From positions 1 through 42,555 of the IMG/VR virus record IMGVR_UViG_3300012942_000018: a DNA stretch of 42,555 nucleotides; one strand, written 5' to 3'. Both the position numbers and the translations under genes were made by a program. Positions 1 to 42,555 of the stretch are shown piece after piece (the stretch's first letter is position 1; each line of letters opens with the position of its first letter). The notes under the pieces were generated by a model. The model was not told where the DNA came from. It did no database searches and was given only the letters and a program-made list of their open reading frames with translations. The DNA comes from a virus. Taxonomy: Duplodnaviria > Caudoviricetes.

Positions 1-123
1 CCCGATGCCCCAGGCGGACATTCAGGGCGTGCTTCATGTTCGCCCAAGGTCCGTGAAGCTACACAAGCTCGCAAAGACCGATGAGGCCTTTGAGGCTTTT
101 CTAGCGTGCAAGAGGCTATTCGA
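1..123 (+). repeat. Terminal overlap identical to 42433-42555 (assembly circularisation)
   Basis: Exact 123-nt match, falling inside the exonuclease gene. Confidence 0.95.
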
Positions 124-193
124 CTGGAATCGTTTCGAGCGTGAAGCGGTATTGCTCGATCCGTATAAGACCGAAATGACTAAGGCGGCTTAA
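1..193 (+). CDS. Exonuclease, 3' part
   Basis: Continuation of the 41765 ORF through the terminal overlap. Confidence 0.85.
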   Translation, partial: PMPQADIQGVLHVRPRSVKLHKLAKTDEAFEAFLACKRLFDWNRFEREAVLLDPYKTEMTKAA

Positions 194-502
194 GTGAACG
201 TTGACGAACTGGCCGAAGCGGGTTATGAGGCTTTTGGCGAGAGCAATGATGGCCTGGGCTATGACTGGAACGTCTTCGCGGTCTGGCTCAAGGATGGCGT
301 GTTCTACTGGGCCCAGGACGCCGGATGCTCTTGCAATTATGCGTGGGATTCGTCCATCTTTCCCGATGACTTTGAAGGCTACGGGAACGCTCACGACGCT
401 ATCAAGGCTCTTCATTCCTGGGCCGGTAGCTCTTACAGCGCTAGCGGCTCTGACACGCTTATGACGAAGCTTCTTGATTACCGACCCCCCAAGGCGGCTT
501 GA
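194..502 (+). CDS. Hypothetical phage protein (DAGCSC motif)
   Basis: Abuts the previous gene; AAGGCGG RBS. Confidence 0.8.
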   Translation: MNVDELAEAGYEAFGESNDGLGYDWNVFAVWLKDGVFYWAQDAGCSCNYAWDSSIFPDDFEGYGNAHDAIKALHSWAGSSYSASGSDTLMTKLLDYRPPKAA

Positions 503-708
503 TGAGGTTTCGTCTTCGCGAGTTTGAGCCTGGGGAGATGATCGCCCGTGAGCCGGGGCTACTGGCGCTAGAGGTCTTCCCTACGGACTTCCTTCCGGAC
601 CTTGACTCTTACGTCTTCCCTGTTCGCCTTGGGGACGTTGCGGCCCTGAACTCGATTGCCCTTCAGCTCAACGCCGGGGAGCCCTTCCCGATCGAGGCGG
701 GCGAATGA
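499..708 (+). CDS. Hypothetical protein
   Basis: Overlapping stop/start on both sides. Confidence 0.7.
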   Translation: MMRFRLREFEPGEMIAREPGLLALEVFPTDFLPDLDSYVFPVRLGDVAALNSIALQLNAGEPFPIEAGE

Positions 709-878
709 ACTGCTCGAAGTGCGGTCAGCCTGCGGCCTACACGGTCGTAGAGGCTGACGACTCAGAGGCCGGGCTAGCGTGCCCGGCTTGCGCCCCGCTG
801 TTCGTACGGCGCTTCTACAGCCTTCAGGACACGGCTAGGGCGTCTATGGTCCTGATCCCTTACCCGCTGACTAGCTAA
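705..878 (+). CDS. Small CxxC..CxxC zinc-ribbon protein (57 aa)
   Basis: ATGA coupling; MNCSKCGQ...ACPAC. Confidence 0.65.
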   Translation: MNCSKCGQPAAYTVVEADDSEAGLACPACAPLFVRRFYSLQDTARASMVLIPYPLTS

Positions 879-892
879 GTCATCGCTTACAG
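879..892 (+). promoter_or_regulatory. Phage motif GTCATCGCTTACAG
   Basis: Intergenic copy of the recurrent 14-mer. Confidence 0.8.
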
Positions 893-925
893 CTTATACG
901 CCAGGCAAACGAACGAAAGGTCAGT

Positions 926-1204
926 ATGGCTAAGGCAACAAAGATCGCCCCGAAGCCCGTGAAGCAGCCCCCAGCCAAGATCGTCCTAGAGCTGTCTGAG
1001 GGCGAAGCGGACTTCATTCTGGGGATGACGGAGTTCATTAGCGGACACCCTAGCAAGTCGCCTCGCAAGTACGCGAACGCGCTTCGCGAGGCCCTGACTT
1101 CTGCCCTGGGCATTAGGGCTAAGGACACGGACGCCGCTCACCTTTACAGCGAAGTCCTTAGCATCCGGGGCTCTGTTCACTTCTCCGACTATCTCTCGAA
1201 GTAA
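926..1204 (+). CDS. Hypothetical protein
   Basis: GAAAGG RBS; 92 aa. Confidence 0.75.
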   Translation: MAKATKIAPKPVKQPPAKIVLELSEGEADFILGMTEFISGHPSKSPRKYANALREALTSALGIRAKDTDAAHLYSEVLSIRGSVHFSDYLSK

Positions 1205-1219
1205 CGAAAGGAACTCAGA

Positions 1220-1648
1220 TTGTCGATCATTGGCCAGACTTCAGGCGCTTACCCGCGCGTCAGCTTTAAGACCCTTGGGGACTCAGTAGCCGGAAGGATC
1301 GTCGCCTTCGAGGACTATCAGTGTACGGAATTCATGGATGACCCGAAGCGTGGGGTCAAGAAGGGCGACTTGAAGTTTTTTGAGAAGTCGGGCGACCCGA
1401 TTATGGGCGTCAAGATTCATCTTGAGGTCGTTCCGGGCGATGAGTCTTCGAGGGTCACTCTGTACGCGGAGAAGCCCCGCATGTTGAAGGCGATCGCTTC
1501 GGCCGTCAAGTCCACGGGGGCTCCGGATCTCGAAGAGGGCGGGGATCTCGCGGTTACGTGGTCCGGTATGGACGGGAGGGCTCAGGGATACCAGGCGGCT
1601 TACGCGCGCCCTGATGCCGACTCCGCGCCTCTGGCTCAGGCGGCCTAG
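1220..1648 (+). CDS. Probable ssDNA-binding protein
   Basis: Resembles actinophage SSB-like proteins (F...GD.V.G.I, LEEGGDLAVT); lies in the replication region. Confidence 0.65.
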   Translation: MSIIGQTSGAYPRVSFKTLGDSVAGRIVAFEDYQCTEFMDDPKRGVKKGDLKFFEKSGDPIMGVKIHLEVVPGDESSRVTLYAEKPRMLKAIASAVKSTGAPDLEEGGDLAVTWSGMDGRAQGYQAAYARPDADSAPLAQAA

Positions 1649-1653
1649 GCAAG

Positions 1654-1809
1654 ATGACTAGCCATCGCCGCGAAGGCATCACAGCCCGACTGTCGTCAGA
1701 CAGTTTGACGCTGACAGACAAGCTCTGGTCTATGTGCTTCGGGGGCCTTATGGGTCTTGCGGGCCTGTCGGCTTTGATGCTGATCCTTCGGGGCTTTGGG
1801 CTCATCTAG
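1654..1809 (+). CDS. Small membrane protein (51 aa)
   Basis: Hydrophobic C-terminal segment; read by hand. Confidence 0.6.
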   Translation: MTSHRREGITARLSSDSLTLTDKLWSMCFGGLMGLAGLSALMLILRGFGLI

Positions 1810-1853
1810 TTCAGGCTTTCCCGATTGTGCCTGTCGGTAAAACAATCGGAACC

Positions 1854-1945
1854 GTCCGGGTAACTCAGAGGCAGAGTAACCGCGCGCGCCCTGGTAGCTC
1901 CGGGAACTGAAAGGGAAGTCGCGGGTTCGAATCCCGCCCCGGACA
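1854..1945 (+). ncRNA. tRNA-like RNA with an aberrant anticodon/variable region
   Basis: 7-bp acceptor GTCCGGG/CCCGGAC, D arm ACTC-AGAGGCA-GAGT, T arm GCGGG-TTCGAAT-CCCGC; no canonical anticodon loop; no encoded CCA. Confidence 0.8.
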
Positions 1946-1976
1946 CGTCTTATCAACCCTCAACCTTAGGAGACTC

Positions 1977-2384
1977 ATGTTTCGTCCTATGCCGTTCGAT
2001 AAGCTCCGGATCTTCAAAGTTCTGAAGTGGGGAAGCGATTCCGACTCTCCGGACTGGCGCGATAAGGTCGAAGAGGTCGAGTCGTTCGATAAGGCCGATA
2101 TCGTCACGTCTCAGTTCCGGGGGACTAACAGTCATCAAGTCGTTCTGGACCTTGATGTCCCCGCGGCTCTAGTGCCCTCATCGACCCCGGGTCACTCACA
2201 CCTTTACATCGCGTCCTCGATGCCGTGGCACACGTATTCAGAGCTTCTAGACGCCCTGGCGAACGCTGGCATCCTTGAGCCCGGCTACGTCGGGGCATCG
2301 AAGGCCCGGAAGTTCACGGCTGTTCGGCTCCCCTGGGTCTCAAAGCCCGTTGAGACCTTTACCGACATTCTCGACGCCTTCTAA
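1977..2384 (+). CDS. Hypothetical protein with AEP (prim-pol)-like motifs
   Basis: VVLDLD...SSTPGHSHLY; AGGAG RBS. Fold assignment is inference. Confidence 0.6.
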   Translation: MFRPMPFDKLRIFKVLKWGSDSDSPDWRDKVEEVESFDKADIVTSQFRGTNSHQVVLDLDVPAALVPSSTPGHSHLYIASSMPWHTYSELLDALANAGILEPGYVGASKARKFTAVRLPWVSKPVETFTDILDAF

Positions 2385-2509
2385 TGGACTGGCTCGAAGT
2401 CATAGGCGTGATCGTAGGCGTCTGGATCGTGGTTAGCGTTCTGGTCACAGCGTTTGCTTGCTGGATCATCACACTCTTGAAGCAGGAGCATTTTGTCCAA
2501 AAAGGATAA
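2384..2509 (+). CDS. Small membrane protein (41 aa)
   Basis: TAATG coupling; one hydrophobic helix. Confidence 0.6.
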   Translation: MDWLEVIGVIVGVWIVVSVLVTAFACWIITLLKQEHFVQKG

Positions 2510-2591
2510 GCGCCCGGCTGCTTTCATTCTCGAACGGTTTCGTCGTGGGCTTCCGCTTAGACAGAGCATTGACGTAGAAGAGGCGGCTTGA
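2493..2591 (+). CDS. Small protein (32 aa, ends EEAA)
   Basis: AGGAG RBS, TTG start, TGATG coupling to the helicase. Confidence 0.5.
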   Translation: MSKKDKRPAAFILERFRRGLPLRQSIDVEEAA

Positions 2592-3421
2592 TGCAAAGCC
2601 TTTTCATGGCATCGCAAAACCGCGGCCAAACGGGCGTGCAATTGAAGACGGACTTCTATCCAAGTTTTGAGCGAAACGGTATCCGTTTCTTCCGTTCTCA
2701 GCTTTGCCTAATTGTTGGCCCGGGGAGCGCGGGAAAGTCACTTCTTATCAGCAACCTGATTGCCCGCTGGAAACGTCCGGCCCTAGTTTTTGCCTTGGAT
2801 CAAGATCAAGCCACGGCAGCGGCGAGGTTCGCAGCGACCGAAATGGATCAGTCGTTCCTAGAGCTGAAGAAAGACCTTGATGACTCTGCCACAAAAGATA
2901 CGCTCGCGAAGATGGCTTATATTCAGTCGGATTTCAAGGCCGAAACGCTGGACGATATATACCTGCAACTTGACGCCTACCTTGAGCGTTTCGGTGTACC
3001 GCCAGAAATCATCGTAATCGACAACATCGGCAACATGACTTCTGGCTACGATGACGAATGGAAGACGCTAAAAGCCCTAACCCTTGAACTGGACTTGATG
3101 GCGCGGAAGTACGAAATGCTGGTGATTTGCGCGCATCATACAACTGACTCTCCGACGACCGAACCGCTTCCGAGGTCTTCGATCCTGGGGAAGATAAGCC
3201 AGTATCCCCGCTTGATCCTGAGTGTCGCATACAACCCTTACGATTCGGTTTATAAGGTCGCAGCGGTCAAGAATAGCAGCGGCCCAACCGACCCGACGGC
3301 TTCGAAGCCGATTGAGTTCGATGCGAACCCCGCCAATATGCAAGTGACGGAACGTACGGGGCCTAGTGTCTCGACGGCAGAAGCGTACCTTAATGCCTTT
3401 CACGGAAAGAAGGACTGGTAA
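2591..3421 (+). CDS. DnaB/RecA-fold helicase (ATPase)
   Basis: Walker A GPGSAGKS, Walker B IIVIDN, AHH and VKN motifs. Confidence 0.85.
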   Translation: MQSLFMASQNRGQTGVQLKTDFYPSFERNGIRFFRSQLCLIVGPGSAGKSLLISNLIARWKRPALVFALDQDQATAAARFAATEMDQSFLELKKDLDDSATKDTLAKMAYIQSDFKAETLDDIYLQLDAYLERFGVPPEIIVIDNIGNMTSGYDDEWKTLKALTLELDLMARKYEMLVICAHHTTDSPTTEPLPRSSILGKISQYPRLILSVAYNPYDSVYKVAAVKNSSGPTDPTASKPIEFDANPANMQVTERTGPSVSTAEAYLNAFHGKKDW

Positions 3422-3765
3422 TGCCTACGCTTAAGCTGCCCAGGGAACTTGCTCAGGAGCTAGCGAGTATCACGACTCCGGGCACTGAGTACATGGATCA
3501 CTATCCGGAGTGCTTCGCAGAGTTCGACGTGACAGAGCTGGTCGAGAACCGCCCTACGGGCGATACGACCCGATGGACTTCGATCCATGAGCTTGTGATC
3601 CGCACGAAGGACGGGGCGCTCTGGCGCGCTACGTACGAAGAGGGCTTGACGGAGCGTCAAGACACGTGGGCCTTTGATGACGCGGGCGACCTGATCGACT
3701 TCAAGCAAGTCCGCCCGGTAGTCGTGTCGAGCATCGGTTACGAACCCGTTGCCGACGAAAGCTGA
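3421..3765 (+). CDS. Hypothetical acidic phage protein
   Basis: TAATG coupling. Confidence 0.8.
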   Translation: MPTLKLPRELAQELASITTPGTEYMDHYPECFAEFDVTELVENRPTGDTTRWTSIHELVIRTKDGALWRATYEEGLTERQDTWAFDDAGDLIDFKQVRPVVVSSIGYEPVADES

Positions 3766-4105
3766 ACGCGAAGCCAGGCGTCAGAAGTCCCTCATGGCTC
3801 ACGCGGCCAGAGTCCAGAGAACGTATGGGATCTCAGGCGAGATGTACTGGGGCCTCTACGCCTACCAGAACGGCAAGTGTGCGATCTGCCGTCGCGCCAC
3901 GGGAGCTACGCGCCGTTTGGCCGTTGACCACGATCACGCCAAAGGTTGCGCTCACGCTCCCACGACCGGATGCCCTGAGTGTGTCAGAGGGCTTTTGTGC
4001 GGCCCGTGCAACCGGCTGTTGGGCACGATCAAAGATGACCCTTCACGTCTGGTCGAGTATCTAGCTAACCCGCCTTATCGAGCTTGGAGAGCCCGTGCTT
4101 CGTAA
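3749..4105 (+). CDS. Recombination endonuclease VII-like resolvase
   Basis: YGI...Q.GKCAIC...LAVDHDH...VRGLLC..CN..LG. Confidence 0.9.
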   Translation: MPTKAEREARRQKSLMAHAARVQRTYGISGEMYWGLYAYQNGKCAICRRATGATRRLAVDHDHAKGCAHAPTTGCPECVRGLLCGPCNRLLGTIKDDPSRLVEYLANPPYRAWRARAS

Positions 4106-4256
4106 AGTCCTTAAAGCCGGATGGATTGTAACCTTCACGCCTCATTACGGCGGTATCAGCGTCGAGGCCAGGCGACACCATGATGAGCCTGTTCTGACCG
4201 CGAGGGGCGTCACGCCCCGGAAGGCCCTGAAGTACGCCTTCGCCAAGATCCGGTGA
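4095..4256 (+). CDS. Small basic hypothetical protein (53 aa)
   Basis: GGAG RBS, GTG start, fills the gap. Confidence 0.55.
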   Translation: MLRKVLKAGWIVTFTPHYGGISVEARRHHDEPVLTARGVTPRKALKYAFAKIR

Positions 4257-4288
4257 GCGGCTCCAAGGCGCGCGGGGTTTGCGCGCCG

Positions 4289-4302
4289 GTCATCGCTTAC
4301 AG
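4289..4302 (+). promoter_or_regulatory. Phage motif GTCATCGCTTACAG
   Basis: Directly after a GGCGCGC/GCGCGCC hairpin. Confidence 0.8.
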
Positions 4303-4342
4303 GGATGCACGGAACCGCAGAACCCCAGATTACGGAGGCAAG

Positions 4343-4702
4343 ATGACTGAGCGGCATGAGGCGAAGGTTGGCGATCGGATCAAGGTCAGCTTCAAGGGGG
4401 TCATTCGCAACGTCCGCGATTACGATCACAGGGGATGCACGCACATTGAGACGGACTCCGGGCACAATCATTACGTGTACTTCGGAGGGCAGTTCACGTC
4501 GGGCAAGGAGACGCCCCAGGGCGTTACGGTTGAACTGGTCGAGCCCCCGGAGCCTGCCTACCTGACTGGCCGTGCGTACATCGACGCTGACGGGGACGTG
4601 TTCATTCGGAACTACGACGACGGATGGACTAGCGCTAGCGGGACTAAGTACACGGACAGTTATGCGAGCCGCCCGCTTCGGCTTCTGACCGCTCAGGACT
4701 AA
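4343..4702 (+). CDS. Hypothetical protein
   Basis: GGAGG RBS supports ATG 4343 over 4253. Confidence 0.8.
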   Translation: MTERHEAKVGDRIKVSFKGVIRNVRDYDHRGCTHIETDSGHNHYVYFGGQFTSGKETPQGVTVELVEPPEPAYLTGRAYIDADGDVFIRNYDDGWTSASGTKYTDSYASRPLRLLTAQD

Positions 4703-4714
4703 CTAGCCTTTAAG

Positions 4715-4757
4715 CACGAAAGCCCCTCAGGCCTTCAGGGACTGAGGGGCTTTCGTG
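4715..4757 (+). terminator. Intrinsic terminator
   Basis: 16-bp stem CACGAAAGCCCCTCAG/CTGAGGGGCTTTCGTG. Confidence 0.85.
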
Positions 4758-4786
4758 TCTCTGCGTTTGGTCTGGTCACGCTTTTA

Positions 4787-4800
4787 GTCATCGTTTACAG
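4787..4800 (+). promoter_or_regulatory. Phage motif GTCATCGTTTACAG
   Basis: About 30 nt after the terminator. Confidence 0.8.
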
Positions 4801-4840
4801 GATGAGCATAACCCAATCAATGAGAGAGAAGGCGGCTTAA

Positions 4841-4951
4841 ATGGCGTGCCAGAACTGCGGAGACCCGAAGACCCCGAAGGGTCAGCTTTGCAAGCCTTGC
4901 GAGAAGGCGACCGACAAGCTGATTAAAGACCTGAAGAAGAAGGGGAAGTAA
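4841..4951 (+). CDS. Small CxxC..CxxC protein (36 aa)
   Basis: AAGGCGG RBS; TAATG coupling. Confidence 0.6.
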   Translation: MACQNCGDPKTPKGQLCKPCEKATDKLIKDLKKKGK

Positions 4952-5154
4952 TGTCCTGGGCGTTCCCGAACAAGCAAGCGCTCCGCGATAAGGTTGACTG
5001 GGAGGGCGGGGTTACTGAAGCCATTCTCGGCTACGGCATTCCGACCTCAGACCTTCCGCCTGAGACGCCCGCAGCGATCGCAGACGCATGGAAGCGCGTC
5101 GAAGCCATCAAGGATGATCATCGGCTGATCTGCGGATGGCTTTGGGGTGAGTGA
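4951..5154 (+). CDS. Hypothetical protein
   Basis: Coupled ORF. Confidence 0.75.
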   Translation: MSWAFPNKQALRDKVDWEGGVTEAILGYGIPTSDLPPETPAAIADAWKRVEAIKDDHRLICGWLWGE

Positions 5155-5734
5155 CCTTAGCGACCTCGCGGCCGAAGTCTCCAAAGACCTTCCCGCCCAG
5201 ATCCGCAAGGTGATCGACCAGGCCGTCGAGTACGGATGGGAACTCAACGCCCCAGGGATGACCCTCGCTCTCAGGCTCAACCACCCTACGGACGATCTCG
5301 CTCAGCCCGTATACATCACATGGGTTGTCGGGCGGACGCCTAAAGGGAAGCTCTCTTTCAAGTTCATGAGTTGCGGGACCGCCGGGTTGTCAAGTCTTTC
5401 GGGTGCTGATCTTCTCGAATACCTTGCGGACCCGACAACCGTCTATATGTCGGATGAGGATATCCGCGAGGCGGACGAAGAGACCCGGAAGCGTGAAGCC
5501 GCTCAAGCCGATAAGAAGGCGGGGGATTGGGACTCGAAGCTAGGGACTGCGGAGAACCTGGGGAGACAGCTTGGGGCTGGGGTTCTGAGGGTCGAGCGGA
5601 CGACAGCCGCAGAGATCATCAAGGATCAGAAGGCGAGGATCACAGCACCTTCTGTACGACCCACAGAGGGGCCTCTGACGCCCGTAAAGCCCCTTCGGGT
5701 ACAGATACCTACACCTACGCTAAACCAGCCATAG
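5147..5734 (+). CDS. Hypothetical protein
   Basis: 195-aa ORF in the operon. Confidence 0.8.
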   Translation: MSDLSDLAAEVSKDLPAQIRKVIDQAVEYGWELNAPGMTLALRLNHPTDDLAQPVYITWVVGRTPKGKLSFKFMSCGTAGLSSLSGADLLEYLADPTTVYMSDEDIREADEETRKREAAQADKKAGDWDSKLGTAENLGRQLGAGVLRVERTTAAEIIKDQKARITAPSVRPTEGPLTPVKPLRVQIPTPTLNQP

Positions 5735-6090
5735 CGGCCATTCTGAAGGGTCTAGCGCCTCATCTCGAATTGGACGAGACATCCCACGGATGGAGACCAA
5801 TTCAATGCCCGTGGCACGGGGACCGCTCCGCTAGCGCCTCATACAACACAGTCCTTCAGCGCTTCCGTTGCCACGGTTGCGGGATCGCGGGGGATGGTTT
5901 CGATTTGATACAGGAGATCGAGCGATGCGACTTCCAAACGGCAAGGGTCCGCGCAACGGAGCTAGCAGGATTCAAGGCCTTCACGTCTCCCGAGTCGTCT
6001 GGGATGAGGTCTTCTCAGCGTTCGAAGCTGACGGCCCGGAGGACCGCTCAGCGGTCGAGGCTCATCCGCTCGAAGTACAAGCGGAGATAG
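5731..6090 (+). CDS. DNA primase CHC2 zinc-finger domain protein (start uncertain)
   Basis: CPWHGD...FRCHGC...GDGFDLIQEIE. No canonical start near the domain; ATA 5731 overlaps the upstream stop. Confidence 0.8.
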   Translation: MAAILKGLAPHLELDETSHGWRPIQCPWHGDRSASASYNTVLQRFRCHGCGIAGDGFDLIQEIERCDFQTARVRATELAGFKAFTSPESSGMRSSQRSKLTARRTAQRSRLIRSKYKRR

Positions 6091-6153
6091 ATGACTGTGA
6101 CTGCCCGTGTCATGCCGAGTGGTTCTTCAATCGCTGCCCGTACGACTGCGGTT

Positions 6154-6167
6154 GTCATCACTTACAG
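6154..6167 (+). promoter_or_regulatory. Phage motif variant GTCATCACTTACAG
   Basis: One mismatch; upstream of the 6201 gene. Confidence 0.7.
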
Positions 6168-6200
6168 GGACTCCCGAAGACGCCAAACGAAAGGAACCCG

Positions 6201-6425
6201 ATGACTCACCGAATGAACCCCGAGGTTAAAGCCCAGTGGATCGAGGCGCTTGAAAGCGGGGAGTACACGCAAGGCCGGGGAGCGCTGACGAAGGTTGGTC
6301 CGGACGGCTCGCGCTCGCATTGCTGCCTTGGGGTTCTGACGGACCTCGCGGTCAAGGCCGGGAAGTGCGAGGAGACCGGGCGCGACCTTCTCGACAGCAT
6401 CAAGTACGGCGCTCACGTTCACTGA
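6201..6425 (+). CDS. Phage hypothetical protein (W..ALESGEY.QG...CCLGVL), possibly truncated
   Basis: AAAGGA RBS; 74 aa. Confidence 0.65.
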   Translation: MTHRMNPEVKAQWIEALESGEYTQGRGALTKVGPDGSRSHCCLGVLTDLAVKAGKCEETGRDLLDSIKYGAHVH

Positions 6426-6475
6426 GATCGCGGGTTACGTCCGCAACCTTCCGGGCGAGTAGCCCCCACGGCTTC

Positions 6476-6510
6476 AAGGCCCCAGCGTTCTTCGGGACGC
6501 TGGGGCCTTT
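6476..6510 (+). terminator. Intrinsic terminator
   Basis: Long GC stem with TTCG loop. Confidence 0.85.
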
Positions 6511-6537
6511 CCGTTCCCTAAATCATCATCGGTCGAT

Positions 6538-6551
6538 GTCATCGTTTACAG
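6538..6551 (+). promoter_or_regulatory. Phage motif GTCATCGTTTACAG
   Basis: After a terminator, 7 nt before ATG 6559. Confidence 0.85.
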
Positions 6552-6558
6552 CTTAGAC

Positions 6559-6657
6559 ATGAAAGGCGACGGATACATCGTGGTTCTAGGCATCGTGTTT
6601 CTCTGCCTGGCCCTGGGGCTTGCGTGGTCAGAGCCTAAGAAGCGGAAGCGCCGCTAA
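6559..6657 (+). CDS. Small membrane protein (32 aa), probably leaderless
   Basis: TM helix plus basic tail; TAATG coupling to primase. Confidence 0.6.
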   Translation: MKGDGYIVVLGIVFLCLALGLAWSEPKKRKRR

Positions 6658-7250
6658 TGGAGTTCGACCGGAAAGCCCTAGGGCTTATGCGCTCAACAGC
6701 CGAGCGGTACCACGAGAACATGACCCCGGAGGCGTATGAATACCTTGAAAGCCGCGGAATCGACCGATCAGTGGCTACCCGATTCCTGTTGGGACTCTGC
6801 GACGACATACGCGAAGGCTGGCTTTCTGTACCGTACCTTCGGCCGGATGGGGTTGTTTGGTTCAACTTTCGCCGTCTTGATGGCGGAAAGCCGAAGTATA
6901 TGGCTAGTGGGGCGAAGCATCTTTTCAACACGGCTGATCTTGATACCGCTGACCAAACCGGAGAGGTCGCAATCGCCGAAGGTGAACTCGACACGATCAC
7001 AGCTAGTGCGCTCTGCGGCGTTCCGTGCGTGGGCATCCCAGGCGCTACCCAGTGGACGGGTAACCGTCACTGGCACGAACTCTTCCGGGGATATCAAAGG
7101 GTCTGGGTTCTGGCGGACCCTGACGAAGCGGGGCTAGGGCTCGCGTCTGCGATCCTCGACGTTCTTCCGGCCGCAAGGCTTGTGAAGTTGCCTGCGGACG
7201 TGAATGAAACCTATCTCGCAGAGGGCGACATTAAGGGGTATCTCAAGTGA
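6657..7250 (+). CDS. DNA primase catalytic/TOPRIM protein
   Basis: YLESRGI, PKY, IAEGELD, ADPDEAG, DVN. Confidence 0.92.
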   Translation: MEFDRKALGLMRSTAERYHENMTPEAYEYLESRGIDRSVATRFLLGLCDDIREGWLSVPYLRPDGVVWFNFRRLDGGKPKYMASGAKHLFNTADLDTADQTGEVAIAEGELDTITASALCGVPCVGIPGATQWTGNRHWHELFRGYQRVWVLADPDEAGLGLASAILDVLPAARLVKLPADVNETYLAEGDIKGYLK

Positions 7251-7762
7251 TCTGCGATATCTGCGGAGGCTCCCTGATGTCAGACAATAAGAGGGGCGTA
7301 TGCACTCGCACCCCTAAATGTCACGCAGAGTCTCAGCGTCGCTATACCTCAGAGAACCCTGAACAGGTAAAAGAATCTCAGCGGCGCTATCGTACCGATA
7401 ACTATGAAGCCGTGAGAGATCGTAGACGGCGCTGGGAGGCGGCCAATCCCGACTATCCCCGCCGCTGGCGGGCGCTCCATCGAGAAGCCGTGAACGAGCA
7501 GAGTCGTCACTATCGTCAAGTCCGGCGCGAGCGAGTTCGTGCAATAAAGATCGAACGGGGCTGTGTCGATTGCGGATATAACGCACACCCTGACGCGCTT
7601 GACTTTGACCACAGGCCGGGGGTTGTGAAGCTCTTCAATATCGCCGGAGGTAGCAAGGCGGGTTGGGAAACCATCCTAGCCGAGATCGAGAAGTGCGACG
7701 TTCGTTGCGCTAACTGTCACCGAATCAAAACAGCCGAAAGGCGAGAGGCGGAAGCGGCATGA
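7247..7762 (+). CDS. HNH endonuclease
   Basis: GCVDCG...ALDFDH...EIEKCDVRCANCHRIKT. Confidence 0.88.
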   Translation: MICDICGGSLMSDNKRGVCTRTPKCHAESQRRYTSENPEQVKESQRRYRTDNYEAVRDRRRRWEAANPDYPRRWRALHREAVNEQSRHYRQVRRERVRAIKIERGCVDCGYNAHPDALDFDHRPGVVKLFNIAGGSKAGWETILAEIEKCDVRCANCHRIKTAERREAEAA

Positions 7763-7983
7763 TCAGCATCGCAGGCCTAGAGATCCCCGAACACTTTCAG
7801 GAATGGGCGTTCGGATGGGATGAGCCCGCGCCGAAACCTCCCGTCCGGATCGTCGTAGACACAGAAGACGAAGCCCGGATTCTCGCGGATCGTGCGGGCG
7901 GTCAGGCTTTCGTGCGTGAAGTCTTCACGTCCGAGTGGTTCCTGGCACCCGATGATGATGAGCCTCTTCCGGTCGCAGCATGA
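7759..7983 (+). CDS. Hypothetical protein
   Basis: ATGA coupling. Confidence 0.7.
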   Translation: MISIAGLEIPEHFQEWAFGWDEPAPKPPVRIVVDTEDEARILADRAGGQAFVREVFTSEWFLAPDDDEPLPVAA

Positions 7984-8213
7984 CCCGGGTTCTCAACGGC
8001 CCTGTAGCCGTAGGGGACGTTATCGCCTACACAGTCCGGAAGCACTGGGGTATGGCGACCAGGATAGGCGTGATCGTCAAAACCGGGGCTAGCTATGACG
8101 GCGATTCACTTCTAGTCCGCGTGGTCAAGTCGAGCAACAGACACGTCCCTGCGCAACTCGTCTGGGTTACTGAGCTTCAGAGGGTTGTCAAGCTGAAAGG
8201 CGGTATCGAGTAA
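7980..8213 (+). CDS. Hypothetical protein
   Basis: ATGA coupling. Confidence 0.7.
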   Translation: MTRVLNGPVAVGDVIAYTVRKHWGMATRIGVIVKTGASYDGDSLLVRVVKSSNRHVPAQLVWVTELQRVVKLKGGIE

Positions 8214-8566
8214 TGGCCTTTCTTCGCCCTGGGTCTATCCGGATCTACCGTTCCGTCGAGGGGCACGGGACGCCTCCGGGGATCGAGGCTTACCCGTTTC
8301 AGGATTTGGCGATCGAGGTTGAGGCTTATGACTATCACTGGCTTGAGCTTGCGCGCTACGGGGCTTTCGTAGCCCGTCTAGACGGGCAGTCTGTCAGGTC
8401 GTGGAGGCGTGCGGGTGACATCAAGCACGAATGGGATGTAACGCCTCTAGGGGCTGAGGTAGCTCAGCTCCGGCGTGAAGGCCCTGACACCCTAACCGCC
8501 CCATGCGGTGAGTGCGGAAATCCTCTGGCAACCCATCGATGCGACTTCGCGGGGGCTGCAGAATGA
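8213..8566 (+). CDS. Hypothetical protein
   Basis: TAATG coupling. Confidence 0.7.
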   Translation: MAFLRPGSIRIYRSVEGHGTPPGIEAYPFQDLAIEVEAYDYHWLELARYGAFVARLDGQSVRSWRRAGDIKHEWDVTPLGAEVAQLRREGPDTLTAPCGECGNPLATHRCDFAGAAE

Positions 8567-8925
8567 GCGAGCGCGTAACACTGTACGTGTCAGGGCCAAT
8601 GACTCTCTACCCGGACTTTAACTATCCGGAGTTCCGTAAGGTGTCTGCGGCTTTGCGCGCGGATGGCTGGACTGTAATTGATCCGTCTGAGTTCTTCGGG
8701 GGCCGGACGGATCTACCGCGGCACAAGTACCTTGCGGCTGATGTTGCCTCACTGATCGATAACGCCCGGGGGATTGTGCTTCTTATGGGCTGGTCACTGT
8801 CTGAAGGCGCGAAGCTTGAAGCCCAGATAGCACTAGACCGGGGATACGTTCTTTTCACATGGATTTCTGGAATAGGGATCGTGCCTATCGCCCGCGAATA
8901 TGTGGAGGCATTTCTTAATGACTGA
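8563..8925 (+). CDS. DUF4406 / nucleoside 2-deoxyribosyltransferase-like protein
   Basis: YVSGPMT...FNYPEF...P.E...D...L.GW..SEGAKLE; ATGA coupling at 8563. Confidence 0.85.
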   Translation: MSERVTLYVSGPMTLYPDFNYPEFRKVSAALRADGWTVIDPSEFFGGRTDLPRHKYLAADVASLIDNARGIVLLMGWSLSEGAKLEAQIALDRGYVLFTWISGIGIVPIAREYVEAFLND

Positions 8926-9229
8926 CTGGGGCGCGGAACGGAATGACGTTCTTAACCGTTTCGCTACGGAGCTTGCGAAGGCTACGGGTGATGGTTCGAA
9001 GAAGCGTCAGGCGGGCGGTAAGCCACCGTGGTATGTAGACGACTCCCACGAAGCAGCGATCTTTTCCCATCTTATGAAGTGGAAGCGCGGAGAACTTACA
9101 GACCCTGACTCCGGGGCTCATCCGCTGGTTCATGCGGCCTGGCGCTGCCTGGCTATTGCGTGCCGTGAGACCGGGAACGTGCCAGAGCCCGAGTCGCCCG
9201 CACCGGTCGAATCCAAGGCGGCCGGATGA
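8918..9229 (+). CDS. dATP/dGTP diphosphohydrolase-like (DUF5664) protein
   Basis: G.KK...W...HL.KW..GE..DPDSG.HPLVHAAWRCL. Confidence 0.8.
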   Translation: MTDWGAERNDVLNRFATELAKATGDGSKKRQAGGKPPWYVDDSHEAAIFSHLMKWKRGELTDPDSGAHPLVHAAWRCLAIACRETGNVPEPESPAPVESKAAG

Positions 9230-9399
9230 TCTGCGACCCATGCCGTAAAGCCGGATCGTTCCTGAAGGCCGCGAACCTTGCGGCCACGGACAGCTTTCGC
9301 GCACTCGCGTTCGGGACCGTACAAGACTTGCACGCGACTTGCGAGGCTCCCCTTACCTGCCCGTGCCATCACAGAACCGAATCGGTCTTGAGGCCCTAG
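9226..9399 (+). CDS. Small Cys/His protein (57 aa)
   Basis: ATGA coupling; MICDPC...H..C....CPCHHR. Confidence 0.65.
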   Translation: MICDPCRKAGSFLKAANLAATDSFRALAFGTVQDLHATCEAPLTCPCHHRTESVLRP

Positions 9400-9401
9400 A
9401 C

Positions 9402-9660
9402 GCCTTCACCGCCCTCCGGGTTTACATCCGGGGTGCGGTGATACCCGTTCGGGTGACAAGCCTGAAGGGCTTCGAGGCCGAATCGTTACCTGATCGTGTA
9501 AACCGATCAGCCGGTATGACAACGTTGTGTTTTCGCAGGTTGATTAGCTTGCGTAAGCATACTTAGACACGCTACGGTCACCGTATCGTTCCGCGACAGA
9601 AGCCCCTCAGCTTCCCCCTTCCCCCGGTACGACTCCTAAACCTCAGACGTTAAAAAGGAC
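9402..9660. ncRNA. Candidate structured RNA or leader
   Basis: Six hairpins in a gap of otherwise gene-dense DNA; two hairpin loops are complementary. Confidence 0.5.
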
Positions 9661-9667
9661 TGTAAAC

Positions 9668-10309
9668 GTGACAACCCTCAAGCTTCACCCGTGGGCCTCA
9701 ACCCCCGAAGCTGTCTCGGCGGCCCGCAAGGCCGTTCAGATCCCGCTGAGCATGATGACTGGGAAGGCGTTGCTGGTCGGAACCGATGAGCTGCACAGCG
9801 AGGCACTCAAGATCCTCGCGGAGTGTGCCCTGCCGCACCGGGAGCCTGAAGAGACTGTGTGCGCTACATGCTCCGGGAGTCTTGAAGGCGTCCGTGCTGG
9901 GGCGAAGTTTTGCACCCCAAAGTGCCGGATGGCATACGCCAAAAAGGTTCAGCGTAAGAAGCATGAGGCGTTGCCCCCGCGTGACCTCGGGCACGTTGGG
10001 TCAATGTGGGAGTGGCCTGAGACTGACATGTCTAAGTACGCTATCCGTCAGATCGGCTACTGCCTGAACAACTACCTCAGATCATGCACCTACGGCATTG
10101 AAACCCCAGTCAGCTACGAAGCCGTCGTAAAGAACTCAGCAGACATGTACGCCCCAGAGACCGATGAGACCCCAGCCGACATCCTGTCATGCTGGCTCGA
10201 AACCCGCGGGGTACAGACCACCGGAGACGAATCGTTCGAAGAACTCGCTGAGGCTGTCAAGCATGTTCGCGGAGACTGGCGAGACCCTGTAGAGCTGCTA
10301 GTCGCCTGA
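9668..10309 (+). CDS. Zinc-ribbon protein, possibly sigma region-2-like
   Basis: CATC...AKFCTPKCR between DELHSEALKIL and SKYAIRQIGYCLNNYLR; AAGGA RBS. Confidence 0.6.
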   Translation: MTTLKLHPWASTPEAVSAARKAVQIPLSMMTGKALLVGTDELHSEALKILAECALPHREPEETVCATCSGSLEGVRAGAKFCTPKCRMAYAKKVQRKKHEALPPRDLGHVGSMWEWPETDMSKYAIRQIGYCLNNYLRSCTYGIETPVSYEAVVKNSADMYAPETDETPADILSCWLETRGVQTTGDESFEELAEAVKHVRGDWRDPVELLVA

Positions 10310-10324
10310 ATCCTGTAAGACCTG

Positions 10325-10360
10325 AAGGCCCCTCAGACCTTAACGTCTGAGGGGCCTTTT
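10325..10360 (+). terminator. Intrinsic terminator
   Basis: 14-bp stem AAGGCCCCTCAGAC/GTCTGAGGGGCCTT plus T run. Confidence 0.85.
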
Positions 10361-10383
10361 CGTTTCAAGCGGGCTCTGCCCGT

Positions 10384-10397
10384 GTCATCGCTTACAG
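10384..10397 (+). promoter_or_regulatory. Phage motif GTCATCGCTTACAG
   Basis: After a terminator, 7 nt before ATG 10405. Confidence 0.85.
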
Positions 10398-10404
10398 CAG
10401 GGGC

Positions 10405-10773
10405 ATGAACATCCGCACCCCAAGAATCCTCCGGAAGCGTCAGGCCGCTAAGCACCGCTACGACGCAACCGCCGTAGAAACCATGACGTTCGGGGCCATC
10501 CCAGATCCGGACTGGGAAGACACACTTGACGGGCGTCGGGTCCGTCATCTGTACGATGAGGCTCTGAGGCTCAGGCGCGACGGGCTTTACGGGGACCACT
10601 GGGTTATGGGCGCACGATCTTACGATGCGCTTCTCAGTCTCCGTGACCGTTACGGGGTCCGGATGATCCCTGAAGGCCCTGGTCCCGTGTCCCTTCTCGG
10701 CTACCGGATCGAGGTCATCCCGGGCGCGGGGGCTCCTGCCCTTCTTCCCCGTCAGATCGAGTACGTCGTATGA
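10405..10773 (+). CDS. Hypothetical protein
   Basis: 122 aa; ATGA coupling downstream. Confidence 0.75.
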   Translation: MNIRTPRILRKRQAAKHRYDATAVETMTFGAIPDPDWEDTLDGRRVRHLYDEALRLRRDGLYGDHWVMGARSYDALLSLRDRYGVRMIPEGPGPVSLLGYRIEVIPGAGAPALLPRQIEYVV

Positions 10774-11381
10774 CCCCCGACTTCGGGAAGCTCGACCGGG
10801 GGCTACTGGTTGCGGTAATAGTTAGCATCCTTACCGTTGTAGGCGTCAACTTCACCACGTCTTACGGGCATATCTACCTCGAAGGCCTGGCGTACGGAGA
10901 GTACGGGGTTGACGCACGCCTGACACCTATCGGCATCGATGCGTTCCTTCTCGCGCTAGGTCTTGTGAACGTATTCGCCGCAAGGTTCGAACGGTCTCAC
11001 TGGCTGCTGAGGGTCGCACTCGGCTTCGGGGTCGCAGGGACTGTAGCGGCTAACGCAGCGTACGGCGCTAACTGGGGAATGACCGGAGGGCTTCTAGCGA
11101 CGTGGAGCCCGGTAGCGCTCTTCATCGTGGTCGAGGCTGGACTGTACGCCTTCCGGATCGTCGCGGAACGTAAGGCCGCCCAGGACAAAGCCCAGAAAGC
11201 CGCAGAGACCCCCAAGCGCGGAAGGCCCGTCGGCTCTAAGAACAGCACGCCCCGCAAGAAGGCCCCTGTAGAGCCCCAGAAGGGCGTTTACGACGGGCCA
11301 GACGTTACCGCTATCGTCCCCCCAGTCACAGACCCAGTAGACGTTCTCAACCCCTTCCACAACCTTCCGCAAGCATCCTAA
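10770..11381 (+). CDS. DUF2637-like membrane protein
   Basis: Four TM segments with SYGHI, PIGID, ANA and WSPVAL motifs; basic Pro-rich tail. Confidence 0.75.
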   Translation: MTPDFGKLDRGLLVAVIVSILTVVGVNFTTSYGHIYLEGLAYGEYGVDARLTPIGIDAFLLALGLVNVFAARFERSHWLLRVALGFGVAGTVAANAAYGANWGMTGGLLATWSPVALFIVVEAGLYAFRIVAERKAAQDKAQKAAETPKRGRPVGSKNSTPRKKAPVEPQKGVYDGPDVTAIVPPVTDPVDVLNPFHNLPQAS

Positions 11382-11391
11382 GGAACCCCTC

Positions 11392-12030
11392 ATGACAAGC
11401 TTTGAAACCGAAGCCGCCAACCTTCTTATCCAGTACAAGAAAGTTGTTGACTTCGCTATCGCAAAGAACTACCGCAAGTGGAAGGGTTACCTGATCGCCC
11501 GTGGGGACTTCGCGGCGTTCCAACGTGAAGACATTGAACAGTTCGCCCGCGAAGGAATGCTCATCCTTGGGGGTCTGATCCCTAACACTAAGCGTGTATC
11601 GATCAGCGGGACGCTTCAGAAGCTTGAGGCGGAAGGCGGGGAGCGCTACGTACAAGCAGCGCTCGACCAGTTTGTAGCCGAAGAGCTGTCAAGGACTTCG
11701 AAATCATTCCGGGCTGCGAGTCGCGGGGGGCCGGTTGAGTCTCATCCGCTGTCGATCGAGCGTGAACTAGAACGCGCTGACAGCATGGATGAAGTAGCCC
11801 AGACATGGGTTAACGGTCAGCTTCCCGGAGAGGTCTCGCCCGATGGGGCTGCGATCCGTGAGCGCTTCCCGATCCTCTGCCTTATGGAACTTGACGGTAA
11901 GACGTGGAGAGAAGCCGCAGAGGCGCTAGGTATCAAGCCCTACGTTTACACAAAGCGCAGGCGCGCAGAGCTTGAAGACTTCAAGGCGTGGGCTGTCGCT
12001 AACCGCAGGGTTCTTGCGGATGCCGCCTAA
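11392..12030 (+). CDS. Phage sigma70-like transcription factor
   Basis: Region 2-like EDIEQFAREGML; region 4-like HTH LMELDGKTWREAAEALGI. Confidence 0.65.
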   Translation: MTSFETEAANLLIQYKKVVDFAIAKNYRKWKGYLIARGDFAAFQREDIEQFAREGMLILGGLIPNTKRVSISGTLQKLEAEGGERYVQAALDQFVAEELSRTSKSFRAASRGGPVESHPLSIERELERADSMDEVAQTWVNGQLPGEVSPDGAAIRERFPILCLMELDGKTWREAAEALGIKPYVYTKRRRAELEDFKAWAVANRRVLADAA

Positions 12031-12043
12031 CCCCAGACATGAC

Positions 12044-12083
12044 GAAGCCCCCGGGACCGCCGAGTCCCGGGGGCTTCTTTTTT
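12044..12083. terminator. Terminator between convergent genes
   Basis: 14-bp stem GAAGCCCCCGGGAC/GTCCCGGGGGCTTC plus T6. Confidence 0.9.
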
Positions 12084-12088
12084 AAGGT

Positions 12089-12406
12089 TCAGGCCCTCAG
12101 CGCCCCCGCAACCCGAGGGGCTAGCTCAGCAAGAGCGCTGATCAAGTGTTCCTGAACCTCTCGCCCTCCGGTGTTCCACGCCGGAAGGCTGTCTAGGGTC
12201 TCACGGGCCTTACAGACCTTCGCGTCAAGATCCGCTTCGTAAGCGTCGATCTCATGCTCAAGAGTCTCAAGGTCCGGGCAGTCGGTCAGGGCTGCAACCA
12301 AAGCCCCTACAGGCCTCGCAGACCAGGAGACCGGGCCGTACAGGGGCGCAACCGCCCAAACCTCCCAGCCTCGCATCTCAACAATCCCTGCGTCTTGTAT
12401 CCCCAT
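12089..12406 (-). CDS. Hypothetical protein divergent from the GntR gene
   Basis: ATG lies 8 nt after a -10 box. Confidence 0.75.
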   Translation of the reverse strand: MGIQDAGIVEMRGWEVWAVAPLYGPVSWSARPVGALVAALTDCPDLETLEHEIDAYEADLDAKVCKARETLDSLPAWNTGGREVQEHLISALAELAPRVAGALRA

Positions 12407-12414
12407 AACCCCAG

Positions 12415-12443
12415 ATACTAGGTCACCTAGTCTACCTAGGCAA
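12415..12443 (-). promoter_or_regulatory. Promoter TTGCCT-17-TAGTAT with operator CTAGGTCACCTAG (12418-12430)
   Basis: Exact 17-bp spacing; palindrome recurs at 35562 and 36575. Confidence 0.8.
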
Positions 12444-12486
12444 ACCTCTCAGGTTAGGCCCCCTAGTCCGTGGCTATGTTCGGGTT

Positions 12487-12747
12487 GTGGCAAGTGATGA
12501 CCTCGACCTGACCAGCGTTCCGCGCTACCGTCAGATCGCCGCACGGGTCGAGGCTGAGATACGCGCGGGCGTATGGGCACCCGGAACCCCAGCGCCGTCT
12601 AAGAACGCGCTGGTTCAGAGGTATGGGGTCGCGGGGGAGACGGCGAGAAAAGCCCAGGCGCTCCTAGCGGATCTGGGCTATCTCGTTTCCGTTCCCGGGG
12701 TCGGTATGGTCGTCACGCCCCGGGAGCAGTGGCCAGAACAGGAGTGA
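12487..12747 (+). CDS. GntR-family winged-helix regulator (DNA-binding domain only)
   Basis: PRYRQIA...I..G...PG...PS...L...YGVA..TARKA...L...G.....PGVG..V. Confidence 0.92.
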   Translation: MASDDLDLTSVPRYRQIAARVEAEIRAGVWAPGTPAPSKNALVQRYGVAGETARKAQALLADLGYLVSVPGVGMVVTPREQWPEQE

Positions 12748-14134
12748 CGTTCTGGTCCGCTGCGATCGCATCCCCGATCAGGCTCTTGCCGTCTTCACGC
12801 CACGGGCCTTCAATCCGGACCCGGCCTCCGCGCCGGGCGTACACGCGCCAGCGCGTCAGCTCATCACGCTTCTCAGCGGGGCTCAGGCCTTGCCAGTGCT
12901 GACCGACTGTGATCCCTGAGTCAACCCGGATCAGCTCGGCTTTGCGCTCTGAAGGGCCGATCGCCATAGCCTCTTGCGCCAACTGGGCGACCAGAAGGTA
13001 ATCCCCGGCTTCTTGCGCGACCCGGATCTTCTCATTGATGAGCGCACGGGCCTCTGACGTGTCATCGCCCGGAACGAACTTCGTTTCAGGATGCGGGCGG
13101 GTATCCGCCGCCATATGCCGGTCGATCGCCTCATCAAGCAACGGAACAGGGATCACCGGAGCCCCGCAGCCCTTACGGACGGGACCAGTCCCACGGCAGT
13201 AGTAATACCTGTATGTGCGGCCCTGACGGTTCGTCGTCGTGGAGATATACATAGGGGAGACCCCATCCGGGCAGCCCTCGCGCTGGACGCCCAGGCACTC
13301 ATCACAGACCGGGATGACGAACCGCGGTTCCCCCTTCAGAACCCCACGGCCTCCGTTCGAACGGGTCTTCACGGCCAGGTTCGCCTTCTGCCAAAGCTCG
13401 ACCGGAACAAGCGGTTCAAACTTCATGTTGGGGTTGCCTCGCATCGAACCGTGATACGTCGGGTTGGCGATCAGGCGCGCGAGGGTCGTCATGTCCCAGA
13501 CGCCTTTACGTGCGGGGGACGGAACGCCCCGGAGTATGTCTGAGATCGTCCGTAGGGTCTTGCCTTCCGCAGCAGCATGGAACACCAGGGGAACCCATTT
13601 GCGTCCGAGCGGTGAGGGTTTGATGCCGACCCGAACGTCATCACGCATGACAGGCTCATAACCCCAGGGGACAGAGCCCACGAGTTCCCCGCGTGCCCGC
13701 TTCGCAGCGTTCCCCTGCACCTTCCGGTCTTGCTTGATCTCAGATTCTTTCTTGGCCAGGTCGAAGAAGAGGCCGATGAGCCCGGGTTGTTCCGTCAGGT
13801 ACTCTTGCTCGCTGAACTCGACCCGGGCTCCGGCGTCCATGATTTTCTTCAGGAGATCGAAGCCTTCGAAGACGCCTTCACGGCTTGAACGGTCAACATG
13901 CCGGAAGATCACGATGGACGCCTGGCCGTTCCTGACGTGTTTGTCTACGGCGGCCAGAATGTGTTTGACGTGCTTGCCGTGGAAGGCTGAGCGCCCGTGA
14001 ACCGGAATCATCTCATCAAGCGTGTAGCCCTTGCGGTCTGCGTAGGCCTGAAGGCCGGGGCGCTGGTCTTCTTCGTGCTGCTTCATGGATGAGACGCGGG
14101 CGATCGCTATAGCGTGCTCAGTCATGTCTGACAT
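12713..14134 (-). CDS. int: Large serine integrase
   Basis: ARVSS catalytic motif, DRSSR, PWGY recombinase domain, NPTYHG, Cys zinc ribbon YYYC...C. Confidence 0.95.
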   Translation of the reverse strand: MSDMTEHAIAIARVSSMKQHEEDQRPGLQAYADRKGYTLDEMIPVHGRSAFHGKHVKHILAAVDKHVRNGQASIVIFRHVDRSSREGVFEGFDLLKKIMDAGARVEFSEQEYLTEQPGLIGLFFDLAKKESEIKQDRKVQGNAAKRARGELVGSVPWGYEPVMRDDVRVGIKPSPLGRKWVPLVFHAAAEGKTLRTISDILRGVPSPARKGVWDMTTLARLIANPTYHGSMRGNPNMKFEPLVPVELWQKANLAVKTRSNGGRGVLKGEPRFVIPVCDECLGVQREGCPDGVSPMYISTTTNRQGRTYRYYYCRGTGPVRKGCGAPVIPVPLLDEAIDRHMAADTRPHPETKFVPGDDTSEARALINEKIRVAQEAGDYLLVAQLAQEAMAIGPSERKAELIRVDSGITVGQHWQGLSPAEKRDELTRWRVYARRGGRVRIEGPWREDGKSLIGDAIAADQNVTPVLATAPGA

Positions 14135-14140
14135 CCTAGC

Positions 14141-14188
14141 GTCTTGACTGCTCGAACTCTGTCAAGAACAAGTTAGCGCAGTCTAGAC
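14141..14188. other. Putative attP (48 bp, central AA/TT at 14164-14165)
   Basis: Dyad GTCTTGACTGC...AACT...AGTT...GCAGTCTAGAC directly upstream of int. Confidence 0.75.
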
Positions 14189-14201
14189 AGAAGCGCAACG
14201 C

Positions 14202-14259
14202 AAAAGCCCCTACGCCGTGGAGGTTCCCGTACATGGGGAGCCGTGGAGCGCAGGGGCTT
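14202..14259 (-). terminator. Terminator-like hairpin ending the left-arm transcript
   Basis: AAGCCCCT/AGGGGCTT outer stem, inner stem, T run on the minus strand. Confidence 0.55.
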
Positions 14260-14261
14260 GG

Positions 14262-14453
14262 TCAGAGCGTCTTGAGATCAGGTCCGAAGGTCTCCATCGC
14301 TTCCTGAACCCCGAACAGTTCCGCGTAAACGTTGATAGCTGCTTGCCTCGTAACCTCGCCTAGATCCATCTCACGGCGCAGCACCATGACAAGGTTTCCC
14401 TTCAGGTCCTCCGTGACATCGCCAGTATCTCGACCCTCAGTCATTCGGGTCAC
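14262..14453 (-). CDS. Hypothetical protein
   Basis: 63 aa; AAGGGA RBS. Confidence 0.6.
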   Translation of the reverse strand: MTRMTEGRDTGDVTEDLKGNLVMVLRREMDLGEVTRQAAINVYAELFGVQEAMETFGPDLKTL

Positions 14454-14658
14454 TTCCCTTCGCGGTCGCGAAGGTCTGTCGGCGCAGACCCCCGTTCCTC
14501 ATGAATGGTAGCAACCCCACGTCTGAACCGCCAAAAAACTTTCGAAACGAAGCCAAGCGTTCGGTAGCCGCCGTACAGCAAACTTTCTTAAAGAGACCTG
14601 AAGAAACGCAAAAGCCCCTCATGCCCGGAGACCCGAAGGGCTTTTCGAACGCAAGACC

Positions 14659-14913
14659 TTAGCGGCGTACTCGCTTCACGGTAACAATACACGCGACTAC
14701 GCAAAGCAACAGAATAGCCGCCCACCATGCAACCCCGAAAAGCCCCAGCCAGAGAACCCCCAAGGTCACATACCCGATCACACGGTTAGTACGCACAGAC
14801 CTTTTACGCCGCCTGAGTCTGATCGGCTTCGAGCCATAGACCGGCCCCAGATGCCCACGGATACCAACAGGCATGAGATCCCCTCCCCTAGTTCGCTGAA
14901 CGGCATCATACAT
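14659..14913 (-). CDS. Small membrane protein
   Basis: Basic stretch followed by hydrophobic segments. Confidence 0.65.
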   Translation of the reverse strand: MYDAVQRTRGGDLMPVGIRGHLGPVYGSKPIRLRRRKRSVRTNRVIGYVTLGVLWLGLFGVAWWAAILLLCVVACIVTVKRVRR

Positions 14914-14924
14914 GCCCAGACACA

Positions 14925-14963
14925 GAAAGCCCCCCAGGTTTGGTGAAGACCTGATGGGCTTTC
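14925..14963 (-). terminator. Terminator after the lysis genes
   Basis: GAAAGCCC/GGGCTTTC stem. Confidence 0.6.
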
Positions 14964-14986
14964 CTACTGTGGGGATGCCCTGAACC

Positions 14987-15244
14987 CTACTTGTTCAGGT
15001 TCAGGCTTAGAAAGTAGCTTACACCGGCTGAGACGATCGAGCCCAGGACCGCAACATCACCAGCGGACAGGTGCAGATCGAGCGCCGCGACCAGAAGCAC
15101 CGCGACGTGAACGCCCGCTGCGACTACTGCGGACTTGTCAGACCTGACAAACCGCTGAAGGGCGCTAAGTTCCGCCTTGACTTTCGGGCTGATCTCGATC
15201 TGAGCCAGAACGTCATCCGGAACCGGGGGGGTTGTCTGTGTCAT
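14987..15244 (-). CDS. Putative holin
   Basis: Two TM helices; directly after the endolysin. Confidence 0.65.
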   Translation of the reverse strand: MTQTTPPVPDDVLAQIEISPKVKAELSALQRFVRSDKSAVVAAGVHVAVLLVAALDLHLSAGDVAVLGSIVSAGVSYFLSLNLNK

Positions 15245-16336
15245 CTAGGCCGCCTGAGGGACGAACACGATAGTTCCAACCGGGAGCCCGGTCTTCTGGG
15301 CCAGCGCAGCATCCAGAACCCCATGCGTGTAGACAGGCGCTACGGGTTCGGGGGAAGGCTCAGGAGGCGCTGAAGGCTCAGGGCTAGGTGAGGGTACCGG
15401 GGGAGCCTCTACGGGCGCGACAGGTGAGACTGTGACAGCTTCCGGGGCCTCTTCCGTCGAGGGCTCGTCGACCGTCTCAACCCCAGGCGGGTAATCGTGC
15501 AAGGCAAACAGCGCCTTCCGGGTCTTCGGACCCGCAACCCCGTCAACCGTCAGCTTCGCCCAGGCCTGAAAGTTCCTGACAGCCGTCAGAGTCTGAGCCC
15601 CGAACGACCCATCGACCGCGATACCGCGAACCCCGACGATCCCACTGTCACGAAGCATGATCTGAAGCACACGAACCGGGTCACCCGAAGAGCCTTGCTT
15701 CAGAGTCTGGTTCGGAGCCCAGTCGTTCGGGCTCAGAGGCTTGGGAGCCGGGGGCTTCGGAGGGCTAGCGGGAACAGGAGCCCCAGGGGCAGAGAAGAAG
15801 TACCCGTAACACATAGAGGCGTCAAGACTTGCGCCCTCAAAGGTTGACGTGTACTGAGTCGCATCGGCATGAGGGAACCCGCAAGTATCAGGGCCGCAAA
15901 TGTGCGCCCCGCCAGGCGCACCCTTCCACCCGTAGTGAGCGCTCCAAAGCATGTACTCGTTACGGGCGACCCCCGCAGCGGCCATAGTAGCGATAAGACT
16001 CGCAGCGCTCCCAGCCGAAACATAAAGCTTCGGATACCAGCGCAGATCCTTACCAGCCTTACCGGCCGCCTGAGTCGCCTTGAACCAGCCCGGAGCCTGA
16101 CCGATCTGGGCATCGCCCTTCTCAATGTCAAGACACTGAGCGCCCATAGCCGGATTAGCCTGAACGTCAATCGACAGCAGAAACTTACCCGAACGCCCGT
16201 ACTTCGCGACGATCGCAGGCCAGTTAGCGAACCTGCCATTCACATACCCTGCGATCGCAAAAGCCTCAGAGGCGTACTCGCCCTCAACCGTAAGATTAGT
16301 GTCATCAAGCATGAGATGAGTGCTGGTATCGACCAT
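15245..16336 (-). CDS. Endolysin (GH25-like hydrolase + peptidoglycan-binding domain + Pro-rich tail)
   Basis: LDIE, LWSAHY, ATQYT; VDGSFG.QT..AV..FQ....LTVDGVAGPKT. Confidence 0.85.
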   Translation of the reverse strand: MVDTSTHLMLDDTNLTVEGEYASEAFAIAGYVNGRFANWPAIVAKYGRSGKFLLSIDVQANPAMGAQCLDIEKGDAQIGQAPGWFKATQAAGKAGKDLRWYPKLYVSAGSAASLIATMAAAGVARNEYMLWSAHYGWKGAPGGAHICGPDTCGFPHADATQYTSTFEGASLDASMCYGYFFSAPGAPVPASPPKPPAPKPLSPNDWAPNQTLKQGSSGDPVRVLQIMLRDSGIVGVRGIAVDGSFGAQTLTAVRNFQAWAKLTVDGVAGPKTRKALFALHDYPPGVETVDEPSTEEAPEAVTVSPVAPVEAPPVPSPSPEPSAPPEPSPEPVAPVYTHGVLDAALAQKTGLPVGTIVFVPQAA

Positions 16337-16806
16337 TACGCAGCCCTTCCAAGATAGTCAGCGAGAAGCTTTAGCTTTCGCGGATCATCCGCTAGCAGCC
16401 CAATCGCAGAGTTACATTTACGATGCATGGCCGCGCGATAACAGTTACCGCAAGCCTCTGCGGCCCGGCAAGGGCAGCATGAATGATCGTGATCCACTAC
16501 AATGTCATCTACTAGCGGATCGCCACACGGACATATCCCGCCCTGCTTGATGACCAATTCGGCGCGGGCGGCATCAACTTGCGCCGTCATGCGACGATAA
16601 TACTTTCGCCTCGACTCCTTACGGGCATCCAAGCATTTCGCATTAGACCGCGCCTGTATTTCGCGCGCCTTTTCCGGGTTCTCTTGAGTCCATCGACGCG
16701 AAGACTCGATAGCTTTCTCGGACGCATGATGCCCTGAATGCCCGTCAATGCGCCCACAAACCGCCGCCACACGGGACATCAACTGACCGCATCGCTCAGC
16801 GGCCAT
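16336..16806 (-). CDS. EndoVII-type HNH homing endonuclease in the lysis cassette
   Basis: QGGIC...VDHDHSCC...CGNC.R...H.KCNSAIG. Confidence 0.85.
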   Translation of the reverse strand: MAAERCGQLMSRVAAVCGRIDGHSGHHASEKAIESSRRWTQENPEKAREIQARSNAKCLDARKESRRKYYRRMTAQVDAARAELVIKQGGICPCGDPLVDDIVVDHDHSCCPCRAAEACGNCYRAAMHRKCNSAIGLLADDPRKLKLLADYLGRAA

Positions 16807-17660
16807 TAAACGTGAACCCCCCGGTAACCCAGCTTATGAAAAAACCCGCGCACACCCTTCTGAATCTCATCCTCAAGTTCTTCGATAACCGAAGGTGCGA
16901 ACGGGTTAGCGCCACCGAAAGCCGATGCGAACTCAGCCCCGAAAGCCTCAAGAGACAGCCCGGTTACAGTCGTCCAGTCCCGGGAGATAACCGCCCAGGC
17001 CTCTTCAACGTACTTATCCCAGAAGGCCCAGGTCATCCGGGCTAGCTGACCCCAGGTCACGATGTAAACGAACTGGGAATCAAACCCTGCGACCATTACG
17101 CAATGGCCGCCCTCAATCCCGCCGTCATCCGGAACCGCGTCGAGGGGCTGGCCAGCCTCAAACTGGCGCATACCAGATTTCGGGAAGTTAATCCCGATCG
17201 ACAGTGCGCCGAAGTCCTCGACCCCATGCTTAACCGCATCATGCGACCTAGGGTCAATATGACCATAGGCCGCAATCTCGAAGCCGCCAATACCAGTCTT
17301 GCGAAGGTACTCAAGAGCCGCCTGAACCGTAGCGCCCTTATCCGTAGGGTTCTTACCGGGCGGACCCGCATTGATATCAAAGCCCGACACGGCCGCATAA
17401 GCCTGAAGGGTCTCGGCGTCCGTAACTGTCTGGGCTTTACCCAGCCCGTAAGCGGTCTGCTGAATAGCGATATGGCCGTCACAAGCACATGTGCAATCGC
17501 CCCAGAACTTATTACCCAGCTCGCCCCAGTTAGTGACCTTCGAGTAATAGTCAATACTGTCAGCGGCCGTAAAAGCATTGCCGCAAAGATGCGGAGTCAG
17601 CTCAGGCTTAGGAGCGTTAGGGTCGAGGGGAATCCTGCCCGCTCGGAACGTGATAGACAT
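16806..17660 (-). CDS. Papain-like cysteine peptidase (probable second lysin)
   Basis: GN...GDCT.A, GGHCV...GFD, VTWG. Confidence 0.75.
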   Translation of the reverse strand: MSITFRAGRIPLDPNAPKPELTPHLCGNAFTAADSIDYYSKVTNWGELGNKFWGDCTCACDGHIAIQQTAYGLGKAQTVTDAETLQAYAAVSGFDINAGPPGKNPTDKGATVQAALEYLRKTGIGGFEIAAYGHIDPRSHDAVKHGVEDFGALSIGINFPKSGMRQFEAGQPLDAVPDDGGIEGGHCVMVAGFDSQFVYIVTWGQLARMTWAFWDKYVEEAWAVISRDWTTVTGLSLEAFGAEFASAFGGANPFAPSVIEELEDEIQKGVRGFFHKLGYRGVHV

Positions 17661-17805
17661 TTAGCCTCTCAAGATGCAACGTGTAATGCTTGTGATGGAA
17701 GGCGACAACATGCGGCATCCATCTATGACGGGTAAGGATGAGAGAGCCCCCGGTAATCACCGAAGCGACAATGTTTCCGAGAACCCCGACCCAGAAGTCG
17801 ATCAG
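17617..17805 (-). CDS. Small membrane protein (62 aa if the CTG start is used)
   Basis: LIDFWVGVLGNIVASVITGG...; CTG overlaps the upstream TGA; fills an otherwise empty gap. Confidence 0.45.
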   Translation of the reverse strand: MIDFWVGVLGNIVASVITGGSLILTRHRWMPHVVAFHHKHYTLHLERLNVYHVPSGQDSPRP

Positions 17806-18089
17806 GTGAACCGCCCGAAAAAGAAGTGAAACGTAAGCCAGGTAACCAGGACAACCCAGGCACCAAAGGTCAGGTAGTCGCTAGCGCCCCATTCCGCAGG
17901 TGTCTCATTGCGTGAAATCTGAAGGGTCCGCCATACCCAGGCGCTCAGAGTGTTGGCGCTATTCGTCTTCAAGGCGTAAATCTCGAAGACAAGAAAGATC
18001 CCAATCACAAGACCGCCAAGCCATACAGGCCAGACAGTGTTCCCCCAGGTCGCCCCGGTACCGTCGAGGATTACCCGTCCGTTGTTCAT
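17802..18089 (-). CDS. Membrane protein (lysis cassette)
   Basis: Two TM helices; E..AL.....TLS..VW...WLT.HF. Confidence 0.75.
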   Translation of the reverse strand: MNNGRVILDGTGATWGNTVWPVWLGGLVIGIFLVFEIYALKTNSANTLSAWVWRTLQISRNETPAEWGASDYLTFGAWVVLVTWLTFHFFFGRFT

Positions 18090-18337
18090 CGCCTTCGCGC
18101 CTCTTCAAGATTGGTTATCCGGATCTCATGACCCGACAGCCGCAAATCGTGATCGTGAGCCGTCTCGGCGCTCCACACAAGATGCGTATCAATAACTGTT
18201 GTCAGCTTTTCCGTTACGACCGTGTTAGCCTTGATGGACTCGATGAACCTTCCGACCAGGATGGCTGCTGTTCCGATTGCGAACAGTGCCGCAATAGTGC
18301 CGACGATCGAACCGACTACTTCTAGCGTGTGCATCAC
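18086..18337 (-). CDS. Membrane protein (holin-like)
   Basis: N-terminal TM helix; C-terminal HE.RI..LE coiled coil. Confidence 0.7.
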   Translation of the reverse strand: MMHTLEVVGSIVGTIAALFAIGTAAILVGRFIESIKANTVVTEKLTTVIDTHLVWSAETAHDHDLRLSGHEIRITNLEEARRR

Positions 18338-18732
18338 ACGTCCATATTTATAAGGATGTTGATCGACACGTAAGTCGCCCCGCCTAGGGCTCCGATCTCA
18401 ATCGCCCCATTGTTGAAGACTGTAACCTCGAACGGCGATCCCGCCCCGGTCCCAGTCAGGATCACACCTAGCGACTGCTGAGTTGAGATCGGGAACATGG
18501 ACGCATTAGGCAAAGTCCCGATAACCGTCCCTGACGTGGTAGTCCCCGGGTTAAGGTTCCCGATGATCTGAAGAACCGCACTATTCAGAAACCGGGCTTG
18601 AAACGTTGGTGACCCAGACCCGTGATTAGTCCATCCGTTCTGGGGAGTAATTGGCGTCCATGCGCCCGGGATGTTCTGGTTCATCCAAGCCGCGGTAATC
18701 CTCTGACCCGCTACGGCCAGACTTCCGGCCAT
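18334..18732 (-). CDS. Minor tail protein
   Basis: AGQRITAA.MN and W......NGW tail motifs. Confidence 0.75.
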   Translation of the reverse strand: MAGSLAVAGQRITAAWMNQNIPGAWTPITPQNGWTNHGSGSPTFQARFLNSAVLQIIGNLNPGTTTSGTVIGTLPNASMFPISTQQSLGVILTGTGAGSPFEVTVFNNGAIEIGALGGATYVSINILINMDV

Positions 18733-18741
18733 GATCCCCCT

Positions 18742-21700
18742 TTACAAAGAAACGATTGAAGGAGTCCAGAGCCGGACATCCGAATTAGCAGCCTGAGCCT
18801 TCACAACCCCGTTAACGCTCCGGGTAACCGTGAACGTCTGAGGCGAAGAAGCCCCGGTAATGTTCGTGACCGTAATCCGCTCACCACCAATGTTGATATC
18901 AAACGGGAAGTCCGCAGAGGCAGTAGTCCACAAAGGACTTCCGGCCGTCGAGGTCGCAACACTCAATGACGTAGCAGTCGATGAAACCCCAGCCGCAAGC
19001 GTCGAGCCGTCAGTATCAAACCGCCCGTACACAATGTCATCCATATAGGCGACATTCCAGGGGGTTGACGGAATCCCGTTCCATGACAACTTAAGAGCCT
19101 TCAGCCCGACAGTAACCGTCACGCCCTGGGTTAGCTGATCCACAAGACCCGGAGGCAACCACGCGGGCGGATTCTGAACCGTAATCCGGTCCCCCAGCTC
19201 GACGCCCAGAACATCCCAGTAAATATCAATCAGGTCAGAATCCGCAAGGTCAACCGTGATCGCCTTATACCTTGGCTCGTTAACCGTCAGCGAATGCAGA
19301 ATCCATCCGGCCTCAGAGTCAAGCTGATTATCATTCGCAAGGTTGATCGTGAACGACGTATCGTAACGCCCAACCTTCGAGACACTGTTAGCCGTACCGT
19401 CATCCAAGACCTGACGCGAAGAAGACCCGTCCGAGTTCTGAACGGTAATATCGTTCTTCATAGTCTGGTCATCAACCGTAGGCTCTAGCGTGTCCGCTAG
19501 CTGATCCTTGTTGTAATCAAGGGGAAGCCTTGAGGCCTGATTGCCCAGAGACGCACGGGTTCGGTAACCCCAGCCCAGAACCTGAGCCGTCTCAATCCAC
19601 ATGCCCCGGTCAGCGTCGCAACACTCCTGAATCAAGTTCGCAAGAGTCTCAAGAGTCTGAGCGCCCATAGGCGTAGTGTCGGTAATGTCACCGATCCCCC
19701 GGAACTGAATCCCTTCTTCGTCGCATAGACGCGCGAACCTGACGCCCGCGGCTTCACCAGTAAAAGCGTTAAGCGCCGAACCCAGATTGAAGAGCGATGT
19801 CCATGTAGTCTCAGCGCTGACATGCCCGACAGCCGTACCGGACATAAGAAGATCAGGGCTGAAGGTAATCTTCGAGATCGCCCCGACCTTGCCCGTTCCG
19901 GTAACCTGCCACACGTTGCCCGAAGAAGCCCCGGGGCGAAGAGTCACCATCGAAATCTGGTAACTGTTCGTTCCGGTCTTTTGCATCTCAACAGACATGC
20001 GGAGCGGAGACCCATCGACCCCGAACGCGATAGGCCCGGTAGTCTGAATCTGATTCCCGTTGCCGTCCCAGGTCGTAAGGGCTAGCGCGCCCCCAGGCCC
20101 CTCATATGTAAGGTCTGCCTGGCCGACCGCACCGCCCGTGTACTGAATGCGGCAGAGAACGCCCGCAGTATCGCCCCCAGCGGGGACGCTCAGAAGGAAC
20201 CTGACAACAGCATCCGCCCCAGGCCCCACGACCGAAGCGGGCGTGTACCTTGGAACGATCGTCGCATCAATACCCGAGTTCGCCAGCGTCACGATTGGCG
20301 CTGAACAGTCAAAGTCGCTCGACCCTGCGATACCGGGAGTGCCGCCCCACCATGAGAACGGCTTGCCACCGATCGCAGAAGCTAGCTGAGTCGAACCCGG
20401 TCCGTCCTCAAACGGCCAGTAGCCCACAACATACTTGTTGAGCTGATTCGTGTACGCCCGGTACATCGCGGAGTTGATCGACGCATTCGTACTCCCCAGG
20501 CGACGCAAGAGCCCCCCAGCCTGAAGGGCTATACGGGCGTTAGGGTCGCCAGGCGTCCAAGACTGAGGCCACGCCCCGCACTCCCCATGAAACAGATAGA
20601 GACGCGCGGAGACTTCAGAGGTGCCTGTCAGACTCCATGCGTTCGACTGAGCGTCAGTCCACGAAGTGACGCCTTCCGCAAGGGTCGTGAAGTCCGCAGT
20701 AGCTACAGCGTTCGCCTCGACCGTGCCCCCCAGGCCCTGAAGGACCGCGAAGGCGTACACCTTCCCGTTGAACCCGTTCGCCGTAACCGAAGCGGCTCCT
20801 GCGGTCCCAACAGACACAGGAGCTGTAGAGGCGAACGCCCCCCCAGTCGCAACACTGCTGAGCGCCTGGGCGACCCAAGATCCGCAGAACTGGCCCGTGT
20901 AGAACTCGACCTGACCAGACGTTGAGTTGTAAGTAACCCGGACGGACAGCCGCCCGTGAGACTGGCTAAGCGGGAAACTTCCACACGCCGAAGTGCTAGT
21001 CCCGTTAGTAGACACATAAAAGTTGAGCGTCCCGGCCTGAGTAGTCGTCAGCAACCATGCGCGCTGATTACCCGCTTCTGTCCACTGGCCAGCGAGGATC
21101 TGAGGCGTATACCAGTTATCGGCATCCGCATCAATCCAGACCTCAAACGACCCAAGCCCACGGTTCGATACGGTCGAAGGACACGAAGCCCCTGAGGCCT
21201 GATCGGCTTCGAGCCGCAAAGCCGAAGAAGTGTCAGGGACGCTCACGCGGATAGGCGTGTTAAGTCCCAGCTCCCCGTAATACGGGCTCAGCGGGTTAAG
21301 GCTAGAGAACGTCCCGTCATGGTTGTCAATCGTGGTCGCAAGAGTCGCGGGGCTTGCAGTCGTGGATTCGTCAGGATGCCCGCGCTGAATCGTGATCGTG
21401 TCCTGAAAGACCCGATCCGATACGTTCGTCCATACGTCCCCGATCTGAAGCTCAACCCGGGCGTTCATGTCCTCGCCCAGACGCATCCAGACCGGATCAG
21501 ACCCCAGATCGAAACCCAACTCGGCTTCCGTGCTCCTGAACCCCCGGGGTCCAAGCCCGAAAGACCCAGAGACCGTAATAGGCGGAGCAACAAGCGGAGA
21601 ACCCCAAGCGCCCCTCAGCCCCGGGCGCACGAAAGCCCCGGAAACCGTAACCGGATTGGCAACCGTAACGGAACCCGTCATAGACGGCCCGGAGAGCCCC

Positions 21701-21948
21701 GCAGAACCACTAGAACTAACCGGGTTAGCAACTACTACAGCCCCCGAGAAACCAGCCCCCGAAAGGCCCGCAGAGCCGCTAGAGCTGATCGGAACCGGGG
21801 GCCCCGCAATACCAGAGAACCCGAAAGCCCCCAGGCTCATAGACCCTGAAGACGTAACAGCCGGAGCCGTAGACCCGTCTTCGGTTAGAAGGTTCCCCGG
21901 TGATTCGTTTAGGAGAGCCCCGCCAGCCTCATTAAGCAAACGCCCCAT
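18742..21948 (-). CDS. Large minor tail / baseplate protein with N-terminal repeats
   Basis: 1068 aa; I.IQRG..DE, YWPFEDG, GGE...VT...VTRSVNG. Confidence 0.85.
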   Translation of the reverse strand: MGRLLNEAGGALLNESPGNLLTEDGSTAPAVTSSGSMSLGAFGFSGIAGPPVPISSSGSAGLSGAGFSGAVVVANPVSSSGSAGLSGPSMTGSVTVANPVTVSGAFVRPGLRGAWGSPLVAPPITVSGSFGLGPRGFRSTEAELGFDLGSDPVWMRLGEDMNARVELQIGDVWTNVSDRVFQDTITIQRGHPDESTTASPATLATTIDNHDGTFSSLNPLSPYYGELGLNTPIRVSVPDTSSALRLEADQASGASCPSTVSNRGLGSFEVWIDADADNWYTPQILAGQWTEAGNQRAWLLTTTQAGTLNFYVSTNGTSTSACGSFPLSQSHGRLSVRVTYNSTSGQVEFYTGQFCGSWVAQALSSVATGGAFASTAPVSVGTAGAASVTANGFNGKVYAFAVLQGLGGTVEANAVATADFTTLAEGVTSWTDAQSNAWSLTGTSEVSARLYLFHGECGAWPQSWTPGDPNARIALQAGGLLRRLGSTNASINSAMYRAYTNQLNKYVVGYWPFEDGPGSTQLASAIGGKPFSWWGGTPGIAGSSDFDCSAPIVTLANSGIDATIVPRYTPASVVGPGADAVVRFLLSVPAGGDTAGVLCRIQYTGGAVGQADLTYEGPGGALALTTWDGNGNQIQTTGPIAFGVDGSPLRMSVEMQKTGTNSYQISMVTLRPGASSGNVWQVTGTGKVGAISKITFSPDLLMSGTAVGHVSAETTWTSLFNLGSALNAFTGEAAGVRFARLCDEEGIQFRGIGDITDTTPMGAQTLETLANLIQECCDADRGMWIETAQVLGWGYRTRASLGNQASRLPLDYNKDQLADTLEPTVDDQTMKNDITVQNSDGSSSRQVLDDGTANSVSKVGRYDTSFTINLANDNQLDSEAGWILHSLTVNEPRYKAITVDLADSDLIDIYWDVLGVELGDRITVQNPPAWLPPGLVDQLTQGVTVTVGLKALKLSWNGIPSTPWNVAYMDDIVYGRFDTDGSTLAAGVSSTATSLSVATSTAGSPLWTTASADFPFDINIGGERITVTNITGASSPQTFTVTRSVNGVVKAQAANSDVRLWTPSIVSL

Positions 21949-22002
21949 TAAGCTCTTACTTTCCTATCGGTCAGGCGAGAGTCTCCGCGATCCACCTTTT
22001 GC

Positions 22003-23424
22003 CTAGCAAGTGATCGCGGTAAATGCGAAGTTAGAAAACGCACCGGACGAGGTCGCCTTGACAAACCAGCTCGCGGGAATCCTGACCGCTATGACTCCGA
22101 TAGCCGCTGTCGCGTTAGCGAAAATCGTGGTGCCCGTTGCGCTGTTCGGGCCAATAGCAAGCGTGAGGTTCGTCGCCGCCTTGACGTTTACGTACAGCAT
22201 TACGTCCTCAATGGGATTAAGCTGAACAGGCGTCCCGCTGGTAATCGCCGGAGTACTGGCAACAGCCGCCCCAAGCGTGCTACTGCCGCCAAAGTACAAC
22301 GGGTTAATACCCGCATCCCCGTCAAAGTTCCCCTGAAACCCGTAAATCTGAGACGGGAAGTTGCAAGGCGTAAACGGATTAGCGGCGTTAAAGTCCAGAA
22401 CGCCCGAGCAGTCCGTAATCCAGTTGAACTGGTTGTCACCAAAAAAGATCGTGTACGGAACGAAAGCGTTCGCAGTCCCGCCCAGCTCACAGCCCATCCA
22501 CAACTGAGAATCAAAGATAGACGTGTGAGTAGCGTCAGCCCCGCCCGTGATCCTCAGGCACGCATGAACCGCAGTCCCCGAAGGCGGATATGAGAAGTTG
22601 CCATAGATGCCGATCTTGGCATCGTAAATAAAGACCCCATTCGTAACGACAACCCCGTCACCCAGACCCTGACTGTCAATGTAGATATCCATGTTCAGGC
22701 GGGCGAAAGAACCCGTTGCGGTAGTCGTGAACCCGCTCGCAGGCTGGTAATCAAACTGAACGCCAACGGAACAGCCCTGAGCGTAAATCTCGCCGTGAAG
22801 CTGCTCAGTAAACGTATAGTTGTTATTGAACCAGACCCCGATAGACGTTCCGGCCGTGAAGTTCGCAACGTTAACCTCAACCTTGCCACGGAAGATGTCT
22901 CCCATGTTGACAGCCCGGGAAGACCCCGTACACGCAGAGCCGTCAATCCACGGGAAGCCCTCAATGCCTCCACCGTAAACAACCGTAGTCGTATACAAGT
23001 TGGCATCATGCATCTTGAAGACATCGCCAGCGCCTACAGCATGGATGTAGCATCCGGCCGCATCGATCGTGACAGCCGAGCGCGAGATAACAACCTGACC
23101 GCACTGGATATACCATGCGCCAGGCGCAAGACGGATCTTCCCCCCAGTCGAGGGCAACGCAGCAACCGCACTGTTGATAGCCGCAGCGTCCGTAACCCCC
23201 GAGGTAACCCCACTGGGCTCTAGGGCCACGACGTACCCGCCGAATACCGCGAGCCAGGTAGCGAGGCTCCCCAGGGTCATCTTCTTGTCAGAGCCGCCAG
23301 AGCCCGCCGGGGGCGTAGTCGTATCCGAAACATCAACTACCGGGATCAGATCACCCGAAGCCGGGGCGCTATTCGTACTGACCCCGGTAGTCCCTGAAGA
23401 GCCTGCGATCGAATAGTCAGCCAC
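22003..23424 (-). CDS. Tail spike / depolymerase-like beta-helix protein
   Basis: D.AAI.SA......GG.I.L.PG.W pectate-lyase-like start; N/G-rich body. Confidence 0.7.
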   Translation of the reverse strand: MADYSIAGSSGTTGVSTNSAPASGDLIPVVDVSDTTTPPAGSGGSDKKMTLGSLATWLAVFGGYVVALEPSGVTSGVTDAAAINSAVAALPSTGGKIRLAPGAWYIQCGQVVISRSAVTIDAAGCYIHAVGAGDVFKMHDANLYTTTVVYGGGIEGFPWIDGSACTGSSRAVNMGDIFRGKVEVNVANFTAGTSIGVWFNNNYTFTEQLHGEIYAQGCSVGVQFDYQPASGFTTTATGSFARLNMDIYIDSQGLGDGVVVTNGVFIYDAKIGIYGNFSYPPSGTAVHACLRITGGADATHTSIFDSQLWMGCELGGTANAFVPYTIFFGDNQFNWITDCSGVLDFNAANPFTPCNFPSQIYGFQGNFDGDAGINPLYFGGSSTLGAAVASTPAITSGTPVQLNPIEDVMLYVNVKAATNLTLAIGPNSATGTTIFANATAAIGVIAVRIPASWFVKATSSGAFSNFAFTAITC

Positions 23425-23832
23425 TTACGAACCCGCCTGCGTCTGAGACAGACTGAACGCACTACAAGAAACGTTCGCGCCCGCAACAATAGACAGGTTC
23501 GAAAGGTTCAGGTCCGCACCCGAAGTGCCTACGGTTCCCGTTGCGACAACCGCGCTCGAAGAATCCAGAAGAACGCAATAGCCCGCAGTGCCAGAAGCCG
23601 CCGCGGTCCCAGCACTAATCGCGTTAGCAACTGCGGTAACCGTCCCAGCCGAAGCCGTAGGAGCCGCGAACGCTGTAGCGCTGAAGCCCAGAGTAACCAG
23701 AAGCGTCCCGGCCGGGGCTCCGTTAAGGCTTGGCTGAGCGCCTGTGTAAATCTTGATCGACCCGCCGTTAAGCTTGTTCGCAACAGCCTGAAGGCTTGCA
23801 ATCGCGGTCGAGTCATACCACTGACTAGCCAT
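23425..23832 (-). CDS. Small virion structural protein
   Basis: IYTGAQP...LL..L...AF...SGTAGY...GTVGTSGADL. Confidence 0.75.
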   Translation of the reverse strand: MASQWYDSTAIASLQAVANKLNGGSIKIYTGAQPSLNGAPAGTLLVTLGFSATAFAAPTASAGTVTAVANAISAGTAAASGTAGYCVLLDSSSAVVATGTVGTSGADLNLSNLSIVAGANVSCSAFSLSQTQAGS

Positions 23833-23933
23833 TAAAAGATTCCAAACGGGATAGACGGGAAAGAGAAAGAGCCAGTCGCAGTGATAGGCTCCGGGGCCTC
23901 TTCGACCTCCGGAGCCTCTACGTCGTCCGTCAC
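23832..23933 (-). CDS. 33-aa peptide after the tape measure gene
   Basis: GTG start 2 nt after the TMP stop; TAATG coupling; MTDDVEAPEVEEAPEPITATGSFSFPSIPFGIF. Confidence 0.45.
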   Translation of the reverse strand: MTDDVEAPEVEEAPEPITATGSFSFPSIPFGIF

Positions 23934-23935
23934 GG

Positions 23936-26470
23936 TTACCTTCCGAGGACGGCGGGATTTCCGCCGCGAATACGAATGTTTTGCTTCAGCCATGAAATGA
24001 ACTGCTGATCAGCGCCAGAGCCCCCAACCCATTCGGCCTTAATAGATGCGCCCGCCCCAGCCGCAGCGCCCATTGAGGTAGCGATCTTCACGTTCCCCAG
24101 GCCCGCATTAGCCGTAGTAACCCCAAGGTTCCGCATAGTCGCATGAAGCCTTGGAGCCGCATTCTGGATACCGACAACCGCACCCTGAACGATGTTCTCG
24201 CCATGCTCCATAAAGACCCGGGAGGGCGAGAAGATTTTCAGGGGGTTGGTGAAGTACGAAGAGATATCGGACGCCAGGCCTTTAACGTAATTCAAGACCC
24301 CGGACGCGGCGGACTTAATGCCGTTAAGCAGCCCGTTAACAATGTTCTCACCGATCTTCAGCATGTCACCGGGAAGACGCTCTAGGAATCCGATGATCTG
24401 CCCCGGGAGTTTCTGAAAGAACCCGCCGACCTGCGAGGCCCCTTGAGACGAACTCGAAGTCAGGGAATGCCAGGCGTTAACGAAAAGCTTCTCTACGTTC
24501 TGACCCAGCTTTTCGACCCCGGAGACGATCGCATTCCATACCTTGACCAGATCCCCGGGAATGCCGTCTACGATCGCCGCAATCTCATGGCGCGTATTGG
24601 CAAACGCCGTTGAAGCATCATGACGTATATTGTCGAAGGTGGTAGCGGCCCAGTGACGCGCATTATCGAAACCAGTCTTGATATCATGGCCGATAGCGTC
24701 AACCGTGGCCGCGATAGCATGACGAGTCAGAGCAAAGTCATTCGAAACATCATGACGGAGCTGATCGAACGCCTGGGCGATCTGATGCGTATGCGTGCGG
24801 ATCGTATAGACCGCCATGCCGATAGGGTCCACAAGCCACGCGACGATTTGTTTCCAGTGACTTGAGATCCAGTTATAGGCGGTAGTCAGCCCGGAAACGA
24901 TATCGTGCCCGACCGTTGAAACCGCATGACGGACAGTGTCAAAGGCGTGTGCGATATCATGACCAGCGGTCGCAACCCCGTGGCGTGCGGTATCGAATGC
25001 GCCTGCGATATCGTGAGCCGCAGTAGCTACACCATGCCGCGCGGTATCGAACGCGCCCGCAATGTCATGCCCGCCAGTAGCAACCGCATGGCGGAACTCA
25101 TCGAATCCCTTCATGGTGGCGCGAACCTGAGCGGTCAGGAAATCCCAAACCGTCATACTTGCCTCTACGATCCCGAGAAGCGTAGAAAGCGCAGCGCCAG
25201 CAAGACGGAACGCAATATTGATCCCGTTGATAACGTCCTTCTGGCTCATAACCGTGAAGAGCTGAAGAAGGTCGTTAGTCAGCCCAGCCATACCGGACCC
25301 GATAGCCGTAATAGCCGGGCCGGTCAACTGGGTAATAAAGTCCATAAAGCCCTTGAACCTGTTAGAGTCCAGGCCTTTGTTCAGCATCGCCAGAACACCA
25401 ATAATGGCAGGCTGAGCCGCATTCGCCAGAGGCGCGAGATACTTCAGGTTATCGGAAAGGATTCCGATCGCCTGACTGAAGACCTGAACCGTAGGGATCT
25501 GAAAGGCTTTCGCCATTCCGTCAAACTGGGCTTTAACGTTCTTCAGTTCCGTAACGGCTAGCCGGATAGGCTCTGGAAGCTTGGCAAGCTCGGCCTTCGT
25601 GTCCCCAACAGCCCCGAAGATCGTCTTCAGGGTCGGAAGCGCCAGAGCCCCGAAAGCCCCCACGCCCGCCCCGGCCGCGACGAACCCAGTAGCGAGGGCG
25701 GTAGCTTCAGTGACTACAGCGCCGATGACGCCCGCTACGACCGCGAGGCCCCCAGCCGAACCCGTGACAGACCCCAGGGTTCCAACCAGCCCCACGCCAT
25801 CAGGGGCCGCAGCGGCACCTTCCGAAGCGCCGCTAGAGCCCAGCTTCTCAAGGATGCTGGTAAGGCCGTCCCCGACCAGCGGAAGCTTCCCCAGGACTGA
25901 GGTAAGGCCGCTCGACAGACCTCCGGAGCCGTTGCGCCCTGTAAGGAACCGGCCGATGATCCCAGCCCCGGCCGACTCAACGTCTTCCGTGTCCGTCTTG
26001 CGCTTAAGGTTGTCGATCTGAAAATCAAGGGCCGCAATGTCCGCAAGAGCTTTCGGAACCCCGTCAACCGTAACCTTCGGGTCCGCAGTCCTTTTAGACA
26101 GAGCCTCGATCGAGGCGTCAAGAGCCGCGATCTTTGCGACCGCGGCCTTATCATCCGCATCAATCGTGATCGTAGCCCGTGCGGCCTTAAGAGCGTCAAC
26201 CTTCGCCTTAAGGTCATCAAGAGTCGCAACGGCCTTAACGTCATCGGCCGTCAGCTCTATCGGCTTCTCAGCCTCTGTCTTCGTCTGGGCGAGAACAGTC
26301 CGGAAGACTTTGATCTTCTCAGCCGCAACAGCCGTGTCGATCCCTAGCTTAAGTTCAGGGAAGGCCGTTGCAAGCTCTTCGCCCATAGCGTCAATCTGTT
26401 CGATCTTCGCTTTGGCGTCAGCGTTATCCCCGAGGATTGCAAGACGAACGCTCTTAGTGTCGCCAGCCAC
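23936..26470 (-). CDS. Tape measure protein
   Basis: Follows the chaperones; Ala/Gly-rich helical sequence with repeats; C-terminal I.SPSRVF..G..I..G. Confidence 0.92.
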   Translation of the reverse strand: MAGDTKSVRLAILGDNADAKAKIEQIDAMGEELATAFPELKLGIDTAVAAEKIKVFRTVLAQTKTEAEKPIELTADDVKAVATLDDLKAKVDALKAARATITIDADDKAAVAKIAALDASIEALSKRTADPKVTVDGVPKALADIAALDFQIDNLKRKTDTEDVESAGAGIIGRFLTGRNGSGGLSSGLTSVLGKLPLVGDGLTSILEKLGSSGASEGAAAAPDGVGLVGTLGSVTGSAGGLAVVAGVIGAVVTEATALATGFVAAGAGVGAFGALALPTLKTIFGAVGDTKAELAKLPEPIRLAVTELKNVKAQFDGMAKAFQIPTVQVFSQAIGILSDNLKYLAPLANAAQPAIIGVLAMLNKGLDSNRFKGFMDFITQLTGPAITAIGSGMAGLTNDLLQLFTVMSQKDVINGINIAFRLAGAALSTLLGIVEASMTVWDFLTAQVRATMKGFDEFRHAVATGGHDIAGAFDTARHGVATAAHDIAGAFDTARHGVATAGHDIAHAFDTVRHAVSTVGHDIVSGLTTAYNWISSHWKQIVAWLVDPIGMAVYTIRTHTHQIAQAFDQLRHDVSNDFALTRHAIAATVDAIGHDIKTGFDNARHWAATTFDNIRHDASTAFANTRHEIAAIVDGIPGDLVKVWNAIVSGVEKLGQNVEKLFVNAWHSLTSSSSQGASQVGGFFQKLPGQIIGFLERLPGDMLKIGENIVNGLLNGIKSAASGVLNYVKGLASDISSYFTNPLKIFSPSRVFMEHGENIVQGAVVGIQNAAPRLHATMRNLGVTTANAGLGNVKIATSMGAAAGAGASIKAEWVGGSGADQQFISWLKQNIRIRGGNPAVLGR

Positions 26471-26473
26471 TAG

Positions 26474-26662
26474 CTACCCTTTTTCTTGCTCTGCCAGATA
26501 GGCATCAATGTTCAGAATCAAGCCGAAGAAATCCCGCAGTCTCAGCGGAGCAGACGGGTCAATATGGCAAAGGTGAGTCAGTGCGAAAAGGTATTCCGCC
26601 CTGAGATCACTAATCTTCGCGGTCTTAAACCGAACGTCGTTTACTCCGCTTCCGCTTTTCCC
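26474..26662 (-). CDS. Tail assembly chaperone -1 frameshift extension (GT)
   Basis: G GGA AAA at 26662-26656; -1 frame open to TAG at 26476-26474. Confidence 0.85.
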   Translation of the reverse strand, partial: GKSGSGVNDVRFKTAKISDLRAEYLFALTHLCHIDPSAPLRLRDFFGLILNIDAYLAEQEKG

Positions 26663-26946
26663 TCTTCGTCCTCCGCGCCCAGAACATTCGCGTTCCGAAG
26701 TGCCTTAAGGAACTTCAGCGGCTTGCACTGAACACGCTCGATACGCGCGCCAGGCTCCCCGTTCTGAACCAGGCAAAGCCAGTAGTAAGCCGTAATTGAC
26801 TTGACATCCGCAACCTTCATCCCGTCTTCAAGAGCCAGAAGGTTCGGAATCCCAAAGCGCTCGATCGCCCGAGCGTCTTCAGTCGTCATGTCCTCAATGT
26901 CGAGAAGGAACGTACGACCCTCATACTGGATTTCAAGCACTGACAT
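26641..26946 (-). CDS. Tail assembly chaperone (G)
   Basis: Position upstream of TMP; slippery site near its end. Confidence 0.85.
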   Translation of the reverse strand: MSVLEIQYEGRTFLLDIEDMTTEDARAIERFGIPNLLALEDGMKVADVKSITAYYWLCLVQNGEPGARIERVQCKPLKFLKALRNANVLGAEDEEGKAEAE

Positions 26947-26955
26947 TTGTTCGCC

Positions 26956-27426
26956 TCATTGGTCGTATCCGTATTCTTGCGCCAGAAGATCAGCCTCGAT
27001 CTTCTGGTAAATCTCTTTCGCCCGGGTTATCGCTCCGCTATTGGTTGCGGCCCGGGACATGTAAGGGCGCTTCGGCTGTACGTGCGTAGGTCCGGGCGTA
27101 TCCCAGCGACCCCACAACGGATGCCTAAGCCCGAACTCGAACGGAGCAGCATTAGGAGCCGCGGTCCCGTCCGTCACCACCATTGCCTCTTGCTCACTAA
27201 AGGCCTGAACATCGGTAGCCGGGGGAATCCTGGTCGAGAAGCGAGCCGCAGACTTACGGGCCTGATCCCTGAAAATCTCAGCCGCCTTGATAACCGACTC
27301 CCGTGTACCGCCAGGCCCCGAAGGCGTCCAAGATGCCGGGGTCAGATAGACCCCGGACTTCTTAGTTGTCTTCGTTCGCCCCCGGCGCTTCCGCGACTTC
27401 TGGACTATGAACGGCTGATCCGGCAT
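26956..27426 (-). CDS. Head-tail / tail completion protein
   Basis: A.PFEFG.RHP.WG...Q..RPY motif; position in the tail module. Confidence 0.7.
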   Translation of the reverse strand: MPDQPFIVQKSRKRRGRTKTTKKSGVYLTPASWTPSGPGGTRESVIKAAEIFRDQARKSAARFSTRIPPATDVQAFSEQEAMVVTDGTAAPNAAPFEFGLRHPLWGRWDTPGPTHVQPKRPYMSRAATNSGAITRAKEIYQKIEADLLAQEYGYDQ

Positions 27427-28511
27427 TACGCTTCGTCAAGAGTCCAGTAAGTAGCCTGAATAGGGTTGTTCGTACCGTCATCAAGGCCGGTAAACGGGAC
27501 AGTCTGAGTCACGACCGCAGGACCGCTAACCTTCGGGGAGTCGCCCTCCACAAAGACCTGGGGAACCAGCAAGGTCAGACTTGAGTGATCCGACCCCGAA
27601 CCGATCGAAGGCCCCTGAAACACAAGCTCAAGGCACGTAGGCGTGTCAGCCGTGAAGGCGTAATACATCGCCTCGCTGTTCAGCCATTCGATAACGAACT
27701 GACCGGAGATCGCCCGGAAGTCGTTCTCAATCGGCTCAGCCTTAAAGCCGTTCGACCCCAGGAAATACCGGGCGTCATCGTACTTCATGGCGTACTTAAC
27801 CTGAGCGGACTTCACGTTCCCCAGAGGGGTGTTCCCGGTAACGCTGGTGATCCCCGCAGTCGTGGAGACCGTACCGCCTGAGTAAAGAGTCGCCTCGCGG
27901 AAGTGGAAGACGTTGTTACTCGCGGCCTCAGAGAAGGTCGCCAGGGCAGGCGCAGAGCCATTCAGCGGGTCTCCGTTAACCGAAGTACCCGAAAGCTCGT
28001 TACGACCGCTCCATGTGGTTGCCAGAGACGCGATAGCCCCGGTCTGAACGTTAATCGTCCAGTCCGTCATCTTCATACCCGTATAGGTAAAGGCGTTGGC
28101 CTCAGAGCCATCAACAGAAGGAACGCCCTTCTGGATGCACATACTGAAGCCCTTCATCGACCCTGGGGCGTGAGTAGCCGAGTAGGCTCCGGTAGTCGAG
28201 TCTTCAGTTAGTGTCGCGGCGGTCTGGCCGTGCGATCCGAACATCGCCCAGAGAAGTTGGTTCAGGTAGCGAGTCGGAAGGTCCATGTTGATTCCGCCCG
28301 AAGTGGCGTAGTTCGTCAGAACCCTTCGAGCGCCCCGGTCGTGAAGACCGCCCGCGTGCAAGCCCTTACCCTGAACAATGGTCTTCTTCAGCTCAAGAGT
28401 CTCAGAGTTAAATTCGTACGGCTGAGCGGTCGCAAGACTGGGCGCAGTCCCGTAAGTGGCTTCGGGGAGCATAACGATTTGCGCCCCGATACCGGAGTTG
28501 ATGAATACCAC
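27426..28511 (-). CDS. Major tail tube protein
   Basis: SGIG.Q....E.TYGT start; 361 aa; position. Confidence 0.85.
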   Translation of the reverse strand: MVFINSGIGAQIVMLPEATYGTAPSLATAQPYEFNSETLELKKTIVQGKGLHAGGLHDRGARRVLTNYATSGGINMDLPTRYLNQLLWAMFGSHGQTAATLTEDSTTGAYSATHAPGSMKGFSMCIQKGVPSVDGSEANAFTYTGMKMTDWTINVQTGAIASLATTWSGRNELSGTSVNGDPLNGSAPALATFSEAASNNVFHFREATLYSGGTVSTTAGITSVTGNTPLGNVKSAQVKYAMKYDDARYFLGSNGFKAEPIENDFRAISGQFVIEWLNSEAMYYAFTADTPTCLELVFQGPSIGSGSDHSSLTLLVPQVFVEGDSPKVSGPAVVTQTVPFTGLDDGTNNPIQATYWTLDEA

Positions 28512-28524
28512 TGTTCGTGGTCTC

Positions 28525-28983
28525 CTAAGTCAGTGAAGTTACCCGCTGCTGGCAACGGATTGCGAAATCAAGGGTTGTGGCCGACTGGCCGTTAACGTCC
28601 GTCTCAGGTGTGATCTGAAAGTTCCCGACCTCTGCGAACCGAACGGACCCGTTAAGCGTCGGGTTATTGCCGATCGCAAGCGCAATGAGCGTAAAGTTCG
28701 CCATTAGCAACTGAAGTTGACCCGCGAAGTCAGGAACCCCGCCGTTGTAAGCAATCAGCGAACAGATAAGGGAAAAGGTCTCTTCACGCCGGAAGCTAGG
28801 GCCGATCTCCGCAACGGTCTGGTCGCCTGTAATCTCGGAGATCATGAACGTAAGCGGGGCCGAGTAAGCCCCCAGCTCTGAGCCGTAATAGATCGTGGAC
28901 TCTGAGGGGAGAGCGCCCTCAGCGATCGACATTGCGGCAACCAGAGCCCCGGGGATCGAAGAGCCGGAAGGCAGGTTAACCAA
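28525..28983 (-). CDS. Tail terminator-like protein
   Basis: NPTL.G.V motif; synteny. Confidence 0.65.
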   Translation of the reverse strand: MVNLPSGSSIPGALVAAMSIAEGALPSESTIYYGSELGAYSAPLTFMISEITGDQTVAEIGPSFRREETFSLICSLIAYNGGVPDFAGQLQLLMANFTLIALAIGNNPTLNGSVRFAEVGNFQITPETDVNGQSATTLDFAIRCQQRVTSLT

Positions 28984-29626
28984 TGATCGGTCGCCGCCTC
29001 TCAGGCTTCAGAAGCTCAATAATCTCTTCGGGAACCCCGAGGTTTATCGACGTGTTGCCGGTCGAGCGCGTGAAGTCCTGATTAAGCGCGTTAGGCTGGA
29101 AAGCCCCTCCGGGCTGATTAGCCGTACGGAGCTGAGACACGCGGTACCAGTGAGCCGTAAGCTCACAGAACGCCAGGACCGCATTTTCAGGAACCTCCTC
29201 GCGCCCCGCGACGTAATCAACCCGTATGTTGTCCCGGCCCGGAGTGAACGGGACTAGAACGTTCCCCTGAGACCTCCGGGTTACAAGACCCTCTTCGGGC
29301 TGGTCGAGCGAATACGCCCACATACTCAGCGCAGGGATCGAGTTAACTTCTTGATCGTCTAGTTCCCAGTCGTAGTAACCCCAGCCCTCTTCAACGTTCT
29401 GAACGTAAAGGACCGGAAGTTCTCTGAGCCAGACTTCGCAATGCCCGCCGTTATGCCGCTCAGCCCTGATCGTCTTAGAGACGATATGACCTAGCTCGCG
29501 CTCGATAACCTTCTGAGCCGCGGGCATGAATACGGTTTGAAGAATCGTGTCATCGCCCGTGTTACCAGTCGGAATCCGAAGGTAAGTCTTGACCTGGGCG
29601 AGTGACGCAATAGCTGTGATCGCCAC
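28976..29626 (-). CDS. Head-to-tail adaptor
   Basis: SL..VK.YL......DD..L; V.Y.AG...VP....A..EL..HWY. Confidence 0.85.
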   Translation of the reverse strand: MAITAIASLAQVKTYLRIPTGNTGDDTILQTVFMPAAQKVIERELGHIVSKTIRAERHNGGHCEVWLRELPVLYVQNVEEGWGYYDWELDDQEVNSIPALSMWAYSLDQPEEGLVTRRSQGNVLVPFTPGRDNIRVDYVAGREEVPENAVLAFCELTAHWYRVSQLRTANQPGGAFQPNALNQDFTRSTGNTSINLGVPEEIIELLKPERRRPIIG

Positions 29627-29655
29627 TTAAGGACGCTCCTTCCGAATCCGGAAGA

Positions 29656-29687
29656 GCCCCCGGGGTCGAGGCGATAACCCCGGGGGC
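29656..29687 (-). terminator. Hairpin after the capsid genes
   Basis: 11-bp stem GCCCCCGGGGT/ACCCCGGGGGC. Confidence 0.6.
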
Positions 29688-29706
29688 CGTAAATCCGGAG
29701 GAGATA

Positions 29707-29985
29707 TCAGGCCGCAGGCTCGACAACTACGCACGCGGAGGCCGCAATAGCCCCGGATGCGTAAAGCGACTGTCCAGACGAAAGCCTGAAGCTAACGGGA
29801 GTATCGTTCAGGCGAACGAAAGGCCCGGTAGCAACCTCAGAGCCAGCGCCCGTAACGTCCGCCGAAGTGCTTCCGTAATACAGGGCAGGAGCCCCATAGA
29901 CGGTGACGGTAAAGTCGCCATCGACCGGCCCGGCCAGAAGAACAGAAGAACTGTCGCCAGGAACGGCAATGGTCGCAAAGCTCAC
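29707..29985 (-). CDS. Small virion protein (possible capsid decoration)
   Basis: Coupled to the capsid gene; beta-rich. Confidence 0.65.
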   Translation of the reverse strand: MSFATIAVPGDSSSVLLAGPVDGDFTVTVYGAPALYYGSTSADVTGAGSEVATGPFVRLNDTPVSFRLSSGQSLYASGAIAASACVVVEPAA

Positions 29986-31250
29986 GAAGTGCTCGGCTTA
30001 ACAGTCACAGCGGCCCGCAGGTCATTCGCCCGAATGTCCCAGCGCGTGTAACCAATGAAACCGATCTGAAGACTGTCGGCGTAACGCTCGTTCAGCCGCA
30101 GAACGCCCGACTGGGTAACGACACGCTTAACCATCGCGGTCTGAAGGTGACCGAAGACCGGACCCCCAGCGGTCGAGGCCGTCAGGTTCGGAATGTTCTG
30201 GTCGATCTCAATCGGGTAGTCGTAAAGCAGAGTCCCCGGCCCCTGAGAAAGACCGTCCTGAAGGTTGATCAGCGGACGGCCGTTCTTGTCAACCTGACCC
30301 CGCAGGTTCATAAGCTGGTTATCGGAGAAGTACCACTTCGCGCCCATCCGACGGTAAGCCGGGTCAACAGCCGCAATCATCGCTAGAAGCGTGGTTGGGT
30401 TAAGCGTGTTCGAAGCAAGCTCCGTAGTAGCGCCAGCAGAGTTGTTCACAACCCCAGCGGTCGCCAGGGTCACAAAGCCGCCAGTGCCCGCAATCGTGCC
30501 GCCAGCAGTACCGGCAGACCCCTTAGCCCCCAGGGCCGGAACGATCCCCAGCGGCTGAGACGAACCAGTCCCTGAAATGGCGTACTGCGCCTGGGCGCGA
30601 CCGTGGGCCTCGCCGATCCGCGCCAGAACGAACGCATCCACGTCAAACGCAGAGTCGTTCGCAAGCTGGAAGCTGACCTTCTGAGCGCCGTTGGTGAACA
30701 TGTAAGCGCCCAAGGTGCCCTGACCGAACGTGTAGTCCACGTCCGAAACCTGAGTGTTCTCAGAGATAATGGTCGCGACAGTCGAGGTCGGGTCGGTGGT
30801 CGCCCAGTTCATCGGCTGACCAGACTCAGTAGTGATCGTCTCAAAGTCGTTCGCAGTGCCACCAAAGGCCTTCATGGCAACCTGAAGACGCTGCCACCAG
30901 CCCGGGGGAACCAGGTAGCCACCGGCCGAGTTAGTCGCCTCGCCCGCAGCCCGCAGCTCCGGAGTAGCAATACCGCGCTTCAGGTACTGGGAGAAGTCAC
31001 GCTCACGGGCCTCAGCGGCATCCGGGCCGCTAGTCGTCGAGGGGGCGACCGCAGCGCTCAGCGCACGGGCCTCTTCATAGGTCCGAAGCTCCGCCTCGAT
31101 CTCGGAAATCCGCTTGTTGCGGTTGTCGAGGTCGGTACGCTCCTCAACAGTCAGACGCTGACCAGCGCCCAGCTTGTCAAGGTGAGCCTTCATGCCCTCA
31201 CGGGCGTTCATGCGCTCCTGCTTAAGCTCACGCTCAGCGGGGAATTCCAT
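29982..31250 (-). CDS. Major capsid protein (HK97 fold)
   Basis: Coiled-coil delta domain, AGGYLVP, S.QLANDS, D.NGRP; GGAG RBS supports ATG 31250. Confidence 0.95.
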   Translation of the reverse strand: MEFPAERELKQERMNAREGMKAHLDKLGAGQRLTVEERTDLDNRNKRISEIEAELRTYEEARALSAAVAPSTTSGPDAAEARERDFSQYLKRGIATPELRAAGEATNSAGGYLVPPGWWQRLQVAMKAFGGTANDFETITTESGQPMNWATTDPTSTVATIISENTQVSDVDYTFGQGTLGAYMFTNGAQKVSFQLANDSAFDVDAFVLARIGEAHGRAQAQYAISGTGSSQPLGIVPALGAKGSAGTAGGTIAGTGGFVTLATAGVVNNSAGATTELASNTLNPTTLLAMIAAVDPAYRRMGAKWYFSDNQLMNLRGQVDKNGRPLINLQDGLSQGPGTLLYDYPIEIDQNIPNLTASTAGGPVFGHLQTAMVKRVVTQSGVLRLNERYADSLQIGFIGYTRWDIRANDLRAAVTVKPSTS

Positions 31251-31305
31251 TAATTTTCTCCATGCGGAAACGGCCGGACGTTTCGCCCGGCTTAAAGGAA
31301 ATGGG

Positions 31306-32532
31306 TTACTTCTCGTCCCAGGCCCGGGACAGATATTCCCTAAGGGTCTCTGGGTCAATTTCCGGAGTGGCGTCAACCGGCTCCGCACGCTCGGAATCGT
31401 CCGAGTCGTTTACGTCTTCGTCGCCTTCAGGCAATGCATCCTGAAGGGCTTTAATCGCGCCTTCGTCATCCCCGGCCTGAATACGCACGATCGCCAGGCG
31501 CATAGCCGCCCATTCGATACCGTCCGGGTCATCACGGAGTTCTGTACGCCATTCAAGCGCCAGAGCCGCGGAGTTCTCTTCAGAGATCGTGACCCCGAAC
31601 TTCTTAAGGGCCGCCTCGATCTTCGCCTTAACGCTGCTGAGCGTCACGCCGTTAAGCGGGTACTCGTCCGCGTTCTTCGGCATGTTGATATACGCCCAGG
31701 CGGCCTTAGCGTGCTTCTCAGTGTCAACCGGGTACTTGCCGTTCTTCGGGTCCGCGTACTCAACATCGCCATAGGGCTTAGGAGCCGCCTTGCGCTCTTC
31801 AACGCAAACATGCGCGTCACGCGAAGAGTCATCAAGCTCAGAGCCGCACGAAGTACAGAAAGCCCCAGAGGGCTTCGAGGACGCCATAGGCTTTCCGCAA
31901 CCTGAGCAGTAGGCGCCATACTCGCCCGTAGAGCCGCATTCGCCGCAAGTCTCTAGGTCTTGATAGGTCGCCTTCGCCGCACGCTCTGAGCGGCCTCTAC
32001 GGGCCGCAGAGACCGTATCCCGGGCGCTCAGCTCAGAAGTCGGATAGGCGGGAAAGGCCGTAGTAGTCACTTCATGGAGCCTGACTTCGTTAATAGTGCG
32101 CTGAGTACCGCGCTGAGCATCCGAAGGGTTGCCGTTGTCATCGGTCCACGTGTCGCTAATGACCTCAAACCCGAAAGACATCCCGCGAATAACGCCCGCC
32201 TTCGCGCAAGCCAGAACGTCCCGGGCGTACGAAGTGTCAACAGGCTCCGCGAAAGCCCGCAAGCCCGCAGACGCATCCGGAGTCAGAGTCAGACTTCCGG
32301 GGCCTTCAGAGATCGAGGTCCGCGCCATAGGCATAGCCGGGTTATGACTGTGAATCAGAACCGCATCCCGTTCCTGAAGCGTCTTCGTAAACGCCCCAGT
32401 CCCTACACGCTCTTTAAAGCCTCCGCGCTTCACGTCCCCGATAGTCGTCCAAGTCATAAAGGGCGTAACCAGACCCGTGAGAGTCTTGCCGTCCCCCTCG
32501 ACCCCGCCCAGGGCTTCGCGGTATTCAATCAC
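31306..32532 (-). CDS. HK97 prohead protease with zinc-ribbon and extra C-terminal domain
   Basis: F.ER...GAF, GMSFGF, EVT...FPAY; then three CxxC pairs and PYGDV.YADP...KYPVD..H..AAW.YIN. Confidence 0.9.
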   Translation of the reverse strand: MIEYREALGGVEGDGKTLTGLVTPFMTWTTIGDVKRGGFKERVGTGAFTKTLQERDAVLIHSHNPAMPMARTSISEGPGSLTLTPDASAGLRAFAEPVDTSYARDVLACAKAGVIRGMSFGFEVISDTWTDDNGNPSDAQRGTQRTINEVRLHEVTTTAFPAYPTSELSARDTVSAARRGRSERAAKATYQDLETCGECGSTGEYGAYCSGCGKPMASSKPSGAFCTSCGSELDDSSRDAHVCVEERKAAPKPYGDVEYADPKNGKYPVDTEKHAKAAWAYINMPKNADEYPLNGVTLSSVKAKIEAALKKFGVTISEENSAALALEWRTELRDDPDGIEWAAMRLAIVRIQAGDDEGAIKALQDALPEGDEDVNDSDDSERAEPVDATPEIDPETLREYLSRAWDEK

Positions 32533-33854
32533 TTCTGGTTATCCTTAGGGTCTTTCGGATTCACGGGCGCACTGACGTTATTCCCGTTCGGGTTTGGAGG
32601 CGTATTCATCGGGCCGTCAGCAAGAGCGCCATTCATCGACGTAACCGCTAGGTATTCGTCGCCCCCAGGCCGCGGCTTCATCCGCTCCTTCTTGCGAACC
32701 TCATTCGGGTTCATCCACGACCAGCCAATAGCCTGACCGTAAGCCTGATAACGCTCAAGAGTCGATCCACGCAAAAGCCGGTCAAGATCAAACTCAAGAG
32801 TCTTGCCGCGCACGCCGTACTGACGCCAAAGCCTTTGCTCGATCCGGTCGGTATAGTCCCGGATCGTGTACGTAACAAAGCCGCTATCCTGTTGCTCAAT
32901 ACCAGTGCCCCACGTAGAAGTCGGGGCGACCATATGCGCGGGAACACCAAATATCTTCGCGATCTCCCACGCTTGCCACTGACGGGACTCAAGGAACTGA
33001 AGCGCTTCAGGGTCAATCGTGATCGGCTGAAAGTCCGTCTCAGCGTCGAGGACCGCAACGTCCCCAGCGTTCCGAACCCCAGAGTGCGAGTTGCGCCATG
33101 ACATCTTGATCGCATCCGCTTGGCTCTGGTTAGCCAGCGGAGCCTTAACCTTGACGATTCCGCCAAGCTGCTGACCCCGGCTGTAAAACCGGGCCGCCAG
33201 GCGATCCGCCGCAAGAGCCGTCCCGAACGTCTGGGCCGCCTGAATAATGGGCGACACGCCCTGAAGTCCGTCGAACCCAAACCCGGGGATATGAAAGATT
33301 GGGCAGTCCGGACCGTCCGGGTAGTCCGTGTAAGTACCTACCGGAGTGCCGCCGCTAGAAGGTGCAAGCGCCAAGGTTCCATCGTCGTTACGGTTCTTAA
33401 CCCTGTAAGTCTTGACGCCCTTAACCCTCACGACCTTTACGTCCCCGCCTGGGTACGGCAAAAGGTCGATCAGCCGCCCGTTCTGGCGGACCTCGCGGCC
33501 GAAGAAGTTCCCCCAGCCCGCGAGCCGCCCCGCGATCATCTCTTTGATCTCGAAGGCCGTATAGCTCAGAAGGTTGTCAAGACCCGCCCACGTCTCAGAG
33601 TCCCCATCCTTCTGAAGCTCTTCGATCGGCAAGCCCGCAACAGTCGTAGCGATGTAACGCACACAGCGGTAAGCGGTCGGGATGGCGCCAATCCCGGTAA
33701 CCGGGTCAACTGATTCGCCCGAATCGTTATTCTGACCGTTGCCTAGTACGCCGTCGAGCGCCAGAGACGAAAGCGGCATACTGGGTTTTTCGAAGGGGGC
33801 GTAAGTCGGATCTCCGTAGAAGCTACGGGATTCATCACGCCGGAAGAACGTCAC
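32529..33854 (-). CDS. Portal protein (HK97 family)
   Basis: GN, G.SPI, QFLESR....EIA.IFGVP, NEVR..E..P. Confidence 0.95.
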   Translation of the reverse strand: MTFFRRDESRSFYGDPTYAPFEKPSMPLSSLALDGVLGNGQNNDSGESVDPVTGIGAIPTAYRCVRYIATTVAGLPIEELQKDGDSETWAGLDNLLSYTAFEIKEMIAGRLAGWGNFFGREVRQNGRLIDLLPYPGGDVKVVRVKGVKTYRVKNRNDDGTLALAPSSGGTPVGTYTDYPDGPDCPIFHIPGFGFDGLQGVSPIIQAAQTFGTALAADRLAARFYSRGQQLGGIVKVKAPLANQSQADAIKMSWRNSHSGVRNAGDVAVLDAETDFQPITIDPEALQFLESRQWQAWEIAKIFGVPAHMVAPTSTWGTGIEQQDSGFVTYTIRDYTDRIEQRLWRQYGVRGKTLEFDLDRLLRGSTLERYQAYGQAIGWSWMNPNEVRKKERMKPRPGGDEYLAVTSMNGALADGPMNTPPNPNGNNVSAPVNPKDPKDNQK

Positions 33855-34141
33855 CGGACTTCAAGGGCCAGAAAGACCACAATTCCCCCGAAAATCCACG
33901 CCGCAGGCGGGTAAACCATCGAAATTCCATGCAAAACCGCGAGAAACGCAAGGATCTGATAGCCCGTACGGCGCTTACCAGACGAAGCGAATAGACTCAA
34001 CAGGAACGCCACGGAAGAAACCAGCCGTGTCCTGAGTGAGCCAGAAGGCCGCACGGTCAACGGCCATGAGTGACGCAATAGCGAGGTCAATCTTTCGCGC
34101 TGAGTTGCGAGCATCCTTGACAAGTCGCGATCCTCTTTCAT
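33851..34141 (-). CDS. Small membrane protein between terminase and portal (true start probably further downstream)
   Basis: G..M.YPPAAWI.GG hydrophobic tail; ATGA coupling to portal. Confidence 0.55.
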   Translation of the reverse strand: MKEDRDLSRMLATQRERLTSLLRHSWPLTVRPSGSLRTRLVSSVAFLLSLFASSGKRRTGYQILAFLAVLHGISMVYPPAAWIFGGIVVFLALEVR

Positions 34142-35537
34142 CGGTCTTAATCTGAGCGTTGCCCAGATGCCGGGCTAGGCGAGGGTCGCCTTCGTGTCGG
34201 ATCTTCTGGGTTTGGATAAGCTCATACATGCGCTGAGTAGCAGGCCCCATGCGCGAAGGCGTTTGCGGGTAAGCAACGAACAGCTCTTCGCCGTCACGCC
34301 GCTTAATCTCTTCCGACAGCTCATCGAAAGCGTCTTGCCAGAGATATTCGTCATAAGCGACTTCAACAACGTTCATTTCCGCGCAAGCCTTGCGGATAGC
34401 GTCTTTGACTTCGCCCCTGGGGACTTTCCAGTCCAAAGACTTATCGGCCGGGCGTTCCCAAAGCCCTAGAACCCTGACCTTCGGTTCATGCTCAATGGTG
34501 CAAGCAACCAAAGCGGTATTGTCGCCCGACCTCGACCCGTCGAACCCCAGGACTACGCCCTTAGCAGGAACAACCCAATCGCCCTCAGCGAGAGTCGCGC
34601 ACTTATCCCACCAACCATCGGGAAGCCAGGCCTTAGACGAGTCAACCCACATATTGAGACGCTTCGTCTTGAAGTCATTCAGCGTCCCCTTAGCGATCGA
34701 CTGTTTGAAGTTAGCCTCGAAGTCTTCAGGGTCGAGAAGGTCCGCATACCCTGGGTTCGCTTTCTCCCACGTCGCGGGGGATGAAGGGTCATCGCCTTCC
34801 GCGGCTCCCCACCACGCCATAAAGAACGAAGGATCGTCCTCCACGCCCCGGGCAACATCAACCCCGTACTTGTAAAGCCGGTAACAGATCGATTCGTTTC
34901 CGGTCGAGTCGGTTTTGACGCCCGCAGTCGTGATCATGATCATGAGCGGATCGACACGCGCGCCGAAAGCGTTAGACATCACGTCGTAAAGCTCATCGTT
35001 CGGCTGAGCGTGAAGCTCATCGAACAAGACCGCTGAAGGGTTCAGGCCTTCTTTCGTGAAGGCCTCAGACGACAACGCCCGGTAGATCGAGCCAGTCTCA
35101 GGAACCTCTAGAACGTCACGGAACGGCTTGATGATCTTCGAAAGCGCAGGGTCCATCTCGACCATACGCTTAGCGACCCCGAAGACAATCTTGGCTTGCT
35201 CTTTGTCCGCAGCGCAGCTATAGACCTCTGCGCCATCACCCGCCCAAAGCAGACCGTAAAGGCCGTGGCCCGACCCAATCGCGCTCTTACCGTTCTTCCG
35301 GGGGAGCCCAATGAGAGCACGACGATGTCTCCTGCGTCCATCTTCCCTCCGGGCATACAGCATCGCGTTAAGGTTCACTTGCCACGGGCGAAGCTGAATC
35401 AGATCGCCCGAACGCCCGCCTAGCGATTGCTTCGTAATCCGGCAACGCTCTTCGAAGAACTTCCGGACTGTAGGGCCTTCCCCTCTCAGTACATCCGCCT
35501 TCGGGGGCGTAGTGATGTAAAGGGGCGGGGAAGCCAT
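33975..35537 (-). CDS. terL: Terminase large subunit
   Basis: PWQ, PRKNGKS, FDELH, ITTAG, ANP, GFDGS..GD, KID...A..MA. Confidence 0.97.
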   Translation of the reverse strand: MASPPLYITTPPKADVLRGEGPTVRKFFEERCRITKQSLGGRSGDLIQLRPWQVNLNAMLYARREDGRRRHRRALIGLPRKNGKSAIGSGHGLYGLLWAGDGAEVYSCAADKEQAKIVFGVAKRMVEMDPALSKIIKPFRDVLEVPETGSIYRALSSEAFTKEGLNPSAVLFDELHAQPNDELYDVMSNAFGARVDPLMIMITTAGVKTDSTGNESICYRLYKYGVDVARGVEDDPSFFMAWWGAAEGDDPSSPATWEKANPGYADLLDPEDFEANFKQSIAKGTLNDFKTKRLNMWVDSSKAWLPDGWWDKCATLAEGDWVVPAKGVVLGFDGSRSGDNTALVACTIEHEPKVRVLGLWERPADKSLDWKVPRGEVKDAIRKACAEMNVVEVAYDEYLWQDAFDELSEEIKRRDGEELFVAYPQTPSRMGPATQRMYELIQTQKIRHEGDPRLARHLGNAQIKTDERGSRLVKDARNSARKIDLAIASLMAVDRAAFWLTQDTAGFFRGVPVESIRFVW

Positions 35538-35557
35538 GAAGTTATCGCCTCGATGGG

Positions 35558-35586
35558 TTGCGTAGGTTACCTAGACCGGGTAATGT
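35558..35586 (+). promoter_or_regulatory. Promoter TTGCGT-17-TAATGT with operator GTAGGTTACCTAG
   Basis: Same architecture as 12415-12443. Confidence 0.7.
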
Positions 35587-35705
35587 TGTCTTTGTCGGCA
35601 GGGAAAGAGCTAAGGAGTCAAGGTGGAAGGCGTACTCAAAGTGGGCAGCAACCGGGCGACGGGGCCCAGCCAGTATCGCGCCCGAGGGTGACACCCCCTC
35701 CTGCT

Positions 35706-35749
35706 AAGTTGTCTTAATCCTTGACAACTTTCACGCCCGGCTATAACTT
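35706..35749 (+). promoter_or_regulatory. Promoter TTGACA-17-TAACTT with inverted repeat AAGTTGTC/GACAACTT
   Basis: Consensus -35 overlapped by a dyad; AGGAG RBS follows. Confidence 0.75.
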
Positions 35750-35784
35750 GTCTATAACGAAGACGACTTATTTAGGAGAGCGGC

Positions 35785-36192
35785 ATGACCGCCGTGACCA
35801 CGGGGCAGCAACTCACCGCGGACATGTCGATCCTGATCGGCAGGTGCACCGTGTGCGGTCAGGCGTTCCGCGCGGAGCTCCTACCGGACCAGCCCGTGAC
35901 CGCGGGCTACGAGAAGTGGGCCGCCCGGGCGGCCGGCTACCCGATCCATCACGACTGCCGCCGCGATGTCCGCTGCCCCGAGGACGAGTCCGGGTGGCCC
36001 GCTTGTGGCGACTGCTGGTGCGAAGGCCACGAGCACACCGAGATCAAGTACAAGGCGCTGAAGATCACCTACAACCCCGGGGCCATCTGCGGGCCGGGGA
36101 ACTGCTGGGATGCTAAGGGCCGTGCCTGCACGTGCTCATGCAAGGGCGCGAACCACGGCCGGATGTACGAAATCACGAGGACCATCGAGTGA
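35785..36192 (+). CDS. Cys-rich hypothetical protein (moron)
   Basis: C..A.G..C.CSC.GANHG; strongly G/C-ending codons. Confidence 0.8.
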   Translation: MTAVTTGQQLTADMSILIGRCTVCGQAFRAELLPDQPVTAGYEKWAARAAGYPIHHDCRRDVRCPEDESGWPACGDCWCEGHEHTEIKYKALKITYNPGAICGPGNCWDAKGRACTCSCKGANHGRMYEITRTIE

Positions 36193-36461
36193 TGGGAGAG
36201 GCCAGGTTGGCCGAGGCAACGACGGCCGCCCGGCGCTGGTAGCGGGGCCGGGCGGCCGTCGCGGCGATGCTCGGGATCAGCGCCGACCGGCTCGCGCACG
36301 AGATGGGCCGCCACCCGCACGGCATCCCTGAGCCCGACGCCTACGCCGAAGGCGCAGGCGCAGGCGGCAAGGTCGAGTCGCTGTGGCTGCCCCGGCCGGC
36401 CGAGTGGCGCGCATGGCGGGCATCGTTCCCGGGCCGGACCGGCCGCCCGCGCAAAGCCTAG
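36192..36461 (+). pseudogene. Small HTH DNA-binding gene with an in-frame TAG at 36240-36242
   Basis: TGATG-coupled ATG in frame with GRAAVAAMLGIS...PEPDA...WLP...W....PGR.GRPRK. Confidence 0.65.
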
Positions 36462-36531
36462 ACGCCTGCCGGCTGATCAGCCTGATGGTGTAACCAACCT
36501 CATGAGATGGCACAACTAGCACCAAGACCGC

Positions 36532-36558
36532 AAGCCCCCGGAGACCCCGGGGGCTTTT
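36532..36558 (+). terminator. Intrinsic terminator
   Basis: AAGCCCCCGG/CCGGGGGCTT stem plus Ts. Confidence 0.8.
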
Positions 36559-36570
36559 GCGTCTCTGCGG

Positions 36571-36599
36571 TTGCCTAGGTCACCTAGGTCCGCTAGTCT
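36571..36599 (+). promoter_or_regulatory. Promoter TTGCCT-17-TAGTCT with operator CCTAGGTCACCTAGG
   Basis: Perfect palindrome at 36574-36588; exact spacing. Confidence 0.8.
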
Positions 36600-36633
36600 G
36601 AGCGCCGCTCACCAACCGACCCAAGGGGGAACC

Positions 36634-36732
36634 ATGCGGAAGGCCCTGACATACGGGCTGTACGCCCTAGAGCTGTGTTGCGCCCTGGGGCTACTGAACG
36701 CGGTCGTGTCGATCCTGACCGGATGGCCCTAG
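36634..36732 (+). CDS. 32-aa hydrophobic peptide
   Basis: AAGGGGGA RBS and own promoter; MRKALTYGLYALELCCALGLLNAVVSILTGWP. Confidence 0.6.
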   Translation: MRKALTYGLYALELCCALGLLNAVVSILTGWP

Positions 36733-37934
36733 TTCCCCGGTAGTGGCTCGAAGTACGGAGCGACGTACAGATACCCGACTAGCAAGTAGCGTCCAGGCTC
36801 CAAGGCGTCATCCATCACCTGAAGACACGGGATGTAATCAGGAACAGGACCGACCGCGTAACGGTCACTGATCAGGCTCTTTGGAATCTGAACGCCTGCC
36901 ATCGAGCCAGAGTCGATCCGCTGACACAGAACGGTCTGCCCGCCTTCAGGCCCGACAGCCCCCGTAGCAGAGGCCAGAAAGCCAATAGCGGCAGAGACAG
37001 CCTTCGCTACACGCTTAGCCCCAGTAGCTACCGCAGACAGACCTAGAGTCGCTGTGACGCTTCTAGAGCCGTGATGACTTCCGGCCGCTGAAGCCCCGAA
37101 GGTGACTGAGGCAGCTCCGGCCACTGTCCCGTGATGGGTTCCGGTCGCAGAGGCCCCAACCCCGATCGAGGCAGTTACAGAGGCCGCCACACGCTTAGCC
37201 CCGGTAGCCGTAGCGCCCAGGGCAACGTTCGCGGTACCTGAACCGCTGAATGACGGAGCGCCCGTAACGGCGTTCAGTCCGACAACCGCTATCGCAGCCT
37301 GATCCGCACTGTTATTGAGCGGCCATTGCGTGACCAGCGACAGTGTGAACGCAGGCGTACTCCCCGCCCCACCGTCAGCGCCCGCAGCCACTACGATCTG
37401 TTGCCGGTCAGAGCCCGTAATGCCCTTATTCCACGGCACGCCCCACGTGTTCCAAGGGGCTACAGGGACCGCAAGGTCATATTCCTGAAAGTACGTGAAG
37501 CCAACCAGGAACCCAGCGCCCCCACTGACTACGGATGGAACCGCGATCGTGGTTGCATCGGTCGCGTTGAAGGCCGTGGCGGTGCCGCCGGAAGCAGGAA
37601 ACGGGCTGGTCAGGTCCACGCCGGTCACCCGGAAGATCAGGACCGACGAACGGGTCTCGATGAACGACCACGACCAGCTAGCCGGAAGAACAGAAGCATC
37701 CGGAACCGCAAGATAGTGAACGGCAGCCTGGCCAACGCTTCCCGACGTAGTGAACGACGGAATAAGGGTCGTCCAGCCCGAAGGGATCGCAGAGAACGGG
37801 CTGTCACGGCCACTAGTGACCGCGATTAGCAAGTCGCCATTAGCGGTATTAGCGGGCTTGCCAGCTATCTCAGGAGACGGAGAGTCCCCGGAGAACGTAA
37901 AGTCCCCAGCGGTCGAGGGGAACGCGATACTCAC
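36729..37934 (-). CDS. Virion fibre/adhesin-like protein with five ~20-aa repeats
   Basis: GTG 37934 after the upstream stop; KPA....GDLLIA, PSGWT, then repeats. Confidence 0.75.
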   Translation of the reverse strand: MSIAFPSTAGDFTFSGDSPSPEIAGKPANTANGDLLIAVTSGRDSPFSAIPSGWTTLIPSFTTSGSVGQAAVHYLAVPDASVLPASWSWSFIETRSSVLIFRVTGVDLTSPFPASGGTATAFNATDATTIAVPSVVSGGAGFLVGFTYFQEYDLAVPVAPWNTWGVPWNKGITGSDRQQIVVAAGADGGAGSTPAFTLSLVTQWPLNNSADQAAIAVVGLNAVTGAPSFSGSGTANVALGATATGAKRVAASVTASIGVGASATGTHHGTVAGAASVTFGASAAGSHHGSRSVTATLGLSAVATGAKRVAKAVSAAIGFLASATGAVGPEGGQTVLCQRIDSGSMAGVQIPKSLISDRYAVGPVPDYIPCLQVMDDALEPGRYLLVGYLYVAPYFEPLPGN

Positions 37935-37941
37935 CGAAGCG

Positions 37942-38289
37942 TCAGCCCGTAGCGGTAAGCGTGGGCGTAAGAACGTAGGTGCCCGCAGACCCGTAAGTCT
38001 CCGAAGCCGGAAGAGCCTCGCCAACCTGAAAAGTCCCAGCGGTCGAGGCGGAGTTGAGGCCCCAGTGCGTAATAGTGACGCCCGCAGGAACGTTAATCGT
38101 GACAGCCGTACCAGGCTTCGAAGAAGTAGCCGCCGCGCTCCAAGTCGTCTGAACCCTCGCGTACGTCCCGCCCGCAACTTCATTAGCGCCCGTAGTCCCG
38201 GGGTCCGCAGTGTGAAGAGAAATCCAAGTCCCCGCGGCTCCAATAGCGTCAAGCGCCGTATCTTTCGCGGTATTGGTGTATCCGGCCAT
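37942..38289 (-). CDS. Small virion structural protein
   Basis: SLHTADPG.TGANE..GG.YAR....W...THWG. Confidence 0.8.
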   Translation of the reverse strand: MAGYTNTAKDTALDAIGAAGTWISLHTADPGTTGANEVAGGTYARVQTTWSAAATSSKPGTAVTINVPAGVTITHWGLNSASTAGTFQVGEALPASETYGSAGTYVLTPTLTATG

Positions 38290-38295
38290 TAAGCT

Positions 38296-38823
38296 TTACC
38301 ATTCACCTTCGATGTATTCGGGCTCAACGGTCCCGGGTACTGTCTGAGGGCTTGAAGCCCCGCCATTAACAAGTTTCTGAAGCTCTGAAGCGCCCTTAAG
38401 CTCTGTCAGCTTCAGCCTCGCGCGGTCTGTAGGACTGAAGCCCAGGATGGAAAGACACTTACGAATCGTGTCTTCACACGCCCGCATCTCACGGATAAGC
38501 GGATGGGCGACTGTCTGACCGTTGTAGCCCTCGACCGTCAGGCCTTCGGCCGCTACGGTCTCGCGGTATGTGGCCAGGTCGTCATAAGCGCGCGTAACCT
38601 GCTCGACCCAGGCGTAATCCTGATCAGGCCAGAGCCATTTACCAGCCGACCAAATTTTTTGCCATTCAAGTTGACCGCGCTCGCCCAGGCCATCAGGGGC
38701 GGGAGGGGCTTTAGGGGCTTCAAGGCCGCTAACATCAATGATGTTGAGGTCTCTGCCGCCTAGCGTCTTCCCGTTCTGAGAGCGCGCAAGGTGACGCTCG
38801 ATCGGTACGGGTTGCGCGGGAAT
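38296..38823 (-). CDS. terS: Terminase small subunit (P27-like), ATT start
   Basis: P..LG..G..EW, EG..V.G..GQ..AHP, LGFSPTDRARL; AGGAG-6nt-ATT; in-frame TAG just upstream. Confidence 0.85.
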   Translation of the reverse strand: MPAQPVPIERHLARSQNGKTLGGRDLNIIDVSGLEAPKAPPAPDGLGERGQLEWQKIWSAGKWLWPDQDYAWVEQVTRAYDDLATYRETVAAEGLTVEGYNGQTVAHPLIREMRACEDTIRKCLSILGFSPTDRARLKLTELKGASELQKLVNGGASSPQTVPGTVEPEYIEGEW

Positions 38824-38840
38824 TGAAGGCTCCTAATTAC

Positions 38841-39162
38841 GTGATTGCATATCCATGCAGTGATTGCATAAATGGAGGATTACCGTCAGTAACTGCATAT
38901 TCATACGGCGAATAGCGCCCGAATGTCCGTTTATGCAAAAACGGAATCGAAACGAGTCGATGTGTGCGTGCCCGACGGGTGGTGAGCATTTCCGCAGGTC
39001 AGGGCACTATAGACCCTACCCCCACACATATTCGCAGGTCAGGGCCTTATCGATGAAAGTGAGTAAGCCCAGATTGGAGCGCTGTTCGATGTCATCGATA
39101 GCACTCAATGTATAAATATACACTGCATAAACGGAGGCTAACAATCGTCTAGGCCATGCATA
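38841..39162. other. Probable cos/packaging region
   Basis: AT-rich non-coding gap between HNH and terS, with six TGCATA-core repeats and two CGCAGGTCAGGGC. Confidence 0.55.
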
Positions 39163-39193
39163 ATCATTACGACTACACACCGCAACATGATTA

Positions 39194-39535
39194 CTAGAAC
39201 GAAGGCCGCTTAGCATAGTTGCACTTAGGGTGGGCAGGCGCTAGGTTGTCCAGTCCATTACCACCACCATTGCCTACCGAAACAATATGCTCGATAGAAA
39301 CATTAGCCGCAGAAACAATTTGCTTTCCGCAGATAAAACATAGGACCGGAACATGGAGGGTCAAGCGTCTGGAAACTTCGGCTTTAATCAATGCCGAGTT
39401 GCGCTGGTACTCAGCGGACCCGTAAGTCTCCCCGACGCATCGGGCGCATAGGCTCACAGGGCTTGGAAGACCGCAGCGCCTACAGGCTACTCGCCTAGCC
39501 ATCGATCGAGCCCATACCAAACCGTAAGCGCCCAT
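39194..39535 (-). CDS. HNH endonuclease (terminase-associated)
   Basis: CFICG...EHI.....GG.....NL.PAH.KCN; ATG 39502 is an alternative start. Confidence 0.88.
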   Translation of the reverse strand: MGAYGLVWARSMARRVACRRCGLPSPVSLCARCVGETYGSAEYQRNSALIKAEVSRRLTLHVPVLCFICGKQIVSAANVSIEHIVSVGNGGGNGLDNLAPAHPKCNYAKRPSF

Positions 39536-39569
39536 ATAGCGCCGATTGAGCCGCCAATAAGCGCATTGA

Positions 39570-39869
39570 TCACAGCGCTACCCATCCTTGCGCCGCGAGA
39601 AGCGTCAGCAAGTCCCCTCCGCTACCGGGCTGGAAGCCTTCGAACTCGACCGGAGGGGCGTTCTCAAGGCTCAGCCGAACATCCCAGGCGTAGGCGTTGT
39701 CAAGCTCGACGCTAAGGGTCGCAGTGGTCCCTGCGGTCTCTGGGGTCACGTAGCCGTGAACGATCCCAGGGGCAGTGATGCCACTCCCTGAAGGGCTCTC
39801 TACGGCCTGGGGCGAGAACCAGTAATGGCACGTAACGCCCAGGGTTGCAGAGACCGTTACAAGGCTCAT
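39570..39869 (-). CDS. Hypothetical protein
   Basis: AGGAG RBS; ATGA coupling. Confidence 0.7.
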   Translation of the reverse strand: MSLVTVSATLGVTCHYWFSPQAVESPSGSGITAPGIVHGYVTPETAGTTATLSVELDNAYAWDVRLSLENAPPVEFEGFQPGSGGDLLTLLAAQGWVAL

Positions 39870-40036
39870 CGGCGCTCCTGAGACTTAACGTCTTCGGTTT
39901 CCAGAAGTGGCCATTGCCGTAGAATCTGTTCGCGCACAGAAGCCTTATGGGCTTCAAGGTACTCAGGCGGCATAGGCTCTAGAGTCTCTACGTGCTCAGG
40001 TTCGATCCGGGTCTTAAAGTTCTTAGGCGCTGGCAT
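39866..40036 (-). CDS. Small hypothetical protein (56 aa)
   Basis: GAAGG RBS; MPAPKNFKTRIEPE...; ATGA coupling. Confidence 0.55.
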   Translation of the reverse strand: MPAPKNFKTRIEPEHVETLEPMPPEYLEAHKASVREQILRQWPLLETEDVKSQERR

Positions 40037-40411
40037 TTTCAACCTTCAGATGAAATCAAGCCTTGGAGAAGAAACAGAAGCCATTAAAGGGTTGGAGACT
40101 CGTATTCTCGAAAGGCTCTTACGTCTATCCAGTCGCGAAGTCCCTCGCGCTTTAACTATGAACTTCCACCGGGAACTAAGAGACCTATTAGACGCGCGTG
40201 TCTCTCAGGCAACGTCATCACTTCCGTAGCGTTCATTATGCGGAACATGATGACTCTAAGAAGGCCCGTTGACCGCTAGGGTTCGCGTGGAGCCATACGC
40301 CGATTGAGTCCTTAAGGACTCTTGAGCTTTTAAGCTATTAGAAGTATTCAAAGGGTAAGAGTCTCTAGGGTCTATATAGACTATATAGCTTTAAAGATCC
40401 TTACACTTATA

Positions 40412-40425
40412 CTGTAAACGATGAC
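40412..40425 (-). promoter_or_regulatory. Phage motif GTCATCGTTTACAG, minus strand
   Basis: The only exact minus-strand copy I found; points into the late arm. Confidence 0.8.
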
Positions 40426-40451
40426 ATCGTGAAGGCGCGGCCGGGCGGGCT

Positions 40452-40465
40452 GTCATCGTTTACAG
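40452..40465 (+). promoter_or_regulatory. Phage motif GTCATCGTTTACAG
   Basis: 8 nt before GTG 40474. Confidence 0.8.
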
Positions 40466-40473
40466 GCTCCGGC

Positions 40474-41028
40474 GTGACCGACCTTCCCGAAGACCTCGCC
40501 CGGGTCCGTGAGACTTACAGCCGCTTCAAGCTCGCAACGTACGAGTTCGCCCAAGCGTGCATCGAGGCGAAGCGGAACGGACGCTCTCTGCGTCAGATAG
40601 CCGCAGCGGCCGATGAGGACTTGAGTCGTGAGACTGTCCGCCGGGCGATCCTGGCTGTCACACAGTGTGCCAATCCCGACGAGTTCGATCGGAAATACTC
40701 GTCGGTCGTTAAGGGTACGAACGGGTCTCAGGTCAAGTCAGGCTCTGAAGGCCCAGGAGGCCGTTCAGCGCCTCCGGGGCTGCCTGTATCCGATAATCCT
40801 CCGGGCGATAACCCTGAAGTCATCCAAGGCGAGATCGTCCATGAAGACCCGCCGGACGAACAGGCCGAACAGGCATGGCATAACGAATACTTCGGGGACT
40901 TGTTTCAGGACACAACAAGGCTTCACGGTCGTTTGCTGTCATGGCCGACAGGCGTTCGTCACCCGATGGCAGAAGCGTACCTAGACCAGATCAGTCAAGA
41001 TATAGACAATATCAAGAAAGGGTTTTAG
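40474..41028 (+). CDS. HTH DNA-binding protein
   Basis: GRSLRQIAAA...LSRETVRR; GTG 40474 preferred over 40429. Confidence 0.65.
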   Translation: MTDLPEDLARVRETYSRFKLATYEFAQACIEAKRNGRSLRQIAAAADEDLSRETVRRAILAVTQCANPDEFDRKYSSVVKGTNGSQVKSGSEGPGGRSAPPGLPVSDNPPGDNPEVIQGEIVHEDPPDEQAEQAWHNEYFGDLFQDTTRLHGRLLSWPTGVRHPMAEAYLDQISQDIDNIKKGF

Positions 41029-41032
41029 AGAC

Positions 41033-41494
41033 ATGGTTCCGCTAGACAATTTCCCGCGACGCTCTGAGCTGCGTTGCAAGTCAACGGCCCTGCTTCTCGA
41101 CTTTGCGAATCTCATGGACCGGCGACACACGAAGAGTCTTCCGCCCATTACCCGTCGCCAGATGATGACCCTTCTCGGAATCCGGAGCGAGGCGAGTATC
41201 GTTCGTGTCATCCGTGACTATTCGGAATTCGCGCCGCAGTGCAGATGGCTTCCCCTCGGACAATCGCAGGAGTCTCCCCGTTCGCCAGCCAAGTACGGCA
41301 TTACAACGTCTGACATCATTACGGCCAGTACGTCTCAGCTTCACAAGGCCGTATCGGCTATGGGGATGCAACGTATCGCACGCGCACAGGATGCTAATAA
41401 TGACCGTACGATTTCAGGGTATCAAAGTCACCTGCAAAGCACTCAGATTCCGCTAGCCATTACCCAGGCGTCTTCAGAGCCTGTCGCGGCTTAA
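41033..41494 (+). CDS. Hypothetical protein, possibly winged-HTH
   Basis: ITRRQMMTLLGI.SE....RVI. Confidence 0.6.
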   Translation: MVPLDNFPRRSELRCKSTALLLDFANLMDRRHTKSLPPITRRQMMTLLGIRSEASIVRVIRDYSEFAPQCRWLPLGQSQESPRSPAKYGITTSDIITASTSQLHKAVSAMGMQRIARAQDANNDRTISGYQSHLQSTQIPLAITQASSEPVAA

Positions 41495-41510
41495 GCGCCT
41501 AACACGGATC

Positions 41511-41535
41511 AGCCCCGCTTCGGCGGGGCTTTTCT
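41511..41535 (+). terminator. Intrinsic terminator
   Basis: AGCCCCGC-TTCG-GCGGGGCT plus T run. Confidence 0.9.
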
Positions 41536-41538
41536 GTT

Positions 41539-41552
41539 GTCATCGTTTACAG
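41539..41552 (+). promoter_or_regulatory. Phage motif GTCATCGTTTACAG
   Basis: Directly after the terminator. Confidence 0.85.
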
Positions 41553-41582
41553 GTTAAGTGTCCCCGTAAATGAAGGGCTCAC

Positions 41583-41768
41583 ATGGACTCTGAAGAAGAT
41601 GAATGGGAGCAGTACCGCGAACACTGGTTCGCACTATCCGAGGTCTATCCGGTCACTTACGCCTTCAGACCTGAAGGCCCTAGCGGCTACCTGGCTCCAA
41701 GTCCCGAGATGATGTGTCATTCGTTCACGACTTGGCGCGATCATTGGTACAGGAAGGCGCAGGCATGA
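41583..41768 (+). CDS. Hypothetical protein
   Basis: GAAGGG RBS; ATGA coupling to the exonuclease. Confidence 0.6.
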   Translation: MDSEEDEWEQYREHWFALSEVYPVTYAFRPEGPSGYLAPSPEMMCHSFTTWRDHWYRKAQA

Positions 41769-42555
41769 CTAACCCGACTCGAAGTTTCCAGACGGACTTT
41801 GGGCGCTTTTACGCTCATCCGTCGTTCATCCTTGACGCCTTCAAGGCTAAGACGGCTCTTGGGTCTCTAGGCCGTGAAGCCGAGATTGACCCTACAGACC
41901 CTTACGCTCCTAAGCCTTCAGTAACCAACATTATCGGGATGCTAAACAAAGCATTCCTTCCACCGTATTATGCGAAACTTGTTGCCGAATATGCTATTGA
42001 GAACCTTGACAATCTTCAGGAGACGGTTAAGAAGTTTGGTCCTAAGGTTGCTGTTGGGACTTTGAAGGCGATTCCGAACCGGCCGAACCCGGCCGCGGCT
42101 ATTGGTGACGAAGTTCACAACGCTATCGACATGTTCGTCAGGAACGAAGAGCCGGATGAGGGTCAAACCTTTTCGACCCCAACAGCTCAGAATATGTACC
42201 TTCAGTTCCTTAACTTCGTCTCCCAGGCTAAGCCTGAGATCATCCGGAGCGAATACACAGTCTGGTCCTATAAGCACGGGTACGCGGGCACTGGTGACCT
42301 TATGTGGAAGCTCTGGGGCGGCTTGTGGATCGTAGACACGAAGACAGGTAACCAGGCTCATCCTGAGGTCGCAATGCAGACTTCAGCCCTCGCGCATGCT
42401 GACGTGATCCTAGACGCGAACGGCAATGACATCCCGATGCCCCAGGCGGACATTCAGGGCGTGCTTCATGTTCGCCCAAGGTCCGTGAAGCTACACAAGC
42501 TCGCAAAGACCGATGAGGCCTTTGAGGCTTTTCTAGCGTGCAAGAGGCTATTCGA
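41765..42555 (+). CDS. PD-(D/E)XK (Cas4/RecB-like) exonuclease, 5' part; continues across the origin to 193 (286 aa)
   Basis: Read by hand from ATG 41765: PSVTNII...GDEVH...SE...YAGTGDL...IVDTKTG...Q. In frame with the ORF at 5..193. Missing from the ORF track. Confidence 0.9.
   Translation, partial: MTNPTRSFQTDFGRFYAHPSFILDAFKAKTALGSLGREAEIDPTDPYAPKPSVTNIIGMLNKAFLPPYYAKLVAEYAIENLDNLQETVKKFGPKVAVGTLKAIPNRPNPAAAIGDEVHNAIDMFVRNEEPDEGQTFSTPTAQNMYLQFLNFVSQAKPEIIRSEYTVWSYKHGYAGTGDLMWKLWGGLWIVDTKTGNQAHPEVAMQTSALAHADVILDANGNDIPMPQADIQGVLHVRPRSVKLHKLAKTDEAFEAFLACKRLF
42433..42555 (+). repeat. Terminal overlap identical to 1-123
   Basis: Exact 123-nt match. Confidence 0.95.

Follow-up and report, generated by a model that had tools for sequence, protein, structure and literature searches.

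Why would a phage carry a gene that has the body of a tRNA and lacks a usable anticodon arm? The window analysed here, the complete 42,555-base genome of a soil phage with direct terminal repeats, raises this question through a 92-nt tRNA-shaped element at 1854..1945 (+) that encodes no CCA. An initial annotation, read from the letters of the DNA, described perfect acceptor, D and T arms with U8, A14, G15, G18, G19, C48 and a TTCGAAT loop; parsing of the element and a match to the Rfam tRNA model confirm this description. That annotation did not mention that a self-complementary octamer occupies the anticodon position, the conserved feature by which the RNA is defined. The element and its parts are as follows:

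1854..1945, + strand: tRNA-shaped non-coding RNA gene, 92 nt (sequence, parse, ARAGORN, Rfam)
1854..1860, + strand: 5' strand of the acceptor stem, 7 of 7 pairs with 1938-1944; discriminator A1945
1863..1877, + strand: D arm, 4 of 4 stem pairs, A14, G15, G18, G19
1879..1881, + strand: what is left of the anticodon stem, pairing with 1913-1915 at 2 of 3 positions
1882..1889, + strand: self-complementary octamer GCGCGCGC, its centre at tRNA positions 33/34; predicted to pair between two molecules
1890..1904, + strand: accessory hairpin, 5 bp with a 5-nt loop
1905..1909, + strand: AAC-N-G motif, common to Ibantik-type members of the family
1921..1937, + strand: T arm, 5 of 5 stem pairs, TTCGAAT loop
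1821..1849, + strand: upstream 8-bp hairpin (1821-1828/1842-1849), its 3' end 4 nt before the RNA

The outer parts of the element are those of a tRNA. U8 and A9 are present, C48 falls at 1920 and G15 can form the Levitt pair with it; the acceptor branch is of the 7/5 type, the acceptor ends are open and the D arm precedes the T arm. The Rfam tRNA model scores the element at 45.7 bits (E 1.4e-07), and in the whole window it is both the sole ARAGORN tRNA call and the sole Rfam match at the gathering score. The middle is another matter. It was said to be about 20 nt too long, and indeed 43 nt separate the D and T stems, against 22-23 in a class I tRNA. The 17-nt arm proposed at 1879-1895 does contain the pairs and the mismatch ascribed to it (A-U, C-G, C-G, G-U, C-C), but the parse is wrong: these pairs have a probability of at most 0.04, and the hairpin at 1890-1904 is favoured instead (about 0.6). 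The 25-nt variable region proposed beside that arm is likewise replaced by a short stem, the octamer, the hairpin and AAC-N-G, a motif that possibly makes a tertiary contact. The centroid structure comprises the acceptor, D and T arms and the 1890-1904 hairpin, with 1878-1889 unpaired. With U33 and purine 37 also absent, the claim that there is no usable anticodon arm is sound. Taken alone, the whole element folds no better than its shuffles (z -0.52); tRNAs rich in GC often fold no better than shuffles. The separate hairpin reported just upstream is real (z -3.45, with 0 of 200 shuffles as stable) and is not kept as such across the family.

What is the setting of this gene? The genome encodes a PHROG family 95 integrase, which we take to be of the serine-integrase type, together with terminase, portal, major head and tape measure proteins, a DnaB-like helicase, a primase and an endonuclease VII. 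The phage records matched by the helicase (1,479 of 1,479) are all actinobacterial phages or unnamed Caudovirales, so the host is likely actinobacterial. A search with a 5-kb region found no cultured close relative and matched just an endonuclease VII fragment; the capsid protein is about 31% identical to its best matches, and the protein downstream of the element retrieved two weak loci. The element lies in the replication region between co-directional genes, a 51-codon ORF that ends at 1809 and a 135-codon ORF that starts at 1977; the neighbour gene is phrog_10893. The flanks hold neither a sigma-70 promoter nor a U-tailed terminator, and an upstream 8-mer found at three loci does not exceed chance in the window. 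An attP remnant was also considered and ruled out by reasoning, the element being whole and the serine integrase about 11 kb distant. Nine copies of a 14-nt box (0.02 expected) are confined to the early arm:

879, 4289, 4787, 6154, 6538, 10384, 40452, 41539, + strand: 14-nt box GTCATCRYTTACAG, from a repeat search
40412, - strand: 14-nt box GTCATCRYTTACAG, forming a divergent pair with 40452
879..892, + strand: nearest 14-nt box upstream of the RNA, about 960 nt away

The box is likely to be a phage-specific promoter or operator and, given its nearest copy at 879, the RNA probably lies within an early transcript. Elsewhere in the window, the ORF at 4253-4702 is followed by a near-perfect inverted repeat (4715-4757; 19 bp, 5-nt loop) that is probably a terminator without a U tail.

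The element is not alone. BLAST with it matched a stretch between genes of Streptomyces phage Heather that bears no annotation, and this stretch in turn led to phiC31, Lilbooboo, Vash, Euratis, Samora, Sebastisaurus, RemusLoopin, Ibantik, AbbeyMikolon and Nesbitt. Further homologues occur in phiBT1 and in the Gordonia phages BrutonGaster and Miskis. The family comprises phiC31, a further 12 cultured actinophages and numerous uncultured phages. Close relatives carry this odd RNA and not a normal tRNA, the outcome that the initial annotation had named as a refutation. Records label the homologues tRNA-Gly, tRNA-Leu, tRNA-Ala, tRNA-OTHER or not at all, and Rfam reports RF00005 alone on 20 family loci. 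Pattern scans of viral, metagenome and genome contigs, one of them returning at least 120 stretches (an estimated 300), found family loci that span 21% to 70% GC; one further scan gave 17 loci, none of which parsed as a long non-canonical element, barring parser misses. A narrow pattern run over 185,579 species genomes had 10 matches, two of which resemble family members. Of these two, L195 adjoins an anti-repressor gene and L187 is apparently identical to viral record L081; the family therefore looks phage-borne.

In phiC31-like phages the element has a fixed place between gp13 and gp14. Beyond this group no shared partner protein was found among the family's neighbours (71 of 87 neighbour ORFs scanned against PHROGs). 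The phiC31 gp14 family (phrog_1106; L043:2676-3071, L051:1476-2021) adjoins the RNA in phiC31-like phages and lies about 480 nt from it in the unrelated AbbeyMikolon; it is a possible partner of the RNA in these lineages and is not the neighbour in the window.

Members of the family follow a common order: D arm, 2-4-bp stem, palindrome, optional hairpin, single-stranded linker, closing strand, 4-7 variable bases and T arm. An anticodon-stem remnant of 2-3 bp is present in 15 of 15 members that share a register. The window's element matches that of Ibantik piece for piece (stem, octamer, 5-bp hairpin, AAC-N-G and closing strand, here 1913-1915), the hairpin of the Ibantik type having a tetraloop in place of the 5-nt loop; many members have no hairpin. 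In the phiC31 type, two bases are followed by a hexamer and a tetraloop hairpin; in the orthologue from phiBT1 the accessory hairpin is gone and just a hexamer with G-U ends is kept. Another layout puts the hairpin first, then an AACA linker and a 6-nt palindrome near the variable region. In this layout a palindrome of at least 6 nt stands at centre 26 in 11 elements, against 2.2 expected, and examples are:

L088; L205:406-489; L220:121-205; L221:812-897; L227:137-219; L248:1989-2071: hairpin-first layout

Other tRNA-like genes came up in the same scans. L021:2995-3113 and L002:3874-3993 have an extra T-loop-like hairpin at the anticodon position and resemble two-headed mimics. In low-GC phages, hairpin inserts of 24-29 nt occupy the anticodon loop of tRNA-Arg(TCT)-like genes (L004:2995-3097, also L013, L018 and L019) and tRNA-Gly(GCC)-like genes (L010:2990-3085, also L017). 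Four tRNA genes from DPANN-type archaeal MAGs (L188, L190, L193, L194) have short anticodon-loop inserts that are probably ordinary archaeal introns; these genes dilute the blind set described below.

Is the tRNA body maintained, or is it left over from a tRNA that once worked? In 24 aligned members 97.5% of cells are paired. Each of the 7 acceptor pairs shows changes on both strands, and the Levitt pair 15:48 covaries, being A-U in 11 and G-C in 11. The bases of the D stem and T loop were fixed by the search patterns and are not counted as evidence. The 37 core members (44 palindrome-bearing rows minus L104, L110, L123, L129, L212, L228 and L244, which were dropped by eye) form 27 clusters; 7 of 7 acceptor pairs are found in 21 of these, even as the clusters show 25 different acceptor 5' strands and use all four discriminators. 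Such covariation indicates that the tRNA body is under structural selection, and it upholds the earlier proposal that selection acts on tRNA shape, not on decoding.

These data bear on another explanation of the locus, in which it is a tRNA that has decayed or contains an intron, a functional tRNA-Arg(GCG) or an assembly error. ARAGORN does force the element into tRNA-Arg(GCG), and the tRNA labels of the homologues would fit, except that the labels disagree with one another. The forced arm is hardly populated in the predicted ensemble and lacks the bases expected at 33 and 37. Removing one block from the loop region does not recreate a canonical arm in the window; it does so in 4 of the 37 core members. 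Compensatory changes occur throughout. Positions 1500-2600 of the window are identical, without differences, to a contig of run X1, which argues against an assembly slip; X1 may be the window's source, and so the match is not independent. We regard this explanation as largely refuted and extremely improbable.

Could the RNA instead carry an amino acid for some purpose outside the ribosome, with dimerisation secondary if it occurs? The intact acceptor stems would suit this, as would the CCA that some members encode. Yet the discriminator and pairs 1:72 to 3:70 vary freely, both taking every form across the family, so that aminoacylation identity elements are not conserved. The 71 neighbouring proteins scanned against PHROGs include no aminoacyl-transferase or synthetase. 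A role as a non-ribosomal amino-acid carrier is very unlikely.

CCA is encoded in 7 of 27 clusters and not in the other 20, the window among them; the background among nearby 3-mers is 1.1%, and 164 of 265 canonical tRNAs encode it. Our own parser places a canonical tRNA within 150 nt in 7 of 27 clusters, and Rfam together with record annotations puts real tRNAs 5-13 nt away in L081, L186, L204, BrutonGaster and Miskis. Members stand inside or at the head of tRNA arrays, as expected for a gene that is processed like a tRNA.

We now turn to the palindrome. In the window alone it would not attract attention: an 8-nt palindrome appears in 16% of shuffles of the 43-nt middle. The case is different across the family. 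MAFFT misregisters palindromes in alignment A1, and the palindrome tests were therefore anchored on the D stem. At the window's exact register, 14 of 122 long non-canonical elements have a palindrome of at least 8 nt, where shuffles give 0.7 expected and a maximum of 3 in 40; the counts include related sequences, and the shuffles ignore relatedness. None of 265 canonical tRNAs has even a 6-nt palindrome at this register. Palindromes of at least 6 nt at centres 6-11 occur in 44 of the 122 and span 22 different hexamers, with all four self-complementary kinds of central dinucleotide represented (CG 22, GC 15, TA 4, AT 3). Among sites whose two outer pairs are Watson-Crick, self-complementarity extends to the four inner bases in 14 of 21 cases at the window's register. 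The corresponding figures are 25 of 51 for centres 7-10 and 6 of 130 for control positions.

A search blind to the palindrome, with clusters formed at 80% identity, gives a similar picture. At centres 6-10 a palindrome of at least 8 nt is present in 15 of 40 clusters (0.9 expected) and one of at least 6 nt in 19 of 40 (3.2 expected). After removal of six seeds, the sequences from which the AAC-N-G motif was read, the counts are 9 of 34 for at least 8 nt and 13 of 34 for at least 6 nt. No palindrome stands at these centres in 21 of the 40 clusters, five of which have one further 3'. A second blind scan, for GC-only octamers, found at least 8 nt in 11 of 24 clusters against 6.0 (P 0.01); its 6-nt test was not significant (17 of 24 clusters against 13.5, P 0.09).

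The closest view comes from the phiC31-like alignment, in which 10 syntenic or near-identical rows with letters at this site are joined by L072 and L141. Here the hexamer takes three forms, 12 of 12 rows are self-complementary and 36 of 36 cells are paired, with compensatory change in two of the three pairs, the central pair among them; phiBT1, with its G-U ends, is the exception. By these tests, none of whose counts is fully corrected for relatedness, the palindrome of the family is not a matter of chance. Its centre consists of adjacent bases that cannot pair within one chain, so the retained self-complementarity points to pairing between chains. Palindrome-preserving covariation at adjacent bases also backs the symmetric bridges of OLE and GOLLD as described by Kretsch et al. 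(PMC12286853), and the family shows the kind of covariation used there for the OLE B3 and GOLLD B8 contacts.

What might such an RNA do? On balance we favour a model in which the element is a processed, non-decoding tRNA mimic that homodimerises through its palindrome. Probably, host RNase P and 3' trimming would release the RNA from the early transcript, and CCA would then be added; a 7-bp acceptor is reported as a major determinant for RNase P (PMC4201824). The RNase P cut would leave the upstream hairpin to cap the 3' end of the upstream mRNA. Two copies would then probably pair symmetrically via the palindrome, with two elbows and two acceptor ends facing outwards, and the dimer would reach in trans a two-headed shape like the one that L021 and L002 suggest. 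The self-duplex of the window's octamer is predicted to have 8 bp and -16.7 kcal/mol. Cofolding, which shows loop-loop contact solely via strand-swapped stems, pairs the window's palindrome across chains at -18.1 kcal/mol against about -10.5 for permuted controls, a gain of about 7 kcal/mol. Across the 37 core members, the minimum-energy dimer has the palindrome centre paired across chains in 18, with a median gain of about 2 kcal/mol over controls.

The last step of the model concerns function. The dimer would not decode and would present no anticodon loop to anticodon nucleases, and it might perhaps soak up host factors that bind the elbow or acceptor end, for example CCA-modifying antiphage toxins. 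Both antiphage toxins that alter the 3' end of tRNA and tRNA-cleaving nucleases are known (PMC11559606, PMC11541572, PMC12673091). Probably uncharged and without an anticodon loop, the mimic could absorb such toxins or nucleases and leave translation undisturbed. Among possible functions we favour this one, in which the RNA may be a two-headed decoy that draws off tRNA-attacking or tRNA-binding proteins, a role that the initial annotation had also proposed. This is the weakest step of the model, and because neither a target nor a shared neighbour gene emerged we hold it as a tentative suggestion.

The palindrome need not be a dimer site. It could form a small hairpin within the chain, or serve as a symmetric protein-binding site in DNA or RNA. 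Palindromes of 8-12 nt can indeed give hairpins of 2-4 bp with a tetraloop, monomer predictions partly agree, and cofold support for the dimer is mixed. Against a hairpin, the inner four bases would be its loop, where the self-complementarity observed (14 of 21 against 6 of 130) is needless, and the hexamers of the phiC31 type are too short; against a protein-binding site, the sequence varies over 22 hexamers. We consider either role quite unlikely.

A further alternative retains the processing step of our model and nothing else. The elbow and acceptor would direct RNase P and RNase Z-type cuts in an early polycistronic mRNA, as the initial annotation had allowed, and the middle would be a mere spacer. 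The position of the element between co-directional genes, some 960 nt downstream of a repeated early-region box, suits a signal acting in cis, as do the hairpin just upstream, which could protect the cut mRNA, and the fixed gp13-gp14 location in phiC31-like phages. Other facts do not: flanking genes are not shared, many members belong to tRNA arrays whose other genes already provide cut sites, and CCA is encoded far above background. A pure processing signal, though possible, leaves the covarying, in-register palindrome unexplained. We think it unlikely.

How does the proposed homodimeric mimic compare with known RNAs? It resembles canonical class I tRNAs (RF00005) in its 7-bp acceptor, D and T arms, U8, A14, G18, G19, Levitt pair and gathering score. 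Unlike them it has no 5-bp/7-nt anticodon arm, U33 or purine 37, and bears a palindrome and an optional hairpin instead; nor does the family conserve identity elements. tmRNA was not detected by ARAGORN or Rfam, and the element is 92 nt long with a full D arm. Of the Infernal models suggested as checks, the one for tRNA matched and those for YrlA and tmRNA did not.

A YrlA-like RNA had been among the first guesses. YrlA Y RNAs, which occur in phages too, are tRNA mimics that have D and T arms and whose Levitt pair covaries; in M. smegmatis, RNase P cleaves the YrlA RNA and CCA is added to it (Chen et al. 2014, PMC4201824). According to the same paper, however, YrlA is permuted, its acceptor stem-loop lying between the T and D arms, and it has a Ro60-binding motif with Ro60 encoded within 4 kb. 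The element keeps the normal order of arms, the complete window genome has 0 matches to TROVE (PF05731), and Rfam YrlA has none up to E 10 on the window and none at the gathering score in 20 family loci. The YrlA suggestion is not supported.

Allo-tRNAs and irregular polycistronic tRNAs are likewise non-canonical tRNA-like genes, and some of them do not act in translation; the authors connect these with toxin-antitoxin loci (Mukai et al., PMC5389517; Krahn et al. 2020, PMC7609411). As presented in those papers, their main defining trait is an 8/4 or 9/3 acceptor branch and they keep an anticodon, in contrast to the 7/5 element, which has none. The main text of Mukai et al. does not contain 'palindrom', 'self-complementary' or 'dimer'. 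By these tests, the element is not a canonical tRNA, YrlA, tmRNA or allo-tRNA.

For the dimer contact, the nearest likeness is to OLE, GOLLD and ROOL, whose symmetric kissing loops are revealed by covariation that preserves a palindrome. GOLLD and ROOL come from phages and often lie near tRNA islands, like members of this family (Kretsch et al. 2025, PMC12286853). Those RNAs are large, many GOLLDs exceeding 800 nt, and make five or more contacts per chain (PMC12286853). The present family has an 80-92-nt tRNA body with one palindrome, is predicted to form a dimer, and has no Rfam match to them. In retroviruses a short GC-rich palindrome in the dimer initiation loop joins two identical RNAs, on another scaffold and in another role. 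Dimers of tRNAs via self-complementary anticodons are incidental, and there the anticodon still decodes. In its working, the element would combine a tRNA mimic with a symmetric kissing contact. A literature search, with older subscription-journal papers on phiC31 outside its scope, found no description of the family, and no tRNA mimic built to dimerise through the anticodon position appeared in the literature searched. Fremin et al. 2023 (PMC10690425) give five tRNA-overlapping candidates without the palindrome feature, and overlap with their 10,006 candidates is possible.

The phage tRNA mimic with a self-pairing palindrome in place of the anticodon is real, conserved and apparently undescribed. 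A wider reading, which we hold as doubtful, is that the family is an undescribed class of phage RNA, ranging from high-GC actinobacterial to low-GC hosts, in which the palindrome has taken the place of the anticodon and makes a self-assembling sponge against tRNA-targeting immunity. Natural RNA homodimers of proven relevance are described as rare (PMC12286853). The finding gathers scattered phage tRNA calls, wrongly labelled Gly, Leu, Ala, Arg or OTHER, into a single RNA family for which a clear prediction of structure can be made. The copy in the early region of phiC31 had stayed unannotated; because this Streptomyces phage is genetically tractable, both the dimer and its function are testable at once. 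The decoy, if true, would be an RNA-only counter-defence, and it would bear on why phages carry tRNA-like genes that do not decode.
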